NCBI GenBank assembly: GCA_014297435.1
Contig: JACOQA010000004.1
Location: 30,043-94,042, forward strand
DNA: 64,000 nucleotides
Reading direction: 5' to 3'
Source: Candidatus Nanohaloarchaea archaeon
GTDB lineage: Archaea; Nanohalarchaeota; Nanosalinia; Nanosalinales; Nanosalinaceae
Each line of letters begins with the position of its first letter. Within the stretch, counting starts at the first letter, position 1. Below are positions 1 through 64,000 of this stretch, piece after piece. The notes under the pieces were generated by a model. The model worked only from the letters and a program-made list of their open reading frames with translations, was not told the DNA's origin and made no database searches. The position numbers and the translations under genes are program-made.

Positions 1-372
1 GAATACTCCTCTCTCAAGGATTCAGAGATCGTTAAGGTATTTGAGATGGAGAAAGTTATAGTTATAGTTACTGCGGAAGGTGACGGCGCAAAAGTCGTCG
101 GAAGAAGCGGCGAAATTGTGAAAGAAGTTGCTTCTGAAGTAGATAAATCCATTCGAGTTGTCGAAAAGGCTGAAGACGACATGGACACAATCAAAGGACT
201 TCTAAGTCCTGCAGAAGTAGAGTCGATCAACACAGTCTTCATGCCTGAAGGAAAGTCGAAGAAGATCGTTGTCGACGACGAGTACACCGGCAAGATCAAC
301 CTATCGGTCGAGGAGTTCGAGGAGATTATCAAGGAAATCACCGACACGCCTTACAAGCTGTCGTTCGAATAA
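1..372 (+). CDS. KH-domain RNA-binding protein (NusA-like); 5' end probably outside window
   Basis: Frame 1 is open from nt 1, with no stop before the listed ATG at 46. GxxG KH loop in AKVVGRSGEIVKEV. Acidic composition like the rest of the proteome. Confidence 0.4.
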   Translation, partial: EYSSLKDSEIVKVFEMEKVIVIVTAEGDGAKVVGRSGEIVKEVASEVDKSIRVVEKAEDDMDTIKGLLSPAEVESINTVFMPEGKSKKIVVDDEYTGKINLSVEEFEEIIKEITDTPYKLSFE

Positions 373-408
373 CTCCTTACCCAATTTTCCATTCTATTCT
401 GCTTGTTC

Positions 409-415
409 TTAAGAA
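409..415 (+). promoter_or_regulatory. TATA-like box TTAAGAA, 29 nt before the ABCE1 ATG
   Basis: Recurrent motif and spacing. Confidence 0.35.
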
Positions 416-437
416 TCTTCTTCTCATAATCTAGAGT

Positions 438-2234
438 ATGTCGACAGGGAAAAACTCGAAGAAGTTTATCGTAACTATAGATCAGGAGAAGATCGAACCA
501 GACCTAGCCCGAGAGACAGTAATCAAGTACGACCCGTTAAACCGTTCTGGACAGGAAGGCGGCTTCTATATTGATGAGAATGAGGAGCTTCATATCGATA
601 ATGAGAAAGTTATGGAAGCTCATAAGATGGCGATTAACCGGTATCCTTACGAGAACGCGATCCAGATGATCCAGCTTCCTTTTGAGGAAGGAGAGAAAGT
701 CCACCAGTTCCATGACAACAGTTTCCGGCTTTACGGTCTTCCTGTACCTGAGAACGGAAGAGTTACCGGAATAATAGGTAAAAACGGCATAGGAAAGTCA
801 GTCTCATTGAATATTCTTTCCGGCGAACTAAAACCTAACCTCGGTAATTTCGAAAAACCCCCTGAGTGGGACGAGATAGTGAAAGAATATCGTGGAACCG
901 GCCTACAGACTCATTTCGAAGAGCTATCAAGCGAAGGGATAGAATCAGCTTTCAAACCTCAACAGGTTGAAAGACTGCCTCAAGCATATGAGGGAAAGGT
1001 CAGAGAGCTGCTTGAAGGTGTCGACGAAAAAGATAGTTTAGAGGAAATTGCGGAGGAGGTCGATATTGATCATCTTCTTGATCGTGAACTTAAGCAGCTA
1101 TCTGGCGGAGAGCTTCAGAGAGTTGCTATCGCATCCACCTTACTGAAGGATGCTGAACTTTACATGTTCGACGAACCTAGCTCATTCCTCGATGTAAAGC
1201 AGCGTCTAAAGACAGGAAGAAAAATTAGAGAGATTGGCGAAAAACAGGAAAATACAGTTCTGGCTGTTGAACACGATCTTGCAACCTTAGATTTAATCTC
1301 TGATAACATCCATATCTTCTACGGAGAACAAGCAAGCTACGGAATGGTCTCGAAAGCCCTTTCTACAAGAGAAGGTATTAACAACTATCTTGACGGTTAT
1401 CTTCCTGCTTCAAACGTACGTTTCCGTTCGAACTCGATAAAGTTTGACAGAACCAAGCGATCTCAGGTCGAAAAGAAACCTGTAGTCCTGAGCTTCGACG
1501 AAATGGCAAAGGACTTTGGTGAGGGAGAGTTTGAACTTGAAATCGAATCCGGAAAGGTACACGAGGAAGAAGTGCTTGCAATATTTGGCGAAAACGGTTT
1601 AGGTAAGACAGTGTTTGCAAAGATGTTGGCAGGAGCTATCGAAACAGATGAAGGAGAATCACCAGATATCTCGATCTCCTACAAACCACAGTACCTCGAG
1701 GCTGAGAACGAGACAGTCAAGGAAGCTATCTCGAACTATGTCAATCCGGAGAACAAGAAGTTTGAAAACCGTATTGCTGAGCCTCTAAACTTGGAAGATC
1801 TCTACGAAAACAACCTAGAAGAGCTTTCGGGAGGAGAGCTTCAGAAAGTAGGGATCGCTATCTGTCTTTCAAGAGATGCAGAGGTCTATCTACTTGACGA
1901 ACCTTCTGCTTACTTGGATGTTGAATCCAGGGTTGAGCTTGGAAAGATGTTGAAGCGTTTCGCTAGGAAGGAGGGGAAACCTCTGATGATCATCGATCAC
2001 GATCTTATGATGCTTGACTATGTTGCGGATAGAGGCATGGTGTTCAAAGGAGAACCAGGTAAAGGTGGAGAAGGTTCTAAGCCTATGAGTATCGGTAAAG
2101 CGATGGACTCTTTCTTGGAAGAAGTTGATATTACTTTCAGAAAGGATCCGGATTCGGGACGTTTGAGAGCGAATAAACCTGGAAGCCAGAAGGATCAGGA
2201 TCAGAGAAGTTCTGGAGAATACTACGAAAAGTAA
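438..2234 (+). CDS. abce1: ABCE1 (RNase L inhibitor-type ribosome recycling ATPase) with a cysteine-free N-terminal FeS-domain homologue
   Basis: Two Walker A loops (GIIGKNGIGKS, IFGENGLGKT), two LSGGELQ signatures and Walker B motifs (LYMFDEPSS, VYLLDEPSA). The N-terminus ends in the ABCE1-typical NAIQMIQLP. Confidence 0.9.
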   Translation: MSTGKNSKKFIVTIDQEKIEPDLARETVIKYDPLNRSGQEGGFYIDENEELHIDNEKVMEAHKMAINRYPYENAIQMIQLPFEEGEKVHQFHDNSFRLYGLPVPENGRVTGIIGKNGIGKSVSLNILSGELKPNLGNFEKPPEWDEIVKEYRGTGLQTHFEELSSEGIESAFKPQQVERLPQAYEGKVRELLEGVDEKDSLEEIAEEVDIDHLLDRELKQLSGGELQRVAIASTLLKDAELYMFDEPSSFLDVKQRLKTGRKIREIGEKQENTVLAVEHDLATLDLISDNIHIFYGEQASYGMVSKALSTREGINNYLDGYLPASNVRFRSNSIKFDRTKRSQVEKKPVVLSFDEMAKDFGEGEFELEIESGKVHEEEVLAIFGENGLGKTVFAKMLAGAIETDEGESPDISISYKPQYLEAENETVKEAISNYVNPENKKFENRIAEPLNLEDLYENNLEELSGGELQKVGIAICLSRDAEVYLLDEPSAYLDVESRVELGKMLKRFARKEGKPLMIIDHDLMMLDYVADRGMVFKGEPGKGGEGSKPMSIGKAMDSFLEEVDITFRKDPDSGRLRANKPGSQKDQDQRSSGEYYEK

Positions 2235-2267
2235 AGAAGCTTTGAAACCAATATTTTTCTCTGGTGA

Positions 2268-3122
2268 ATGAAAATATTGAAAACTGTAGCAAGGGCTCTC
2301 TTGAGAGATGAAGAAGGAAAATTCCTTGTTGTGCCGGCAGATGAGCCTGAAAACTCATGGAGTCTTCCAGGTATTGAGTTAAATGATGTAGAGAATCGGA
2401 AAAGACGGCTTTCTATATCTCTTAATGACATGGGAATTGAAACTGAGAATCCTAAGGATGTAGTGAGAATAGCTACTGAGACAGATGATAATATAGAGCG
2501 ATATGTCATCTATTTTGATGATTTTTCAGGCGAGATTGAAGAGGGTCGATGGGTGACAGGAAAAGAATTTTTAGAGTTAGAGGAATCGCCTGAAGCAGGT
2601 CTTTATATTGTTCCTATGTGTTTTCTTGACAGCTATCTTGAGACCGAAGCAAATTATGGAGTAAAAGGTCATGAGCTGGATGTTGAGAAGACTTTGGTTT
2701 CAGATGGCAGCAAACTGTTGATGTTGAAGAAGGCGCGTCGTCTCAAGGTCTCAAGTTCAGAGGTTGTTGATAGGTACGGCGAGATGTCTAAGTGTTGGGA
2801 ACAACCTGGAGGAATTATTGAAGATGATGAAAACCGGTTTGAGGCGGCGAAGAGAGAACTAAAGGAGGAAACCAGCCTCGAAGTCAAAGAGCTAAAAGGT
2901 TTCATGAGAATGGAAATAGAACATATCAACACTGTAAAATGTTACATTCTATTTACAGAGAGTTTTTCCGGCGAGGTCGAACTGTCCAAAGAGCATACAG
3001 AATTTCGTTGGATAGAACCTAAAGAGTTTAGAGGGCTTGAATGGCATCGTGACGCCGGATACGGTATAGCAGCGATTGAAAACCTTGACTTACTACTTAG
3101 GAAAAATTATAACCGGAACTAA
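2268..3122 (+). CDS. Nudix hydrolase: degenerate N-terminal Nudix-like half plus canonical C-terminal Nudix domain
   Basis: Nudix box GGIIEDDENRFEAAKRELKEETSLEV in the C-terminal half. The N-terminal half (WSLPGIELNDVENRKRRLSISLNDMGIE) keeps the spacing but not the catalytic residues. Confidence 0.7.
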   Translation: MKILKTVARALLRDEEGKFLVVPADEPENSWSLPGIELNDVENRKRRLSISLNDMGIETENPKDVVRIATETDDNIERYVIYFDDFSGEIEEGRWVTGKEFLELEESPEAGLYIVPMCFLDSYLETEANYGVKGHELDVEKTLVSDGSKLLMLKKARRLKVSSSEVVDRYGEMSKCWEQPGGIIEDDENRFEAAKRELKEETSLEVKELKGFMRMEIEHINTVKCYILFTESFSGEVELSKEHTEFRWIEPKEFRGLEWHRDAGYGIAAIENLDLLLRKNYNRN

Positions 3123-3153
3123 TATTAGGTTTTAACTACTAAAAAATAGTTTA

Positions 3154-3834
3154 ATGGAACTTTCAAACCTACACGAAATACAGGTCTCTATACTCAAGCA
3201 ACTGGGGTACGAGGAGCAAAAAAGTTTCTCTGAGCTTCAGGGAGACTTTCCTAGCAACAAGCTGGCTTTCCACCTAAATCAATTACAGGAGAAGAATATA
3301 ATTGAGAAAAAGGACGACCTGTATGTTACTACCAAAAAAGGCAGAGAGATAATCATTGAATTCTTGGGTGCGGATACCTCTAACCCCGTCACACTCTTGA
3401 GTCTGGTTATCTGCTCAGACGACAATGTTTACCTTGAATACCAGTCCAATCCGTTAACTATTTTCAAGGATATGTACAGGCTTCCGACGGACAAGGTTCG
3501 AACTCGGGAAAGACTTAGTGAGACAGCTGAAAGGATTTACAGGGAAAGAACTGGTGAAGAACCGGAAAACTTTGAGAAAATGGGTGTTTTCGACAAGGTA
3601 GTTGAACTGAAAGACGGTGTTGAACAAAGATACCTTCTTTTCTATCTCAAAACCGAGTATGAAGGAGATCTCGACAATCTTGTGTCTATGTCGGAACTAG
3701 AAAGCCTTGAATTAATTCCAGGAGTTAAGAAGGTGATAAAAGAGGTCCACGGCGAACAAGAATGTGATTTTGTCGGAGACTGGGAAGTTAAGCAGACTCA
3801 GGAAGGGTTCATCAACAAGAAATTCGACCTTTGA
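3154..3834 (+). CDS. Winged-helix DNA-binding protein with a C-terminal Nudix-like (degenerate) region
   Basis: The N-terminus IQVSILKQLGYEEQKSFSELQGDFPSNKLAFHLNQLQEKNIIEKK resembles an ArsR/MarR-type wHTH. The C-terminal SETAERIYRERTGEE resembles a decayed Nudix box. Confidence 0.45.
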   Translation: MELSNLHEIQVSILKQLGYEEQKSFSELQGDFPSNKLAFHLNQLQEKNIIEKKDDLYVTTKKGREIIIEFLGADTSNPVTLLSLVICSDDNVYLEYQSNPLTIFKDMYRLPTDKVRTRERLSETAERIYRERTGEEPENFEKMGVFDKVVELKDGVEQRYLLFYLKTEYEGDLDNLVSMSELESLELIPGVKKVIKEVHGEQECDFVGDWEVKQTQEGFINKKFDL

Positions 3835-3907
3835 TAGAGAAAAGATTTAAAAACGTTAAGCTCAATTGTACTGTTTGTCAAGTCGATTTGAGTCGAGGTG
3901 ATAGTTC

Positions 3908-4381
3908 ATGGAGATGATAACCAAATCCTGTGCTGAAGAGATTATTGAAGTATCAAATATTGAGAGTAGAGTAACAGAGACTCACTTCCTTTTCGGCAGA
4001 AACGATGTTTTCTCATTTGAAGAAGACGGATCTGTTTTCACTCTTATTGAGACCGATGAAACTAACTTCCTTATCCATGACTTTGTCTCACAGGGTAAGG
4101 AAGAGAGAAAGATTTCAGAAGTAGATCGAGAAGATGCTGTTGAGTTCCTAGAAAATACAGGGCATAAACCTTTCATGAGGCTTGACATAGAACGTTTCGA
4201 GATTGATAATGGAGATGAATCGTTTACTGTAGAGAAAGTCGAACAGTTAGGCTACTTTTCTGGTAAAGACTCTGACTCGAAAAGAAACTATGGAGAGCTT
4301 CTGAAGGATAAAATGATCAAGGACAAGGAGAAGAATGAGGAAGTGCATCGAGGCGCGAAAAAGGTACTGAACCTTTCATAA
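3908..4381 (+). CDS. Hypothetical acidic protein
   Basis: 157-aa ORF with proteome-typical acidic composition. GAGGTG Shine-Dalgarno-like motif 8 nt upstream of the ATG. No motif recognised. Confidence 0.4.
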   Translation: MEMITKSCAEEIIEVSNIESRVTETHFLFGRNDVFSFEEDGSVFTLIETDETNFLIHDFVSQGKEERKISEVDREDAVEFLENTGHKPFMRLDIERFEIDNGDESFTVEKVEQLGYFSGKDSDSKRNYGELLKDKMIKDKEKNEEVHRGAKKVLNLS

Positions 4382-4392
4382 CTGGTCTGGTT

Positions 4393-4399
4393 TTAAGAA
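4393..4399 (+). promoter_or_regulatory. TATA-like box TTAAGAA, 29 nt before the rps17e ATG
   Basis: Recurrent motif and spacing. Confidence 0.35.
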
Positions 4400-4421
4400 G
4401 TTTTAGGTCTGTTTTTTCTAT

Positions 4422-4625
4422 ATGGGACGTGTAAGACCTACATACATCAAGAGACTTGCAAAAGACCTGGTAGAAGCCGATCCTGAAAGCTTCTCAGAGG
4501 AGTTCGAAGAGAACAAAGAAGAACTAAATGATAAAGCAGATTTCAAGTCGAAGAAGCTAAGGAACAGAGTAGCTGGGTATATTGTCAGAGTCGTGCAGAA
4601 TAGAGAAGACCCGACACCAGCATAA
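4422..4625 (+). CDS. rps17e: 30S ribosomal protein S17e
   Basis: MGRVRPTYIKRLAKDL...KKLRNRVAGYIVR matches the conserved S17e N-terminus and the RNRIAGY motif. The size (67 aa) is typical. Confidence 0.85.
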   Translation: MGRVRPTYIKRLAKDLVEADPESFSEEFEENKEELNDKADFKSKKLRNRVAGYIVRVVQNREDPTPA

Positions 4626-6954
4626 TGAAGAATAACTGAACCGTACCTATTCCGGGAACTTCTTGAGCTGGAGAAGTAGGATTTGAACTTGTTACAAGGA
4701 CGGGCAGTTTTTTCACTGTCTTAGTATTGAAATTACGGTTTCTTGTAGTTACTGTTAATTCTCTCTCCTCCTGATCATTTGAGGGAGAGTTTGGAGTTAC
4801 TTCTGCTAGAAATCTTTCGGATTCTCCAGGTCCTAGTTCGAACGCGATGTCCTTCTTTCCGTTTGACTGAAATCTGCTATTGACTCCGGAAAGATTTAAG
4901 AACAGTCTACGCGGATCACTGTAATCAACAAGATTAGTTACTTTAATAGGAACAACCTTGGTGTTTTTATGAGACGTTACTAATGAGCCGTATTCGTATT
5001 CTATGGTTGGTTGAACACGAAAGCTCGATCCGATAACTTTTTCGAAAGAGAAGGTTTCTACCGTTCTATCAACTCCATCATATACTTCGATTCTCCAGCG
5101 CATCTGACCCAAATCCCTCACCTTCCAATCTGTGCCTATCCTGTTTTCATCCGCCACAGATAGTTTGTCGCCAATCAGAGTTCCATCGTTAGCATTATAG
5201 AAACTGACATCAACAGAATCATTGTTTCTATCTTCAACTAGAGCACTGATATCTACTGGATAGCGGAAGGCATAACCATCGTCCTCAGGATCAGGATTAC
5301 TTATTACGGGAGGAGGGTTTTCAACGTAGTAATCTTTTTCGTAAACTGATGTAGCTCCGTTTGCATCTCTTAGACGGAACGTAAAGTTGTACCATCTTTC
5401 AGCCTCGTTCGGCACAATTTGACTAGTTAGAAACTTTCTCTGGTTACCCGCAAGATTTTGCTCATTTAACTGCGCCCCATCAATCTCTAAGTTTGATCCC
5501 TCCTTCATGCTGTAAGTTCCATCAACTCCTGAAACTGAGTAATGCTCGACGTTGAAGCTTGTCTGAAACTCTCTGTTCCAGTCTGGATGGTCTAATTGCG
5601 AAGGATCAAAAGAAGAAACTATCTGTGAAGGATAACCAAGCTCGACACGATTGTTTCCCTCATTAGGCTCCAGTGTTTTGCCATCTCCATACGAAGTTGA
5701 ATCCCATAGTCCCTTTGGGTCTATATGAGCGTAGATGGGCTCGTTATCAGAGAAGAGACTATTTGAGGACGAGAAACTGATATCGAACTGCTGTGATTCT
5801 CCAGGATCTAGAACTCCTACTTGTCTTTCTATCTTGGTGCTCCCGGATTGATCTCTTATCCATAACTTTCTGGGCTTTGAAGCTGTGTTACCTGAGTTGG
5901 TTACTTCTACTTTTATACGGACAGTTCCGTCCGATGATTTTCTTACAAGACTGTGGTCTGAAATAGCAAAGTCGACGTATTTCACATCCATTTGGTTTGA
6001 ACTGCTGAAGTCGTATTCTACAGTGTTTCCGTTCGCTTTCTGAATTCTGATATAGGACTGACCTGTTTTCCGTGGATAATTGCCGTAAAATGTAGGTCTC
6101 CAGACGAATTTCTCTGAATGGATGCCGCCAGATAGATCTAGACCTGAAATTGTGTAGTCTCTGACATCTCCATAAGTATTTGAGTCCGTAAATGTGTCAA
6201 ATGAGTGAGTCTGGTCATTGTAAACCGGATGGAGCTGTCCTGACGCTCCTGAACCTGCTTCCTGCGAGATATCATCAAGTATTTTATCCCAGTCGGTTCC
6301 GAAAGAATAGTGAGATCCACCTGTGGTGTCAGGAAGATCGTTCGCTACAGCGTTATAACCTCCACAACTGAGATCATCCGTGACTGTGAATACTTTGTAT
6401 CCCTGACTATCCAGAGTGTCTGCCATGTTCTTTATTGATGAGGGCGAGTGAACTCCCGCCCCCACAACCAGTATCATGATCTTGCGTTGTCCTGACTGCC
6501 AGTTTAAATTGTTTAAAGAGTTTGAAAGTCCCCCCGATGCATCCTCCTCGCAGTCTGCTCCACCTCCCGCCGAAATACTGTTAACTGAGGACTCTAACGT
6601 ATTTTCACTTGTAGTGAATGTCTGATCAACAGAGGCTGAATCCTTAAACGTGACTATTGAACCTCTAGCATCTGAACCTAGACCTTGAAAGAATGACTTG
6701 ATATTGTTCTTAATCCCATCTATCTGACTTCCCATTGAACCCGTATCGTCGATTATGAATGAGACCTGAACAGGTTCTAACTCCTCCACTTCGTATTCAA
6801 ACGTCGAGTTAATCATCCGTCCCATCACAAATTCGCCATCATCATCTCCATCAACAGTTGAATGCGACTGGCTCAGTATTTCCGTGTCAGCAGTCGCTGA
6901 ACTAAGTAAAGTGAAGAGTATAAGAAGTGGCAGAATTTTGCTAAGGGAGATCAT
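4585..6954 (-). CDS. Secreted von Willebrand factor A (vWA) domain surface protein with CARDB-like region and C-terminal PGIG+TM tail
   Basis: Signal peptide (ILPLLILFTLLSSATA). MIDAS-like FIIDDTGSMGS. EGNNR motif of CARDB-type domains. C-terminus is VPGIGTVQLFFIMLVSGLLYSARL. Confidence 0.8.
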   Translation of the reverse strand: MISLSKILPLLILFTLLSSATADTEILSQSHSTVDGDDDGEFVMGRMINSTFEYEVEELEPVQVSFIIDDTGSMGSQIDGIKNNIKSFFQGLGSDARGSIVTFKDSASVDQTFTTSENTLESSVNSISAGGGADCEEDASGGLSNSLNNLNWQSGQRKIMILVVGAGVHSPSSIKNMADTLDSQGYKVFTVTDDLSCGGYNAVANDLPDTTGGSHYSFGTDWDKILDDISQEAGSGASGQLHPVYNDQTHSFDTFTDSNTYGDVRDYTISGLDLSGGIHSEKFVWRPTFYGNYPRKTGQSYIRIQKANGNTVEYDFSSSNQMDVKYVDFAISDHSLVRKSSDGTVRIKVEVTNSGNTASKPRKLWIRDQSGSTKIERQVGVLDPGESQQFDISFSSSNSLFSDNEPIYAHIDPKGLWDSTSYGDGKTLEPNEGNNRVELGYPSQIVSSFDPSQLDHPDWNREFQTSFNVEHYSVSGVDGTYSMKEGSNLEIDGAQLNEQNLAGNQRKFLTSQIVPNEAERWYNFTFRLRDANGATSVYEKDYYVENPPPVISNPDPEDDGYAFRYPVDISALVEDRNNDSVDVSFYNANDGTLIGDKLSVADENRIGTDWKVRDLGQMRWRIEVYDGVDRTVETFSFEKVIGSSFRVQPTIEYEYGSLVTSHKNTKVVPIKVTNLVDYSDPRRLFLNLSGVNSRFQSNGKKDIAFELGPGESERFLAEVTPNSPSNDQEERELTVTTRNRNFNTKTVKKLPVLVTSSNPTSPAQEVPGIGTVQLFFIMLVSGLLYSARL

Positions 6955-6959
6955 ATTGG

Positions 6960-9365
6960 TTAGATAGAACTGGCTCGTTCAAAAGTTCTTCCGTAAGATC
7001 CGTAGAGACCTGCTTGAATCATTAAAGCCATTATAAAGATAAAAATAATCTGTATCGATCCTATTCCTGGCACCTCTTTCGATGGCGAGACTGAACTAGA
7101 CTCTCTAACTAACACAGGAAGCTTTCTCACTGTCTCAGTGTTGAAATTCCGGTTTCTGGTAGTTACTACAAGATTTCGTTTTTCAGTTTTACCTGATGGC
7201 GGATTAGGAACAACCTCTATCAGAAATCTTTCGGATTCTCCAGGTCCTAGCTCGAAGCCTATATCCTCTTTACCATTGGATTGGAATCTGCTATTCACTC
7301 CCGATAAATTGACTGCTAGTTTACGTGGTTCACTGTAGTCGACAAGATTAGTAACAGTCAAAGGAACAACCTTAGTATTTTTATGGGATGTGACAAGTGA
7401 GCCGTATTCGTATTCTATGGTTGGACGGACTCGAAAGCTCGATCCGATAACCTTCTGAAAATTGTAAGTCCGGGTGGTGGTGTCAACGCCGTCGTATACC
7501 TCCATTCTCCAGCGCAACTGCCCTAATTCTCTTACATTCCAATCTGCGCCTATGCGTGTCCCGTCACCCATCGAGAGCTTTTCATCTATCAAATAACCGT
7601 TATTATCATTGTAAAACCTGATATCAACAGAATCGTTATTCCTATCTTCGACCATTGCACTTAGCTCTACAGGATAACGGAAAGCATAACCATCATCTTC
7701 CGGATCAGGATCACTTATAACCGGAGGAGGATTTTCAACATAGTAGTTTTTCTCGTAAACTGATCTAGCGCCATTAGGTCCTGTTAATGTAAATGTGAAG
7801 TTGTACCATCTTTCGGCTTCATCAGGAACCAAATTGCCTGTCAGAAACTTCCTTCTATTCCCTGTCAGACTCTGTTCACTCAAAGGTTGTCCATCAGCTT
7901 CAATCTCTGTTCCTTCTTTAAGTTTGAAGGTTCCATCAACCTCTGAACTTGAGTAGTGTTCTACATTAAAGCTTGTCTCAAACTCGCGGTTCCAGTCAGG
8001 ATGGTTTAGCTCCACAGGGTTAAAGTTCGAAACCAGCCGAGGCGGATAACCAAGCTCGACACGATTGTTTCCCTCATTAGGCTCCAGTGTTTTACCTTCT
8101 CCGTATGATGTAGAGTCCCATTCTCCTCGAGGATCTACATGGGCAAAGACAGCTTCATTATCCGAGAAAACTGCATTACTGGTCGAAAAATCAAAATTAT
8201 ATGTCTTAGTTTCACTTGGATTAAGAGGAGAAAGATCTCGTTCAATCTTGTTGCCTGAACTGTCTACTAATCGGAATATTCTCTGCTTTGATGCTTCATT
8301 CCCACGGTTTTCCACAGTCACAGAAACTCGGATTCTGCCCTGTAAATTCTTATTGTATTCAACTGAGGTATCAACGATATCAAAATCCACATAGTTTATT
8401 TCTCGTCTATCTTCACTCGAGAAATCATAGATCGTTGTATCACCATCCTCGGTCAACCTGAAGTAAGAGTTACCTGTCTTTAACACCCGGTTCTGACCCT
8501 TTGACGTGTAGCTCCAAGGCATCTCAAATGAGTTAGAACCTTCCTTAACGTTCCTGTCGAAGACGTATTCCTTTTGACCGCTCGAAAGTATATTGTCAGG
8601 GGCGTAAGTAAATGATTTAGAGTTTTCAGGCATAATTATATGGAGTTCAGCACTTCTGTCCGTGCTAACCGCTTCTCTAATTGAATTATATACCTTATCT
8701 ACTGTTCCGGACCGAGCATACCAACATCTATCGCTATCATCGTTCTCAGATGAGTATGTAGAACAAGATTCACCGGTAAGCATGCTTTCGAACTCGCCTG
8801 TGCATGCACCACTGCCGTACATGATTGCATGTATCTCTATTCCATCTTCTCTTGCATTGTTCGCTTGTGTGGTAGCGGATCCTCCACAACCATCCCCTAA
8901 AACAATCATAACCTGGTTGGGGTTGGAGCCGCCATTCAATGCACTATGACCCTCTGAGACTGCTGAAGAGTGATCTGTACCTCCTCCGGAAGAAAGACCA
9001 TTTATTGCGCTTTTTGCCTTTGATTTACTTGATGTCAGGCTCTGAACTGTGCTGGCTCCGGATGAAAAGGAAACCACAGCGTTTTGATCGCCCTTTCCGG
9101 TATTTGTATTGTCTACATAATTTTTGGCTCCGCTTTGAGCACTGGAGAGGGCTCCGCCTCCCATACTGCCTGACGTGTCTATCACAAGCGCGGTATCTAT
9201 AGGCTGATACGTGACCGTTATGTCCCAGTTAAAGTCAGTGGTCAACTGTCTGCCCATAACCTCCTCACCTGATATCGAGTAGTCTAGGTTGCTTGCAGGC
9301 GCCGAAACCACCGCTGCTAAAAGAGGCAAGAATAACAGAAATAAAATTCCTCTCGAGAATCTCAT
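6960..9365 (-). CDS. Secreted vWA domain surface protein, tandem paralogue of 4585..6954
   Basis: Signal peptide (ILFLLFLPLLAAVVSA). MIDAS DTSGSMGG. The C-terminal 450 aa are collinear with the neighbour, with identical peptides such as GKTLEPNEGNNRVELGYP. It also has a PGIG+TM tail. Confidence 0.8.
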   Translation of the reverse strand: MRFSRGILFLLFLPLLAAVVSAPASNLDYSISGEEVMGRQLTTDFNWDITVTYQPIDTALVIDTSGSMGGGALSSAQSGAKNYVDNTNTGKGDQNAVVSFSSGASTVQSLTSSKSKAKSAINGLSSGGGTDHSSAVSEGHSALNGGSNPNQVMIVLGDGCGGSATTQANNAREDGIEIHAIMYGSGACTGEFESMLTGESCSTYSSENDDSDRCWYARSGTVDKVYNSIREAVSTDRSAELHIIMPENSKSFTYAPDNILSSGQKEYVFDRNVKEGSNSFEMPWSYTSKGQNRVLKTGNSYFRLTEDGDTTIYDFSSEDRREINYVDFDIVDTSVEYNKNLQGRIRVSVTVENRGNEASKQRIFRLVDSSGNKIERDLSPLNPSETKTYNFDFSTSNAVFSDNEAVFAHVDPRGEWDSTSYGEGKTLEPNEGNNRVELGYPPRLVSNFNPVELNHPDWNREFETSFNVEHYSSSEVDGTFKLKEGTEIEADGQPLSEQSLTGNRRKFLTGNLVPDEAERWYNFTFTLTGPNGARSVYEKNYYVENPPPVISDPDPEDDGYAFRYPVELSAMVEDRNNDSVDIRFYNDNNGYLIDEKLSMGDGTRIGADWNVRELGQLRWRMEVYDGVDTTTRTYNFQKVIGSSFRVRPTIEYEYGSLVTSHKNTKVVPLTVTNLVDYSEPRKLAVNLSGVNSRFQSNGKEDIGFELGPGESERFLIEVVPNPPSGKTEKRNLVVTTRNRNFNTETVRKLPVLVRESSSVSPSKEVPGIGSIQIIFIFIMALMIQAGLYGSYGRTFERASSI

Positions 9366-9411
9366 TAATAACTTCTTACAATTGTTTCAATAAAAATATG
9401 GCATTTTTTAC

Positions 9412-10374
9412 TTACAGAACTCTTCTATCTCTTCTCTTAACTTCCGGCGAAAATCTTTTCTCCAACCTTTTCAGATATTTCTGATCAAGCTTCGCTCTCC
9501 TATCTGCCTCCACAATCGGAGAAGGAACAGTGTAACGGTCAGAGCTTTTCATATATAGTAATTTTGAAGCTATATCATCAGCGTGTTCCGGATCGCCAAA
9601 GTAATCGATTCTAAGAGGTAAATCTTGAGAAGAAAGCTTAACATAGAAGGTGTGGATTCTGTTAACGTCCTGTTCCTCAAGTTTTCCAAGCACAGGATGT
9701 TCTACAGGACCTTTTGCATACCGACGTACAAAGCTTCTCTCTCCCTCCTCAAGTATCATGTCCATCAAAAGTGTGTCTCTCATCTCACTGATCTCGAAAC
9801 CCAGCTTCTCTTCGAGTATTTCACCTAGCTTTAAGCCGTAAGAGTCCTCCACTACTCCTATTAGTTTGCCTGCTCCAGCCATCTTGAAAAGTTCTGTATA
9901 GTTTTCAAGTGCTTTATTGTCTTCCAGATAGCTTGGGACCACCGACCCGTCCATCAGCACCATATCACACTTCTCAGTCGAATCTATGGCAACCGAAGTT
10001 TCTGCTTTCAATCTTTCGGATTCAGCATTCCTATCGATTGAATCTGCCTCCTCCGGTTCAAAAACATGGTAATCAGGCTCCGGGCTTTTCGAGGGTACGT
10101 ATTTTGACTCCACTTTATCTTCGGAGAAATCTAGTATGGCTGCGACCGCTCGAATGGCTACAAGATCCCCTGTAGAGTATCTTTTCTTGATGAGTCCGCC
10201 GTCAACTCCTGCGACCTTACCGGGTCGCGTAATTTCAATTTCTTTTCTAAGTTCAGACTCTTTAACTACCGCATCTTTTTCGATACTCTCTATATCATCA
10301 AATCTTTCCTGAAGATGTGAGCCTTTACTGGTGTTCTCTGAAAGCTTTTCAGCGGCTTCCTCTATCCCGGGCAT
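9412..10374 (-). CDS. nurA: NurA-like 5'-3' nuclease
   Basis: Motifs VAGVDGGLIKK and CDMVLMDGSVVPSYL match the NurA acidic catalytic motifs (VDGS / DGSL). The size is about 320 aa. Confidence 0.55.
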   Translation of the reverse strand: MPGIEEAAEKLSENTSKGSHLQERFDDIESIEKDAVVKESELRKEIEITRPGKVAGVDGGLIKKRYSTGDLVAIRAVAAILDFSEDKVESKYVPSKSPEPDYHVFEPEEADSIDRNAESERLKAETSVAIDSTEKCDMVLMDGSVVPSYLEDNKALENYTELFKMAGAGKLIGVVEDSYGLKLGEILEEKLGFEISEMRDTLLMDMILEEGERSFVRRYAKGPVEHPVLGKLEEQDVNRIHTFYVKLSSQDLPLRIDYFGDPEHADDIASKLLYMKSSDRYTVPSPIVEADRRAKLDQKYLKRLEKRFSPEVKRRDRRVL

Positions 10375-10390
10375 AAACAGGTATAAGAGG

Positions 10391-10405
10391 TTTAAAGCTT
10401 TAAAT
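10391..10405. promoter_or_regulatory. Palindromic double TATA-like element in a 38-bp divergent intergenic region
   Basis: TTTAAAGCTTTAAA (10391..10404) is a perfect 14-bp palindrome. It lies between the divergent starts at 10374 (minus strand) and 10413 (plus strand). Confidence 0.4.
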
Positions 10406-10412
10406 CCCGGTT

Positions 10413-11192
10413 ATGGAACTTCACGAACAACTTGAGGAAATCAAATACTTCTTCCTTGACCTAGATAAAACGCTCTGGAACTGGGATGACACAATAATAG
10501 GAGCCGAAGACTTAGTGCATTCGCTCAGACAGAGGGATAGACAGGTTTATTTCCATACAGACAACACCTTATTGACCCGAGAACAGTACGCGAAGAAGCT
10601 GACCGGAATGAACATTGGGGCAGAGCCTGAACAGGTTCTGACTGCCGGACATTCCACAGGTTTGAAACTCGAAAAAGATAATGTAAACAAAGCCTATGTG
10701 ATCGGAGAATCAGGTCTGATAGAGGAGCTTGAGAGACACGATGTGAAGATGACGGATGAGGCTGAAAACGTAGTAATGGGTTTCGACAGACAGTTCAGCT
10801 ATAGAAAGACAAGAAAGGCTATGAAGATCCTAGAAGATGGAGGAAAACTTTATGTCTGCTCTAACGAACAGGTTTTCAGAACTTCAAAGGTTAAGCAACC
10901 CCATCAGGGATTGTTTAACGCCGGCTTCAGACGTTACGACCCTGTTCTTACCGGTAAACCAGGTGAAGCGTATATTGATGCTTTTCAGGACTATTTCGAT
11001 TTCTTCCCCGATCGTTCCTTGCTCGTGGGAGATAGACTTGCGGACGTAGAGCTGGGAAACAGGCTTGGAATGAAGACTGGCGCAGTTATGTCAGGTGATA
11101 TCACAAGAGAGAAGCTTAAGAGGGCTGATGATGTACAGAAACCGGATTTCGGGATTTCAAGCCTTAACAAGTTGCGAACCAAGTTTGTCTAA
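10413..11192 (+). CDS. HAD-superfamily hydrolase, subfamily IIA (NagD-like phosphatase)
   Basis: Motif I FLDLDKTLW (DxDxT), GKPGEAYI, and motif IV LLVGDRLADVELGNRLGMKTGAVMSG. Confidence 0.75.
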   Translation: MELHEQLEEIKYFFLDLDKTLWNWDDTIIGAEDLVHSLRQRDRQVYFHTDNTLLTREQYAKKLTGMNIGAEPEQVLTAGHSTGLKLEKDNVNKAYVIGESGLIEELERHDVKMTDEAENVVMGFDRQFSYRKTRKAMKILEDGGKLYVCSNEQVFRTSKVKQPHQGLFNAGFRRYDPVLTGKPGEAYIDAFQDYFDFFPDRSLLVGDRLADVELGNRLGMKTGAVMSGDITREKLKRADDVQKPDFGISSLNKLRTKFV

Positions 11193-11228
11193 AAACCTTA
11201 TTTAATTCTTTATGGCTTATCAGTAGTC

Positions 11229-11879
11229 ATGGAACGAGAATTAAATAAAAGCTTTCTGAGCAGATCATTAGAAGAAGTCGATCTGCACAATATTGCGCCT
11301 CCCCAAAGACTGGGAAGAATAATCAATAAAGATACTAGTCCAACTGATTTTGGGGCAGACGAAAGCTTTAGAGGTTATCTAGAGGATTCATCGCGTTATG
11401 AAAATGTTCCAAGAACCGGACTAAGATTAGATTTTTGGGATTTTCCCGATCATGTCGTGGATTTTCTGAAAAGAGAGACTGTGGAAGAACACAGTGATGA
11501 GGCAGCTGCAGGAGCAGACCTTGCTGGAAAAGCTATAGAAGTTATTGAAGATTCAAGGTGGAGGAACTCAGGTTTTTCATGTGCCTTACTAAGCGTGCCT
11601 CTTAACGTGCCCGAAACAAAGAAAGTTAACGTAAATCAGTATGCAGGTCCTTCAAAGATAGATGTTGCAGCCCCTATACCGGAAGAATATCGTCAGGATG
11701 ATCGTCTCTCTCAATTTACTGAAGATAATTCAGTAGGGGTGCTAGTGGACGATAATACCGTTCTAGCCACTCAACTTGAATATATGATGGACGAACTGGA
11801 AGATCAAGGTTACGAATTCGAAGATCTATACCGAATGGGCTTTGAGGAGACAGTAGAGGGCTACAAGCTTAATTGGTAA
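11229..11879 (+). CDS. Hypothetical acidic protein
   Basis: 216-aa ORF with proteome-typical composition. No motif recognised. Confidence 0.45.
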   Translation: MERELNKSFLSRSLEEVDLHNIAPPQRLGRIINKDTSPTDFGADESFRGYLEDSSRYENVPRTGLRLDFWDFPDHVVDFLKRETVEEHSDEAAAGADLAGKAIEVIEDSRWRNSGFSCALLSVPLNVPETKKVNVNQYAGPSKIDVAAPIPEEYRQDDRLSQFTEDNSVGVLVDDNTVLATQLEYMMDELEDQGYEFEDLYRMGFEETVEGYKLNW

Positions 11880-11884
11880 AGGAG

Positions 11885-11891
11885 TTAAAAG
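11885..11891 (+). promoter_or_regulatory. TATA-like box TTAAAAG upstream of MetRS
   Basis: Same heptamer as upstream of aRF1 and glutaredoxin. Its first T is 28 nt before the in-frame ATA at 11913. Confidence 0.4.
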
Positions 11892-11912
11892 ATTCTTCTT
11901 CCTTTTCAACCT

Positions 11913-14000
11913 ATAGGTGAACTGAAAATTAAAGACCGCGTAACCGTTACATCCGCACTTCCATACATTCACGGCGTTCCACACTTAGGAAATATTGTAG
12001 GATCTCTACTGCCTGCGGATATCTTCCACCGATATCTCGACGTAAAAGGCAAGGATAACGTCTACATCTGTGGAAGCGATGTCCATGGAACACCTCTCGA
12101 ACTTGAATCAATCGAAAGAGGTGTTGATGTAGAGGAACTGAAGCAGGAGCAGCACGAAAAGACGAAGGAAGTGCTTGAAAGGTTCGACATGGACTTCTCA
12201 ATTTACTCGGATACTGACTGCGAACACAACAAGAAGCAGACTTACGACATGTTCGAGGAGCTTTACTGCAGCGGTTACATCAAACAGAAAGAACAGAACC
12301 TTCCATACTGTTTAAATGATAGAAGATTTCTGCCTGACAGGTATATTGAAGGAGAATGTCCTCACTGTGGAGGTTTAGCTCGTGGTGACCAGTGCGATGA
12401 CTGTGGTAAACTGGTTGAACCTCAAGAGCTTGATAATAAGGAATGTCAGATCTGCGGCAACTCAAACATCGAGTTCAGAGACACGAAACATCTTTTCCTC
12501 GACCTAGAACCGTTTAAGGAAGATCTAAATGAATGGATAGATTCAGATCCTGTTCCTGTGAACATGGAGAAGCAGGTTGAAAACGATATTGCAGAAGCTG
12601 AGGACCGCTCAATTACTAGAGATCAGAAGTGGGGATTCGACGTCCCAGTTGAAAGAGTGAACAAGAGGATCGAAGAAGAGAATCTTGATGTCCCAAAACT
12701 TGGCGAAGAGTTTGAGGACAAAGTTCTCTATGTGTGGTTTGACGCTCCAATAGGTTATATCGGGTTTACCAGAGAGCTTTTTGATGATAACGATGAGTGG
12801 AAGGATTACTGGATGAATGATAGGAGCGATGTTTTCTACTCGATCGGGAAAGACAATGCTATCTTCCACACAGTTATCTGGCCAAGTATGCTGAAGGGAT
12901 CCTCAACAGAGGAAGAGAGTTATACTCTTCCTACATATGAGTTTATCCAGCAGTACCTTCTGGCTGAGGACACCAAGTTCTCGAAGTCAAGAGGTAAAGG
13001 ACTGAGTACTGAGGAGGCGCTTGACATGTATCCTTCGGATTACTGGCGTTTTTACCTGGCACGAAACATTCCATCACACCACGACACGAGATTTGAATGG
13101 CAGGACTTTGAGAAAGAGATCAACAACGTGTTAAACGATACTGTCGGCAACTTTGTCAACCGTACTCTTTCTCTGGCTGAGAAATGGTTCGACAACCAGG
13201 TTCCTGATCCGGAACTAGAAGAGAGGGATGAGGAGATTGTTGAGGAAGCCGAGGAAATTGTTCAAGAGTACGAGAGGAAGTTTGAGGAGCATGACTTGAA
13301 GGAGGCTCTTGACGAGGCTTTGAAGCTAGCCAGGCTCGGAGACCAGTATCTTTCAGACGAAGAACCTTGGAACAATGAGGAAAGAAGAGAGGAAACAATC
13401 CATGTTTCAATCCAGTTGTGTAGGGCTATCGGAGCCACTTTGTATCCTTACACTCCCGAAGCTTCTGAGAAGATCGGAGACATGCTTAACACAGAGATAG
13501 ATACTTCGGAAAGTGTTGACGAGTTTTCGGATCCTCTACTAGGAGGGGTAAACTCAGGTCATGAACTAGGTGAGAGAGAAATCCTCTTCGAGAAGATCGA
13601 TGTGGAGGAAGACCGAGAAAATGAGGATGAATCAGAGGAAGAGGTAAACGATGAACTGAAACGTTTGAACTCGGAAACAGTCGGCTTTGAAGAGTTCGGA
13701 GAAAACGAAATCAGGATCGGAAAAGTTCTTTCTGTAGACGAACATCCTAATGCCGACAAACTATACAAGATCAGGATTGATGTAGGAGGAGCAGAACTAC
13801 AGACATGTGCAGGTTTGAAGAACTATTACTCGAAGGACGAACTTGAGAACAGGAAAGTTGTTGTCCTTGCTAACCTCGAACCTGCCGAGCTTAGAGGAGA
13901 GAAAAGCGAGTGCATGATCCTAGTTGCGGAAGATGAAGAAGGGAACGTCTCCTTGTTAGAGACGGGAGAGGAAATGAAAGAAGGAAGCGAAATTAAATAG
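11913..14000 (+). CDS. metG: Methionyl-tRNA synthetase with C-terminal EMAP/Trbp111-type tRNA-binding domain; start codon unresolved (no canonical in-frame start before 12171)
   Basis: The frame is open from 11889. It encodes VTSALPYIHGVPHLGN (HIGH region) upstream of the ORF-track start at 12171. Zn knuckles CPHCGG...CDDCG...CQICG are present. KFSKSRG is the KMSKS equivalent. The C-terminus is IRIGKVLSVDEHPNADKLY. Confidence 0.85.
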   Translation: MGELKIKDRVTVTSALPYIHGVPHLGNIVGSLLPADIFHRYLDVKGKDNVYICGSDVHGTPLELESIERGVDVEELKQEQHEKTKEVLERFDMDFSIYSDTDCEHNKKQTYDMFEELYCSGYIKQKEQNLPYCLNDRRFLPDRYIEGECPHCGGLARGDQCDDCGKLVEPQELDNKECQICGNSNIEFRDTKHLFLDLEPFKEDLNEWIDSDPVPVNMEKQVENDIAEAEDRSITRDQKWGFDVPVERVNKRIEEENLDVPKLGEEFEDKVLYVWFDAPIGYIGFTRELFDDNDEWKDYWMNDRSDVFYSIGKDNAIFHTVIWPSMLKGSSTEEESYTLPTYEFIQQYLLAEDTKFSKSRGKGLSTEEALDMYPSDYWRFYLARNIPSHHDTRFEWQDFEKEINNVLNDTVGNFVNRTLSLAEKWFDNQVPDPELEERDEEIVEEAEEIVQEYERKFEEHDLKEALDEALKLARLGDQYLSDEEPWNNEERREETIHVSIQLCRAIGATLYPYTPEASEKIGDMLNTEIDTSESVDEFSDPLLGGVNSGHELGEREILFEKIDVEEDRENEDESEEEVNDELKRLNSETVGFEEFGENEIRIGKVLSVDEHPNADKLYKIRIDVGGAELQTCAGLKNYYSKDELENRKVVVLANLEPAELRGEKSECMILVAEDEEGNVSLLETGEEMKEGSEIK

Positions 14001-14003
14001 AAG

Positions 14004-14291
14004 TTAATTAAGCTCTATCCTGTCTATTCCTTTCTTTTTCGCTTCTCTTACTAGAGGATTATCATCTATCACAAAATCATTCTCTTCATAACCTGTTTCT
14101 TCCTCCACAGTCTCTCCTCTCACACGCGTATCTAGACTTCCGTGTGTTCCTCTTGCTTCAAACTTATAGGATGCCTCTGTCTGTTCAAGCTGGTCCATGA
14201 GTTCTCCGATTGGTTTTTCGTTCAGATGTTCACCGTCATCCAAAGCGGCGGTATGGTCGTATACTTCGTCTGATCCACTTTCATAGTCCAT
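14004..14291 (-). CDS. Hypothetical acidic protein (short form from MDYESG; the ORF track extends to 14363)
   Basis: The ATG at 14291 directly follows the stop of the upstream gene (14293), so it avoids a 71-nt overlap. Acidic composition. Confidence 0.4.
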   Translation of the reverse strand: MDYESGSDEVYDHTAALDDGEHLNEKPIGELMDQLEQTEASYKFEARGTHGSLDTRVRGETVEEETGYEENDFVIDDNPLVREAKKKGIDRIELN

Positions 14292-14292
14292 T

Positions 14293-14766
14293 TTAGTAGC
14301 CTCCATCGGGAATATATCCTTCTCCAAGTTTCTCCTTGATCTCTGGTACACAAGGTTCGTCAAGGGATTCTACAACTGTTTCAAGATCTTCCGTCTTTTC
14401 TGATCTGTAAACTTCGACTGAATCGGGCGATTTACCGTTTACTTCAATTCTTTCGTAAAGCCTTTCTCCTTCATCGTTCTTTATTGCAGTTGTCTTGTGT
14501 TTCTTACCGTCTACATCAAATTCTGCAGTCTCAATAGTATAGGCTGAACTGTCGACCAGAACTTTTGTAGTGTTAAGCCCCCCATCTTCTGAGCTGGCTG
14601 CTTCAGCCACCAAGTGGCGTTCTTCCATAGGGCGATACGCTTCCATCTGACCGTATCCGCCATCAGTTCTAGCCTCCTCGTTTAAGTTTTCTGGATTGTC
14701 GAGTTCCAGTTTTGGAACATCTTCTTCCAAAATGGTTTCTATTTTGCTGTCTGTATTGCTGTTCAT
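14293..14766 (-). CDS. Hypothetical acidic protein
   Basis: 157-aa ORF, D/E-rich. No motif recognised. Confidence 0.45.
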   Translation of the reverse strand: MNSNTDSKIETILEEDVPKLELDNPENLNEEARTDGGYGQMEAYRPMEERHLVAEAASSEDGGLNTTKVLVDSSAYTIETAEFDVDGKKHKTTAIKNDEGERLYERIEVNGKSPDSVEVYRSEKTEDLETVVESLDEPCVPEIKEKLGEGYIPDGGY

Positions 14767-14901
14767 TTTGTGTTCACCTCAATTTTCTGTTTCGTAATTT
14801 GTCTTGTTCCAACCTCTTCGTTGAGTTCTTCGAGGCTTTCGTTGGTCGCGTTGTCGTAAATCACGTCCGGACTCATGTGTTGTTATTACTTAGTGACACA
14901 T

Positions 14902-14928
14902 AAAAAGGTTGTGGTGCACCGCAACCTA
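14902..14928 (-). terminator. GC-rich hairpin followed by T5 on the minus strand
   Basis: On the minus strand AGGTTGCGG-TGCA-CCACAACCT forms a 9-bp stem with one G-U pair, followed immediately by TTTTTAT. It lies 17 nt after the last stop of the decayed reading frames upstream. Confidence 0.35.
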
Positions 14929-14940
14929 ACCGATATTTCA

Positions 14941-15300
14941 AACCTCAAAATATATAACGCGGAACATCAGAGAAAACTAGATCCTGATTCCCGAAAATAT
15001 CAACCTAATAATTCTCAGCAATGCCTTTCCCCATTATCTTTAGAGCAGGTAGATAGCCACCTAAACCAATCCTTCATAAGTATCCAGGGCTTCTTCCACC
15101 AAATCAACCCCATCAACAACTTGATCTAAGAACTCAAAACGGAAAACATCTTCTTGTCTAGATCTGGGTCCATAGACACAAGATAAGAATATCCCCCCAA
15201 GACCTCGAAAAATATTCAAATTCCTCATTTACTTCAGAAGCCATACCCATATCCACGTAGACTCCAAGAAATACCTCTTCTCCTGATTTAGAAACTGAAT
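14941..15300 (-). pseudogene. Possible decayed gene remnant in an otherwise unexplained 590-bp gap
   Basis: Three acidic, protein-like minus-strand segments join only if frameshifts and stops are ignored. The segments are ...EVFLGVYVDMGMASEVNEEFEYFSRSWG / IFLSCVYGPRSRQEDVFRFEFLDQVVDGVDLVEEALDTYEGLV* / GYLPALKIMGKGIAENY*VDIFGNQDLVFSDVPRYIF*. One break coincides with the C6/G6 run at 15194..15199. Confidence 0.3.
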
Positions 15301-15356
15301 CTATGAACGAGATATAGTTTCAAAATATAAAATACTGAATTTCAGGTAGCAAAGAT

Positions 15357-16136
15357 ATGAAACTCAAGTTTCTAGGAACCGGCGGAGGAAGATATGCCAC
15401 AGGAAAACAGCTAAGAAAAACAGGCGGAATAATTGTGAAAACCGATGAAACACAGATCCATATTGATCCGGGTCCTGGCGCACTCGTCGAAACACACTCA
15501 GAACTAGAGAAACCAGAAGATACGGAAGCAATCATAGTTTCCCACGGTCACCCTGACCACTCGAACGATGCAGAACCTATTATTGAGATGATGACTCACT
15601 GCTTTGAACATCCCGGAACCGTTTTTGCTTCCGAAAGCGTTCTCTCAGGTTTCGGCGAGATCGAGAAAGGGATCAGCACTTACCACCAAAACCTCTGTGG
15701 GAAAGTCAAAACACTTGAAGAAGGTACAGAGGTCGAGTTCAAGGACGTGAAAATTGAGTCCCAACAAATGTTCCACTCAGATCCTAGAACACAGGGATTC
15801 ACAATTGAGACCGGTGAGAAGAGGATCGGTTTCTGGACAGACACCGAGTACTCAGAAGAACTACTTGATCTTTACGAAGGCTGTGACACCATGGTCATTT
15901 ACTGTTCCAGACCGAGAAGCAACGAGATTCCGAGCCATACCTCAATAGAAAAGGTGCCGGACATAATCAAGTCAGTTCAACCTCAAACAGCTATACTGAC
16001 ACACTTCGGCTCTAAATTTTTGGAGTCGGACATGGAAGCAGAACGAGAATGGATAGAGGAGAAAGTAGAATCGAAAGTTATATTGGCGGAGGATGGAATG
16101 GAGTTTCCCGGGAATCGTAGTTTAGGCGACTTTTAG
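15357..16136 (+). CDS. Metallo-beta-lactamase fold hydrolase
   Basis: HxHxDH motif in IIVSHGHPDHSND. N-terminal MKLKFLGTGGG is typical of the MBL fold. TATAAAA lies at 15326..15332, upstream of the start. Confidence 0.75.
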   Translation: MKLKFLGTGGGRYATGKQLRKTGGIIVKTDETQIHIDPGPGALVETHSELEKPEDTEAIIVSHGHPDHSNDAEPIIEMMTHCFEHPGTVFASESVLSGFGEIEKGISTYHQNLCGKVKTLEEGTEVEFKDVKIESQQMFHSDPRTQGFTIETGEKRIGFWTDTEYSEELLDLYEGCDTMVIYCSRPRSNEIPSHTSIEKVPDIIKSVQPQTAILTHFGSKFLESDMEAEREWIEEKVESKVILAEDGMEFPGNRSLGDF

Positions 16137-16150
16137 CATTTTAAGAAGTT

Positions 16151-17608
16151 TTAGGCTGCAGCCTCGGACTGAGATTCTGCCTCGGGCTGAGGTTGCTCTT
16201 CCTTATTTGCTGCTTCCTGTTGGCTCATCTGCTGATTTACAAATCCAGGAACTTCGTTAGGCATCAAGCCTCTTTTAGTAAGATCCTTTGCGATCTGTTC
16301 AGATTGGTCTCCAGGAATTTCAGGCAACATCGTTGATATCACGTTAGCTGACTCAGATACTATTTCTTCATCGGTCATTCCTCCCGGACCGTATTGGTTT
16401 ACGTGTACTTCGTCTCCGACACCTAACTTAGAGTATGTCTCCGCAGAGTTCACAGCAACAGATTCTTCGTACTCTTCTACCATGTTTTCATGGTTGTGAC
16501 CACCAACATGAGCCACTACATTATCGTACTCTTCGACAAGAGATCTCTGTGCTATCGAACCATATTCCCCTAGGATGTCTTGGTGTCCCGCAAGCACAAC
16601 AGGACCATCGTGCCCCTCAATCATAGGCTCAATAGGCTCTCTTACCTCTTCAAACGTCTCCATCGCATCTTCCTTCTCATCCAGATAGTTCTCATGCTCA
16701 TCATTTCTGAGGTCTTCAGGTATCTCTTTCAATTCAAGTTCTTCGGCATCTAGTCCAATATCTCCGTGTCCGAATAGGCTGCCTACATATTCTACAACCG
16801 AGCCCACTACAGGTATGCTCCCCAATATACCGTAATCCGGCTCTTGAGATTCTTCCATGGTTTCAACGATATTTTCAAGCTCCTCCCCCTCATAAATTTC
16901 TTCAAGTTCTGGCTCTTCAAGGTATTTTTCTTCGATTTCAGGTTCGACGCCGTGAGATGCGCCTACGATTCTAAGATCTCCTATATCGACATAGTCGTTT
17001 TCCAGGTCTTTGACGTCGTAGTCTTCTATAAGGAATTCTCTGAGATTGTTCTCACCTTCATACTCCTCGAATCTTTCTTCAGCTCTCTCCTCTACAGCTT
17101 TCTTGAACGCATCAGCATCATTTGTAGGATGTGATCCGTAAACGTGATCGTGGTTGCCTGGAAGATCTCCTATTTCAACTTCTAGCTCGTCTTTTATTTT
17201 GCTCATTCCTTCGAAGTGGCTGACCTGTCCATCAATATATTCATCTATAAGGTCTTCCTCGAAGTCTTCAGGTTCATAGTTGTCATCATCGTCAAAGCTA
17301 ACAACCTGAGGCGGAAGTTTGAAGTTGTCTCCCGAGTTAACTACATAGTCTATCTCATCTTCCTCGAATTCTTCGACTATATCATCATAAGGCTCATCAA
17401 GTTCGGAGTCGCTCAGGTGGAGAATGTTTGCATCGTAGTCCTCAGAGCCATCTAAGTTCGGGACATCGTAGCTGTCAATTACTTCCGGTTCGTATGCTTC
17501 TTTAGTTTGACCAGCAGGGTTCTGAGGCTCTGAGTCTGGTACAGATGGTGTTTCGGGAGATACTGTTCCCTCAGGTTGAGAAGAGTCTTGAGTTTCAGCC
17601 TTGCTCAT
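16151..17608 (-). CDS. Calcineurin-like metallophosphoesterase (Mre11/SbcD-like motif order) with long acidic insertions
   Basis: The ordered motifs are ILHLSDSEL (motif I, with Glu in place of His), SGDNF, PGNHDH, LAGHQD and GGHNHEN. The remainder is extremely D/E-rich. Confidence 0.55.
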   Translation of the reverse strand: MSKAETQDSSQPEGTVSPETPSVPDSEPQNPAGQTKEAYEPEVIDSYDVPNLDGSEDYDANILHLSDSELDEPYDDIVEEFEEDEIDYVVNSGDNFKLPPQVVSFDDDDNYEPEDFEEDLIDEYIDGQVSHFEGMSKIKDELEVEIGDLPGNHDHVYGSHPTNDADAFKKAVEERAEERFEEYEGENNLREFLIEDYDVKDLENDYVDIGDLRIVGASHGVEPEIEEKYLEEPELEEIYEGEELENIVETMEESQEPDYGILGSIPVVGSVVEYVGSLFGHGDIGLDAEELELKEIPEDLRNDEHENYLDEKEDAMETFEEVREPIEPMIEGHDGPVVLAGHQDILGEYGSIAQRSLVEEYDNVVAHVGGHNHENMVEEYEESVAVNSAETYSKLGVGDEVHVNQYGPGGMTDEEIVSESANVISTMLPEIPGDQSEQIAKDLTKRGLMPNEVPGFVNQQMSQQEAANKEEQPQPEAESQSEAAA

Positions 17609-17933
17609 ATTGGTTAATGGTGGACGAAGAAATATAAAGCTTTTGTTACCTGATGATCAACACATATTTCTCTGAACTTTCTTTTCAGAAAGCCCTAAAA
17701 AATTCATTTCTAATTACTTATTCATGAGCTTGAAGGCAACTCCGGGTGGACGCTTTGTACTCCGGGAAAACACAGTTCTACAGTAGCTCCAGCCTTCAAA
17801 ATATCCTGATTATCTCAACTAATTTTTCTCGTGATTTATCTATGAAACTGAAACACCTAGACTTAACGCTTTCGCAGCTTCAAAACCCATTTAACGCTTC
17901 TCCGGAAATCCGGGAAACAAGAGGCTACTAAAA

Positions 17934-20540
17934 ATGGTTGAAGGCGACTACAACGCAGGCGAAGTTGAAGAGAAATGGCAACAAAAATGGGAGGAAAACA
18001 AGGTCTACAGATATCAGGGAGGCAGAGACTCGGATAAGAAGGAAGTCTTCTCTATCGACACGCCGCCTCCGACAGTATCCGGAAACCTCCACTTTGGACA
18101 CGTCTATGGAAACACTTTAGCGGATTTCCAGGCACGTTTCCAGAGGATGAGAGGTAAAGAGGTTTACTTCCCTTTCGGTCACGACAACAACGGAATCGCC
18201 TCAGAAAGACTTACAGAAAGAGAACTAGGCATAAAACACCAAGACTTCGAGAGAAAAGAGTTCCAAGAAAAGGTTAGAGAGGTCTGTGAAAAGTATCAGA
18301 ACGAGTTCGAAGAAGGTATGCGTTCGTTCGGTTTCTCGATGGACTGGGACAACACATACACAACAATCGATCCAAAAGTCCAGAAGATCTCCCAGCTCTC
18401 CTTTATTGATCTATACGAAAAAGGTAGGGAGTACAGGAAGAAAGCACCAGCGATTTGGTGCCCTGAATGTGAGACAGCTATCAGCCAGGTCGAGACAGAA
18501 GACGATGAACAGCATTCCCATTTCAACGATATCGAGTTCCCCTTAGCTTCAGGAAACGGATCGGTTATGATCTCTACTACGAGACCTGAACTACTGCCAG
18601 CATGTGTCGCAATCTTCGTCCATCCGAATGATGAGTCAAACGACCATTTGGTTGGAGAGAAAGCTGAAGTCCCGCTGTTTGACAGAGAGGTCCCTATTAT
18701 AGAGGACGAAGGAGTTGATATGGAGACAGGTACAGGAGTTGTAATGTGCTGTACGTTCGGAGACCAGAATGACATCGAATGGTACCAAAAACACGACCTA
18801 GATCTCAAAGTTGCTATTGACGAGACAGGAACCATGACAGAACTCGCAGAGAAATACGAAGGAATGAGTACAGAAGAAGCCCGAGAAGAGATCATCGAAG
18901 ATCTAGAAGCGGAAGATTACCTGATGGATCAGAGAGATATAACCCATACTGTTCAGGTCCACGAGAGATGTGGCAGCAGTCTAGAGTTCATGGTCTCGGA
19001 GCAGTGGTACGTCAAACTGTTGGACAAGAAAGAGGAATACCTTGAAGCAGGTAAAGAGATGGATTGGAATCCGGAGAAGATGTTTACACGTTACAAGAAC
19101 TGGATCGAAGGACTCCAGTGGGACTGGTGCATCTCAAGACAGAGAGACTCAGGCATCCCATTCCCGGTCTGGTACTGCGAAGGGTGTGGCGAAGAGATTA
19201 TTGCCGACAAGTCCGACCTACCGGTCGATCCACTCAGTGATGAACCACCAGTTGCTAAATGCCCGGAATGTGACTCAACCGATTTTGAACCGGAGGACGA
19301 TGTCTTCGATACATGGGCAACAAGTTCGTTAACACCTATGATAAACGCAGACCTCCAGTACAATGAGGAAATCGATGAACTGGATATAAACAAGGAAGAG
19401 CTCTACCCTATGAACCTCCGTTATCAGGGACATGACATAATTTCGTTCTGGCTGTTCCACACAGTCATCAAATGCCTGGAGCATACCGGCGAGGTTCCAT
19501 TCGAGGAGGTTCAGATCAACGGCATGATCCTCGATGAGAACAGGCGTAAAATGTCAAAGTCGAAAGGAAACGTTACAACTCCTGAAGAGGTTACGGACGA
19601 GTTCTCTGTTGATGCAGCACGTTATTGGGGTGCAAACGCTTCGGTCGGTGACGATCTGGCGATGAAGACGGATGAGCTGAAATCCGGAGAGAAGTTGATG
19701 AGAAAGCTATGGAACGCATCTAAGCTTGTCGAGCAAATCGGGAACAAGAACATGCCGGACATCGAGGAAGAGGACTTGGACGAAGTTGACCGCTGGATTA
19801 TAGGTGAAGCGGACGCAGCAGTTGAAGAAGTTACCGAGAGAATGGAGAACTATGACTACTCGAAGGCACGAGACAGTTTAAGGGTTGCTTTCTGGCATAA
19901 ATTCTGCGACGACTACCTAGAGATCGCCAAGCAAAGGCTTGACGAGGAAACCGATCTTTCAACCGTTTACGCATTGAAGGTTGCTCACAAGAAGTTCCTT
20001 AAGATGTTCGCACCATTCATGCCTCACATCACCGAAGAGATCTGGAGAGATATGTACAGCGAGTCTTCGATTCACAGAAGCAAGTGGCCTGAACCAGAGC
20101 ACGTTGATGCAGAACTAGAGAAAGGTGAGAACGCGATGGAAGTTATTTCGGGTTTGAGAAAGTTCAAGACCCAGAACCAGATGTCGCCTACCGCCGAACT
20201 CGAAACAGTCAAGGTCTTCGGAGAGATAAGGGGCTTCACAGACGCTATCAAGGAAGTTATGCACGTGGAAAACCTTGAAATCCTGACCGAGGAACCAGAG
20301 ACAGAGAAACAGATCGTAGAGATCAAGCTTGACTATTCGAAGGCCGGACCTAAGTTCGGAGACGATATTGGCGAGATAGAAGCAGCATTAGAGGATAACG
20401 AATGGCATATCGATGCAGGAATGCTGGAGGCTGCGGACCACCACATCCCCGCAGAGATGTACGAAGTCCACGAACAAAGAGAGTTCAAGGGTGAAGGCGA
20501 GATGATCGAGACAGAGAACTCGGTCGTCATCGTCGAATAA
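17934..20540 (+). CDS. valS: Valyl-tRNA synthetase
   Basis: PPPTVSGNLHFGHV (HIGH region), KMSKSKGN, CP1 editing-domain-sized insertion, and about 870 aa as in archaeal ValRS. A GAGG motif lies 10 nt upstream of the ATG. Confidence 0.9.
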   Translation: MVEGDYNAGEVEEKWQQKWEENKVYRYQGGRDSDKKEVFSIDTPPPTVSGNLHFGHVYGNTLADFQARFQRMRGKEVYFPFGHDNNGIASERLTERELGIKHQDFERKEFQEKVREVCEKYQNEFEEGMRSFGFSMDWDNTYTTIDPKVQKISQLSFIDLYEKGREYRKKAPAIWCPECETAISQVETEDDEQHSHFNDIEFPLASGNGSVMISTTRPELLPACVAIFVHPNDESNDHLVGEKAEVPLFDREVPIIEDEGVDMETGTGVVMCCTFGDQNDIEWYQKHDLDLKVAIDETGTMTELAEKYEGMSTEEAREEIIEDLEAEDYLMDQRDITHTVQVHERCGSSLEFMVSEQWYVKLLDKKEEYLEAGKEMDWNPEKMFTRYKNWIEGLQWDWCISRQRDSGIPFPVWYCEGCGEEIIADKSDLPVDPLSDEPPVAKCPECDSTDFEPEDDVFDTWATSSLTPMINADLQYNEEIDELDINKEELYPMNLRYQGHDIISFWLFHTVIKCLEHTGEVPFEEVQINGMILDENRRKMSKSKGNVTTPEEVTDEFSVDAARYWGANASVGDDLAMKTDELKSGEKLMRKLWNASKLVEQIGNKNMPDIEEEDLDEVDRWIIGEADAAVEEVTERMENYDYSKARDSLRVAFWHKFCDDYLEIAKQRLDEETDLSTVYALKVAHKKFLKMFAPFMPHITEEIWRDMYSESSIHRSKWPEPEHVDAELEKGENAMEVISGLRKFKTQNQMSPTAELETVKVFGEIRGFTDAIKEVMHVENLEILTEEPETEKQIVEIKLDYSKAGPKFGDDIGEIEAALEDNEWHIDAGMLEAADHHIPAEMYEVHEQREFKGEGEMIETENSVVIVE

Positions 20541-20571
20541 ACTCTTTCCTCTTCTATTTTAGAACAACCGG

Positions 20572-20578
20572 TTAAAAC
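20572..20578 (+). promoter_or_regulatory. TATA-like box TTAAAAC, 28 nt before the ATG at 20600
   Basis: The motif and spacing recur at other genes in this window. Confidence 0.4.
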
Positions 20579-20599
20579 TTCCCTTCCCAATTTTCTTTC

Positions 20600-21373
20600 A
20601 TGACATCTGAAAATGGGATGCGTGTAGGGCTTTCACTAGGTCCAGAAGGAGATCTTGTCGAAAATATTGAACTAGCAGAGGACATGGACTTTATCGAGTT
20701 TGGACTAGGTGAAGGAGAACGACTTCAGGAAGATATTGACGCTGAAGAAGTCAACGAGAAACTAGAAGAATTAGATCTTGACTTGGTTGTCCACCTTCCT
20801 TTCCGACAGGTTCTTGCGACAGCGGTACCAGAACTAAACGAATCGATACTTGAGTATCATGACAGACTTCTCGAGTTCTCAACTCAGATGGGTGCAGAGA
20901 AAGCAGTTGTCCACGTAGATACGAGAGGGAAACACGAGGAGATTGAAGAAGAACTGATCCTTGAACAGATAGAGAAACTTGACGAACTTGGAAAGGAGCA
21001 CGGAATTGAGATAGTTTTCGAGAACCTGGGTCACTGGAGAGGTATAGAACTTGAAGAGCTTGGAACTATGCTGGAAGAGCTTGAAGTCTCTATGTGTTTT
21101 GACACAGGTCACGCCTTTTCAGAGGTCGGACAGGAAGAAACAGAAGAATTCTTGGAAGAATATTCTCACCTGATTTCGCACATTCACTTTACCGATACAC
21201 GCGAGGGCAGGGACATGCACCTACCTATCGGATCTTCAGAAGTAGGCTTCGAGGGCATGATGGAAAAATTCGAGGATTTCGATGGAACAGCCTGTATGGA
21301 GATCTTTACAGATGATCCAGACTACATCCAGCTATCAAAGTGGAAGGTGAAGGATCTGTTCGAAGAAGGTTAA
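20600..21373 (+). CDS. Xylose isomerase-like TIM-barrel protein (sugar phosphate isomerase/epimerase or AP endonuclease 2 family)
   Basis: Ordered motifs VVHLPF, VVHVDT, IVFENLG, MCFDTGHA and HIHFTDT. Confidence 0.7.
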   Translation: MTSENGMRVGLSLGPEGDLVENIELAEDMDFIEFGLGEGERLQEDIDAEEVNEKLEELDLDLVVHLPFRQVLATAVPELNESILEYHDRLLEFSTQMGAEKAVVHVDTRGKHEEIEEELILEQIEKLDELGKEHGIEIVFENLGHWRGIELEELGTMLEELEVSMCFDTGHAFSEVGQEETEEFLEEYSHLISHIHFTDTREGRDMHLPIGSSEVGFEGMMEKFEDFDGTACMEIFTDDPDYIQLSKWKVKDLFEEG

Positions 21374-21376
21374 AAG
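21370..21376 (+). promoter_or_regulatory. TATA-like box TTAAAAG, 29 nt before the aRF1 ATG
   Basis: It overlaps the stop codon of the upstream gene. The spacing implies a leaderless mRNA. Confidence 0.4.
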
Positions 21377-21398
21377 AGTTCTAGTACAACTTTTTCGC

Positions 21399-22649
21399 AT
21401 GACCGACCCAAATCAGAACGACGAGGACGTAGGAATGAACAAATACCAGTTGAAGAAACTGGTTAACAAGCTTGACGATATAAGAGGTAGAAATACCGAG
21501 CTTGTTTCTCTATACATACCGGCAGGTTATGACATGTCCAAGATTTCTGAGTTCATTACCTCAGAACAGTCTGAGGCCGAGAATATCAAGTCTAAACATA
21601 CTAGAACTAATGTCCAAGATGCGCTGGGCAAGATAGGAAGAAAGGTTCAGGAAGAACATACTACACCTGAAAACGGTGTTGCTTTCTTTGCTGGAAACGT
21701 TTCGGATACACAGGGAAGACCTGAAATTAATATATGGGAGGTAGTTCCCCCACAGCCTATCGAGTCCCGACACTATCGATGTGACAAAGAGTTTGTTCTT
21801 GAACCTCTAAAGCAGATGATCGTAGACGATTCAGTCTACGGACTTATCGTATGTGACAAGAACGAGGCTGCAATAGGATATCTTCAAGGTAATTCGATCA
21901 AGACAGCGTACACGCTTGATTCTGAAGTTCCTGGCAAAACACGTGCCGGAGGACAGTCAGCACAGAGATTCGCACGATTAAGAAAAGAGATGCTTAAATC
22001 TTTCTTAGGCGAGATCGCGGACAAATCACAGACTGCTTTCCTCGATAAAGCCAGAGAAGACAAACTTCTCGGCATAATCGTTGGAGGACCCGGATTCGTG
22101 AAAGATAAACTTCTAGATGATGACTACCTTCACCAAGAACTACAGGAAAAAGTTATTACAAGAGAGAGTCTTGGACACTCCGGCGAGGGCGCCCTGAAAG
22201 AACTAGTTAACAGGGCTGAAGAATCTATTGAAGATTCACAAGCCGTTCTGGAGAAGCAGGAAGTTCAGCGATTTTTCAAGAACCTGAAAGAGGAGAACGG
22301 AAAAAGCGAGTACGGTCTTGAGCCAGTTATGAAGGCTTTGAAGATGGGTGCTGTTGATACCGTTTTGATCTCGGAAGACTACGATATGTTTGAAGCTAAG
22401 TACGAATGTGATAACGACCATGAGAAGACTGTTTTCGAGAAGGAAGCCGAGATAGATGATTCAGTCGAATGCAGCGAATGCGGTGAAGAAATGGTTTTAG
22501 AGGAGATTTCTGATATAATTGATGTTGTTGCAGAGAAAGCAGAGGAAATGGGTTCAGAGCTTGAGATCATTTCCACCGATCACGAGGAAGGACAGCGATT
22601 AATGAATATGGGCGGAATCGCGGCAGTTCTAAGGTATAGAATCAGGTAA
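21399..22649 (+). CDS. prf1: Peptide chain release factor aRF1
   Basis: NIKS motif (AENIKSKH), GGQ motif (AGGQSAQRFARLR), and a zinc-ribbon-like insertion with CDNDH...CSECGEE. Confidence 0.92.
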   Translation: MTDPNQNDEDVGMNKYQLKKLVNKLDDIRGRNTELVSLYIPAGYDMSKISEFITSEQSEAENIKSKHTRTNVQDALGKIGRKVQEEHTTPENGVAFFAGNVSDTQGRPEINIWEVVPPQPIESRHYRCDKEFVLEPLKQMIVDDSVYGLIVCDKNEAAIGYLQGNSIKTAYTLDSEVPGKTRAGGQSAQRFARLRKEMLKSFLGEIADKSQTAFLDKAREDKLLGIIVGGPGFVKDKLLDDDYLHQELQEKVITRESLGHSGEGALKELVNRAEESIEDSQAVLEKQEVQRFFKNLKEENGKSEYGLEPVMKALKMGAVDTVLISEDYDMFEAKYECDNDHEKTVFEKEAEIDDSVECSECGEEMVLEEISDIIDVVAEKAEEMGSELEIISTDHEEGQRLMNMGGIAAVLRYRIR

Positions 22650-22662
22650 AAAATCCTTAAAG

Positions 22663-23238
22663 ATGGAAATTCTGTTTCTGTATATGAACTTTGATATTAA
22701 GGGAGTTGAACTTGATGACAACCATTACGTCATCAAACAGGCACTATACAGGAATAAATACAGGGTCGAGGATTCTTCGGGTAAAACAGTTCTGAAAACC
22801 AAGCAGAAGCTGTTAAAGATGAAAGAGGAATTTCCTTTCACTAATTCGGATGAAGATACCGTTTTCAGTATCAAAGCCAAGAACCTGATGGATATAGCAG
22901 GCGACTATGCCCTGATAGATGAGGAAACCGGAGAAACGTTCGCAACGCTCGAAAAGAAATTCACGTTCTTCAAGCACGACTGGAAGGTCAAGAATTCAGA
23001 AGGTCAGGAGATAGCAAGGATTGAAAGTGCGAGCTTCGGACTTGAAGTGATGCGTTCTTTGGTTGGATTCTTGAACCTGATACCTCAGAAATATGATATC
23101 TCAAGAGGTGAGGATAAGATAGGAAGCCTAAACGGAAGATTTAAGCTGAGAGATGTCTACGATCTGAAGTTCGATGAGAAAGTGTCTGAGCCGTTGATAG
23201 CTGCGGCAGTTGCCGTCGATGCACTGGAGCACAACTAG
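22663..23238 (+). CDS. LURP-one-related / tubby C-terminal-like (DUF567) protein
   Basis: The repetitive beta-strand pattern HYVIKQALYRNKYRVEDSSGKTVLKTKQKLLKMKEEF...WKVKNSEGQEIARIE resembles the DUF567 family. An alternative start is MNFDIKG at 22681. Confidence 0.4.
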   Translation: MEILFLYMNFDIKGVELDDNHYVIKQALYRNKYRVEDSSGKTVLKTKQKLLKMKEEFPFTNSDEDTVFSIKAKNLMDIAGDYALIDEETGETFATLEKKFTFFKHDWKVKNSEGQEIARIESASFGLEVMRSLVGFLNLIPQKYDISRGEDKIGSLNGRFKLRDVYDLKFDEKVSEPLIAAAVAVDALEHN

Positions 23239-26200
23239 AGCTCTGACTCCAGATCCTCCAGTATTTTTTCCGTCTTCGTATACCTCCCAAGCTCCATAGC
23301 TTTCTGTGCGTGCTCGACCTTCATTATAGAGTCCTTTGGAAGCTCTCCACCTTCCTGGAGATCATTCTTTATCTCTTTTGAGATCTGTTCAAGCTTCAAC
23401 TTGAGCATCTTTCTTCGATGCATCCTGAAACCCAAGTATCCTGCGCATGCGAATAAAACAAGCAAAAGGGACGCCACCACCGGTAGAACTAGTTCTCTAG
23501 GTTGTTGTTCTGGTTCTGAGATTTCTTCCTCGGTATTGTTAAGCGTTGAATCGTCTTCAGCCGGAGTGCTTTCTATCTCTTTAACTCCTATAGCGAATTC
23601 AGTTGGTGCAGACATTACTGCACTGAAGTGCGTCTTGCCTGACCTTTCCGCCATTTTATTTGAACCTATGCTCTGCCAAGGGTCTCTCCGGACGTAAACA
23701 TCGATTTTAGAACCGTTCAGGAGTTCGTTACTGACCGAGAAATTAATAATAAAACGGCTGTTCTGAAGACTAGAGTCAAGACTGTAGCTGTTAAGAATAT
23801 TGAACTCCTCTGCTTCGAACATCTGTCTTGTGATAGTCAAGTTTATCCTTTCCTCTCCCGTCCTATCTACCACCAATGAGTTTATTCCCTCCAAGCCTTC
23901 TAGATCCAATTTCTTGTCTCGTGATATGTTGATGTTCCTGAAAACTGCTTGGTCATTTTCAACCGTTCTCTCTTCCTGGATCTGATTTTCGTCTTCTTGC
24001 TGGAAAGCTGTTAGGCTTCCTGAACCACCTCCAGACGATCCCCCTCCTGAACCACCGGAGTCATCGGAAGAGTCTGTAGAGCTTTCCGTCTCTTCAGCGA
24101 CCGCGTAGGCGGAGAAGCTGGAAACGTTGGTTTTTGCGACTGTTGAGTTCACTTCGCCCGAATCAATCTCTCTCCAGTCACTATCGCATTCATCCCTTTC
24201 AAAAGACCACTCGTCGCATTTCAGGAGTTTAGGAGAGTCGGTCTCAGCGTACTTGATGGTTAGTCCTGCCTCGGAGAAGTTTAGGTCGGTGTCGGCAGCA
24301 ATTACCTCCTTGAACTCAGTGTTTTTCCTCTCTAGATTGTCTGTTGAGACGTCCTCGGACCAGTTAACTGTAGTATTAGTATCTTTAGATATTTTGACTT
24401 CTCTGAGCTCTACATTCGAGTTATTGCCTACTTCTAGATCCCATACTCCCTCAGGGATCGATTCATTAAAGGCGGAGGTATTGGAGCTTTTCAGGGTGAA
24501 GTTCCTGCCCCGGATGCTATGTTGAACCGAGTTCTTTTTCTTCCCGTTCTTGAACCTTAAAGTGAGATTAACGGGTTTTCTTACTTCGAAAGTCTCATTC
24601 AGGGTGTTCCGCTTTGAATAAGTATCGTTGACTATAACTTTAGCCGTATAGTTTCCTCTCTGTGCTGTCTTGTTGAAAAGCTCTGTTTTTCTGAAACCGG
24701 AAGGATAAGGGTTTTCACCAGGAAAACCTAGTTTCCTTGTTTCTGTGGTTGAGTTCGGATACGTGATTTTGAGCTTTACCGTGTCTGGTGTCTCCTCTTT
24801 CATCTTGTAACTAAGATTAACTGTATCATTTATCTTGTAGACATCCCTTTTGTCCAAATTGGTTATTTTAGGGGCTAAGTTCTCGATCGTAAAGAATTCT
24901 GACTTGAAACGTGTGTTGTTAAATTTGTCCGTCCCGTTAACAGTTATGTTGGTTTTCCCGGGTTTTAGATCAAGCCTCGAGTAGTAGAAGCTCGAATTTT
25001 TCGATTTTAACCCTTTGGAAGTCCCGTTTATGTATAGATCTGCCGATTTAAGATCTTCATTTGAGCTGATGTTCGCCCAGATCTTCTCTGTCGTGTACGT
25101 AGTGTTTTCGATCGTTGAAAACTTCAGGGTTGGAGCTATGCTGTCTATCTCCAGGGAGCTGTTTGAAACCGCCAGGTTACCTACATCATCCTCAACAAAG
25201 TAGGTCAGATTGTAACTTGTCTCTTTGAATTTTACGGTGTTATTGAAGTGATAAGTGTTGTTTAATGCTAGTGTGTAGTTCTTCTTACCGTCTTCCTCGG
25301 ACCGTACCTCCGCTACCGCTTCTACATGTGTGCTGTCGTTGACCGAGATGTTTATTGTACCAAACGGTTCCCTGTACTTGCCTGCCGGCTCATTCACAGT
25401 TATGTTGGGCTTTGATGTGTCGACCGTCAGTCCAACAGATTCCTTCGCTGTGTTGCCGTTAGGGTCTGTGGCGTAAACCACAAGGTTGTACCTCCCGTCC
25501 TCAAGGTCCAGTGAGGTGTTTCCGGTAATCGTCTTGTTATCTGAACCATTGTTGTACTCTACTGTTGTTTCTTGATCTACACTATATCTAAGATCGAAGC
25601 TACCTGGATAGGAACGGTTTTGAGGACTGTACAAACTAAGCTTGGGAACTGTATCGACCCTGAAGCTTCGGTTCGTCGAATTTACGTTTCCATGTTCGTC
25701 TTCAACATATAGAATTATGTCGTGGTAGCCTTCCTCGAATTCAAACGTTTTGTTCCCTGAAAGGGTTTTGTTCTCGGATCCGTTGCTGTACAGAACCTGA
25801 TTAGCATCTTTCGAGGTGTAGTTGATGGATAATTCGTCTTTCGAGTACGTACGGTCTTTAGGTTGGTGTATACGAATATCTGGCGGAACGGTATCGACAG
25901 TAAAGTTTATAGAAGACGAGTTCCAGCCTCCTGAACTGTGCTTGGCGTAGAAAGTCGCGTTATGGAACCCCTCGCTTAAGCCATCTCTTTTATCGTAAAA
26001 GTGAGTCTCTGTATCATTCTGCATGGAGATATTTGAACCATAATCAACTGCGTAGAGAGTCTTCTCGATCTTCATATCGGTCGAAATGTTGAAGTAAGCT
26101 GAATTGTCCGTATAAGTTGTGTTGTTCGGAGATTCTATCGTTATATTCGGATATCTGAGCCTCTCTTTTTCGAGTAGCAACGTGTAGTCCTGCTGCCCTA

Positions 26201-28013
26201 TCTCCGGCACACTTGACCCCTTTACTTCTACGGTCAAATCTCCGCTTTCAGGTATATAGACCTTTTCCACGTTGTTCAGATCGTCTGACTTGTTTCTCCA
26301 AGGCTCCTTTGTAGCACGTGAAGAGTTGAGTGTCCAAGGATAGAACCTCTGACCCATCGAGTTCTTTACAATGAGATCAAGATTGTTCACTAAATTAAAA
26401 CCTGAGGAGGATTCGGCTGCGGGGTCGGACCACACAAGTGTTAAGTTAGCCGAGCCCTCTACGTCAAGGCTGTAACTATCTTTTTCGCCTGTTAAGACCG
26501 ATCCCCTCTTTATCAGGTCTCCTTTGTCTGCACGAAGGTAATCTATAGATCTTGAGACATTCAGTAATCCCCAGCCAGTTTTGTAGCTGGGTCCAGCCGA
26601 GTTGAGATCAGTTGCTGTATGTATCATCAATCCTTTTAGCTCCGAAGGTGTAGCGTTCCTGCCTTTCAACTCTCTGAACTCCTGCTGTAGAAGTAGTATA
26701 GCTCCTGATACAGCGGGTGATGACATCGAAGTTCCTTGTTTAGCGGCGTATGAGTTGCCAGGAACAGTGGAAGTAACAACCTCTCCTTTTGCCATGAGAT
26801 CGGGTTTTATCCTTCCGTCATCCGTAGGACCGTAAGATGAAAAGCTTGATCTCTTGCCTGAACCATCAAGCGAACCTACTACGATAGTGTTTTTTGCCGT
26901 AGCTCCAGGTCCCGTCAGTGTACTGCCATCGCCACTACATTCACCTAGATTTCCGGCTGAGAAGACCACTGGTATACGCTCCACGCTTGTTTCTCCGGCA
27001 ACTACATCATCATAACCAGCACTTCTTTGGGTATAAGCTCCAAGGATATCTTTTTCATCTGAACAACCTATATCGAATCCCCATGAGTTTTGTGATACTT
27101 CCGCATCGTAATTACTAACTGCATCCTTGTGCTCATTAACTAGTTCAGAGTAGTCAGCAGGCCATTCATAACTAGCAAGTGTTGCATTAGGCGCGATACC
27201 ACGATAAAGAGGATTCTTTTTTCCTGCGCCAAGCACGGTTCCGGCAACATGCGTGGCGTGATCACTAACCGAACAAGCAGACTCTGTGCAGCCTGAGTCC
27301 CCTCTAACAGTTTTTCCGGAGTAGTTTAGGTCAACGTGTTGTGCTGCCCAGCCACCATCCCATACTGCACCCCTTACACCTGATCCGTTGAGTTCAGTAT
27401 CCCAGCTTTTCAGCCTGTCTACCTCGATCATGTCCCGGGAACCATCATTCATAACTTTAAGAGGTGGTGGAGGCGGGCTTATCCACTTTACTGGTCCCTT
27501 AGCGAATTCTGACGGTTCTTTTTCTGTCCTAACCTTCCAGCTCTTTTTTCCTCTTGAAACAAGTTCGCCGGTTCTTTCAACAAATTCCTCTTTCTCTTCC
27601 TGACCTGTATTGTTGAAGAACTCAATTAGGAAAGTATTTTTCTCAGTATTAGAGCTCAAGTTTCTGTCTTTAATACTGGGAGAAATCCTGTCCTCTGGAT
27701 TAATATCCAGCACATTAACCTTTGGATTGGTCTCAAGCCTTTCCACAGCGGAGGACGTAAGATCAGCGTAGTAAGCGTTTTTTGGTATGTACCCCATCAG
27801 CTCAACGCCTTTAATTTTACCGTTTGAACGATTAGGAATATCATCGAACTCTAGGATGTGATATCCGGGTTCAGTTTGGGTTCCAAAAGCACTGATCGAA
27901 GGTTTTTCAGGTTCAACAGCACCTGATTTCAGGTTTACCTTTCCGGCTGAAGTCGACACCAGCAATAATATCAGAAGTATAAGTCCTAGAAGCCTCCATG
28001 AACCATCAGCCAT
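23235..28013 (-). CDS. Giant membrane-anchored subtilisin-like (S8) serine protease with tandem Ig-like domains
   Basis: Signal peptide. Catalytic triad motifs VWDGGW (Asp), DHATHVAGT (His) and GTSMSSPAVSGA (Ser). About five ~80-aa repeats (VDTVPP.../VDTVPK.../VDTSKP.../IDSIAP...). Ser/Gly linker SSDDSGGSGGGSSGGGSGS. TM segment LVLPVVASLLLVLFACAGYLGF followed by a ~65-aa tail. Confidence 0.85.
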   Translation of the reverse strand: MADGSWRLLGLILLILLLVSTSAGKVNLKSGAVEPEKPSISAFGTQTEPGYHILEFDDIPNRSNGKIKGVELMGYIPKNAYYADLTSSAVERLETNPKVNVLDINPEDRISPSIKDRNLSSNTEKNTFLIEFFNNTGQEEKEEFVERTGELVSRGKKSWKVRTEKEPSEFAKGPVKWISPPPPPLKVMNDGSRDMIEVDRLKSWDTELNGSGVRGAVWDGGWAAQHVDLNYSGKTVRGDSGCTESACSVSDHATHVAGTVLGAGKKNPLYRGIAPNATLASYEWPADYSELVNEHKDAVSNYDAEVSQNSWGFDIGCSDEKDILGAYTQRSAGYDDVVAGETSVERIPVVFSAGNLGECSGDGSTLTGPGATAKNTIVVGSLDGSGKRSSFSSYGPTDDGRIKPDLMAKGEVVTSTVPGNSYAAKQGTSMSSPAVSGAILLLQQEFRELKGRNATPSELKGLMIHTATDLNSAGPSYKTGWGLLNVSRSIDYLRADKGDLIKRGSVLTGEKDSYSLDVEGSANLTLVWSDPAAESSSGFNLVNNLDLIVKNSMGQRFYPWTLNSSRATKEPWRNKSDDLNNVEKVYIPESGDLTVEVKGSSVPEIGQQDYTLLLEKERLRYPNITIESPNNTTYTDNSAYFNISTDMKIEKTLYAVDYGSNISMQNDTETHFYDKRDGLSEGFHNATFYAKHSSGGWNSSSINFTVDTVPPDIRIHQPKDRTYSKDELSINYTSKDANQVLYSNGSENKTLSGNKTFEFEEGYHDIILYVEDEHGNVNSTNRSFRVDTVPKLSLYSPQNRSYPGSFDLRYSVDQETTVEYNNGSDNKTITGNTSLDLEDGRYNLVVYATDPNGNTAKESVGLTVDTSKPNITVNEPAGKYREPFGTINISVNDSTHVEAVAEVRSEEDGKKNYTLALNNTYHFNNTVKFKETSYNLTYFVEDDVGNLAVSNSSLEIDSIAPTLKFSTIENTTYTTEKIWANISSNEDLKSADLYINGTSKGLKSKNSSFYYSRLDLKPGKTNITVNGTDKFNNTRFKSEFFTIENLAPKITNLDKRDVYKINDTVNLSYKMKEETPDTVKLKITYPNSTTETRKLGFPGENPYPSGFRKTELFNKTAQRGNYTAKVIVNDTYSKRNTLNETFEVRKPVNLTLRFKNGKKKNSVQHSIRGRNFTLKSSNTSAFNESIPEGVWDLEVGNNSNVELREVKISKDTNTTVNWSEDVSTDNLERKNTEFKEVIAADTDLNFSEAGLTIKYAETDSPKLLKCDEWSFERDECDSDWREIDSGEVNSTVAKTNVSSFSAYAVAEETESSTDSSDDSGGSGGGSSGGGSGSLTAFQQEDENQIQEERTVENDQAVFRNINISRDKKLDLEGLEGINSLVVDRTGEERINLTITRQMFEAEEFNILNSYSLDSSLQNSRFIINFSVSNELLNGSKIDVYVRRDPWQSIGSNKMAERSGKTHFSAVMSAPTEFAIGVKEIESTPAEDDSTLNNTEEEISEPEQQPRELVLPVVASLLLVLFACAGYLGFRMHRRKMLKLKLEQISKEIKNDLQEGGELPKDSIMKVEHAQKAMELGRYTKTEKILEDLESEL

Positions 28014-28052
28014 AACACATATCTAGAAAAAGCTGTTTTTTATCATATAGGA

Positions 28053-28694
28053 CTATTCTATAAGGAACTTCCTATAGAGATCCTTAGTATTTCTATAAAC
28101 TACAAATCCAACGACTAAGAGAACTATACCCAGAGCTACAGCGGTCGAAGCTTTGTCGATCTGTGAAGCAATATCTCTGAAACCCTTCTGAGCATACCAA
28201 CCAATCATAGCTAACCCAAAGTTACGGGGAAGCATCCCTACGAAGCTCCAGAAGCCGTATTTCCTCCAATCCATTCTAAAAAGACCTGCGCTACCTGAAA
28301 TCAGCGAAAGAGGTACAAGCGGAATAGCCCTGAACAGAGCTACGTAGTATCCTTCACGACCTGAATCGAAGTGATGTTCCAGACCTTCGATCTCCTTCCA
28401 AGAAATATCCAGGTAGCGACCGTACTTCTCGATTATAGGCTTGCCTCCCTTATATGCGATCCCATAGACAAAATAAGAGCTTATCACTGAGGCAATTGAT
28501 GCAGGAAGAGCAATCCAGAAAAATATCTCTAAAGCTGCAGCTCCGATTGTGGTTGCCTCTACTAGAAATGCTCCGGCAGCCATAGGTATAATCGGTGACG
28601 GAATCGGAACTATAACCTCCTCTATCACCATTCCCAGAACCACTGCTAGTAACTTGTATTCTATTACGAGCTGGATTAGTTGGGAAGCTACCAT
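28053..28694 (-). CDS. DedA/SNARE-associated family membrane protein
   Basis: Multi-TM protein with the DedA-like stretch EEVIVPIPSPIIPMAAGAF and the conserved G/R pattern (FRAIPLVPLSLISGSAG). Confidence 0.6.
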   Translation of the reverse strand: MVASQLIQLVIEYKLLAVVLGMVIEEVIVPIPSPIIPMAAGAFLVEATTIGAAALEIFFWIALPASIASVISSYFVYGIAYKGGKPIIEKYGRYLDISWKEIEGLEHHFDSGREGYYVALFRAIPLVPLSLISGSAGLFRMDWRKYGFWSFVGMLPRNFGLAMIGWYAQKGFRDIASQIDKASTAVALGIVLLVVGFVVYRNTKDLYRKFLIE

Positions 28695-28738
28695 GGAAAT
28701 AAAGTTAACACCTAGTTTAATGTAAAGACCTTAGTCGC

Positions 28739-30172
28739 TCATAGATCTGAGAGAAGTCCTTCAAAGAACTGAATAATTTTTTGAAGTAAACCGGTTTTTC
28801 TCTTGACTTCCTGTGTTCTGTTTGGAAGACTTAATTTCTGGATCTCTAAATTGCTGGATGATCCTTCAGGCTTTGCTGTATAAACAGGATAATCAAAGTC
28901 GTTAACTTTTTCAAGACATTTTTCGAATTTCTCCCTCTCATTGTAATTACAGGGCTTCATGTCCATCCTTTTACTGAAAAACTCCCACTTCTCCTCAGGG
29001 CTCTTAACCTTTGAATCGAAATCCATGCCCTCATAAAGTTCGTATATCGAACCGTTATCCCTAACATAATTTCTCATAACGAGTTCTGAGTAAGCGTATC
29101 CGAAATCTCTGTAATCAGCAAAATTATGGGGGTTCCAGTTCTTCATGAAGCTCATATTTTGGTCGTAGTACTGCCAAAGTGTTTCCCTTGAGCCTTTCGA
29201 CTCTAAGGAATAGATAACATTTTTCCCCTCTATCTCGGATCTATACTCCTCCTTCTCCCCGAATAGGGATCTGGGACCGATATCTATCCTTCCCGAATTG
29301 TAGAGTTTTTTCCTCATCAAAAACTCCGCATACTCGGAAGTTCCCTCCTCAAAGTAAGATGACTTTGTTCCATCCCATTTTAGCTTCCTGTCGTTCAAAC
29401 CGTGTACCACTTCATGCGACAGAACCGGTAGAGAACTTTCACCTAGATTTTTCCTAAGCCGGATGCTTCCTGAAACATATTCTCCTGCACTCCACCTGTT
29501 TACTGTTCTGTTGTACTTTTCACTGGGTAGAGTGGCAGCCGGAAATCTTTCGAAGCCTTGAACCTGTCCAATAGTTCCTACTGCTACAGTATAAGCTTCG
29601 TCCGCGTTTTCGGGCAGAGAGCCGAAGAAGTTGAAATAGTCGGTAACGTTCCCCTTCCCGAAGTTAAGCCTGATATTGGTAGGTCCTTCTCCTCTGAACT
29701 GCATTTTCGAGCCTTTGTACGATGATAAAAATCCGTAATCGATCCAACCCGAGATAAAGTCTACAACTTTTACAGTTCCAGTGGTTTTCTCTCCTTTGAA
29801 GCTTGGAAGTGAAAGTTCTCGTCTGTGCCAGTCCTCATGGATTTTTTCTGCCTCCTCATTAATCTTCATCCTAATTTGCAGGGTTTCGGAATTCCTAGGT
29901 CTTCCTTTGTTTGTGGATACAATCACCGAATCGTTGGATAAAGTATAACTATCTATTCTACCCAAAGAGTCGTTAATACCAATTATTTCAGCGTTTTCAG
30001 GTATTTTCCAGTCCAGCCTCCAGTTTGATACAGGACATTCTTCCTGACAGTCAAGTTTGACTGTTGTGTTCATCAAAATCTTCTCTCTGTCCGCTTCAAT
30101 ACTGTACTGGACTTCGGCAGCGGATGAAGCAATGAAAATTATGAGTAGAACAAGAACGATTTTTTTCCTCAT
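28739..30172 (-). CDS. Secreted zinc metalloprotease (gluzincin, HExxH+E)
   Basis: HEVVHGLND followed 18-19 residues later by FEEGTSEY. The start is taken at MRKKIVLVLLIIFIASSAA (signal peptide), not at the upstream ATG 30244. Confidence 0.6.
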   Translation of the reverse strand: MRKKIVLVLLIIFIASSAAEVQYSIEADREKILMNTTVKLDCQEECPVSNWRLDWKIPENAEIIGINDSLGRIDSYTLSNDSVIVSTNKGRPRNSETLQIRMKINEEAEKIHEDWHRRELSLPSFKGEKTTGTVKVVDFISGWIDYGFLSSYKGSKMQFRGEGPTNIRLNFGKGNVTDYFNFFGSLPENADEAYTVAVGTIGQVQGFERFPAATLPSEKYNRTVNRWSAGEYVSGSIRLRKNLGESSLPVLSHEVVHGLNDRKLKWDGTKSSYFEEGTSEYAEFLMRKKLYNSGRIDIGPRSLFGEKEEYRSEIEGKNVIYSLESKGSRETLWQYYDQNMSFMKNWNPHNFADYRDFGYAYSELVMRNYVRDNGSIYELYEGMDFDSKVKSPEEKWEFFSKRMDMKPCNYNEREKFEKCLEKVNDFDYPVYTAKPEGSSSNLEIQKLSLPNRTQEVKRKTGLLQKIIQFFEGLLSDL

Positions 30173-30195
30173 ACCCAAGGATTGGCTTGTAGCAA

Positions 30196-30202
30196 ATAAA
30201 AG
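30196..30202 (+). promoter_or_regulatory. TATA-like box ATAAAAG, 29 nt before the dcd ATG
   Basis: It sits in the 52-bp divergent intergenic region between 30172 (minus strand) and 30225 (plus strand). Confidence 0.35.
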
Positions 30203-30224
30203 AACATATGACCAAGAATGTAGT

Positions 30225-30812
30225 ATGGCTATACTCTCGGACAAGGAGATTAGAAGGATCGTAAGGGAGAAAAACGCGGTAGAAGCGAAGAAAGGTCCTG
30301 AAATAGATCTTGATCTTCAGGTTGGACCGGCCTCGATGGATTTCAGATTGGGATACGAATTCGGCGTGATGAACACACGAAAGTTAGATATTATAGATAC
30401 TAAGAACATGGAGAAGTACCAGAAATACATAGAGAAAGAGAAACATACTGCTGAGGACGGTATTGTTATACATCCTGGCGAGTTCATCCTTGGTTCAACA
30501 ATCGAGAAGATAAACCTGCCTGATAACATGGTTGCTAGAGTTGAAGGTAGATCCAGTTATGGAAGACTGGGAATAATCGTTCACTCGACGGCAGGATTTG
30601 TTGATCCAGGTTTTGAGGGGGATGTAACTCTGGAGATCCAGAACCTTGGAAACGCACCCGTGAGAATGTATCCTGAAGACCGTGTATGCCAGGTAGCGTT
30701 CGAGACCATGGAAGGTGAGGTAGAGAGTCCTTACGGAGAGAAGAAAGACGTTAAATATATGGGACAGACCGGCGCAACCGGATCTAAACTAGACAGGGAG
30801 AAGAGGGAATGA
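30225..30812 (+). CDS. dcd: dCTP deaminase (dUTPase-fold)
   Basis: MAILSDKEIRR..., VEGRSSYGRLGIIVHSTAGFVDPGFEGDVTLEIQN. The start is taken at the internal ATG 30225; the ORF-track extension from 30057 is antisense to the protease gene. Confidence 0.88.
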   Translation: MAILSDKEIRRIVREKNAVEAKKGPEIDLDLQVGPASMDFRLGYEFGVMNTRKLDIIDTKNMEKYQKYIEKEKHTAEDGIVIHPGEFILGSTIEKINLPDNMVARVEGRSSYGRLGIIVHSTAGFVDPGFEGDVTLEIQNLGNAPVRMYPEDRVCQVAFETMEGEVESPYGEKKDVKYMGQTGATGSKLDREKRE

Positions 30813-31558
30813 AACCTGTAGACTGCCACTGCCATTTAGACTTCGAACAGTACAAAGATGATCGAGAGAAAGTAGTTGAGAGAGCCAGAGACAATCTGGA
30901 GTTCGTCATTAACGCAGGAAGCAACTTGAAACATAACGGCAAGGCTCTCGAGCTACAGGCGAAATATGAAGGTTTTGTTTACGCTAATCTCGGACTACAT
31001 CCTACTTATACCGAAGATTTTGACCAACTTGAGGAAATTAAAAAAAAGATACGGGATGAAGACCCTATAGCCATCGGCGAGATTGGTCTAGATCATCACC
31101 ATGTAGAAGATGACGCAATTCGGGAGAGACAGGAAGAGGTTTTCCGCGGAATGCTTCAACTAGCCGAAGAGCTTGAGAAACCAATTGTCGTACATACAAG
31201 AGATGCGGAGAAGAAATCAGTTGAGATTATAGAAGAATATGATATAGAGAACGTTATGCTACACTGTTTTAACGGCAAACCTGATTTAGCGAAGAGAGCA
31301 GCAAAAAATGGCTGGAAAATAGGTGTGACCACCCAGGTTCTCTATTCTGCAAGAGTTCAGAATATTGTTGAGAAGTTAAGCCTAGAATCTATTTTGCTGG
31401 AGACTGATTCGCCCTTCCTTTATCGCGGTGAGAGAAACGAACCTGCAAACGTAAAGGAATCTGTAGAAAAGATTTCTGAGATCAAAGACCTCGAAGAGAC
31501 AGAGGTTCACGAGAGAACTACTTCCAGCGCCAAAAAGTTCTTCGGCTTGGAAGGTTGA
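30809..31558 (+). CDS. TatD-family metal-dependent hydrolase/DNase
   Basis: DCHCHLDF (HxH), GEIGLDHHH, VVHTRDA, MLHCFNG and ETDSPF. ATGA overlap with dcd. Confidence 0.85.
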   Translation: MKPVDCHCHLDFEQYKDDREKVVERARDNLEFVINAGSNLKHNGKALELQAKYEGFVYANLGLHPTYTEDFDQLEEIKKKIRDEDPIAIGEIGLDHHHVEDDAIRERQEEVFRGMLQLAEELEKPIVVHTRDAEKKSVEIIEEYDIENVMLHCFNGKPDLAKRAAKNGWKIGVTTQVLYSARVQNIVEKLSLESILLETDSPFLYRGERNEPANVKESVEKISEIKDLEETEVHERTTSSAKKFFGLEG

Positions 31559-31576
31559 AGGGTTGAAGCGTATTTC

Positions 31577-31583
31577 TTTATAT
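31577..31583 (+). promoter_or_regulatory. TATA-like box TTTATAT, 28 nt before the ATG at 31605
   Basis: Spacing identical to other genes in this window. Confidence 0.35.
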
Positions 31584-31604
31584 GTTGGGCATTAAGTATC
31601 CAAT

Positions 31605-32069
31605 ATGGTACTCGAAAAGTTCAAGGACAAGGTTTCTACGGAGCCTAATGTTGCGGTTTACGTTGACGGACCGAACGTGATCAGGAAACAGTTCGATTTA
31701 GACCTGGATGCTTTGAGAGAGAAGGTTGAAGACTTTGGAAACATAAAAGTTGGAAAAGTCTTCCTCAATCAATACGCCTCCGAAAAACTAATTGAGGCAA
31801 TAGTATCACAGGGCTTTGAACCAGCTCTAGGTCTTGGAGGAGAAAAAGATAAAGAAAGCGATGTCGACGTCTATATGGCGGTAAATGCGATGGAATCCGT
31901 GTTCTCGGATGATATTGACGTAGTTGTTATCGTTACAAGAGACGCTGACTTCCTTCCGGTTGTTCAGAAAGCAAAAGAACATGGTAAAGAAACTGTAGTT
32001 ATAGGAATGGAGCCAGGCTTTTCCACAGCACTTCAGAACGCAGCGGACGAAGTAATCGAACTAGACTAA
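31605..32069 (+). CDS. NYN-domain (LabA-like) predicted RNase
   Basis: VAVYVDGPNV, DVDVYMAV and VVIVTRDADFLPVVQKAKEHGKETVVIG match the NYN/LabA acidic motifs. Confidence 0.7.
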   Translation: MVLEKFKDKVSTEPNVAVYVDGPNVIRKQFDLDLDALREKVEDFGNIKVGKVFLNQYASEKLIEAIVSQGFEPALGLGGEKDKESDVDVYMAVNAMESVFSDDIDVVVIVTRDADFLPVVQKAKEHGKETVVIGMEPGFSTALQNAADEVIELD

Positions 32070-32072
32070 AAA

Positions 32073-32393
32073 ATGGCTCCGATCAACTTCAACCTTACAT
32101 CTACCTTCGATCTTCTTGTAGGCATATTAATGCTGTTTACTGCATCTCCCGTCCCAGTAGTTTTTGCAGAAATACACGCATTCTTTCTGATCTTCAAAGG
32201 ATCTGTAACCCAGATCAAGGGATTTCCTCCCGTGATGCCAATATTTATCTTGGGTACTGTAGCAGACCTAATCTCAGCAGCTATAATATATACTGGTAAA
32301 CCGCCGATATTTGCTGATTACAAAGTATGGATAGCAGGATTCTTGGCTTTCAAAGGTTTTTCAAGCCTTCTCGGTATAATGTCGATGAGTTAG
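32073..32393 (+). CDS. Small integral membrane protein (3 predicted TM segments)
   Basis: Hydrophobic 106-aa ORF beginning 3 nt after the upstream stop. Confidence 0.45.
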   Translation: MAPINFNLTSTFDLLVGILMLFTASPVPVVFAEIHAFFLIFKGSVTQIKGFPPVMPIFILGTVADLISAAIIYTGKPPIFADYKVWIAGFLAFKGFSSLLGIMSMS

Positions 32394-32400
32394 AAAAAAT

Positions 32401-32925
32401 TTATCTTCTGCCCTGAAGGTTCTGATTAATTCTCTTGAGGAGCTCAATAATCTGTTCGTTCTGCGACTTGAGTTCTTCAAAATCCCCTCTCTGATTGGCT
32501 ACCGATTCATTCGAGGGCTGCAGTTCGTTTCTGCCTCTCTGACCCTGTCTTCCAAGATCCTGCTGATTTCCCTGACCTTGGTGTCTTTGCTGTCTCTGGT
32601 TCTGATTCTGGTTGTTTAAACCTGCGTTCTCCATTTTTCTCTTCGTCTGGCTACTAAGCTGAGGTGAGCTAGAGCCTGGATCAGGTCTTCCAGCTTGGGC
32701 GTTCGGATGCTGACTGTTCTGAGATCTCTGGTTCCGGGAAGGGTTCGGATTCTGGTTTCTCTGACTCTTCTGGTTGTTGTTCATATTGTTTCCAGGCGGG
32801 GGATTGTTCTGTCCCTGATTATTATTTCCTAGATCCGGTTCGTCCAGCGAGCTGTCTAGATCTGCCGAGTCAAATCTGGAATCCTCATCGTTAGAGCCCG
32901 GCTTTAAGTCATCGAATACGCCCAT
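32401..32925 (-). CDS. Q/N/R-rich low-complexity (prion-like composition) protein with a C-terminal short helix
   Basis: NNNQGQNNPPPGNNMNNNQKSQRNQNPNPSRNQRSQNSQ...NNQNQNQRQQRHQGQGNQQ. The start is taken at MGVFDD; the ORF-track start at 33048 would overlap the divergent gene. Confidence 0.5.
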   Translation of the reverse strand: MGVFDDLKPGSNDEDSRFDSADLDSSLDEPDLGNNNQGQNNPPPGNNMNNNQKSQRNQNPNPSRNQRSQNSQHPNAQAGRPDPGSSSPQLSSQTKRKMENAGLNNQNQNQRQQRHQGQGNQQDLGRQGQRGRNELQPSNESVANQRGDFEELKSQNEQIIELLKRINQNLQGRR

Positions 32926-32967
32926 AGAGCCTTGTTTAAAAACTTGGTTGATAAGGTTTCCGGCCTC

Positions 32968-32975
32968 TTTAAGTA
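32968..32975 (+). promoter_or_regulatory. TATA-like box TTTAAGTA, 30 nt before the GTG at 32998
   Basis: It supports the GTG at 32998 as a leaderless start for the 545-aa orphan. Confidence 0.3.
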
Positions 32976-32997
32976 CAAGTTTGACTAAAAACCAAGC

Positions 32998-34635
32998 GTG
33001 AGCCACGGTCACGACTACTCTGATACTGAACACTGCGAGTTCGGTCACACCTTCGTAGACGAAGACGGTCCCAAGTACCCCCGAGAGGTAGAAGGTGAAG
33101 AAATCTACAGCTTAAGCGACTTAGAGGAAGCTACTGATGACACATTTCTGAAACCTATAATGGGCGATCAGTGGAAAAAGATGAAAGTCAAAGGCTCACA
33201 GGGAGACGGCTTCGGAGCAATACTAGAATCAATCGACACATTTGACACTGATAAGGACTGGGAGGTTTCAATGGTAGCCGAAGAACTTTTTGTATCGCCT
33301 CAAAGCGAACTGCATGGAAGCTACATGCAGCAGAGACAGCAGGCAGAACAAAGAGTAAAGGAAACGATGAGAAGTCTTTCCGAACAGATAAAACAGAAAC
33401 ATATGCTAGAACACGATATTAGGAAGCTTAGATCAAGAGCTGAAGCGATGGAAGATCAGGATGACGCAGTTCTTAAAGGTGATTTCGTCGAGTTGGTCGA
33501 TTCTGCTGGAGGCGGACAAGGTGCTGCACCTGGCTCACTTGACTTCCTTAGAAACAACAATATCTACCCTACAATCGTCTCAGACTTCAATGAAATGGAT
33601 TCTGTAGAGGATCTGGAAGACGATGGAGTTTTAGGAGACCTTCCAGAGAATGAGAAAGCCATACTAAAGAAAAAATTCAAAATGTACGAGAAGTGGAAAG
33701 ATCTTTACGGCTCCGAGGTACAGAGAAAACTGAGAGAGCTTAAGGGCGAACTAAGAAGCACTGAAAGATCGATCAGTGAGACAAAAAACTGGTTAGAACC
33801 TTACATCAAGGACATGGTCACGATCAACGACATGACAGCCGGCGATACAGACCAAACGAAGGGAATGAACCCTCAGTACATTTCGAGAGGCTACTCGTCC
33901 ATGGAGCGCCACATGACCTATATTGCTTATCAGCCTGTGAAGCCTGAGAACGGCAACTTGGTAGAGGCAGAGGATGAGGATCATGCCACGCATTTCAAGG
34001 TAATCTACCTCCATGGCGTACTGGTAAATATAGGTAATCCTTCAGAGCCGAGACAGGTCGGGAGTGAGACCGGTGTAATGATGTGGCATCCGGCAATCGT
34101 CTGCAGACACGTCTTCGAGAGAATATTCGAGCCCAAGATTGAGGAGGCTGACAAAAAGGTCGAAACCTTAATGGAAGAGTACACCGGAGAGTTTTCACCT
34201 ACGGATACCGATCTTAAAGCTGCTAGAAACGCTGAAGACTTAGCTATAAGAGATCTCAGAAAGAAAGTAGGCGAAAAACTCAGAGAAAAGGGAGAACTCG
34301 ATGAAAACCAGCAAGTTCCTTTAGAGTTCTCAGCGACAATCAGGAGGATAGAAGACGGCTTCGAAAGCGTCGAAAGTATTGCTGAAGATGACAGCTACGG
34401 AGAACCTTATCTTGAAGCTTTAGAGGAAGTTCTCGGGACTACCTTCACAGGTAATGGTGATGGGGATGACTGGGAAGAACCAACTAAATTTCAGAAAAAG
34501 ATTAAGAGGTTTATTGGAAGTACAGATGATTTCGATATAAATTCTGACGCACAGTATGGAGAATATTCTTTCGAACTAATCACAGACTACTATATCGATT
34601 TGAAAAAAGGTCTAGGACTTTACACGATGAAATGA
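32998..34635 (+). CDS. Large orphan protein (545 aa) with His/Cys-containing N-terminus and central coiled-coil-like region
   Basis: Long acidic ORF. N-terminus is HGHDYSDTEHCEFGH. Heptad-like stretch QQRQQAEQRVKETMRSLSEQIKQKHMLEHDIRKLRSRAEAME. Its stop overlaps the next start (ATGA at 34632..34635). Confidence 0.6.
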   Translation: MSHGHDYSDTEHCEFGHTFVDEDGPKYPREVEGEEIYSLSDLEEATDDTFLKPIMGDQWKKMKVKGSQGDGFGAILESIDTFDTDKDWEVSMVAEELFVSPQSELHGSYMQQRQQAEQRVKETMRSLSEQIKQKHMLEHDIRKLRSRAEAMEDQDDAVLKGDFVELVDSAGGGQGAAPGSLDFLRNNNIYPTIVSDFNEMDSVEDLEDDGVLGDLPENEKAILKKKFKMYEKWKDLYGSEVQRKLRELKGELRSTERSISETKNWLEPYIKDMVTINDMTAGDTDQTKGMNPQYISRGYSSMERHMTYIAYQPVKPENGNLVEAEDEDHATHFKVIYLHGVLVNIGNPSEPRQVGSETGVMMWHPAIVCRHVFERIFEPKIEEADKKVETLMEEYTGEFSPTDTDLKAARNAEDLAIRDLRKKVGEKLREKGELDENQQVPLEFSATIRRIEDGFESVESIAEDDSYGEPYLEALEEVLGTTFTGNGDGDDWEEPTKFQKKIKRFIGSTDDFDINSDAQYGEYSFELITDYYIDLKKGLGLYTMK

Positions 34636-37334
34636 GCGAGAACTTTATACTTCAACGGTTGAGAGAGAAGTTCAGCCCTGATGAAGAAGCTGGCACAGAG
34701 GACTTAACTGCTCTGAATTACAAGGTAGGCAATACTTCCGGAATGGACGTTACACCTGAAATACCTTCAGAATTGGCTGAAAGAGTCGGTCAAATGGCGC
34801 AGAGAGCCGGAGGAGAGATGGAGATACAGATAGGCAACCCTTCAACTTTCTATATAGACAGGGAAGATCTCTACCACACAGTCGAAGGTCTCGGTATAGA
34901 TTTCTCAATCCACAGCGATCCAAACGTTGGCTATGCTTCGCCTTACCAAGTTGGCGAGGGAGGAGGTTTTGACGGAACCTTCAACTACTTCACGCAGTAC
35001 CTGCAAGCATTTGCTTCGTTCAAACTGGAGGCAGAAAGCAGATCAGATCTTAAAATAGGCAAAGAGGACGGTATAAAAATTGGAAGAATAAATCCTCACG
35101 TCTCAGTAAGCCCTCTACCTCAAACAGAACAGGAAAGAGCCCAAGGAGTAGCTCTTGACCCCTTAGGATATAGCCTATCAAAGCTTCAGGAGAATGAAAT
35201 GGAGAATAGAAGGGACGCAGGGAAGAATATTTGGGATAACGAGAATTTCCTTCGCAAATTCTACAGACTTTTCATAGTTGATGAGCTGGAAGACAACGAA
35301 TACCAACTCTTCGACAGATTCTACATTCCCTATTCAAACAAGATTGACAAAGTCTGGAGAGAAAAACAGAATGAAACACTAAATAGAATCTACGAGAATA
35401 GATCCGGAGAGTTTTCGGGAGATAAGCTGGGGGACAAGATTAAGATTATACGTGTCGCTGGTCAAGCTGACCCTGCGATCGCCAACACCTGGCTTGATAT
35501 ATTGGAAGAGGCAGAGGATTTTGGAGATTCTGTGGAATTCGAAATTCCAACACGTCGAGACAGACCAAATAAAGAAATCGAAGTAAACAGTTTAGTGAAA
35601 CTTGATGAATTGATTAAAAATCTCAACCCTAATTATGGCATCTCTGAACTCAGAAGACTTCCAGAAGTTTACTACTATCTTAAAAAAGAGAAGCTGGAAG
35701 GAATTTCGCGCGGTACAACCGAAAACGAATTTGATGAGGACAAAAAGGAAAGACTTTGGGAACTTCTTCAAGAGCCTTTAGAAAACGCAATTGATGACCT
35801 TTGGAATCTCAAACCCGATGATGTCCAAGAAGAGGTTAAAGAGGGAGATCCAAGGGTTTCACTTGTACCTATTAACGCAAAAATTCAAGCCGTTTCAAAC
35901 CATCTTGAGATACCTAATAGAAAGATACTGGAGAAGACTTTCTCTAACCACGCCCGCTATAAGGATAATAGTAAGACTGGTATACGGCAACATATTGAAA
36001 ACATGTATGCCGGCGAGAAAGGGTATTTTGAGAATGGAGATGATAGAACTCCTTCCAAGCGACACGAAAACTTTCTCCGAGCGGTAGCAGACCAGTTTGA
36101 ACAGCAGATGTGGCAGGAATCAAACGTTTTTTACAGGGTAGGACCGGCATGGGTTTCTTCATCGGAGGAAACAGTCGAAGGAGAAGAAGGCATATATCAT
36201 CAAGGTTGGAGGGCTCCTAAGTTTCTATGGAAATACTTGGTTGAGAGAAAACATGACAAAGCGCATGGAGGAGACTACGATCTTGATTTAACCGATCCAA
36301 GAAAAGATAATGGATACTTTGAAGCCCTAAACGACAGAGAGTTTCAGATGGATGTTGCTGCGGCTGTAGCAGGAACCTATATGTGGTCTATGTTTACGCA
36401 GGTTGAAGCTGACTTCGACATGGAGGGTACTTCTCACTTCAAAGGCAAGAGTAAGAAGGAGTCTTGGATTGACTGGATGAACAGGTTTGGTATTGGGATA
36501 AACATGGAGACTATGGCAGGTCAGCCTAGACAGTACTTCAAGCTCTGGCGTCCTGTACACGTGGTAGCCGCCTGTAGAGCAATCAACATAACTGCGAGAA
36601 GCAGATTGGAAGAGGGAGATGACTTGGGCGGTAAAAATCATATGGCTTCTGAACTAGACGACTGTCCTGTAAAGTTCACTATCGACATGGAGCACGTCTC
36701 AAGCTTCGGTGTAGATCCAATAAAGGAGATGGAGATCTGGAAAGACAGAGAGAAAGAACTACTAGAAAATCCTGTCGAAGTTGATGGCGAAGCAATTGAA
36801 GTTCCTGGAGATTCGAATCGACCTTTAGCCAAGATGTTGAGGATGTACCACTTGACAAAACCCGGTCACGAAACCAGTGGCGGTGTAGGACACACTCACG
36901 GTCCTTTCAGAAAAGGCGACAAGGAATTGTACACATGGCTTCATAAGATGGTTAAATGGGGTTTCACAAGAACGGGAGAGTCGGGCGAGAGAGCTTCAGT
37001 TATGTATGAGGTAGGAGGGGAGCAGGTCGGAACGGTATACCAGGCTAAGCTAGCTATGGATCTTATCGAACTAGGTGTTTCACCTGATGAGCTTGATCCT
37101 TCAGTGGTTGATCCAGGAAGCGAATATAAGAGCGAAAAAGAAGCTCTTATTGCCCGTTTCTTCGATATGGATCGTACAACTTATTCGAAGGAGTGGGCGA
37201 AGATTGAGCAACATGCATTCGATCCTCTAGATGGTCTGCTAGAAGCTGAAACGTTTGACGTTACTTTCTCGGGAAGCGCCGCTCTTGAAAATAACAATAG
37301 AATTAACGAGTTTCTCCCAGAAGAATATCAGTAA
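34632..37334 (+). CDS. Large orphan protein (900 aa) with an Endo IV / xylose isomerase-like TIM-barrel ligand series interrupted by a ~450-aa insertion
   Basis: The ordered motifs are IHSDP (His94), NPHVSV (His156), INMETMAGQ (Glu626), IDMEHV (Asp685/His688), MYHLTKPGHETSGGVGHTHGP and MYEVGG. Confidence 0.6.
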   Translation: MSENFILQRLREKFSPDEEAGTEDLTALNYKVGNTSGMDVTPEIPSELAERVGQMAQRAGGEMEIQIGNPSTFYIDREDLYHTVEGLGIDFSIHSDPNVGYASPYQVGEGGGFDGTFNYFTQYLQAFASFKLEAESRSDLKIGKEDGIKIGRINPHVSVSPLPQTEQERAQGVALDPLGYSLSKLQENEMENRRDAGKNIWDNENFLRKFYRLFIVDELEDNEYQLFDRFYIPYSNKIDKVWREKQNETLNRIYENRSGEFSGDKLGDKIKIIRVAGQADPAIANTWLDILEEAEDFGDSVEFEIPTRRDRPNKEIEVNSLVKLDELIKNLNPNYGISELRRLPEVYYYLKKEKLEGISRGTTENEFDEDKKERLWELLQEPLENAIDDLWNLKPDDVQEEVKEGDPRVSLVPINAKIQAVSNHLEIPNRKILEKTFSNHARYKDNSKTGIRQHIENMYAGEKGYFENGDDRTPSKRHENFLRAVADQFEQQMWQESNVFYRVGPAWVSSSEETVEGEEGIYHQGWRAPKFLWKYLVERKHDKAHGGDYDLDLTDPRKDNGYFEALNDREFQMDVAAAVAGTYMWSMFTQVEADFDMEGTSHFKGKSKKESWIDWMNRFGIGINMETMAGQPRQYFKLWRPVHVVAACRAINITARSRLEEGDDLGGKNHMASELDDCPVKFTIDMEHVSSFGVDPIKEMEIWKDREKELLENPVEVDGEAIEVPGDSNRPLAKMLRMYHLTKPGHETSGGVGHTHGPFRKGDKELYTWLHKMVKWGFTRTGESGERASVMYEVGGEQVGTVYQAKLAMDLIELGVSPDELDPSVVDPGSEYKSEKEALIARFFDMDRTTYSKEWAKIEQHAFDPLDGLLEAETFDVTFSGSAALENNNRINEFLPEEYQ

Positions 37335-37343
37335 CGTATTAAT

Positions 37344-37976
37344 TTAGAATATACTCTTAATCTTTTCTAGACCGTATCTCAAAGGCTCTAATCTCCTTTT
37401 AATCATCTCTTTATATCTCATTTTGCTCGAATCTCTTCCAATCTCATCAGTTTCGGGTCCGAGTGTTTCGTGTTTCTCGACATCAAGTGCTTTGCTTCCT
37501 ATCCAGTCGCTTCTCTTCTTGCAGTAGTCGCTTGCAACAGTTTGAACAGTACTATCTTTATGCGTATTTTCAGCTATTCTCTCGTAGTCGTCCCAGAAGG
37601 AATCTAACTCAATATTGTAGTTTTCAACTTCAAATCCGAGGTCTTCTAACCCATAACCTTTCTCTTCCTCCATTCTTTTAGAGATGTCTTCTTCTACCAC
37701 CAATGTTGGATCCCATTCTTCGTAGACCTCATCTATCGCACTTATGTGATCTTCGAAGAAGTTGTACCTGATTTGATCCTCTTCTTCGCTTGGGGAAGGA
37801 TGTAGTGCAACTACGTCAGGGGCTTCTTTGTCTTCGAGAAATTCCTCGTAAAGTTCCTCGTATTCTTCTTTATCAGTATCAGTTACATCTTTCTTAGGGT
37901 GTGGTGTTCCCAGTGCTTGACCTAGGTCGCTCCACGAAAACTCGAACTCTTTTTCTACCACAAAGTAACAATTCAA
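37344..37976 (-). CDS. Hypothetical acidic protein
   Basis: 210-aa D/E-rich ORF. The listed start is TTG at 37976; the GTG at 37961 is an alternative. Confidence 0.45.
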   Translation of the reverse strand: MNCYFVVEKEFEFSWSDLGQALGTPHPKKDVTDTDKEEYEELYEEFLEDKEAPDVVALHPSPSEEEDQIRYNFFEDHISAIDEVYEEWDPTLVVEEDISKRMEEEKGYGLEDLGFEVENYNIELDSFWDDYERIAENTHKDSTVQTVASDYCKKRSDWIGSKALDVEKHETLGPETDEIGRDSSKMRYKEMIKRRLEPLRYGLEKIKSIF

Positions 37977-38025
37977 TATATAAGGTTTTTAAGTTTCCGG
38001 CTGAACAATCCTTACGTGGATTCTC

Positions 38026-39276
38026 ATGAGTTCCAAGGATAAAATGAAGAAGATGAGGGAGAAATCCCAGGAAAGAAGAATGCAAGCCGCAGAAGAGTTC
38101 TCCGAAAAACTGAAGGACAAACTCGGCGACAAAGTAAAAGTAGTAGCTGTTTGGGGCTCTGTAGCTAAAGGAGAGCACGGTCATGAATCTGATATTGACA
38201 CTCTCGTAATACTAGACGATACTAAACTAAAGAAAGATGTTCCTGACGACGCAAAAAAGAAAATCAGGAGAAAAGTAACACAAGCAGCCAAAGACACGGA
38301 CGATAGAATCACTATCCAGTATTTCCCTTTCCTCACCGAATTCTGGGACTCACTGAGAAAAGGAGAACCACTAGCAATCGAAGCAGTAAGAAACGGTCAA
38401 CCTGTCTACGACACAGGGATCTTCATGCCTGCCAAAAGACTTCTGCAGAGAGGTAAGATTAAAGCTACCAGAGAATCAGTCAAGAAAAGACTGAAGATGG
38501 CTGCAGCAGGATACAAGAAAGCAGAAAAGAACCTGAGAAGCTCCATCCCGCACAAGCTAGAACAGGTTATGGCAAACGCAGGACAGGCACCAATCATGCT
38601 TGTAGGAAAGAACCCGCCACCTAAAGAAAAAGTACCTGAAACACTTGGTGAAATGTTCGTAGAGAAAGACATGCTCGAAGAAGAGTATGTTGATATCGCC
38701 CAAGAACTCTACGACTTCGGCGACAAAGGGGAGAAGAACGCTAAGGAAGTGACCGGCGAAGAAGTCGAAGAACATCTAAACAAAGCTGATGACTTTGTAA
38801 GACGGATGCACAAGCTTGTCTCACAGCTAGGAGCACAGAAAAAGGTTAAAGGAATTGTAGACGACTACAAGAAGTTTCTGAAAGCTAACGTGGCAGCACT
38901 CAAAGCCAAAGACATAGAACCTCCAGAAGACCGAGATGATCTTCCAGAAGTAGTAGAAAATAACCTTGACGTCGATGAGGATCACATCGAGATGTTCGAC
39001 AAATGGGAGGACGTCGTCGAAAAGGTCAAGAACAAAGAAATGGATGAAGTTAACGAGAAAGAACTTTACGAACTCAAACAGACAACGAAAGAGTTTGTCT
39101 CCCAAGTAGGTAAGGACATCCAGAAGATGAAAGAGGAAAAGGCTGAAGAGATGACGCCAGAGATGGATACTTCGGATGTTGCGAAAGCAGCCGACACTGA
39201 TGAAATGATTCCTAACTTGGAGAAGAAGGCGGAGAAAGAGGTTGACGAGGATGAAGAGAACGAGGAGAAAAAATAA
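38026..39276 (+). CDS. Pol-beta superfamily nucleotidyltransferase domain protein with helical middle domain and K/E-rich tail
   Basis: The minimal NTase motif is VAVWGSVAKGEHGHESDIDTLVILDD (GS-x9-12-DxD). The C-terminal 120 aa are a charged, low-complexity tail. Confidence 0.65.
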   Translation: MSSKDKMKKMREKSQERRMQAAEEFSEKLKDKLGDKVKVVAVWGSVAKGEHGHESDIDTLVILDDTKLKKDVPDDAKKKIRRKVTQAAKDTDDRITIQYFPFLTEFWDSLRKGEPLAIEAVRNGQPVYDTGIFMPAKRLLQRGKIKATRESVKKRLKMAAAGYKKAEKNLRSSIPHKLEQVMANAGQAPIMLVGKNPPPKEKVPETLGEMFVEKDMLEEEYVDIAQELYDFGDKGEKNAKEVTGEEVEEHLNKADDFVRRMHKLVSQLGAQKKVKGIVDDYKKFLKANVAALKAKDIEPPEDRDDLPEVVENNLDVDEDHIEMFDKWEDVVEKVKNKEMDEVNEKELYELKQTTKEFVSQVGKDIQKMKEEKAEEMTPEMDTSDVAKAADTDEMIPNLEKKAEKEVDEDEENEEKK

Positions 39277-39322
39277 ATCCTCAACCACAATCTTTTCTAT
39301 CTAAATTTTCAATTTTTCTGTT

Positions 39323-39940
39323 ATGCAGGTCTTCTGTTTCGGCGATTCAATAACTTATGGAGGATCCCGTTCCTGGGTCTGGAAACTGAGAAAGCATATG
39401 GAGGAGAAAGATAACAGGCGTGAAAGAGATCCGTTAGTCTACAATCTCGGTGTTCCCGTCAACACCTCCAGAGATGTTCTTGAAAGGTTTGAACAGGAGT
39501 TCGAGGCCAGACCTGACTCTGGAAAAAAAGTTGTGATCTTCCAGTTCGGCATAAATGACGTAACCCGGTTAAGGGAGAGCAACCAGAACAGGGTAAGGAT
39601 AGAGGAGTTTAGACAGAACATAGAGAACCTTTACACAAAGGCAAGAATTAAGGCCGACGAAGTTATCTTTCTAGGATTCACTCCCGTAATAGAATCAAAG
39701 ACTACCCCTCTACAAGACGACAATTCACAGAGAATAATTTTCAAGGACGTAAGAGACTATGAGGATGAGCTACACGAGTTCTGCCGTCAGAAAAACGTAG
39801 AATTTGTTGAACTGTTCGACCTTTTCATGGAGAATGGTTACTCCGAACTTCTGGAGGACGGATACCATCCTAACGCAGCAGGTCAGAAACTGATCTTTGA
39901 AGCAGTAAAAAACAAAATTCACAGATTGGAGACAAAATAA
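39323..39940 (+). CDS. SGNH/GDSL-family hydrolase
   Basis: Block I FCFGDSITYGG, block III FGINDV and block V DGYHPN. Confidence 0.75.
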   Translation: MQVFCFGDSITYGGSRSWVWKLRKHMEEKDNRRERDPLVYNLGVPVNTSRDVLERFEQEFEARPDSGKKVVIFQFGINDVTRLRESNQNRVRIEEFRQNIENLYTKARIKADEVIFLGFTPVIESKTTPLQDDNSQRIIFKDVRDYEDELHEFCRQKNVEFVELFDLFMENGYSELLEDGYHPNAAGQKLIFEAVKNKIHRLETK

Positions 39941-39946
39941 ATTGGT

Positions 39947-39953
39947 TTAAGAT
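39947..39953 (+). promoter_or_regulatory. TATA-like box TTAAGAT, 28 nt before the ATG at 39975
   Basis: Recurrent motif and spacing. Confidence 0.35.
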
Positions 39954-39974
39954 TAATTCTTTTTCTCTAAGTGC

Positions 39975-40925
39975 ATGGAAAACAGCAAATCCGATGCAGA
40001 AAAGGCACTTGAAAGCCTAGGAATTGACTACAAAGACTTGGAAAGCTTGGATAGTGGAAGCGATAGCCTGTTCTCCTTCAAATCCGGAGACAAATCTCTT
40101 ATTCTAAAGATGAGAGGTTTCGAACATCTTCCTGAATCCTGGTTCAGAAAAGAACCTCTCTTCCTCGAGAAAGCATCGGAGGAGTTAGATATGCCGGTTC
40201 CAGAAACTGTGGACATGAACCTAAGGGCTGAAAACCCTTACTTTGTCATGGAAATGTTAGATGGAGATTCTCTCTCAAACAGAAAACATGATCTTGGAGA
40301 GGAGGACCTCTTAGAACTGTGTTTTCAGGCAGGGAAGATACTGGGAGAGCTTCATTCCTCCACTGAGTACGACAGATATGGCTGGATCAGAGAAAGCGAG
40401 GGCGACATCGACAGGGTTAGAATGTCATGGCAGCAAGTATTCCAGGCTATGTATGATGACCGTATCGAAGGGCTTGAAGGAACAGAGTTCGCTGAATACA
40501 GAAAAGAGGTTAAGGCGTTTGTCGAGGATCGTATTGATTTGATGAATCCGGAAGGACCAGTCCTAGGACATGATGATTATCGCCCCGGTAATATCATGGT
40601 TCAAGAAAGCGAGATAGTCGGAATAATAGACTGGGCTAGAGCATACGCCACAGATCCATTATATGATATGGTGAAAGCGGAGATGAACTTCATGAACGAG
40701 CTCGAAACTATTGTCGATGAGGAAGAAGTTTCGAACAGATTCAGAAAAGGATACAGAACTAGCCGTGAGCCTAATTTAGGTAAAAGAGAAGAAGTTTACC
40801 GTGCAAACACAGTTCTGGGCATGATGAATGGTTTCTCCAATCACTGGGGAAACCTTATGGAAGAGGAAAAGAGACGAGAGAAAGCAGATTATCTTTCAGA
40901 AAAACTAGAAAACCTTATCAGATAA
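39975..40925 (+). CDS. Aminoglycoside/choline-kinase-type phosphotransferase (APH fold)
   Basis: Catalytic loop LGHDDYRPGNIMV (HxDxxxxN) and metal-binding IIDWARAY. Confidence 0.7.
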   Translation: MENSKSDAEKALESLGIDYKDLESLDSGSDSLFSFKSGDKSLILKMRGFEHLPESWFRKEPLFLEKASEELDMPVPETVDMNLRAENPYFVMEMLDGDSLSNRKHDLGEEDLLELCFQAGKILGELHSSTEYDRYGWIRESEGDIDRVRMSWQQVFQAMYDDRIEGLEGTEFAEYRKEVKAFVEDRIDLMNPEGPVLGHDDYRPGNIMVQESEIVGIIDWARAYATDPLYDMVKAEMNFMNELETIVDEEEVSNRFRKGYRTSREPNLGKREEVYRANTVLGMMNGFSNHWGNLMEEEKRREKADYLSEKLENLIR

Positions 40926-40957
40926 TTATCTTCCGGACCAAAAAAATCCCTAACGTC

Positions 40958-41356
40958 TCAAGAGCCATCTCTAATAATGATAACTGCCAAGAAAATTGTT
41001 GATATCAGACCCAGGAAAGGTCTGAGTGGCTCTATATAAGCCAGTATAGTTGAACTGGAGAGAAGAGCTAGTAAAACTATATTACATACCGGGCATCCGA
41101 ATGCAAGAAAACCTGTAACTCCTCCTAATGCAGCAAATCTTTTATCCAGTGTACTACATTTTTCCTGCCCGAAGTATACTGCTGCAAGCACAGAAGTTGT
41201 CAAAAGAAAGAAATAATCAAGAAGAGTAATAGGAACCATTCTAACGTAGAGCGGATTTGGGATTAATCCAGTAGTTAGACCTGTAGATAGGAAAAAGACA
41301 ATACCGGCAATTAAACCCGTCAAAAGATTGAATTCATCGATGATTTCTAGATCCAT
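40958..41356 (-). CDS. Integral membrane protein with intramembrane CPVC motif (paralogous module to the C-terminus of 41367..41897)
   Basis: Four hydrophobic segments. GFLAFGCPVCNIVLLALL lies within a TM segment. An extra Cys occurs in EKCST. Confidence 0.5.
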   Translation of the reverse strand: MDLEIIDEFNLLTGLIAGIVFFLSTGLTTGLIPNPLYVRMVPITLLDYFFLLTTSVLAAVYFGQEKCSTLDKRFAALGGVTGFLAFGCPVCNIVLLALLSSSTILAYIEPLRPFLGLISTIFLAVIIIRDGS

Positions 41357-41366
41357 AATCTCTAAC

Positions 41367-41897
41367 CTAGATGCTACAGGTTTCAGGGTTTCCAGTCCTA
41401 GTTATAAGAACTACCAGCAGCAACACGCCACCCAACCTTAGCAGGTTACCTCCGAACGGCATCGAGGCAAGAACACCGCCGAAACCGAGGAGCGACATCA
41501 CCCCTACCCCGCATGAGGCGCATCCGCCCGCAATAAAACCGGGTATAGCACCCAGGCTGCTGAGATCTACTCGGTTCATTTTCAATTGAATTACTGTGTT
41601 TGTCATCGTTACACCGACAAGTACTGAGAAACTCGCGGTCAGCATTAATCCTGCATATCCTGTGTTCATTATCAAGCCGGTTAGACGGGTTGTGAAGGCG
41701 ATACCCCAGTACTGAATCCCGGAAGAAAGCATCTGAACCGAGTAAGCCGGATTAGCGGAAAAAATACTGAATAGAAAGGTGGCTAGAGCCACTGTTAAAG
41801 TGGCAAATGCCCTCTTTTTATCAGCCACCGCTCCTTTCAAACCCTGGAAAAGTTGCCTCCTCCAGTCAGCCGGATTTATCTTTATCGCGAAACCCAT
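41367..41897 (-). CDS. Integral membrane protein with intramembrane CASC motif
   Basis: Five to six hydrophobic segments. GFIAGGCASCGVGVMSLLGFGG. A terminal Cys occurs in PETCSI. It is separated by 4 and 10 nt from the flanking genes on the same strand. Confidence 0.5.
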   Translation of the reverse strand: MGFAIKINPADWRRQLFQGLKGAVADKKRAFATLTVALATFLFSIFSANPAYSVQMLSSGIQYWGIAFTTRLTGLIMNTGYAGLMLTASFSVLVGVTMTNTVIQLKMNRVDLSSLGAIPGFIAGGCASCGVGVMSLLGFGGVLASMPFGGNLLRLGGVLLLVVLITRTGNPETCSI

Positions 41898-41901
41898 GTT
41901 A

Positions 41902-42723
41902 TCACTTCATCCACTGGTCTCTTCTCTCAAACAGCTCGTCGTGGTAATCCCAGTAACTGTCCTGCTCATGTTCGTAGACACAGTTGGCTGCCTGATGTGC
42001 CATCGGTCCGTTCGGATGTAGCTGTGGAACCGGATAGTCCTTCGAGATAAGCTTGACCTTGCCTGTATCTACATACTTGCTTTCTAGGTTGCTTGCGATA
42101 TTCATCTGGTCGATAGGGGTTCTTGATGAAGCATCAATCCCCTGCCATTCCGCGCAGAACGGACATCCGAACTCGTTGTATTCTACGACTTTTATTGAAG
42201 CATTCTCACTTCCTTTGCTTGGTTCTCCCTCTAACTCGATGCCCTCAAGACTGGTCAGATTTCCAGGTTTGTCGCTTTCTACTTTGTTTATGGCTTGATC
42301 GAATCTTGAAAGTGGCTGTGCGCCAGTAATTTTCACGAATCCTTTTTCCCTGTTTCCTACGAAGAATGTTGGTGTTCCGAAGCTCCCGATGTTTTGAACC
42401 GCTTTATTTCTGTCCTCTATAGCTTCCTGGTTGTCTGAGTTTTTGTAGCACTGCATAACTTGATCTGTATCAAGCTCAAGATCGTTGGAGATTTGCGTGA
42501 AAACCTCTTCAGGGCTCTGACTATCAGCGTTGCCGCTTGAACCATCTGATTTATCTGAACCTATGTCCGTGTTTCCCTGTGGAGAGTTAGTTCCCTGTTG
42601 GGATGAAACACTCATGGTTCCTGCTGCGAATCCCCCTAAACCGCCAAGAACTAATCCCAGTACTAGAGAGGTTATGACTGCTTGGCGCGTGGTAAATTCC
42701 AGAGTTATATCATCTTCACTCAT
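41902..42723 (-). CDS. Membrane-anchored DsbA/BdbD-like thiol:disulfide oxidoreductase with apparently circularly permuted domain order
   Basis: N-terminal TM segment and S/G/Q-rich linker. The cis-Pro loop FGTPTFFVGN (nt ~42358..42378) precedes the active site FGCPFCAEW (CPFC at 42154..42165). The helical insert ...SYWDYHDELFERRDQW ends the protein. Confidence 0.7.
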   Translation of the reverse strand: MSEDDITLEFTTRQAVITSLVLGLVLGGLGGFAAGTMSVSSQQGTNSPQGNTDIGSDKSDGSSGNADSQSPEEVFTQISNDLELDTDQVMQCYKNSDNQEAIEDRNKAVQNIGSFGTPTFFVGNREKGFVKITGAQPLSRFDQAINKVESDKPGNLTSLEGIELEGEPSKGSENASIKVVEYNEFGCPFCAEWQGIDASSRTPIDQMNIASNLESKYVDTGKVKLISKDYPVPQLHPNGPMAHQAANCVYEHEQDSYWDYHDELFERRDQWMK

Positions 42724-42872
42724 TTTGAACCACCGGTATTCACTACATATGGTTTTGAAATAGCTTCTCTGAACTCGATCAGAAGATCTGGTATCATATC
42801 GATACTAGATATCCGAACGATATTAAAGGCCAAAGTGTAGTTGGTGATACATGGTTTCGAGGTCGATACACT

Positions 42873-43247
42873 ATGTCTAAAAACCAGGGTAGAATCCCGG
42901 TCTGGTGCAAGACAGAGGAATGGTGCGCACTCAAATCCACATCCAAGATCCTGGGTCACAAATGGGTTCCGGCCATAATATACCACCTTCACGACAATGA
43001 AGGTCTAAGGTTCTCACAGATACAGGAAGAGGTTGGGGGAATCACCAACAAAACCTTGAGCGACAACCTCGACAGGATGCAGGACCAAGGAATAGTAAAC
43101 AGAGAAGTGGAAAACGAGAAGCCGGTTAAGATAACTTATGAGTTGACTGAGTTTGGTGAAAAACTAGTACCTCTCATCGAGGAAATGATCTCATGGGGTC
43201 AGGACAACCTCAGAGAGGGCGAGAAAGAAGAAGCCTGGGTAAAATGA
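42873..43247 (+). CDS. HxlR (DUF24/MarR-like) family winged-helix transcriptional regulator
   Basis: CALKSTSKILGHKWVPAIIYHL...LRFSQIQEEVGGITNKTLSDNLDRMQDQGIVNREV...ITYELTEFG is the HxlR signature, including the N-terminal Cys. Confidence 0.8.
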   Translation: MSKNQGRIPVWCKTEEWCALKSTSKILGHKWVPAIIYHLHDNEGLRFSQIQEEVGGITNKTLSDNLDRMQDQGIVNREVENEKPVKITYELTEFGEKLVPLIEEMISWGQDNLREGEKEEAWVK

Positions 43248-43296
43248 AGTAACAAAATGATCCTCCGGTTGACCATGAAGTATAAACGACAGTAAA

Positions 43297-43539
43297 TTGT
43301 ATTTTGTCTTTATGGAAGAAAACGTAGGAGATACCGACAGCTTGGTCAGAATTGTAGTTGGAGCGGTTGCAGGTCTACTATCATTAGGAATACTGGCGGA
43401 CGTACTGCCAGCAAGTATGAACCTACCGGAGATCGCATCACCGATACTAGGAATCATAGCAATCGCACTACTTGCCACAGGATTCACCAGCAAATGTGGG
43501 CTTTACTCCGCTCTCGGTATCAACACCAGCGAAAAATAA
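43297..43539 (+). CDS. DUF2892 (YgaP-like) small membrane protein
   Basis: LVRIVVGAVAGLLSLGIL...TGFTSKCGLYSALGINT matches the DUF2892 pattern ending in C-x-x-Y-x-x-x-G-I. An alternative start is MEENVGD. Confidence 0.55.
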   Translation: MYFVFMEENVGDTDSLVRIVVGAVAGLLSLGILADVLPASMNLPEIASPILGIIAIALLATGFTSKCGLYSALGINTSEK

Positions 43540-43602
43540 TTTTCATCTATCTTTTTTCTATTTCTTTCATAATACATTCTACAGAATTTTTTCTCCAAAG
43601 GA

Positions 43603-43609
43603 TTATACC
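43603..43609 (+). promoter_or_regulatory. TATA-like box TTATACC, 29 nt before the ATG at 43632
   Basis: Recurrent spacing. Confidence 0.3.
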
Positions 43610-43631
43610 TCTCCCGACCTAATAATGGTCT

Positions 43632-43889
43632 ATGTCTAAGAAACTTCTGAAAATGGAGAAACGGATGTCCAGAGAGGAGATCTCTGAAAAGCTTTCAAGA
43701 ATTGCCGAGGGAGTTGAAAATGGAGAAGTGAAACTTTCCTCAGGAAACGATTCAGTGAATCTGCATCCTGGAGAGAATCCTGAGTTCGAACTCGAAGTTG
43801 AGGAGGAGAATGACGGTGATATCTCACTTGAGATAGAGATAGAATGGAATCCGGAAAAAGAAAAAAGGGAAGATATTGAGATAGGCTAG
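43632..43889 (+). CDS. Amphi-Trp domain protein
   Basis: SREEISEKLSRIAEGVENGEVKLSSGNDSVNLHPGENPEFELEVEEEN...LEIEIEW fits the amphi-Trp family pattern and size. Confidence 0.55.
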   Translation: MSKKLLKMEKRMSREEISEKLSRIAEGVENGEVKLSSGNDSVNLHPGENPEFELEVEEENDGDISLEIEIEWNPEKEKREDIEIG

Positions 43890-43898
43890 TGGAGAGCT

Positions 43899-44084
43899 CT
43901 AATCCAATAATCTATCATATATTTTCTCAGGCGGGCAGAAACCTGTAAATGAACTCTGCAACAGGTTGAAACCTGCGAACGCATCAATAAGGTAAAAGTA
44001 ATCGTTCACGAACCATCCAAGCAGGAAACCTGCCAGGATTACTGTTCCTGCCAGTCTTCTGACGAACTGTTTTTTCTGCATCAT
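43899..44084 (-). CDS. DUF2892 (YgaP-like) small membrane protein
   Basis: RRLAGTVILAGFLLGW...FAGFNLLQSSFTGFCPPEKIY. A 4-nt overlap with the upstream gene suggests co-translation with the exporter operon. Confidence 0.6.
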   Translation of the reverse strand: MMQKKQFVRRLAGTVILAGFLLGWFVNDYFYLIDAFAGFNLLQSSFTGFCPPEKIYDRLLD

Positions 44085-45376
44085 TCTTCACCTCCAGAAT
44101 TCTCTTCTACAGGTTTTCGAAATCTATACTGGTAAACCGAGCCCAGAACGAGCAAAAGCGTTGCCAGCACGCCTACATAGATAAGTGGAGACTGTGTCCT
44201 TCCTGTGAGTTCTAGATCTGTTTCTTCGGTAAATGTATAAACCGAGTTATCTCCTTCCTCACTATCACCGTTAGCTCTGAGCTGTATCTTGATCTGGTGA
44301 GTTTTCAGGTTGGCTGATCTATCAGCAGAGATCTTCAACACAGCTTCTCCTGTATCTCCAGTCTCTATCCCACCTATGTAGTTTGAGCGGTCTTCCAGAC
44401 TGAAGGGCTGGGTTCTTTCCGCGATCATTCTTACAGTTACCGACTCTGCATCCTGTCCTCCTACGTTCTCCACCTGAAGATGAAGTTGTTCTGTTCCCCC
44501 GGCTTTCATTCCTTTCTCTGCATTAACCAGCTCGAGATCAGGTCTGCCTTCAACCCTCAAAGGCACCTCAAGTTTCTTCGAGTACCTGTTGCCAGAAGTG
44601 TCCTCGTAAGTTGTCTTCAACCCAATCTGATGTAGTCCAGCCGAAAGATCCTCATCAAGATCCATTACTAGTGTTCTCTCCGTTGACTCTCCTTCACCCA
44701 ATCTGTTGATGTAGAACTTCTCATCCTTCGAATAGGCTGGTGCGATTCCCTCCGGCGTCTCCGGTCTAATCTCTACCTTTTCGATAGGTTTGTTCCCTGT
44801 GTTTGTGTATCTGATATGTGTTTCAACGTAGTCATCTCCTGGTCTTGGAGTTTTGGGGTCGGTCTTGACGACATTGCTTGAAATGTCGACTCCTTCATTA
44901 TCGACAGGCATGGAGAACTCTCTAATCACTCTAACGTTTGATTTTCCGTTCTGTGTGTTGATCTCTATGGGTTCACCGTTCTCCAAGTACTGGATATGTA
45001 GTTCGAAATCGTACATACCTGTTGGAGCACCAGAATCTATTTTTACCTGGTAGCGTTGATTCCAGACGGCTTCAGGATAGAGGAATCCGATAGAATCGTC
45101 TCTGTCATCCTCTATCGTGACGTGCTCTCTTGCCAGACGGTTATCCGGTTTGAGAACCACTTTCAGCTTTCTATCCTCATCCCAGTTTTTACCAGGATAG
45201 TTGTTTTCATGCATGTTGGCAGAGATGTTTACTCTGTCTCCTGCAGAAATGAATCCGGGATCGAAGCTTACTCCATCGAGTTTTGGAGCTCCTGAAGCAG
45301 CGCCTATAGAGATTGCGGCTATTGAAATTGTGATTGCAAGTTTGAAAGTTGTCGTGTGTGTAGTTGTGTTTGTCAT
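44081..45376 (-). CDS. Secreted COG1361-type (S-layer-domain/CARDB-like) protein with C-terminal TM anchor
   Basis: Signal-like N-terminus, beta-rich repeats and a C-terminal IYVGVLATLLLVLGSVYQY TM segment. It sits immediately downstream of the MMPL genes, a known pairing in archaea. Confidence 0.6.
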   Translation of the reverse strand: MTNTTTHTTTFKLAITISIAAISIGAASGAPKLDGVSFDPGFISAGDRVNISANMHENNYPGKNWDEDRKLKVVLKPDNRLAREHVTIEDDRDDSIGFLYPEAVWNQRYQVKIDSGAPTGMYDFELHIQYLENGEPIEINTQNGKSNVRVIREFSMPVDNEGVDISSNVVKTDPKTPRPGDDYVETHIRYTNTGNKPIEKVEIRPETPEGIAPAYSKDEKFYINRLGEGESTERTLVMDLDEDLSAGLHQIGLKTTYEDTSGNRYSKKLEVPLRVEGRPDLELVNAEKGMKAGGTEQLHLQVENVGGQDAESVTVRMIAERTQPFSLEDRSNYIGGIETGDTGEAVLKISADRSANLKTHQIKIQLRANGDSEEGDNSVYTFTEETDLELTGRTQSPLIYVGVLATLLLVLGSVYQYRFRKPVEENSGGEE

Positions 45377-45391
45377 AGTATTTTTTTCACC

Positions 45392-46450
45392 TTATACGAT
45401 TGATTCTTTTCCATCTGCGAGTATTATCATAGTAGGTAACAGAAATACAGCTCCTATGTATGCAGATATGATTCCTGTGAAGAGGAAGATTCCCAAGGCG
45501 TGCATGCCTGTCAGGTTTGCGGCGAGCAATGCCAAGAATCCGACACCGGTTGTCATAGATCCTCCGAGCAATCCTCGGGAAAGTTCTGTCATGGTCTCTG
45601 AAAGTCCTTCGGCTCCTCTCTTCGTGTTGAAGTATTTCTTGGTTACGTGTATACCGAAGTCTATTCCTAGCCCCATTATCATCGCGGCTGAGACCATGGA
45701 TATTATTGTAAGGTTTGCACCGAGGTAGCCGCCGAGACCGAGCATCCATACCAATCCGAACATGACAGGTACTATCGGAAACATCATCCTCTTCAAGTCA
45801 CGGAACACCCCGAAAAGAACGAGTAAGACCGCCCCAAACGATACTGCAGTTATAGTCATGAAATCGGATATGATGACCTGGAATGTCGCAAGATCTATCA
45901 TGTTGTAGCCAGTGAGATAGTAGTCCTCCGTAGTCTCAGCCTGTACGGCTGTATGTATTTCATCATAAAGTTTCTGTATCTCACCAGAATTGGCTTGTGT
46001 GTCAGCTCTTACTGCAACTAGACCTGTTCTGTGGTTTTCTGATACCATGCTCCTGAAATTGAAACTTTGAAGCCTTTCACTGTCCTCGGGAATCTTTCCG
46101 TACTTTCTTTCGAGAATGGATGCTGGAGATTCAACCGAATGAACGTTCTCGACTTTTTCTACTCTGTTACTAATTCTCTGTATCTCTACTAATAGTTCGG
46201 AGTTAAGTACATCCTTATCGGATTCAAACACGATGTATGTCGTGTCTCCTGAAAACTTCGCTCTCAAGGTATCGAGTGATTCGACGGTTGAGTCATCTTC
46301 TGGCAGGATTGCTTCGGTGCTTGGTTTAACCTCTAAGTTTAACGCTCCTGGAACTACAAGAAGTGTCAAAAGACCTATTATGAGTAAGACTTTCTTGGGT
46401 TTCTCTACCTGGTATTCTACCAGTTTTTCAGCGAGTCTCTCTATAATCAT
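45392..46450 (-). CDS. MMPL/RND-superfamily exporter, second half (1 TM + extracytoplasmic domain + 5 TM)
   Basis: The topology and motifs GLGIDFGIHV are typical of COG1033 exporters. It is in the same frame as the upstream half. Confidence 0.75.
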   Translation of the reverse strand: MIIERLAEKLVEYQVEKPKKVLLIIGLLTLLVVPGALNLEVKPSTEAILPEDDSTVESLDTLRAKFSGDTTYIVFESDKDVLNSELLVEIQRISNRVEKVENVHSVESPASILERKYGKIPEDSERLQSFNFRSMVSENHRTGLVAVRADTQANSGEIQKLYDEIHTAVQAETTEDYYLTGYNMIDLATFQVIISDFMTITAVSFGAVLLVLFGVFRDLKRMMFPIVPVMFGLVWMLGLGGYLGANLTIISMVSAAMIMGLGIDFGIHVTKKYFNTKRGAEGLSETMTELSRGLLGGSMTTGVGFLALLAANLTGMHALGIFLFTGIISAYIGAVFLLPTMIILADGKESIV

Positions 46451-46453
46451 TTT

Positions 46454-47518
46454 TCAGAAGTCGTGCCTCCAGTCGATCGATTCATGGATTTTCTTCATAA
46501 CCTTCTCCTCGAGTACGAAAACTGAGGGAAGCAGGAGAAAGCTGAAAAGCAGTGCGTAGCCTATACCTATCGACATTATTAGACCGAACCTGTGCATCTC
46601 AGGCATCATACCTGTAAGAAACGCCATGAACGCGCTAATGGTCGTAATCGATGTTGCTAAAATAGCGACCCCTGTCTCTCCAACAGCTTCTGAAAGCGCC
46701 TCACCTATCGTGTTATCTTTCCTGTGAAACCTGTATGTATTGAGTATGTGAACCGAGTAGTCGATCCCTATACCTATAACCAGTGCTGCGACAGATCCCG
46801 CCAGGGTTGAAAGCGGTATTCCTAGGTAGCCCATGGTTCCGTATAGCCAGATAACTGAGAGCGCTACGACTATCAGAGGCATGAGTGCGGATGAAAAGCT
46901 TCCCTGAAAAAGACCTAGAGTTATCAAAAAAACGAGACCTAGGGATATCATAGTTGTAACATTTTTATCACGAGAGACCATTGATGAGAGACGTTGCTGT
47001 ACTGCTGGAACACCTGATATCTCGGTTTCGACTCCTTCAGGTTTTTCGTACTTGGTCTGTTCTTCTATTTCGTTGAATATCCTGTCCATTTCAGATCCAG
47101 AGTCCCCTAGATAAGTGTAGGCAGTAATTACTGCGTTTTGGTCTCTTTCGTCCACCAATCCTTCTCTTTGGAGAGGTGACATAACTTGAGTTACGCCATT
47201 TATCTTCCTGATGTCGTTCGAAAGATCCTGTATATATTCTTCTGTCCGGTTGTCATGTATGCTTTGAACTCCGTCCTCCATTTTTCCTGTTGAGATTTTT
47301 ACTGCGATAGAGTCTTTGCCTATTCCTTCAGCTCTCAAGTTGTTCACGCCTTCTACAGGGGTTGAGCTCGAAGGCATCATGTTTTCCAGTGCTACTATGG
47401 TTTCGACTCTTGCCATTCCAGGAATCATGGCTAGCGAGAGAAATACGAACAGGAGTACTATCTTGGTCGGATGTTTTTCCTGGATTGTTGTTATTTTCTC
47501 AAGGATTTTCTGTGACAT
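46454..47518 (-). CDS. MMPL/RND-superfamily exporter, first half
   Basis: Same architecture (GIGIDYSVHI). It ends in a TGA that is in frame with, and 3 nt from, the ATG of the second half. Confidence 0.75.
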   Translation of the reverse strand: MSQKILEKITTIQEKHPTKIVLLFVFLSLAMIPGMARVETIVALENMMPSSSTPVEGVNNLRAEGIGKDSIAVKISTGKMEDGVQSIHDNRTEEYIQDLSNDIRKINGVTQVMSPLQREGLVDERDQNAVITAYTYLGDSGSEMDRIFNEIEEQTKYEKPEGVETEISGVPAVQQRLSSMVSRDKNVTTMISLGLVFLITLGLFQGSFSSALMPLIVVALSVIWLYGTMGYLGIPLSTLAGSVAALVIGIGIDYSVHILNTYRFHRKDNTIGEALSEAVGETGVAILATSITTISAFMAFLTGMMPEMHRFGLIMSIGIGYALLFSFLLLPSVFVLEEKVMKKIHESIDWRHDF

Positions 47519-47595
47519 TTAGTTGAACTATGTTGCACAATCTTTTTTATGTTTACCAGGACAGGAAATTTACATCTTGCCGTGAAACCTAGTCT

Positions 47596-47925
47596 ATGGA
47601 CTGCCCAACAGAAATCAAACAGCTGCTAAAAGTACTTTACAACCTATCAAGCTCCGAGACAGAGGTCATGTACTTCCTGTGCAACAACGAGGCTCGAGCC
47701 TCGGATATAGCCGAGGAACTTGGCAAGGACAGATCAACAATCCAGAGATACCTTTCCAAACTGAGAACGACAGGGCTGGTAGAAAGAGAGAGTGTCGTTA
47801 AAGAGGGTAAGAGAGGTCGTTTCTACATCTACTCTGTGCCCGATAAGGCTGAGATGAAGCGGAAAGTCAAGGAACGGATGGAGGAATGGAAAGACGAAAA
47901 ACTTGAGGTTCTGGAAGACCTCTAA
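47596..47925 (+). CDS. TrmB/ArsR-type winged-helix transcriptional regulator
   Basis: SETEVMYFLCNNEARASDIAEELGKDRSTIQRYLSKLRTTGLVERE. It is divergent from the exporter operon. Confidence 0.6.
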   Translation: MDCPTEIKQLLKVLYNLSSSETEVMYFLCNNEARASDIAEELGKDRSTIQRYLSKLRTTGLVERESVVKEGKRGRFYIYSVPDKAEMKRKVKERMEEWKDEKLEVLEDL

Positions 47926-47935
47926 CAACAAATTA

Positions 47936-47942
47936 TTAAAAG
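47936..47942 (+). promoter_or_regulatory. TATA-like box TTAAAAG, 28 nt before the glutaredoxin ATG
   Basis: Identical heptamer to those upstream of aRF1 and MetRS. Confidence 0.4.
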
Positions 47943-47963
47943 TTCAACATTCTTACACAAACT

Positions 47964-48212
47964 ATGTCTAAAGAAATAGAAGTTTTCACGACACCGGCTT
48001 GCCCCTACTGCACCAAGATAAAGAAGTGGCTCGATGAAAACGGTTACGACTACACAGAACACAACGTAGCCGAAAACAAAGAAAAAGCCCAGGAAATGAT
48101 CCAAGAAACAGGCGAAAGGGGAGTCCCACAGACCTTCATAGGCAAAGAAACAGTAGTAGGTTTTCAACCCGGAAAGATTCAGGAAGCTATCGAAGAAGAG
48201 ATAGAAACCTGA
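47964..48212 (+). CDS. Glutaredoxin / NrdH-like redoxin
   Basis: Active site TTPACPYCTKIKKWL and cis-Pro region RGVPQTFIG. The protein is 82 aa. Confidence 0.85.
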   Translation: MSKEIEVFTTPACPYCTKIKKWLDENGYDYTEHNVAENKEKAQEMIQETGERGVPQTFIGKETVVGFQPGKIQEAIEEEIET

Positions 48213-48350
48213 AAACCAAGGACAAGAATAAATGTACAGGGAGGGGGACTACATCCTCGTCCTTCAAAAGTACTGTTCAGCCTTTAAATCCTCTAATAAA
48301 AGCTTTCCTATCCGCGAACCAATTTAAGGCGGCAACCAAAGCTCGTTAAT

Positions 48351-48539
48351 ATGTTTAATTTAGACCTTGAGAACCCCCTAATTTTCACGACGTTTACAGT
48401 AGCCTTATGGATTTCAATGGCGATATTAGTAGAAGTAATTTTTGCCAACGGAAGTTTAGAGAGCGGTGTTATCAAGGGCTTTGCTGGAGGTATCGCATAC
48501 TCGATTACGTACAGATATATACAAAACTTCTCTGACTGA
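48351..48539 (+). CDS. Small membrane protein (2 TM), hypothetical
   Basis: 62-aa hydrophobic ORF with no overlapping alternative. Confidence 0.3.
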   Translation: MFNLDLENPLIFTTFTVALWISMAILVEVIFANGSLESGVIKGFAGGIAYSITYRYIQNFSD

Positions 48540-48602
48540 AAGGCGCCGGTCGCAGAATTTTTGTTTGATTTCAGCCGAACAGCCTGTCAACTTATTAAAT
48601 AA

Positions 48603-49739
48603 ATGCCGTCAGCAGGAAATTGTATGAAAAGACAGTTTTTCTGTATTACTATGCTACTGGTTTGTTCTACTGCTTCTTCTGCTGCGCTGGAAAATGTAGA
48701 ACAGGTTAATAACTCAAACCTGGCGAAACATGAGGTCGTGATCGGAGAGAATCAAGAAATCCGCTGGGCCGGATACGAAGCCGTATACAAAGACAGCAGA
48801 GATTACAGCGCCGAGAGAATTACATTCACAGACCCAGACGGGGTGCTGATGAAACAGTTCTCTGGAGAGGAGTTCTATGACGCCTTTAGCGAGATAAAAC
48901 GGATCAGCGAGAATCTCTACCTAAGACTCGACAGCTTAAATCATGATAAAAAAGAGATCAAGGCAACCGTCTGGGCTCCTGGGGACGAGTTTGGATCCTC
49001 AGATCTTAATATTACTGCCCCAGAGTACATAGTTAAGCAGAATGACGAAGATTTTACAGTCCCTATAAGAATTGAAAACAGTGGAGGCATTGAGGAAGCT
49101 TACGAGCTCTCAGCCGAATCATCAAGTCCTATTTCTACTTACTTTACTTACCAAGGCTACAATATAACCAAGCTAGTCGTGGAGCCTGGAGAAGAGAAGG
49201 AAATAACCGCGGATATTGAGCTAGACGAAGATATAGGCAAAGGAGTGAAGAAAATCAACTTCAGTGTTTTCAACAGAAGCTTCTCTTCTAAAGAGTTCCG
49301 CTTTCAGGTAACCAACAGCAGCGAAGATGAAAGAGAGTTAAGAATGAATCTTGATGAGAACTACCTCGAGAAATCATCAGGAACTACAGTTGAAACCACA
49401 GTAAGAGTTGAGAACATAGGTGATTCCCTGGTGAAGAACGTCGAGCCTTCGATATCCACGCCGGAAAACTGGAACTACACCGTGAAACCTGAGGAAACCA
49501 AGAACATCAGTAGCGAGGAGTTCCAGGACTTTGAACTAGCTGTTTCCGTTCCTTCAACTGCAACTAGCGGCGACTACTTCGTTGATATAGAGTTGGAAAA
49601 CACTGAGAATTTTGATAAAAGAAATGTTAGAGTGAACGTTTCAGATAGCAGCGGTGGCTTCGGTCTGATCGGTGCTATACTCGCTTTAATGTCTATCATG
49701 CTTGTAGCAGGAGTTTACAAGGTATTTGGTAGAAGGTGA
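48603..49739 (+). CDS. Secreted NEW3/CARDB-like (COG1470-type) protein with PGF-CTERM-like tail, first gene of an ABC-2 transporter operon
   Basis: Signal peptide (probable start MKRQFFCITMLLV at 48624). STPENWNYTVKPEE...SVPSTATSGDYFVDIEL. The C-terminus is SSGGFGLIGAILALMSIMLVAGVYKVFGRR. Confidence 0.55.
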   Translation: MPSAGNCMKRQFFCITMLLVCSTASSAALENVEQVNNSNLAKHEVVIGENQEIRWAGYEAVYKDSRDYSAERITFTDPDGVLMKQFSGEEFYDAFSEIKRISENLYLRLDSLNHDKKEIKATVWAPGDEFGSSDLNITAPEYIVKQNDEDFTVPIRIENSGGIEEAYELSAESSSPISTYFTYQGYNITKLVVEPGEEKEITADIELDEDIGKGVKKINFSVFNRSFSSKEFRFQVTNSSEDERELRMNLDENYLEKSSGTTVETTVRVENIGDSLVKNVEPSISTPENWNYTVKPEETKNISSEEFQDFELAVSVPSTATSGDYFVDIELENTENFDKRNVRVNVSDSSGGFGLIGAILALMSIMLVAGVYKVFGRR

Positions 49740-49748
49740 TAAACTTAA

Positions 49749-50468
49749 ATGGCAGTTGTAGAAATAAACAATTTAAGCAAAAGTTTTGACGGCTTTAAAG
49801 CCCTGGAAAATCTGGAAATGGAGATACAGCGAGGTGAAGTTTACGGTCTTCTCGGACCGAACGGCGCAGGAAAAACCACGTTGTTCCAGACAATGATGGG
49901 ACAGCTGACGCCTACTTCGGGAGAAGTGGAGATACTCGGGGAAGACGCATACCGCGACACTTTTGAAGTGGCAAAAGAGGTAAGCTTTCTCCCTGCGGAT
50001 ATCCGTTTCTACGACAACCTGACAGCGAGGAAGAATCTGAAATACCTTGCTGATCTCGTAGAAGAGGACCCCGACATCGATGAACTACTGGAACTAGTCA
50101 ACCTTAAGGAGGAAGCAGATAAGAAGGTCTCGGGATTCTCTCACGGAATGCAGAAAAGACTGGGAATCGCCCAGACACTGATCAAGGATCCGGAAATAAT
50201 CCTTTTCGACGAGCCGACCACAGGTCTCGATCCGGAAAGAAAGGAAGACTTCAAGGACCTCATCAAGGAGATCAACGAGGAAAAAGGAATCACTGTAATT
50301 GTTTCCTCGCATATCCTCCACGAGTTAGAGGACATATGCGATCGAATTGGGGTTCTGAAGGACGGCAACATCAAGGTATCCGGCACTCCTCAAGGAATTA
50401 TCGAAGAAGAGGGTGTTGATACTTTAGAAGAGGCTTACCTTGAGATAACTCGAGGTGACTACCGATGA
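49749..50468 (+). CDS. ABC transporter ATP-binding protein (ABC-2/CcmA-like)
   Basis: Walker A GPNGAGKTT, signature FSHGMQKR and Walker B IILFDEPTTGLD. Confidence 0.88.
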   Translation: MAVVEINNLSKSFDGFKALENLEMEIQRGEVYGLLGPNGAGKTTLFQTMMGQLTPTSGEVEILGEDAYRDTFEVAKEVSFLPADIRFYDNLTARKNLKYLADLVEEDPDIDELLELVNLKEEADKKVSGFSHGMQKRLGIAQTLIKDPEIILFDEPTTGLDPERKEDFKDLIKEINEEKGITVIVSSHILHELEDICDRIGVLKDGNIKVSGTPQGIIEEEGVDTLEEAYLEITRGDYR

Positions 50469-51442
50469 AAGCTTTTACAGTTGCCAGGAAAGAGATTGCC
50501 GACCAGATGAACAGCAACAAGTTCCTGATCGTATTCGGACTGCTTCTACTTCTTACGGCAGCCACGGCATTCCAGGGCGCGCAGAACTATCAGGACAGTA
50601 TGGACCGATTCCAGGAGGCACAGAATTCTGACTCTCAGATGGGATTCGCTCCGGACAAGCCTTCAGTCCTTGACGCATTCACTATGCTGACACAAGGGGT
50701 TAATTTCCCACTTATCGGAGGATTACTGGCATTACTGCTCAGCTTCAATACTGTATCCGGTGAACGGGATAAAAACACCTTGAAGCTATTAACCTCTTAC
50801 CCTCTTCACAGAGATAGCATCATCACAGGAAAGTTCATGGCAGGAATCTTCACATTGACGATAGCTTCCGCAGCATCATTCATGGTAGCCTCAGCAGTCA
50901 TTATAGGCATGACCGGGGCAGCAGTAACCGGTGCCGCGGCAACACGCATCCTGCTGATGCTTGGAGGAACAGTCCTCTACATGTCATGCATCTACGGGCT
51001 AGGAACACTCCTCTCAACAGTATTCAACGACAGTTCAACAGCTCTCACAGGAGGAATGCTCGTCCTGGTCCTTTCAACACTTGTAATCCCTCAGATGGCA
51101 TTCATGCTTTCCGATGTCCTCGTAGAAGACTCTGAAGAGACGAGCATCACAATTGGCCAAGGAAGCTCTGGACTCAGCGATTCATATGAGAAGCGCATGG
51201 AAATACGGAACACGATCACGAAGCTGGCGCCATCAGGAAGTTACGGCAACTTCATGCAGTACATGCTGGGACAAGACCCAAGTAGCATAGGGGTAAGTAC
51301 TGGAGGCGGCGATGCAGAAAGCGAACCATCAGTTATGGAAAGCCTCAATTCATCGCTAGGTAACCTGGGGCTTCTCGTGGGACAAGCAGCTCTGTTCTTC
51401 GGAGCAAGTTTCGTCATCTTTACAAGGAGGGAAATCTCCTGA
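50465..51442 (+). CDS. ABC-2 type transporter permease
   Basis: ATGA overlap with the ATPase gene. Six hydrophobic segments with a large first extracytoplasmic loop. Confidence 0.7.
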   Translation: MKAFTVARKEIADQMNSNKFLIVFGLLLLLTAATAFQGAQNYQDSMDRFQEAQNSDSQMGFAPDKPSVLDAFTMLTQGVNFPLIGGLLALLLSFNTVSGERDKNTLKLLTSYPLHRDSIITGKFMAGIFTLTIASAASFMVASAVIIGMTGAAVTGAAATRILLMLGGTVLYMSCIYGLGTLLSTVFNDSSTALTGGMLVLVLSTLVIPQMAFMLSDVLVEDSEETSITIGQGSSGLSDSYEKRMEIRNTITKLAPSGSYGNFMQYMLGQDPSSIGVSTGGGDAESEPSVMESLNSSLGNLGLLVGQAALFFGASFVIFTRREIS

Positions 51443-51457
51443 TCTTTTTTCTTTTAT
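51371..51457 (+). repeat. Direct repeat copy 1: 3' end of the permease gene plus T-rich terminator
   Basis: 51371..51425 matches 54231..54285 at 48 of 55 positions. The 13-nt TTTTTTCTTTTAT at 51445..51457 is identical to 54286..54298. Confidence 0.8.
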
Positions 51458-51470
51458 AGGAGAAGATAGA

Positions 51471-51638
51471 ATGCTGATGGACCTGATAAGAAGAAAGATC
51501 GTGATGTTTCTAGGTCCTGATAACCTGAATGTCCCGGATTATTTCTGGATTGTAGCTCTGACAACAATAGTGGTTTTATCGCTCATTTTGAAATGGCGAG
51601 GACCTGAAGTAGAAGGAGGGATCATGGATCAAGTATGA
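51471..51638 (+). CDS. Possible 55-aa single-TM protein (below the ORF-track cutoff)
   Basis: MLMDLIRRKIVMFLGPDNLNVPDYFWIVALTTIVVLSLILKWRGPEVEGGIMDQV. An AGGAG motif lies 10 nt upstream. Confidence 0.25.
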   Translation: MLMDLIRRKIVMFLGPDNLNVPDYFWIVALTTIVVLSLILKWRGPEVEGGIMDQV

Positions 51639-51678
51639 AGAACAACAGGAGTGAGTACATCCTTCTCCAACTTTTTCT

Positions 51679-52533
51679 TTATTGGTTTGGTATTTCTTTA
51701 TAGTAGTTGAACATATCTGTGTAGGAGGGTTCGACAGTTTCCATATTCTCAGCGTCCTTCAGATTGTTTTCTGCAGCAATGAATCCTCTTACCTTGTCGT
51801 CAACTGTAAAAGTGAAGTTGTGTATTGCGAGATGGTTTAATCTTTCTGCATTCTCCAGGTCCGTTTCTATTACTTCTGGAATATTCTGCATGAGTTCTTC
51901 AGGTGTTCCTTCTGCTACAATTTCGCCGTTTGACAGGAATGCTATTCGATCTGCTATTTGGGCGTCCAGCGACAAGTGAGTTGAGATGACGAATGTAGCA
52001 TCGGAGTTTGAATGTTCTCTGATAAGGGAATGTGTTTCTCTCACTGTTGTAAGATCAAGTGCCGCAGTAGGCTCGTCAAGAAGATAGGCTGATGCATCAT
52101 TACTTAATGCGATAGAAAGCTCCAGTTTTCTTCTCATTCCGCCCGAATAGTTCTCAACTTTCTTCTCAAGTTCATCTTTAATACCAAATTTCTGTGTATA
52201 ATCTTTCCATCGTTCAGTAAACCGGGGATCTGCTTTCTTATAGAACTCTATATTTTCTTTACCGCTTAAACGATCAAGACATAAAGACTCCTGAACTAGA
52301 AGACTGACAAAACCCTCTTTCTCCGATATAGGAGTTCCAAGTGATTTGACTTCTCCTCCATCAATAGTTCTACTTCCTGAAAGACAGGATAGAAGTGTTG
52401 ATTTACCGGAACCGTTCGCACCCATTATTACAAGAGTTTCACCTGCTCTGACTTCTAAATCAAGGTTTTTGAGTATTTTATCGCCGCCTAAAGATTTTTC
52501 CAGGTTATTTGCAAGTAATACAGGTTCGCTCAT
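51679..52533 (-). CDS. ABC transporter ATP-binding protein with C-terminal extension
   Basis: Walker A GANGSGKST, signature YSGGMRRK and Walker B AYLLDEPTAALD. Confidence 0.85.
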   Translation of the reverse strand: MSEPVLLANNLEKSLGGDKILKNLDLEVRAGETLVIMGANGSGKSTLLSCLSGSRTIDGGEVKSLGTPISEKEGFVSLLVQESLCLDRLSGKENIEFYKKADPRFTERWKDYTQKFGIKDELEKKVENYSGGMRRKLELSIALSNDASAYLLDEPTAALDLTTVRETHSLIREHSNSDATFVISTHLSLDAQIADRIAFLSNGEIVAEGTPEELMQNIPEVIETDLENAERLNHLAIHNFTFTVDDKVRGFIAAENNLKDAENMETVEPSYTDMFNYYKEIPNQ

Positions 52534-53408
52534 CTAGGCAACACCTTTTTGTTGTAAAGTTTCCGCATAAGCATGATTCCTGCTACAGCGGATATAAGAC
52601 CATAAAACGCGAGTAGACCTAGAGATTCCATGCTTGAAGGCATTGCAGGAGGTATGAGGCCTGCTTCCGCATATCCGCCTTCGCCGATTAAATGGTAACT
52701 GAGAACCCGTGTTGAAAGAGAGTTTGGGATAAAGTTTAGCAGATCCTGACTTATCATCGCCATTCCAGGCATTACTCCGTTGTTGCCTGTTATCAGTGTA
52801 GCAATAACTGCCGTTATAGTAGTTAAAAGCTCAGCGTATCTTTCATTGCTGGAAGCCATTACCATAGGGATTGAGACAATCATCCAGAGTACGCAGGAAA
52901 AAACAAAGGCTGCAACTATGATAGGTATAGAGCTAAATCCTCTTATAGAGTATGAGGCTCCAGTAACTGCGCCAACAAGTATTGTTACAAGAAAAGCAAC
53001 TGAAGATATCATTACACCTGCTGACAACCGCCCTATAAGATCTGCAGAGGGCATCATCGGCATCGAACGATAGGTCTCATACCGTTGATCCTCAAAATCC
53101 GTGATCAACTGATTGCCGAATACATAGAGACATACGATCATGGAACCAAATACGCCAAGACCTATGGACAGACCTGCCTTCATTGATGCAGGAGCCGAAT
53201 CAAAAGACGCCATGTAGACAAGATAGAGAAAAGGAGCAAAACCAAGAGCAATAAACATCAGAGACCAGCTACTCAATACATCGCGTATACTTCGAATAGA
53301 AAACGCCTGAACCTGATCTAACCAGTTCCGAACACCATTGAGATCTTGAACCCTATCTTTAGTCTGTGACATATGAATAACCTCAATAATAACAGGTTTA
53401 CACAGCAT
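52530..53408 (-). CDS. ABC-2 type transporter permease
   Basis: Six hydrophobic segments and a 4-nt overlap with the ATPase gene. A likely alternative start is MSQTKDR at 53372. Confidence 0.65.
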   Translation of the reverse strand: MLCKPVIIEVIHMSQTKDRVQDLNGVRNWLDQVQAFSIRSIRDVLSSWSLMFIALGFAPFLYLVYMASFDSAPASMKAGLSIGLGVFGSMIVCLYVFGNQLITDFEDQRYETYRSMPMMPSADLIGRLSAGVMISSVAFLVTILVGAVTGASYSIRGFSSIPIIVAAFVFSCVLWMIVSIPMVMASSNERYAELLTTITAVIATLITGNNGVMPGMAMISQDLLNFIPNSLSTRVLSYHLIGEGGYAEAGLIPPAMPSSMESLGLLAFYGLISAVAGIMLMRKLYNKKVLPR

Positions 53409-53497
53409 CTTTTAATAAATAAGAGCAGACCTGGCAATCACCGAAATTTTCTCCTCTTCATCCTTATTTTTATCAAGGAAGAAACTCAAATACCAGT

Positions 53498-53785
53498 ATG
53501 ACGCAGATTACTGAAAAACTCCGAGAAAACATTTTCAGATCATCGAGACGCAACAAGGTCAGCCTAGTGTACTTCGGATGTGCGGCAGGATTCTTTGGCC
53601 TATACTTCTTCCTGGATAAAAACCTGTTCACGTTAACCATGTTCACAGGCATGTTCCTGACAGGTATCTCGGAAGCTCTTCCTGAAGGCAGAAATGTTCT
53701 GGCAGGTGTTCTACGGATTACAGCAGTAATTATCTATCTGTCAATTCTTGCATTCTCGTTTTTGAGGCCCGAAGCCGTAATCTGA
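53498..53785 (+). CDS. Small membrane protein (3 TM), hypothetical
   Basis: 95-aa hydrophobic ORF. Confidence 0.4.
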   Translation: MTQITEKLRENIFRSSRRNKVSLVYFGCAAGFFGLYFFLDKNLFTLTMFTGMFLTGISEALPEGRNVLAGVLRITAVIIYLSILAFSFLRPEAVI

Positions 53786-53848
53786 GAGACAGTTTGCAAT
53801 TAACAAAAAACCCCTTCACTAAGAACGCCTTTTTTCATTTAGAAAAGG

Positions 53849-53877
53849 ATTTTTCCCTTTACTAAAAAAAGGAAAAA
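53849..53877. terminator. AT-rich hairpin between convergent genes
   Basis: ATTTTTCC(C)TTT-ACTAAAA-AAAGGAAAAAT, flanked by T-runs on both strands. Confidence 0.3.
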
Positions 53878-53889
53878 TGAATAAATAGA

Positions 53890-54093
53890 CTACTTCATCT
53901 GTGTTATAGCGTAAGCCGTCATTAATCCTCCTGCTATAAGCAGTACAAAACCCTGTAAATCTGCCGAGACCAGGTAAGGCATGCTGAAACCTATATCGAC
54001 AGGTCCGACCATGGATTCATTGGTCAGGAGCGTCATCACTCCTAGAAGCCCCAATACAGAGCTTATAGGAAGGATTAGCTGTTCGTTGTTCAT
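53890..54093 (-). CDS. Small membrane protein (2 TM), hypothetical; short form
   Basis: MNNEQLILPISSVLGLLGVMTLL... is preceded by GGAGGTG 7 nt upstream. The ORF-track extension to 54267 is R/W/C-rich and overlaps the repeat remnant. Confidence 0.4.
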   Translation of the reverse strand: MNNEQLILPISSVLGLLGVMTLLTNESMVGPVDIGFSMPYLVSADLQGFVLLIAGGLMTAYAITQMK

Positions 54094-54230
54094 ACTGTAA
54101 CACCTCCAATATAATTTATAGCGCTCTCTGTACTGATTTGTAGCTGCCCGCCAGCACCCATGATCACGCCAACAAGCATGAAGAACACCGGTTGATCCGA
54201 TCTCTCTGCCATAAGGAATGCTTCTCCTGG

Positions 54231-54298
54231 CTTCTCGTGGGACAAGAAGCTCTGTTCTTTGAAGCAAGCTTCATCGTCTTCACAATTTTTTCTTTTAT
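54231..54298 (+). repeat. Direct repeat copy 2: orphan remnant of an ABC-2 permease 3' end plus terminator
   Basis: It translates to LLVGQEALFFEASFIVFT, compared with LLVGQAALFFGASFVIFT at the end of the intact permease. No permease-like sequence lies upstream of it. Confidence 0.8.
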
Positions 54299-54467
54299 TT
54301 TATGAGAAAGCAACTCGACTATTAAAGTGGCTTTAAAGCTTAATTTAGAACCTGTTGGGGCGGGAGATCAGGGAAGAGATCCTTTCTGAAGTTGATTCAA
54401 TTTTTGAACTGATCTTGAAGCTTAATTAACGTATGACTCGGCTGAATTAATTCTTTGAGATGTTTAT

Positions 54468-54496
54468 AAAAAAACTTGAGAATTATAGGTGAAAAA
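54468..54496 (-). terminator. Oligo-T tracts downstream of atpD
   Basis: On the minus strand there are T5 (54492..54496) and T7 (54468..54474) runs within 60 nt of the atpD stop. Oligo-T is the usual archaeal termination signal. Confidence 0.35.
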
Positions 54497-54524
54497 GAAG
54501 AACGCAGGTAAGAACAGCGGAAAG

Positions 54525-55154
54525 TTACTCCTCTTCCGCCATCTCCTTGACCTTCTTCATCCGGAAAGTCTCCTCACGCTCCGACTCCTCGAGCGCCTGG
54601 GAGATCTTGTCAAGAGCAGAGTTGAACTCGGGAATAACCTTGTGCTCTAGAGCGTTGACCCTTCTCTTCGTCTTCTCGATCTCGTTCAGGAGCTTGATCA
54701 GCTTCGTCTGGGTCTCCGCCGCGTCAACAACTTTTTCGAGAAGGTCCTCGTACTTGTCTGCGGTGGAGTCGATTCTTGAGGTGGCTGAAGTTACTCCGTA
54801 TTCTCTGTTGAGTACGTTCCTTGAGATCTTTTCTGACTCGATCTCAGGCACAACCACTCCCATGATGTTCGATGTTGAGGATGAAAGCCTTGGCTCCTCT
54901 GTGACAGGGAACGAGTTGGCTCTTATGGCATCCTCACCATCGTAGACTTTAGCTAAGAGTAGCTTGAGCTTTGCCTGAGAGTAGACATCAGCAAGCTCCT
55001 GATTCACTTCTCTTGCGTCTCCCGCAATCTCCATAAACTCGTGGATCAAACCATCACGTTTTTTCTCAAGGATATCGTGTCCGTTTTCCGCAAGTTCAAT
55101 TCTCTCCTTCAACCTGAGTTCTTCAGAACGGGTTGGTTTTACATCTTGACTCAT
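54525..55154 (-). CDS. atpD: A-type ATP synthase subunit D
   Basis: VKPTRSEELRLKERIELAENGHDILEKKRDGL and the C-terminal KRRVNALEHKVIP are typical of A/V-ATPase subunit D. It is the last gene of the operon. Confidence 0.88.
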   Translation of the reverse strand: MSQDVKPTRSEELRLKERIELAENGHDILEKKRDGLIHEFMEIAGDAREVNQELADVYSQAKLKLLLAKVYDGEDAIRANSFPVTEEPRLSSSTSNIMGVVVPEIESEKISRNVLNREYGVTSATSRIDSTADKYEDLLEKVVDAAETQTKLIKLLNEIEKTKRRVNALEHKVIPEFNSALDKISQALEESEREETFRMKKVKEMAEEE

Positions 55155-55507
55155 TTAGCTGTCACCTCCTTGTCGCTGATAACGCCGTAGTCCTCTGCAA
55201 GCTCATCCAAGACGCTGCTTTCCTCTTCAAGAGTTCCCGAAACCTTTCCCGGTTTCCTGAGCACATAATGGGCGAACTTGTCTCCAATCGACTCACCTGA
55301 GTAGTTCTCGATATTCATCTCAAAACCGTAGCCCTCATCATAGTGCTCGATCTCAAGATCGATTCTGCCAGGATCTTTTTGCCTTATGAAGATAGCCGGT
55401 TCTGTTTCACCGGCAGCTTCAAGGACTTTGGCAGCATGGAAGCTCTCCAGACCATGTAAGGCGTATGATTCTTCATTCCGGTTTTTCTGCATCATTCTAT
55501 TGATCAC
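55151..55507 (-). CDS. Uncharacterised 118-aa acidic protein encoded inside the atp operon between atpB and atpD
   Basis: A GTG follows the atpB TAG stop directly (ATG alternatives lie 12-15 nt in). Its TGA overlaps the atpD ATG (ATGA). Composition is proteome-typical. No subunit homology recognised. Confidence 0.6.
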   Translation of the reverse strand: MINRMMQKNRNEESYALHGLESFHAAKVLEAAGETEPAIFIRQKDPGRIDLEIEHYDEGYGFEMNIENYSGESIGDKFAHYVLRKPGKVSGTLEEESSVLDELAEDYGVISDKEVTAK

Positions 55508-56896
55508 CTAGTCGAACCTTGTCTCTCGTCCTTCAAGATGTTCTTCTCTCGTCTCAGGATCGATCTTCGTTAGCTCGCCTTCAGGGACGATCGAAAGCAG
55601 ATCCCATGCAAGCTCGAGAGAGTCTTCGATACTTCTGTCTTCTCTGAAGCCTTGTCCGATGAAATGTTCTTCGAACTTCTTCGTGAACTCTAGAATCTTT
55701 TCGTCCTTGTCGGATAGAGCGTCTTCACCGACAATAGCGACTAAGTCTCTGAGAGACTGTCCTTCTGCATAGAGCGCGTAAAGCTGATCAGAGACATCTG
55801 GATGATCCTCTCTGGTGTAGCCTTCGCCGACACCGTTATCCATCAGACGGGATAGGCTTGGTAAGACATCGATCGGCGGGTTCTGTCCTTTCGAGTCGAG
55901 ATCCCTGTCGACAACAATCTGTCCCTCCGTAATATAACCTGTAAGGTCTGGGATCGGGTGGGTGATGTCGTCGTTAGGCATTGTAAGGATCGGGATCTGT
56001 GTGACTGATCCTTCACGTCCCTGGATGATTCCAGCTCTCTCATATAACTCAGCGAGGTCCGTATACATGTATCCCGGATATCCTCTTCTTCCCGGAACCT
56101 CTTCTCTTGCCGCAGATACTTCTCTGAGTGCGTTTGCGTAGTTAAGCATGTCTGTCATAATAACCAGAACTTCCATGCCTTTCTCGAACGCTAGGTACTC
56201 TGCTGTTGTTAGTGCCATTCTTGGCGTGATGATTCTTTCCGGTGCAGGGTCCGAAGCTTTGTTGAGGAATACTACAGATCTCTCAAGTGCTCCCGTCTCT
56301 CTGAACTCTTCGATGAACTCCTGGGATTCCTCTTCTGTAATTCCCATTCCTGCGAATACTACTGCGAACTCTTCGTCTTCACCTGAAACGTCTGCCTGTC
56401 TTGCGACCTGCATAGCTAGTTCGCTGTGTGGTAGTCCGGATCCTGAGAAGATTGGAAGCTTCTGTCCTCGAACCAGTGTGTTCATAGTGTCGATCGAGGA
56501 GATACCTGTCTGGATGAAGTCTTCCGGAAGCTCTCTCGAACTAGGATTGATTGCCTGTCCGATGATATCCTCTTCTTCCTCAGGAATAATTTCCGGTCCA
56601 TCATCGATAGGGTTGCCTGTTCCGTCGAGAACCCTTCCTAGAAGGTCCTCGGTGACTGGCATCTTGACGTTTTCGTCCATGAACCGGACGGATGCGTCCT
56701 GTCCGATTCCCTGTGTTTCCTCGTAGCACTGTACGACTACGACATCTTTCGAGGTTTCAAGGACTTCTCCCTTTCTCATCTCTCCGTCCGGCGTCTCGAT
56801 CTCGACGATGTCTCCATAGGAGATATTGTCGGTTTTCTCTACAAATACTAGTGGTCCTTTAACCTGGTTGATTGTCTTGTACTCTTGTTTGGTCAT
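55508..56896 (-). CDS. atpB: A-type ATP synthase subunit B
   Basis: Highly conserved stretches such as [39 protein letters not shown] and [25 protein letters not shown]. Confidence 0.95.
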
Positions 56897-56909
56897 TTTT
56901 GATTCACCT

Positions 56910-58649
<1,740 letters not shown>

Positions 58650-58676
58650 TTTTAGTTTAAACCTCGTAGCATTAAT

Positions 58677-58985
58677 TTACGAAATATCTACTCCGATAAC
58701 TCTCTGGATTTTATCTTGAAGACCTGAAGACTCTGCTGTTTCTGAAAGTGTTACGACAACAGGATCTACTGATTCTTCTACTTCACGTCTTACCCTGCCA
58801 GGCAGTTTTTCTAAGTCAGTCTGCTCTGCAACTAAAATCCCAATTTCTTCATGTTTCAATAGTTCCTGGATCTTTTCCTCGTAGTTTTCAGGGTTGAAAC
58901 TCTTCTGTACGCCGGCGAGTTCGAAGCCTAGAGTGAACTCGTCGTCACCGATTACTCCGATCGTTTTCTTCTTTTCTTCTTCCAT
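58677..58985 (-). CDS. atpF: A-type ATP synthase subunit F
   Basis: IGVIGDDEFTLGFELAGV is the subunit F signature. The size is 102 aa and the position is upstream of atpA. Confidence 0.85.
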   Translation of the reverse strand: MEEEKKKTIGVIGDDEFTLGFELAGVQKSFNPENYEEKIQELLKHEEIGILVAEQTDLEKLPGRVRREVEESVDPVVVTLSETAESSGLQDKIQRVIGVDIS

Positions 58986-58986
58986 T

Positions 58987-59985
58987 TTATGACACCACCA
59001 AGTTGTTTCTGATTGTTTCTAGGTTCTGGATACCTGTCTCCTTCGCTCTCAGAAGCATTCTAAGGTTCTGAACCTCAATCATCTTCGCCATAATGTAACC
59101 GAGGATGCTTGTTGCACCGAGAGGCTCTGTGTGCTGTGAGACGAGCGCCCTGTCCAATCTTGCAACCTCAAGCCTGTGCTCGATGTCCTCAATATTCGCT
59201 CCGTTCTTCTTTTCGAGCACTTCCTCATTAACCAGGTAGTCGATAGCTTCTTCGAACGATTTTGAGCCAAGAACTTTCTCGAGATGTTTCGACTTCTTGT
59301 CTGAGACAAGCCATTCCTCAATTTCCTCTCTCTCGATCTCCTGTTTCTTCAGTCTTAGAGCGATCTTCAGGTTCTCGTACTCTATCTCTTCGTTTACGAA
59401 CTTCTCGAACCACATTCCTCCGATCTTGCCTGAAATCCTGTCAAGATCTTGATAATATGCACGGTCAAGATTTCTTTCAATCTTTCTGAGATCCTTTTCC
59501 TCTCCGATAAATGATTTGTAGTCGATAGGCGAGTTCTTGAATTCGATCGATCCAACTATCTCCTCAAACGTTTTTTCTGAAAGATCCTCCAATTCCTCGA
59601 CCGAGTAGTCACCCACAGGCACCAGAAGGTTCTCTATTTTTTGGTTCCCTCCTCCCTGTTTCCACCTTAGAAGTCTTTTCAGGCTTAGAATATCATAACG
59701 CCTCAGGTAAGTTTTGATTACAGGTTCAAGGCTTTCCGGTGCGATCTCGACAAGTTTTGACATCGTTCGTGAAAGATTTCTCATCAGCGCGAGCTCAACA
59801 AGTTCGATTCCCTCGTATTCAGAGCCTAGCTCGTTGATATCTTTTTTGTAAGCGCCTTCCTCAAGGTTTCTTGCTATTTCATTAGGCTTCATCTTGAGAA
59901 GATTCTCGTAGTCGCTTTCATCGAGAAGCTTCTTTCTCTTCGCGCTCACTCGAGCGTACATGTAAGGATAGTCGCGCTGAACCAT
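58987..59985 (-). CDS. atpC: A-type ATP synthase subunit C
   Basis: YPYMYARVSAKRKKLL... is the typical subunit C (V-type d) N-terminus. The start is taken at MVQRDYPY (59985), just after the atpE stop (59993), rather than at 60015. Confidence 0.85.
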   Translation of the reverse strand: MVQRDYPYMYARVSAKRKKLLDESDYENLLKMKPNEIARNLEEGAYKKDINELGSEYEGIELVELALMRNLSRTMSKLVEIAPESLEPVIKTYLRRYDILSLKRLLRWKQGGGNQKIENLLVPVGDYSVEELEDLSEKTFEEIVGSIEFKNSPIDYKSFIGEEKDLRKIERNLDRAYYQDLDRISGKIGGMWFEKFVNEEIEYENLKIALRLKKQEIEREEIEEWLVSDKKSKHLEKVLGSKSFEEAIDYLVNEEVLEKKNGANIEDIEHRLEVARLDRALVSQHTEPLGATSILGYIMAKMIEVQNLRMLLRAKETGIQNLETIRNNLVVS

Positions 59986-59992
59986 TTTTAGA

Positions 59993-60526
59993 TCACTCAA
60001 AAAGCTTTTCCGCAACTTCTTTCCTGTGCTTGGATTTCATTTCTTCAACGATTTTATCGAACGTAAAGCTCTGCCTCCTAGAACCATCCTTGGATACAAC
60101 CACTATTCCTTCAATGTCTTCTTCTTCGAAATCGATGCTTACGGCATCCTCAAACTCTTCTCCCCCGATAACTTTCTCGGGTTCGAACTCGACCTTGTCG
60201 AGGCATTTCTCAACGAAGTCCTCTCTTTCCTTCTTGGTCAGGTCTTCGAGGCTTTCACGGAAATTTTCGAATACCTCGTCTATCTTCGCTTGCTTCGCCT
60301 TCAACCTTTTTTCCTTGGCTTTCATACGAGCGTTGGAGATAGTCTTTGTTTCGTATGAATCCTTCTCCCCTTCAAGTTCTTCTTCATACTCTTCCTTGAC
60401 TGCCTCTGCCTCCTGTCTTGCTTCTTCCAGGATTTCTTCTCTCTGTTGTTCAGCTTCGTCTATTATTTCGTCTGCTTTTTGCTGTGCTTCTTCCAAAATC
60501 TCGGATTTGACTTCTTTTAGGCTCAT
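59993..60526 (-). CDS. atpE: A-type ATP synthase subunit E
   Basis: Long charged N-terminal helix (ILEEAQQKADEIIDEAEQQREEILEEARQEAE) plus a globular C-terminus. Operon position supports the call. Confidence 0.8.
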   Translation of the reverse strand: MSLKEVKSEILEEAQQKADEIIDEAEQQREEILEEARQEAEAVKEEYEEELEGEKDSYETKTISNARMKAKEKRLKAKQAKIDEVFENFRESLEDLTKKEREDFVEKCLDKVEFEPEKVIGGEEFEDAVSIDFEEEDIEGIVVVSKDGSRRQSFTFDKIVEEMKSKHRKEVAEKLFE

Positions 60527-60595
60527 TTGAGTATCACGTTTGTGTTTGAAATAAATTGAGAGTTGAAAACGGGTTGCCCCGTTTTCCGCGGGCTT

Positions 60596-60826
60596 CTAAA
60601 TGAAGCCGGTTGATACCAGCGCGACGACCAGTCCGAAGATAACCATGGTCTCCGGGATAACTGTTAGGATAAGTACCTGGCCGAACAGGCTGTCGTCTTC
60701 TGCTAGAGCGCCAACTCCTGCAGATCCGATCTTTGCCTGTGCCCAGCCGGTTGCAAGTGCTGCAACTCCTAAAGCTATGGCTGCGCCGAGTGCTGGAAAT
60801 GCTCCTATTCCTGCTGCTGTTGCCAT
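60596..60826 (-). CDS. atpK: A-type ATP synthase proteolipid subunit K (c subunit), single hairpin
   Basis: Two TM helices with G/A-rich helix 1 and the carboxylate in LILTVIPETMVIFGLVVAL. Confidence 0.88.
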   Translation of the reverse strand: MATAAGIGAFPALGAAIALGVAALATGWAQAKIGSAGVGALAEDDSLFGQVLILTVIPETMVIFGLVVALVSTGFI

Positions 60827-60852
60827 TGTGTGGTTTTCACCTCAAAATAATG

Positions 60853-62661
60853 TTAGTTAGAGTTTGCTCCGAATGGAGCGTATTTTTTACCGCCTCCTTC
60901 ATAGAACTTTCCGAACATCTCCACGTAGTGGAGTCGGATTCCTTGAAGGAAGCCTTCCAAGATTTTAATGAATGTGTTGAACGTGTGACCGACCACCAAC
61001 ATGAATATTCCGAGTCCGACGCCCAGTAGGGATCCTGACTGGAACAGTGGGTCTGCTAGACCGTTCACTACTTTTGCGAGTGAAACCGCCGCGACCGACA
61101 CGCCGAATATTCTTAGGTATGATAGTACGTTTGAGAGGAGCGATGGGATTTCTACGACCCCTTCTATGCCCTCTCCCATGTAAAGCATGATTACTGCTAG
61201 GACGCCGACTACAGCGGCTGCACCTGTCATACCTAATATGGCTAGTGCGGCTGCCAGTTCGAGTACGATCCATGACCCTTTTTCTAGGAAGGCTTCTCTG
61301 AATCCGTGATTGGAATATTCGTTGTAGAATCCAAGCAGGAACCCTAAGTTGACGTGGACGACTCCTATAACTGCTGCTATGCTGAATACTGTTCCTAGTT
61401 CGTGTGCTCTGTGGAAGAGTATTGGGATCTGGCTGAACACTTCCAGACCGAACTGACTGGCTAGTACGGAGTCATGACCGAATATTATGAAGCCAAACGC
61501 GTCACCGAACGCCAATCCAAATATTATGGTGGAGATTGATGCATACATCAGCGACTTGAAGATGTCGCGGGCTGCAGGAACCATTCTGTAACCTAGGTAG
61601 AATACTGCCAAGGTTGTCAGTCCGTATCCTGCGTCGCCGATCATGAATCCGAAGAAAAGTGGGAACGTCAAAAGTAGCATGAAAGATGGATCCAGCTCGT
61701 TGTATCGAGGCACTGAGACAAGATCGGTCAGTGACTCGAACGGCTGGACGAATCTGTTGTTATCATGTTTTACTGGCGGTTCCTCCTCCGCCTCTTCTTT
61801 CTGTACGTGGATTCTTCCTTCTGTCTTGTCAGCTAGTTCTTCCTCGACCTCAGCAAAACGTTCTGAAGGGATCCAACCGTACGCGATAAACGTGTTTTCT
61901 GTTGTTGCAAAGTTTAGAGGTGCTTCAGCTTTCTCTACTCTTTCTGTCAGGAAGCTTTCGATGTTCTCAAGTCCTTCACGCCACTCTTCTGCTAAGCTTT
62001 CGAGCTCGTTTTCTTTCTGTTTCTTTGCTTCACGAAGCTCCTCTTTTCTATCCTCCAGGTTGTATGAAACCGTTTCGATTGAACCTGTAAGCTCTGTTTC
62101 CGGGACTGTCAATTCTATGGATGATGCTTTGTTGATAGCATCTCTGAACGCTTTGTCTTCGGTCTCGTGGTAGAAAATAACGGATGCTTTCTCTCCTTCG
62201 AACACGTCATATTGTGTGTTCGGTGCTTCCGAAGTCAGAATGTCCCGATCAATCCTTCCTACGAAGACATCCAAATTTTCTGTGCCTTCGAGATCTTCAT
62301 AATTGACTCCGCTACCTCTAAGTTTCTTGAAGAATTTTTTCTTATCATTTACGTTGGAGATTCTTCTTTCCAGGGAAGCGATTTCTTCCTCTATATCGGA
62401 AATCTTTTCGTCCAATTGAGGAAGTTCGTTTTCGAGCTCTTCGATAGTCAGGTTCTTCCTGTGTCCCTCAACTTTAGGTAGTTTGGAGATTGTGGATCTC
62501 AAATCTACCAGTAGTTGTGAGATGTCTTCTGCTTCGTCTGAAGGCTTACCTGTGTTCAGTTCGCCGTCATAATCGTCTATATCTAGAACTTCAAGTCTGT
62601 AAAGTGTGTTAATTACGTTTTCCAGGTCTTTTTTGGCGCCTGTTACCGATATTTTGGTCAT
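60853..62661 (-). CDS. atpI: A-type ATP synthase subunit I (a subunit)
   Basis: Soluble coiled-coil N-terminal half plus a multi-TM C-terminal half, with YLRIFGVSVAAVSLA containing the conserved Arg. Confidence 0.88.
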   Translation of the reverse strand: MTKISVTGAKKDLENVINTLYRLEVLDIDDYDGELNTGKPSDEAEDISQLLVDLRSTISKLPKVEGHRKNLTIEELENELPQLDEKISDIEEEIASLERRISNVNDKKKFFKKLRGSGVNYEDLEGTENLDVFVGRIDRDILTSEAPNTQYDVFEGEKASVIFYHETEDKAFRDAINKASSIELTVPETELTGSIETVSYNLEDRKEELREAKKQKENELESLAEEWREGLENIESFLTERVEKAEAPLNFATTENTFIAYGWIPSERFAEVEEELADKTEGRIHVQKEEAEEEPPVKHDNNRFVQPFESLTDLVSVPRYNELDPSFMLLLTFPLFFGFMIGDAGYGLTTLAVFYLGYRMVPAARDIFKSLMYASISTIIFGLAFGDAFGFIIFGHDSVLASQFGLEVFSQIPILFHRAHELGTVFSIAAVIGVVHVNLGFLLGFYNEYSNHGFREAFLEKGSWIVLELAAALAILGMTGAAAVVGVLAVIMLYMGEGIEGVVEIPSLLSNVLSYLRIFGVSVAAVSLAKVVNGLADPLFQSGSLLGVGLGIFMLVVGHTFNTFIKILEGFLQGIRLHYVEMFGKFYEGGGKKYAPFGANSN

Positions 62662-62686
62662 TTCTTTCGGCTTGATTTCTTCCCAC

Positions 62687-63067
62687 CTACTGGAACTGTT
62701 CTTCGAAGCTTTCTTTCAGGAGCTTTTCTGCTTCTTCCATTCTGTCCGAGGCTTTTTCTCTTAGTTCTTCTGCCTCTTCTTCTGCTTCATCGATTATTTC
62801 TTCTCTTTCTTCATCGACTTTCTCTTTGAACCGGTTCATTTCCTCGTATTTTTCGTCTTTGGCTTCCTGTTCCGCGTCTTCTATAAGTTCTTCTGCCTCT
62901 TCTTCTGCTTCTTCTATCTTTTGCTGTTTCTTCTGTTTGGCATCCTCTAGAATGAGGTCTGCCTCTTCTTCCGCATTCTTGACTTCCTGTACTACGTCAG
63001 CCACGTTATAATCACCGGCATGAAACCCTGAATACAGGAAGCTTATAAACCCTGTGAGCTTCCGCAA
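62687..63067 (-). CDS. atpH: A-type ATP synthase subunit H
   Basis: E/K-rich single long helix (VQEVKNAEEEADLILEDAKQKKQQKIEEAEEEAEE) at the operon head. The true start may be the GTG at 63004. Confidence 0.65.
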   Translation of the reverse strand: MRKLTGFISFLYSGFHAGDYNVADVVQEVKNAEEEADLILEDAKQKKQQKIEEAEEEAEELIEDAEQEAKDEKYEEMNRFKEKVDEEREEIIDEAEEEAEELREKASDRMEEAEKLLKESFEEQFQ

Positions 63068-63139
63068 CCATCTCCTGTTTAAAAGATTTTCTATAGGCTG
63101 GCGTTTGTTGAAAAGTCTTCTCTACCAAAAATCAAAATT

Positions 63140-64000
63140 ATGGAAGAAAGAGGCTTGAAAATATTCGCACCCGAAGAGGAAGAACCCGGTAAGGACTCAG
63201 ACGTCTTCTTCAACGACGAGATGCGTACAAACAGGGATCTTTCCAGAATTGCTCTCAAAGTATTCCGCGACAAGATAGATGTTGATGAGTTTCGTATATG
63301 CGATCCTTTGTCCGCTTCAGGAGTGAGAGGTTTTCGGTATTCTGACCTAGGCAAACTTTACCTCAACGATACCAATCCAGAAGCAGTTGATTCAATAGAA
63401 AAAGGTTTAGAGGAGAACCAGATCGAGGCACAAGTATATAATAAGGATGCGAACGTTTTGCTCTCCGAGAACAGAAACCTCTTCCACTTCATCGATATTG
63501 ATCCTTTCGGACCGTTTAACCGGTTTCTTGATTCTACAGCCCGGGCTTCAAATCACCAGAGTTTTGTGGGTCTGACCGCTACTGATTTGGCTGCGCCGGC
63601 AGGAAGCTATAAGAAAACATGTATGAGGCGTTATTCCTCGAAGCCGTTGAAGAACTCTTTCATGCACGAGACGGGTCTCCGCATATATATTAAAGAGGTT
63701 TTCCAGAACTACGCACGTTTCGATAAGTGTTTCGACCCCAAGATATGCTGGCACGAACAGCACTACTCCAGAGTCATGGGGAGGGTAACTGAGTCAAAGA
63801 AGAGAACCAACCGCACGCTAGATAACATAGGATATCTTTCATACTGCCCCGAATGTAGATGGAGGAAACTTGAAAGAGAAGAGGAATGCGGCAACTGCGG
63901 TGAAGACACACAGATTGCGGGACCGCTCTGGACAGGCAAACTTGTTGACAGAAGATTTACCAAGGAAATGAAAGAAGAAATCCCTGAAGAATGGGTGGAC
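63140..64000 (+). CDS. trm1: tRNA (guanine26-N2)-dimethyltransferase Trm1; 3' end outside window
   Basis: It is absent from the ORF track because no stop is reached. My own translation from ATG 63140 gives FFNDEMRTNRDLS, CDPLSASGVRGFRY, FIDIDPFGPF, GLTATDLA, HETGLRIYIKE, and the Zn finger CPECRW...CGNCG...GPLWTGKL. Confidence 0.88.
   Translation, partial: MEERGLKIFAPEEEEPGKDSDVFFNDEMRTNRDLSRIALKVFRDKIDVDEFRICDPLSASGVRGFRYSDLGKLYLNDTNPEAVDSIEKGLEENQIEAQVYNKDANVLLSENRNLFHFIDIDPFGPFNRFLDSTARASNHQSFVGLTATDLAAPAGSYKKTCMRRYSSKPLKNSFMHETGLRIYIKEVFQNYARFDKCFDPKICWHEQHYSRVMGRVTESKKRTNRTLDNIGYLSYCPECRWRKLEREEECGNCGEDTQIAGPLWTGKLVDRRFTKEMKEEIPEEWVD

What the first reader, a model, noticed from the sequence alone, without database searches (positions are those of the whole stretch)
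41902..42723. DsbA/BdbD-like oxidoreductase with apparently circularly permuted thioredoxin fold
In every thioredoxin-fold or DsbA-like protein I know, the CxxC active site lies N-terminal to the helical insertion, and the cis-Pro loop (G-T/V-P-T-F) lies near the C-terminus. The order is inverted here. After an N-terminal TM anchor and a long S/G/Q/N linker comes the segment that normally ends DsbA-like domains (LELDTDQVMQCYKNSDNQEAIEDRNKAVQNIGSFGTPTFFVGN...ITGAQPLSRFDQAINKV). Then comes the segment that normally begins them (ASIKVVEYNEFGCPFCAEW...HPNGPMAHQAANCVYEHEQDSYWDYHDELFERRDQW), after which the protein stops. Neither half is a complete domain alone, while together they contain all elements once. 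That is the signature of circular permutation, for example duplication followed by trimming at both ends. An extracytoplasmic permuted DsbA has not, to my knowledge, been described.
Basis: partly seen in the sequence, partly recalled or inferred. Interest (0 to 1): 0.65.

Follow-up and report, generated by a model that had tools for sequence, protein, structure and literature searches.

The report
Naturally circularly permuted DsbA-like oxidoreductase
A membrane-tethered disulfide-bond enzyme of a nanohaloarchaeon has the two halves of its DsbA-type fold in swapped order, and near-identical unswapped versions at the same genomic spot in related genomes show the swap is real, conserved and has arisen several times.

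Summary
ORF 41902-42723 (-) encodes 273 aa: TM anchor, disordered linker, the C-terminal part of a DsbA-like domain, then the N-terminal part with CPFC, then stop.

Pfam maps residues 72-145 to DSBA positions 122-190/191 and residues 166-272 to Thioredoxin_4 positions 4-94/165. Each element occurs once.

It is not a chimera. The same order occurs in about 40 protein clusters from independent assemblies, including the complete Ca. Nanohalobium constans chromosome.

Conventional-order proteins up to 84% identical (after de-permuting) occupy the same HxlR / Dsb / membrane-CxxC-protein locus in other Nanohaloarchaeota.

AlphaFold2 gives the same helices and strands, cyclically rotated, with the same pTM (0.70 against 0.71). 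I could not run a permutation-aware superposition because no coordinates are returned.

The new termini lie in the alpha3/alpha4 loop of the helical cap. That loop is spanned by a conserved Cys pair matching the Wolbachia alpha-DsbA1 structural disulfide.

At least three to four independent permutations at this same loop occur in archaeal lineages. Tandem (DsbA)n arrays, the likely raw material, are abundant among relatives.

I found only engineered DsbA permutants in the literature. Verdict: real, a new variant of a known kind.

The parts
41902..42723 (-). Complete gene for the permuted DsbA-like protein (273 aa plus stop).
   Evidence: ORF list. Pfam Thioredoxin_4 and DSBA above cut-off. 120 listed homologues.
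42613..42723 (-). Residues 1-37: short acidic N-terminus and a single hydrophobic helix, the membrane anchor (possibly an uncleaved signal anchor).
   Evidence: Sequence AVITSLVLGLVLGGLGGFAAGTM. AF2 helix 12-37. It aligns to the anchor of conventional orthologues.
42523..42612 (-). Residues 38-67: low-complexity S/G/Q/N/D tether.
   Evidence: pLDDT below 50 for residues 37-66. Variable in length and sequence among homologues.
42274..42522 (-). Segment A, residues 68-150. It holds helices alpha4-alpha6 of the helical cap, the cis-Pro loop (T117-P118), beta4, beta5 and alpha7. This is the part that ends a normal DsbA.
   Evidence: DSBA profile 122-190/191. AF2 elements H71-81, H86-95, H99-112, E119-124, E128-133, H138-149. 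tblastn coordinates.
42370..42375 (-). T117-P118, the loop that holds the cis-proline in DsbA-family proteins.
   Evidence: Read from the sequence. Pro conserved in 154 of 154 single-domain relatives. Aligns to the GxTATP loop of Wolbachia alpha-DsbA1.
42448..42450 (-). Cys92 (helix alpha5), putative partner of Cys248 in a structural disulfide across the new chain break.
   Evidence: Invariant in the permuted clade. Aligns to Cys146 of Wolbachia alpha-DsbA1. The pair is present in 151 of 154 relatives and lost together in two.
42250..42273 (-). Residues 151-158 (SDKPGNLT): the junction that joins the ancestral C-terminus to the ancestral pre-beta1 segment.
   Evidence: Junction table. The conventional C-terminus ...TVRSE* plus the conventional ...SGTE-LVSLEGIELEGEPSKG equals the permuted ...V(R/E)SD-xPGN-L(T/V)SLEGIELEGEPSKG. 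pLDDT is about 94 here.
41905..42249 (-). Segment B, residues 159-273. It holds beta1, beta2, the CPFC active site, alpha1 (with a 12-residue lineage-specific insertion), beta3 and helices alpha2-alpha3 of the cap. This is the part that begins a normal DsbA. The protein ends here.
   Evidence: Thioredoxin_4 profile 4-94/165. BdbD 17-109. AF2 elements E169-171, E177-185, H204-218, E223-231, H239-252, H254-266, H268-272.
42154..42165 (-). C187-P-F-C190, the redox-active CxxC motif.
   Evidence: Read from the sequence. Both Cys conserved in 154 of 154 relatives.
41980..41982 (-). Cys248 (helix alpha2), partner of Cys92.
   Evidence: Invariant. Aligns to Cys97 of Wolbachia alpha-DsbA1.
41367..41897 (-). 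Co-oriented, tightly coupled downstream gene ('m176'). It encodes a polytopic membrane protein with an invariant GCASCG motif inside a hydrophobic stretch and an invariant C-terminal Cys. It is the candidate redox partner.
   Evidence: Starts 4 nt after the dsb stop. No Pfam hit. It follows the DsbA-like gene in every nanohaloarchaeal locus where the downstream DNA is present. Invariant C126, C129, C174.
40958..41356 (-). Third gene of the apparent operon ('m132'). It is a smaller membrane protein with GCPVC, weakly similar to m176 around the Cys motif.
   Evidence: 32-35% identity over 43-69 aa to m176. Present after m176 in L002, L004, L007, L010, L014 and L015.
42873..43247 (+). Divergently transcribed HxlR-family regulator with two N-terminal Cys (C12, C18). 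It is the candidate redox-responsive regulator of the operon.
   Evidence: Pfam HxlR at 86.7 bits. It is 73-87% identical and in the same position in both permuted and conventional loci.
42724..42872 (.). Divergent intergenic region with a conserved TTTAATAT box and a GTATC-N5-GATAC palindrome (42791-42805).
   Evidence: Compared by eye across the window, L003 and L004 (permuted) and L001 and L002 (conventional). No function was tested.

Best explanation
**What it is.** The gene encodes a membrane-tethered, extracytoplasmic DsbA/BdbD-type thiol-disulfide oxidoreductase. Its single catalytic domain is a natural circular permutant.

**Chain order.** The order is: anchor; flexible tether; [alpha4-alpha6 of the helical cap, cis-Pro loop, beta4, beta5, alpha7]; an 8-residue junction; [beta1, beta2, CPFC-alpha1, beta3, alpha2, alpha3]; stop.
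- The ancestral N- and C-termini, which are adjacent in DsbA folds, are fused.
- The new termini lie in the alpha3/alpha4 surface loop of the helical cap, far from the CxxC and cis-Pro active site.
- The tether now enters the domain through the cap instead of through beta1.

**Fold and chemistry.**
- The two halves pack into one DsbA-like domain (inferred from AF2).
- The active-site chemistry is unchanged: the CPFC thiol/disulfide works against the T-P loop (inferred from complete conservation).
- A conserved Cys92-Cys248 pair, equivalent to the Cys97-Cys146 structural disulfide of Wolbachia alpha-DsbA1, would bridge alpha5 and alpha2. It would therefore tie together the two chain ends on either side of the break.
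- I propose that a cut inside this disulfide-closed loop is topologically benign, and that this is why permutation recurs there (hypothesis).

**Origin.**
- The permutation arose in place, at the HxlR / dsb / m176 locus, from a conventional gene.
- Most likely the B-A unit was duplicated head to tail, one B was then lost and one A was lost (inferred from exact junction matches and from the abundance of tandem (B-A)n relatives).
- It has been kept under purifying selection through a radiation of Nanohalobium/Nanohalovita-like nanohaloarchaea.
- Equivalent events happened independently in at least two or three other archaeal lineages.

**Physiology (inferred).**
- The enzyme forms or shuffles disulfides in surface and secreted proteins.
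- It is recycled by the co-transcribed membrane CxxC protein m176 rather than by DsbB/VKOR plus quinone. The cultured relative lacks respiratory complexes.
- It is controlled by the adjacent Cys-containing HxlR regulator.
For: **Swapped HMM and PDB coordinates.** In hhalign of the permuted against the conventional family profile, the anchor and segment B align, segment A appears as an insertion, and the permuted profile ends where the conventional one continues into A.

**Order in homologues.** Of the 120 homologues listed, 42 are A-B, 75 are B-A and 2 are B-A-B-A.

**Structure prediction.**
- Permuted model: mean pLDDT 82, pTM 0.70, above 90 over most of residues 68-273 (72-73 at 191-210).
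- Conventional orthologue: pTM 0.71, with the same elements rotated.
- Foldseek, which needs sequential order, aligns the conventional model to 3F4R over 204 columns (TM 0.79, E 1.7e-11). It aligns the permuted model to the same targets over only about 105 columns (TM 0.41-0.43).

**Same locus.** HxlR (73-87% identical) and m176 (63-95% identical) flank both forms. The intergenic motifs are shared.

**Junctions.** The sequences match with no residues lost or duplicated.

**Conservation.** CxxC and the loop Pro are conserved in 154 of 154 relatives. The Cys pair is present in 151 of 154 and lost together in two.

**Independent origins.** De-permuted identity to the best conventional protein, against the best permuted protein of another group, is 84% against 56% for the main clade. 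It is 71% against 54% for P0214 and 68% against 64% for the P0228 group. Each group shares its TM anchor with its own conventional relative.

**Tandem arrays.** More than 110 of the 150 best representatives are (B-A)2-6.

**Physiology.** Ca. N. constans lacks respiratory complexes (PMC7443923).
Against: - No model coordinates or PAE were available. The packing of A against B rests on pTM, pLDDT and secondary-structure order, not on a permutation-aware superposition.
- AlphaFold2 may be biased towards known folds.
- There are no biochemical data on activity, redox potential, the Cys92-Cys248 disulfide, membrane topology or anchor cleavage.
- The role of m176 as a partner rests only on gene linkage and conserved cysteines.
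- The NJ tree of de-permuted sequences is poorly supported, so the number of events rests mainly on pairwise identities and shared anchors.
- No anchor-bearing duplication intermediate was found inside Nanohaloarchaeota.
- Two permuted proteins (P0131, P0137) lack the Cys pair, so the pair is not strictly required.
Confidence: 0.85

Rival explanations
1. Obligate domain-swapped oligomer. The A half of one chain complements the B half of another, so the polypeptide never forms a monomeric DsbA-like domain. The functional unit would be a dimer or a chain on the membrane.
For: Circular permutants and tandem-repeat relatives are prone to swapping. The A-to-B junction is short (8 residues beyond the ancestral ends). 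Monomer AF2 runs cannot exclude an intermolecular arrangement.
Against: The natural termini of DsbA are close together, and engineered E. coli DsbA permutants with the natural termini joined are active (Hennecke et al. 1999, as summarised in PMC11348275; the closeness of the termini, the short linker and the monomeric state are from my memory of the original paper). The junction region is modelled at pLDDT of about 94, and pTM equals that of the conventional monomer.
Confidence: 0.07
2. There was one ancient permuted paralogue. The high similarity between permuted and conventional genes within each lineage would then come from gene conversion or recombination between paralogues (concerted evolution), not from repeated independent permutation.
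For: All permuted groups break in the same loop. One MAG (DAL-WCL_22_57C1R) carries both a permuted gene (L009) and a conventional gene (L017), each next to an HxlR gene. Some genomes hold two dsb-m176 modules (L002). NJ support is weak.
Against: The main clade is 84% identical to conventional proteins but at most 56% identical to any other permuted group. Lineage-specific features are shared between permuted and conventional members of the same lineage: the TM anchor, the alpha7 sequence and the junction. Conversion would have to cover the anchor, A and B while sparing only the order. Permuted and conventional genes occupy the same locus in different genomes.
Confidence: 0.15
3. Artefact or decaying gene: an assembly chimera, a mis-called ORF, or the degenerate remnant of a two-domain (B-A-B-A) gene that is no longer functional.
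For: Tandem-domain relatives are common. Some A-first proteins in the databases are clearly fragments that start at a contig end (P0137, P0210, P0237).
Against: The same full-length architecture, with start codon, anchor and stop, occurs in about 40 clusters from four data sources. These include the complete Ca. N. constans chromosome and a MAG 94% identical to the window. There are 46 invariant positions, including all catalytic and structural residues, across sequences down to 43% identity. The next gene starts 4 nt after the stop. There is no second copy or leftover half in the window.
Confidence: 0.02

Closest known systems
Wolbachia pipientis alpha-DsbA1 (PDB 3F4R) and Bacillus subtilis BdbD (PDB 3EU3/3EU4)
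   Same: These are the best sequence and fold matches. They share the thioredoxin core with a helical cap, CxxC at the start of alpha1 and Thr-cisPro before beta4. With alpha-DsbA1 there is also a second Cys pair in the cap (Cys97-Cys146, equivalent to Cys248-Cys92 here).
   Different: The chain order is rotated and the termini lie in the alpha3/alpha4 loop. The protein here is tethered by an N-terminal TM helix and a roughly 30-residue acidic linker. It carries a 12-residue insertion after CPFC, shared with conventional nanohaloarchaeal orthologues. Sequence identity to these structures is only 19-27%.
Conventional-order nanohaloarchaeal DsbA-like proteins (e.g. P0035, P0036, P0042; Ca. Nanohaloarchaea M3_22 CP046106, Ca. 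Nanosalina sp. VS9-1)
   Same: Same anchor, linker and length (about 270 aa), and the same HxlR / dsb / m176 locus. They are up to 84% identical once the halves are reordered. All conserved residues are the same.
   Different: Only the order of the two halves differs. The linker is attached to beta1 instead of alpha4.
Engineered circular permutants of E. coli DsbA (Hennecke, Sebbel & Glockshuber 1999, J Mol Biol 286:1197)
   Same: They show experimentally that DsbA tolerates joined natural termini and new termini at many positions while staying active (summarised in PMC11348275; cited in PMC13552848 and PMC3281007).
   Different: Those are laboratory constructs of a periplasmic bacterial enzyme. 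Here the permutation is natural, fixed, anchored to the membrane and recurrent in archaea. I could not read the original paper, so I could not check whether the equivalent loop was among its permissive sites.
DsbB / VKOR proposed circular-permutation relationship (PMC4555120)
   Same: This is another component of the disulfide-formation pathway for which duplication and deletion leading to circular permutation has been proposed.
   Different: That case relates two very distant membrane four-helix-bundle families and is a hypothesis from structure comparison. The present case has permuted and unpermuted forms at up to 84% identity in the same locus.
Tandem multi-DsbA-domain proteins, (B-A)2 to (B-A)6 (e.g. 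P0093, P0121, P0241, and P0411 from archaeon GW2011_AR15)
   Same: Same domain family. Their internal A-to-B junctions align contiguously with the permuted profile, which is why they dominate the representative search.
   Different: They contain complete domains in conventional order. The ones I inspected by eye (P0093, P0121, P0123, P0125) are bacterial lipoproteins. None was found in Nanohaloarchaeota.

Membership tests
DsbA-like thioredoxin-fold oxidoreductases (Pfam PF13462 Thioredoxin_4 / PF01323 DSBA) | Profile match above the curated threshold. | tested here: met
   Thioredoxin_4 at 70.1 bits (cut-off 23.2). DSBA at 39 bits (cut-off 25.6).
DsbA-like thioredoxin-fold oxidoreductases (Pfam PF13462 Thioredoxin_4 / PF01323 DSBA) | CxxC redox motif after the central beta-strand, at the start of helix alpha1. 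| tested here: met
   C187-P-F-C190 follows strand E177-185. Conserved in 154 of 154 relatives.
DsbA-like thioredoxin-fold oxidoreductases (Pfam PF13462 Thioredoxin_4 / PF01323 DSBA) | Pro of the cis-Pro loop immediately before beta4. | tested here: met
   T117-P118 precede E119-124. Conserved in 154 of 154. The cis conformation itself cannot be read from the outputs.
DsbA-like thioredoxin-fold oxidoreductases (Pfam PF13462 Thioredoxin_4 / PF01323 DSBA) | Helical cap domain inserted between beta3 and the cis-Pro loop. | tested here: met
   All cap helices are present: alpha2, alpha3 and a short helix at 239-272, and alpha4-alpha6 at 71-112. The cap is split by the new termini.
DsbA-like thioredoxin-fold oxidoreductases (Pfam PF13462 Thioredoxin_4 / PF01323 DSBA) | Canonical order of elements along the chain (beta1 ... 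CxxC ... cap ... cis-Pro ... alpha7). | tested here: not met
   The order is rotated. This is the finding itself. The protein is a member by homology but not by topology.
DsbA-like thioredoxin-fold oxidoreductases (Pfam PF13462 Thioredoxin_4 / PF01323 DSBA) | Three-dimensional superposition on a solved DsbA. | tested here: inconclusive
   Sequential Foldseek aligns only half the domain (about 105 columns, TM 0.41-0.43). The conventional orthologue aligns over 204 columns with TM 0.79. A permutation-aware aligner could not be run because no coordinates were available.
DsbA-like thioredoxin-fold oxidoreductases (Pfam PF13462 Thioredoxin_4 / PF01323 DSBA) | Thiol-disulfide oxidoreductase activity and an oxidising redox potential. 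| not testable with these tools
   This needs biochemistry.
DsbA-DsbB / DsbA-VKOR oxidative folding systems | A DsbB- or VKOR-family quinone-linked reoxidant. | tested here: inconclusive
   The adjacent membrane proteins m176 and m132 match no Pfam family at E up to 0.1. The rest of the genome was not scanned. The cultured relative lacks respiratory complexes (PMC7443923).
Natural circular permutants | Every structural element present exactly once, in cyclically rotated order relative to homologues. | tested here: met
Natural circular permutants | Ancestral termini joined and new termini created elsewhere, with no loss or duplication of sequence. | tested here: met
   Junction table. ...TVRS(E/D) is joined to ...(S/P)G(x)(E/N)-L(V/T)SLEG. 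The new C-terminus ...WM(x)(G)* and the new N-side ...(S/T)PEE(V/T)F correspond to the conventional ...WMxSG-xGxxxETF.
Natural circular permutants | Same overall fold retained. | tested here: inconclusive
   Supported by pTM 0.70 against 0.71 and by identical element sets. Not verified by superposition or experiment.

The most novel reading that the evidence does not exclude
The permutation is adaptive and mechanistically biased, not a neutral curiosity. Cutting inside the disulfide-closed alpha2-alpha5 loop is uniquely tolerated. Moving the membrane tether from beta1 to the helical cap re-orients the catalytic face relative to the membrane. That would tune the interaction with the novel membrane CxxC partner (m176) or with surface-protein substrates. 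It also reverses the order in which the halves emerge from the translocon, so the CxxC emerges last, which changes the oxidative folding of the enzyme itself. Repeated independent fixation at one loop in several DPANN-type and other archaeal lineages would then be convergent evolution of protein topology.
Probability: 0.2. Interest if true: 0.8.

Novelty: new variant of a known kind. Interest (0 to 1): 0.62.

Why it matters
Natural circular permutations are usually inferred between distant homologues, long after the event. Here the permuted and unpermuted forms are up to 84% identical. They share the anchor, promoter region and neighbouring genes. The junctions can be read residue by residue, and the same rearrangement has happened several times at the same loop.

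That makes this a clean natural system for three questions:
- How are permutations generated and fixed?
- What makes a site permissive? The disulfide-bridged loop idea is directly testable.
- Does chain order matter for a secreted redox enzyme that folds as it leaves the translocon?

It also matters for annotation. Sequential tools (Foldseek, BLAST coverage, single-domain HMM envelopes) see only half of such proteins.

Finally, the analysis exposes a conserved, uncharacterised membrane CxxC protein. It is a candidate for a non-DsbB, non-VKOR recycling partner in organisms without respiratory chains.

Tried and rejected
- **Permutation-aware superposition.** It was not possible. Structure prediction returns no coordinates and nothing appears in /data. 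I used the pTM argument and element order instead.
- **Foldseek against PDB.** It aligns only half of the permuted model, as expected for a sequential aligner. I used it as a contrast with the conventional model, not as proof.
- **NJ trees with bootstrap on de-permuted sequences.** The first script timed out. The faster version gave weak support: the main clade was not recovered as strictly monophyletic, and 85+86 grouped with 88+91 in 52% of replicates. I therefore did not base the count of events on tree topology. I used pairwise identities and shared anchors instead.
- **Search for a second DsbA-like copy or a leftover half in the window.** None was found.
- **Search for anchor-bearing intermediates (A-B-A or B-A-B-A) in Nanohaloarchaeota.** None appeared among the listed hits. 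The tandem arrays I inspected by eye are bacterial lipoproteins, and one named two-domain hit comes from archaeon GW2011_AR15. The A-first multi-domain hits P0210 and P0237 look like N-terminally truncated gene calls. P0448, P0454 and P0502 have the same architecture but their sequences were not examined.
- **Pfam on m176 and m132.** No family matched. The homologue search returned only hypothetical proteins.
- **Hennecke et al. 1999.** The paper could not be read. Its results are quoted only as summarised by PMC11348275.
- **NCBIfam.** It gave only a sub-threshold partial hit to a selenolipoprotein family (73.7 bits against a cut-off of 190), which I disregarded.
- **Taxonomy of the non-halophilic permuted proteins (P0228, P0260).** It could not be established. 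Only their nearest named relatives are known.
Full report
**1. The observation**

Its stop codon is followed 4 nt later by the start of the next gene on the same strand. Nothing is missing downstream.

Pfam-A gives two hits above threshold, and they map in swapped order:
- Thioredoxin_4: residues 166-272 match profile positions 4-94 of 165.
- DSBA: residues 72-145 match profile positions 122-190 of 191.

phmmer against PDB sequences shows the same. Residues 163-269 align to BdbD 17-109. For Wolbachia alpha-DsbA1, residues 146-271 align to 9-118 and residues 84-131 align to 138-187.

Each half occurs once in the 64 kb window. The CPFC motif, the T-P loop, the hydrophobic N-terminal helix and the low-complexity linker are all as described.

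**2. Not an artefact: a conserved family, with unpermuted twins**

A search of 5.8 billion proteins returned 181 homologues, of which 120 are listed. The named ones are from Nanohaloarchaeota: Ca. Nanohalobium constans at 75% and Ca. Nanohalovita haloferacivicina at 61%.

I split the query into its two halves. Segment A is residues 68-150, the part that normally ends the domain. Segment B is residues 159-273, the CxxC half. I then located both halves in every listed hit:
- 42 proteins have the order A-B, like the query.
- 75 have the conventional order B-A.
- 2 are tandem B-A-B-A.

The permuted proteins come from NCBI, JGI, ENA and Logan assemblies. They include the complete 973 kb Ca. N. constans chromosome. 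A GTDB species genome is 94% identical to the window gene (L004).

Across the 42 permuted sequences, which go down to 43% identity, 46 columns are invariant. These include G-C-P-x-C, G-T-P and two further cysteines. This is a gene under purifying selection, not a chimera or a decaying remnant.

**3. Same locus in both forms**

In the window the gene is flanked upstream by a divergently transcribed HxlR-family regulator. Downstream lie two small membrane proteins with CxxC motifs, called m176 and m132 here. Neither has a Pfam match.

The same arrangement surrounds both forms:
- Permuted genes: L003-L007 and L009; in L008 only m176 was found.
- Conventional genes: L001/L013 (Nanohaloarchaea M3_22, complete genome), L002, L010 (Ca. 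Nanosalina sp. VS9-1, complete genome), L015 and L016.

HxlR is 73-87% identical across these loci and m176 is 63-95% identical.

The divergent intergenic region keeps the same TTTAATAT box and a GTATC-N5-GATAC palindrome in permuted and conventional loci.

The permuted and conventional genes are therefore positional counterparts. The rearrangement happened inside the gene, in place.

One caveat applies. A single MAG carries both a permuted and a conventional copy, each with its own HxlR gene (L009 and L017). This may be a mixed bin or a true duplication.

**4. Anatomy of the rearrangement**

Profile-profile alignment of the permuted family against the conventional family aligns the anchor and segment B. 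It leaves A as an insertion in the permuted profile. It ends where the permuted protein stops and the conventional one continues into A.

Residue-level junctions are:
- The conventional C-terminus is ...PLSRFEEAFNTVRSE*.
- The conventional segment just before beta1 is ...SGTE-LVSLEGIELEGEPSKG.
- The permuted A-to-B junction is ...PLSRFEQAF(K/E)TVRSD-(S/D)PGN-L(T/V)SLEGIELEGEPSKG. In Nanohalovita it is ...VRNSD-SGE-LTSLEG.
- The permuted C-terminus ...RRDQWM(K / AG / QG)* and the start of its A segment ...(S/T)PEE(V/T)F(R/T)QISNDL together correspond to the conventional ...RRDSWMQSG-NGNMEGTFRNISNDL.

Nothing is lost and nothing is duplicated. The old ends are joined almost directly, and the new ends fall in one short surface loop.

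**5. Structure**

AlphaFold2 was run with an alignment of permuted sequences only. It gives mean pLDDT 82 and pTM 0.70. pLDDT is above 90 over most of residues 68-273, including the junction; it falls to 72-73 at 191-210. Only the N-terminal residues 1-6 and the linker (37-66) fall below 50.

The elements of the permuted model, in order, are:
- H71-81, H86-95, H99-112, T117-P118, E119-124, E128-133, H138-149.
- Then E169-171, E177-185, CPFC, H204-218, E223-231, H239-252, H254-266, H268-272.

The conventional orthologue P0036 gives pTM 0.71 and the same elements starting from the second group.

With 273 residues, of which about 65 are disordered or form a lone TM helix, a pTM of 0.70 requires roughly 200 residues in one confidently placed body. 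If the halves were placed independently, the ceiling would be about 0.4. This is my inference from the definition of pTM.

Foldseek cannot handle permutation. It aligns the conventional model to Wolbachia alpha-DsbA1 over 204 columns (TM 0.79, E 1.7e-11). It aligns the permuted model to the same top targets over only about 105 columns (TM 0.41-0.43). That pattern is expected for a permutant. I could not run CE-CP because coordinates are not returned, so fold reconstitution is strongly supported but not demonstrated.

In DsbA terms, the break lies between alpha3 and alpha4 of the helical cap.

**6. A disulfide across the break**

Cys248 (alpha2) and Cys92 (alpha5) are invariant in the permuted clade. 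They align with Cys97 and Cys146 of Wolbachia alpha-DsbA1. The PDB entry 3F4T is named as the C97A/C146A mutant of that protein. That these two cysteines form a structural disulfide is from my memory of the literature.

Among 154 single-domain relatives of either order, both Cys are present in 151, both are absent in 2 and one is absent in 1.

In the conventional chain this pair closes a loop of about 50 residues containing alpha3 and alpha4. The new termini lie inside that loop, so the two chain ends would stay covalently tied.

I propose this as the reason the site is permissive. It is a hypothesis. Two permuted proteins (P0131, P0137) have lost the pair, so it is not indispensable.

**7. 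Recurrence**

I searched 1.84 billion cluster representatives with the permuted profile. This found 11 further A-B proteins, 19 B-A proteins and more than 110 tandem arrays, (B-A)2 to (B-A)6. A second word-indexed search added four more A-B proteins and their conventional neighbours.

After de-permuting and aligning all single-domain proteins, the comparison is as follows:

| Permuted group | Best conventional protein | Best permuted protein of another group |
|---|---|---|
| Main nanohaloarchaeal clade | 84% | 56% |
| P0214 (nearest named relatives Aenigmatarchaeota) | 71% (P0500) | 54% |
| P0228 / P0410 / P0412 | 68% (P0459) | 64% |

P0214 shares a near-identical TM anchor with P0500, and the P0228 group shares one with P0459.

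A divergent nanohaloarchaeal set also exists: P0085, P0086, P0122, P0126, P0135 and P0128 (Ca. Nanosalina sp.). It has its own junction motif. For P0085 and P0086, the two whose loci could be fetched, the context is different: MFS (or an unidentified ORF), then dsb, an m176 homologue with CSC/CGC, and peptidase M24, with no HxlR.

The permuted genes P0228 and P0214 sit in the interior of contigs. P0228 is found in two samples.

The simplest reading is at least three to four independent permutations, all in the alpha3/alpha4 loop. The alternative is one old event plus concerted evolution. That would need conversion of the anchor, A and B while preserving the order; I give it 0.15.

One bias should be noted. 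My searches used a profile with this breakpoint, so permutants with other breakpoints would be under-detected. One multi-domain protein (P0171) appears to contain a unit cut between alpha2 and alpha3.

**8. How it arose (inferred)**

The junctions are what a head-to-tail duplication of the B-A unit would give, followed by loss of the first B and the last A while keeping the anchor and the stop.

Tandem arrays show that the first step is frequent in this family. A B-A-B protein (P0202) may illustrate a partial loss.

An alternative route is to copy A in front of B and then delete the 3' A. It predicts the same junctions and cannot be excluded. No anchored intermediate was found in Nanohaloarchaeota.

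**9. How it works (inferred)**

All catalytic determinants are intact and universally conserved. I therefore expect ordinary DsbA-type thiol-disulfide exchange on the outer face of the membrane.

The cultured relative Ca. N. constans is an aerotolerant fermenter without respiratory complexes. Its authors list 'Dsb, disulfide bond formation' in their metabolic scheme without comment on topology (PMC7443923). A DsbB/VKOR-quinone route is therefore unlikely.

The tightly coupled m176 is the best candidate partner. Its properties are:
- No Pfam family.
- 119 homologues; nearly all the named ones are nanohaloarchaeal.
- Invariant C126-A-S-C129 and C174.
- It follows the dsb gene in every nanohaloarchaeal locus where the downstream DNA is present.

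The direction of electron flow is unknown.

The HxlR neighbour has two N-terminal cysteines and a conserved palindrome in the shared promoter region. This suggests redox-responsive control, which I did not test.

The one clear physical consequence of the permutation is that the tether now enters through the helical cap and the CxxC half is translocated last. Whether that matters is open.

**10. Comparison with what is known, and novelty**

By homology this is a DsbA/BdbD-family protein. By topology it fails the family's canonical element order.

Engineered circular permutants of E. coli DsbA are active at many positions (Hennecke et al. 1999, summarised in PMC11348275).

A permutation relationship has been proposed for the partner enzymes DsbB and VKOR (PMC4555120).

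Five full-text searches found no report of a natural permuted DsbA. A 2026 survey of permutations cites DsbA only for the engineered work.

I rate this a new variant of a known kind. It is real, clean and recurrent, and of clear interest for protein-evolution and folding studies. It is not a new type of biochemical system.

Noticed in passing
window 41367-41897 (-) and 40958-41356 (-): Two uncharacterised polytopic membrane proteins sit directly downstream, m176 and m132. Each has a CxxC inside a hydrophobic stretch (GGCASCG; GCPVC) plus one more Cys. Neither matches any Pfam family. The m176 family has 119 hits; nearly all the named ones are Nanohaloarchaeota and one is the haloarchaeon Halorarius halobius. 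C126, C129 and C174 are invariant. In a divergent paralogous module the motif is CSC/CGC. It may be a non-DsbB, non-VKOR partner of the DsbA-like protein.
   Followed up: partly
window 42873-43247 (+) and intergenic 42724-42872: An HxlR-family regulator with Cys12 and Cys18 is transcribed divergently from the dsb operon. The intergenic region has a TTTAATAT box (42820-42827 on the + strand as ATATTAAA) and a GTATC-N5-GATAC palindrome (42791-42805). Both are conserved in permuted and conventional loci of other genomes.
   Followed up: partly
proteins P0121-P0267 and P0391-P0506 (representative and homologue searches): Very many relatives are tandem arrays of 2 to 6 complete DsbA-like domains, up to 1196 aa (P0241). 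The ones inspected by eye are bacterial lipoproteins. A named two-domain form also occurs in a DPANN-type archaeon (GW2011_AR15, P0411).
   Followed up: partly
protein P0171 (779 aa, NCBI contig of 17.6 kb): This multi-domain protein has the architecture A-B-B-A. Its first DsbA-like unit seems to start in helix alpha3 and end after alpha2, which is a different breakpoint. It is flanked by repeats of an unrelated beta-rich domain, and its second unit is conventional and nearly identical in sequence.
   Followed up: no
protein P0202 (427 aa): This protein has the order B-A-B. The last half-domain is replaced by a hydrophobic C-terminal tail. It may be a partial-loss intermediate of a two-domain protein, or a frameshifted gene.
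   Followed up: no
proteins P0085, P0088-P0090, P0122, P0126, P0127: Some nanohaloarchaeal homologues, both permuted and conventional, carry a cytoplasmic N-terminal extension ahead of the TM anchor. In the sequences examined (P0085, P0122, P0126, P0127) it has a C2H2 zinc-finger-like pattern (C-x2-C ... H-x3-5-H). In P0088-P0090 only the CxxC at residue 7 was seen.
   Followed up: no
window residues 191-203 of the protein (about 42115-42153): There is a 12-residue insertion right after CPFC (EWQGIDASSRTPID...), with invariant E192, W193, G195, D197 and A198. It is absent from BdbD and shared by permuted and conventional nanohaloarchaeal proteins. pLDDT is lower there (72-73).
   Followed up: no
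L009 and L017 (MAG DAL-WCL_22_57C1R); L011: One MAG holds both a permuted and a conventional dsb gene, each next to an HxlR gene; this is either a mixed bin or a true duplication. Separately, a contig binned as 'Salinivirgaceae bacterium' (L011) carries a typical nanohaloarchaeal conventional dsb gene, which is probably a binning error.
   Followed up: no
window 43297-43539 (+), 43899-44084 (-), 43632-43889 (+), 44081-45376 (-): Near the locus are two YgaP-like small TM proteins, an Amphi-Trp domain protein and a 431-aa CARDB/NPCBM_assoc-like surface protein. Similar neighbours recur around the dsb locus in Ca. N. constans (L003).
   Followed up: no
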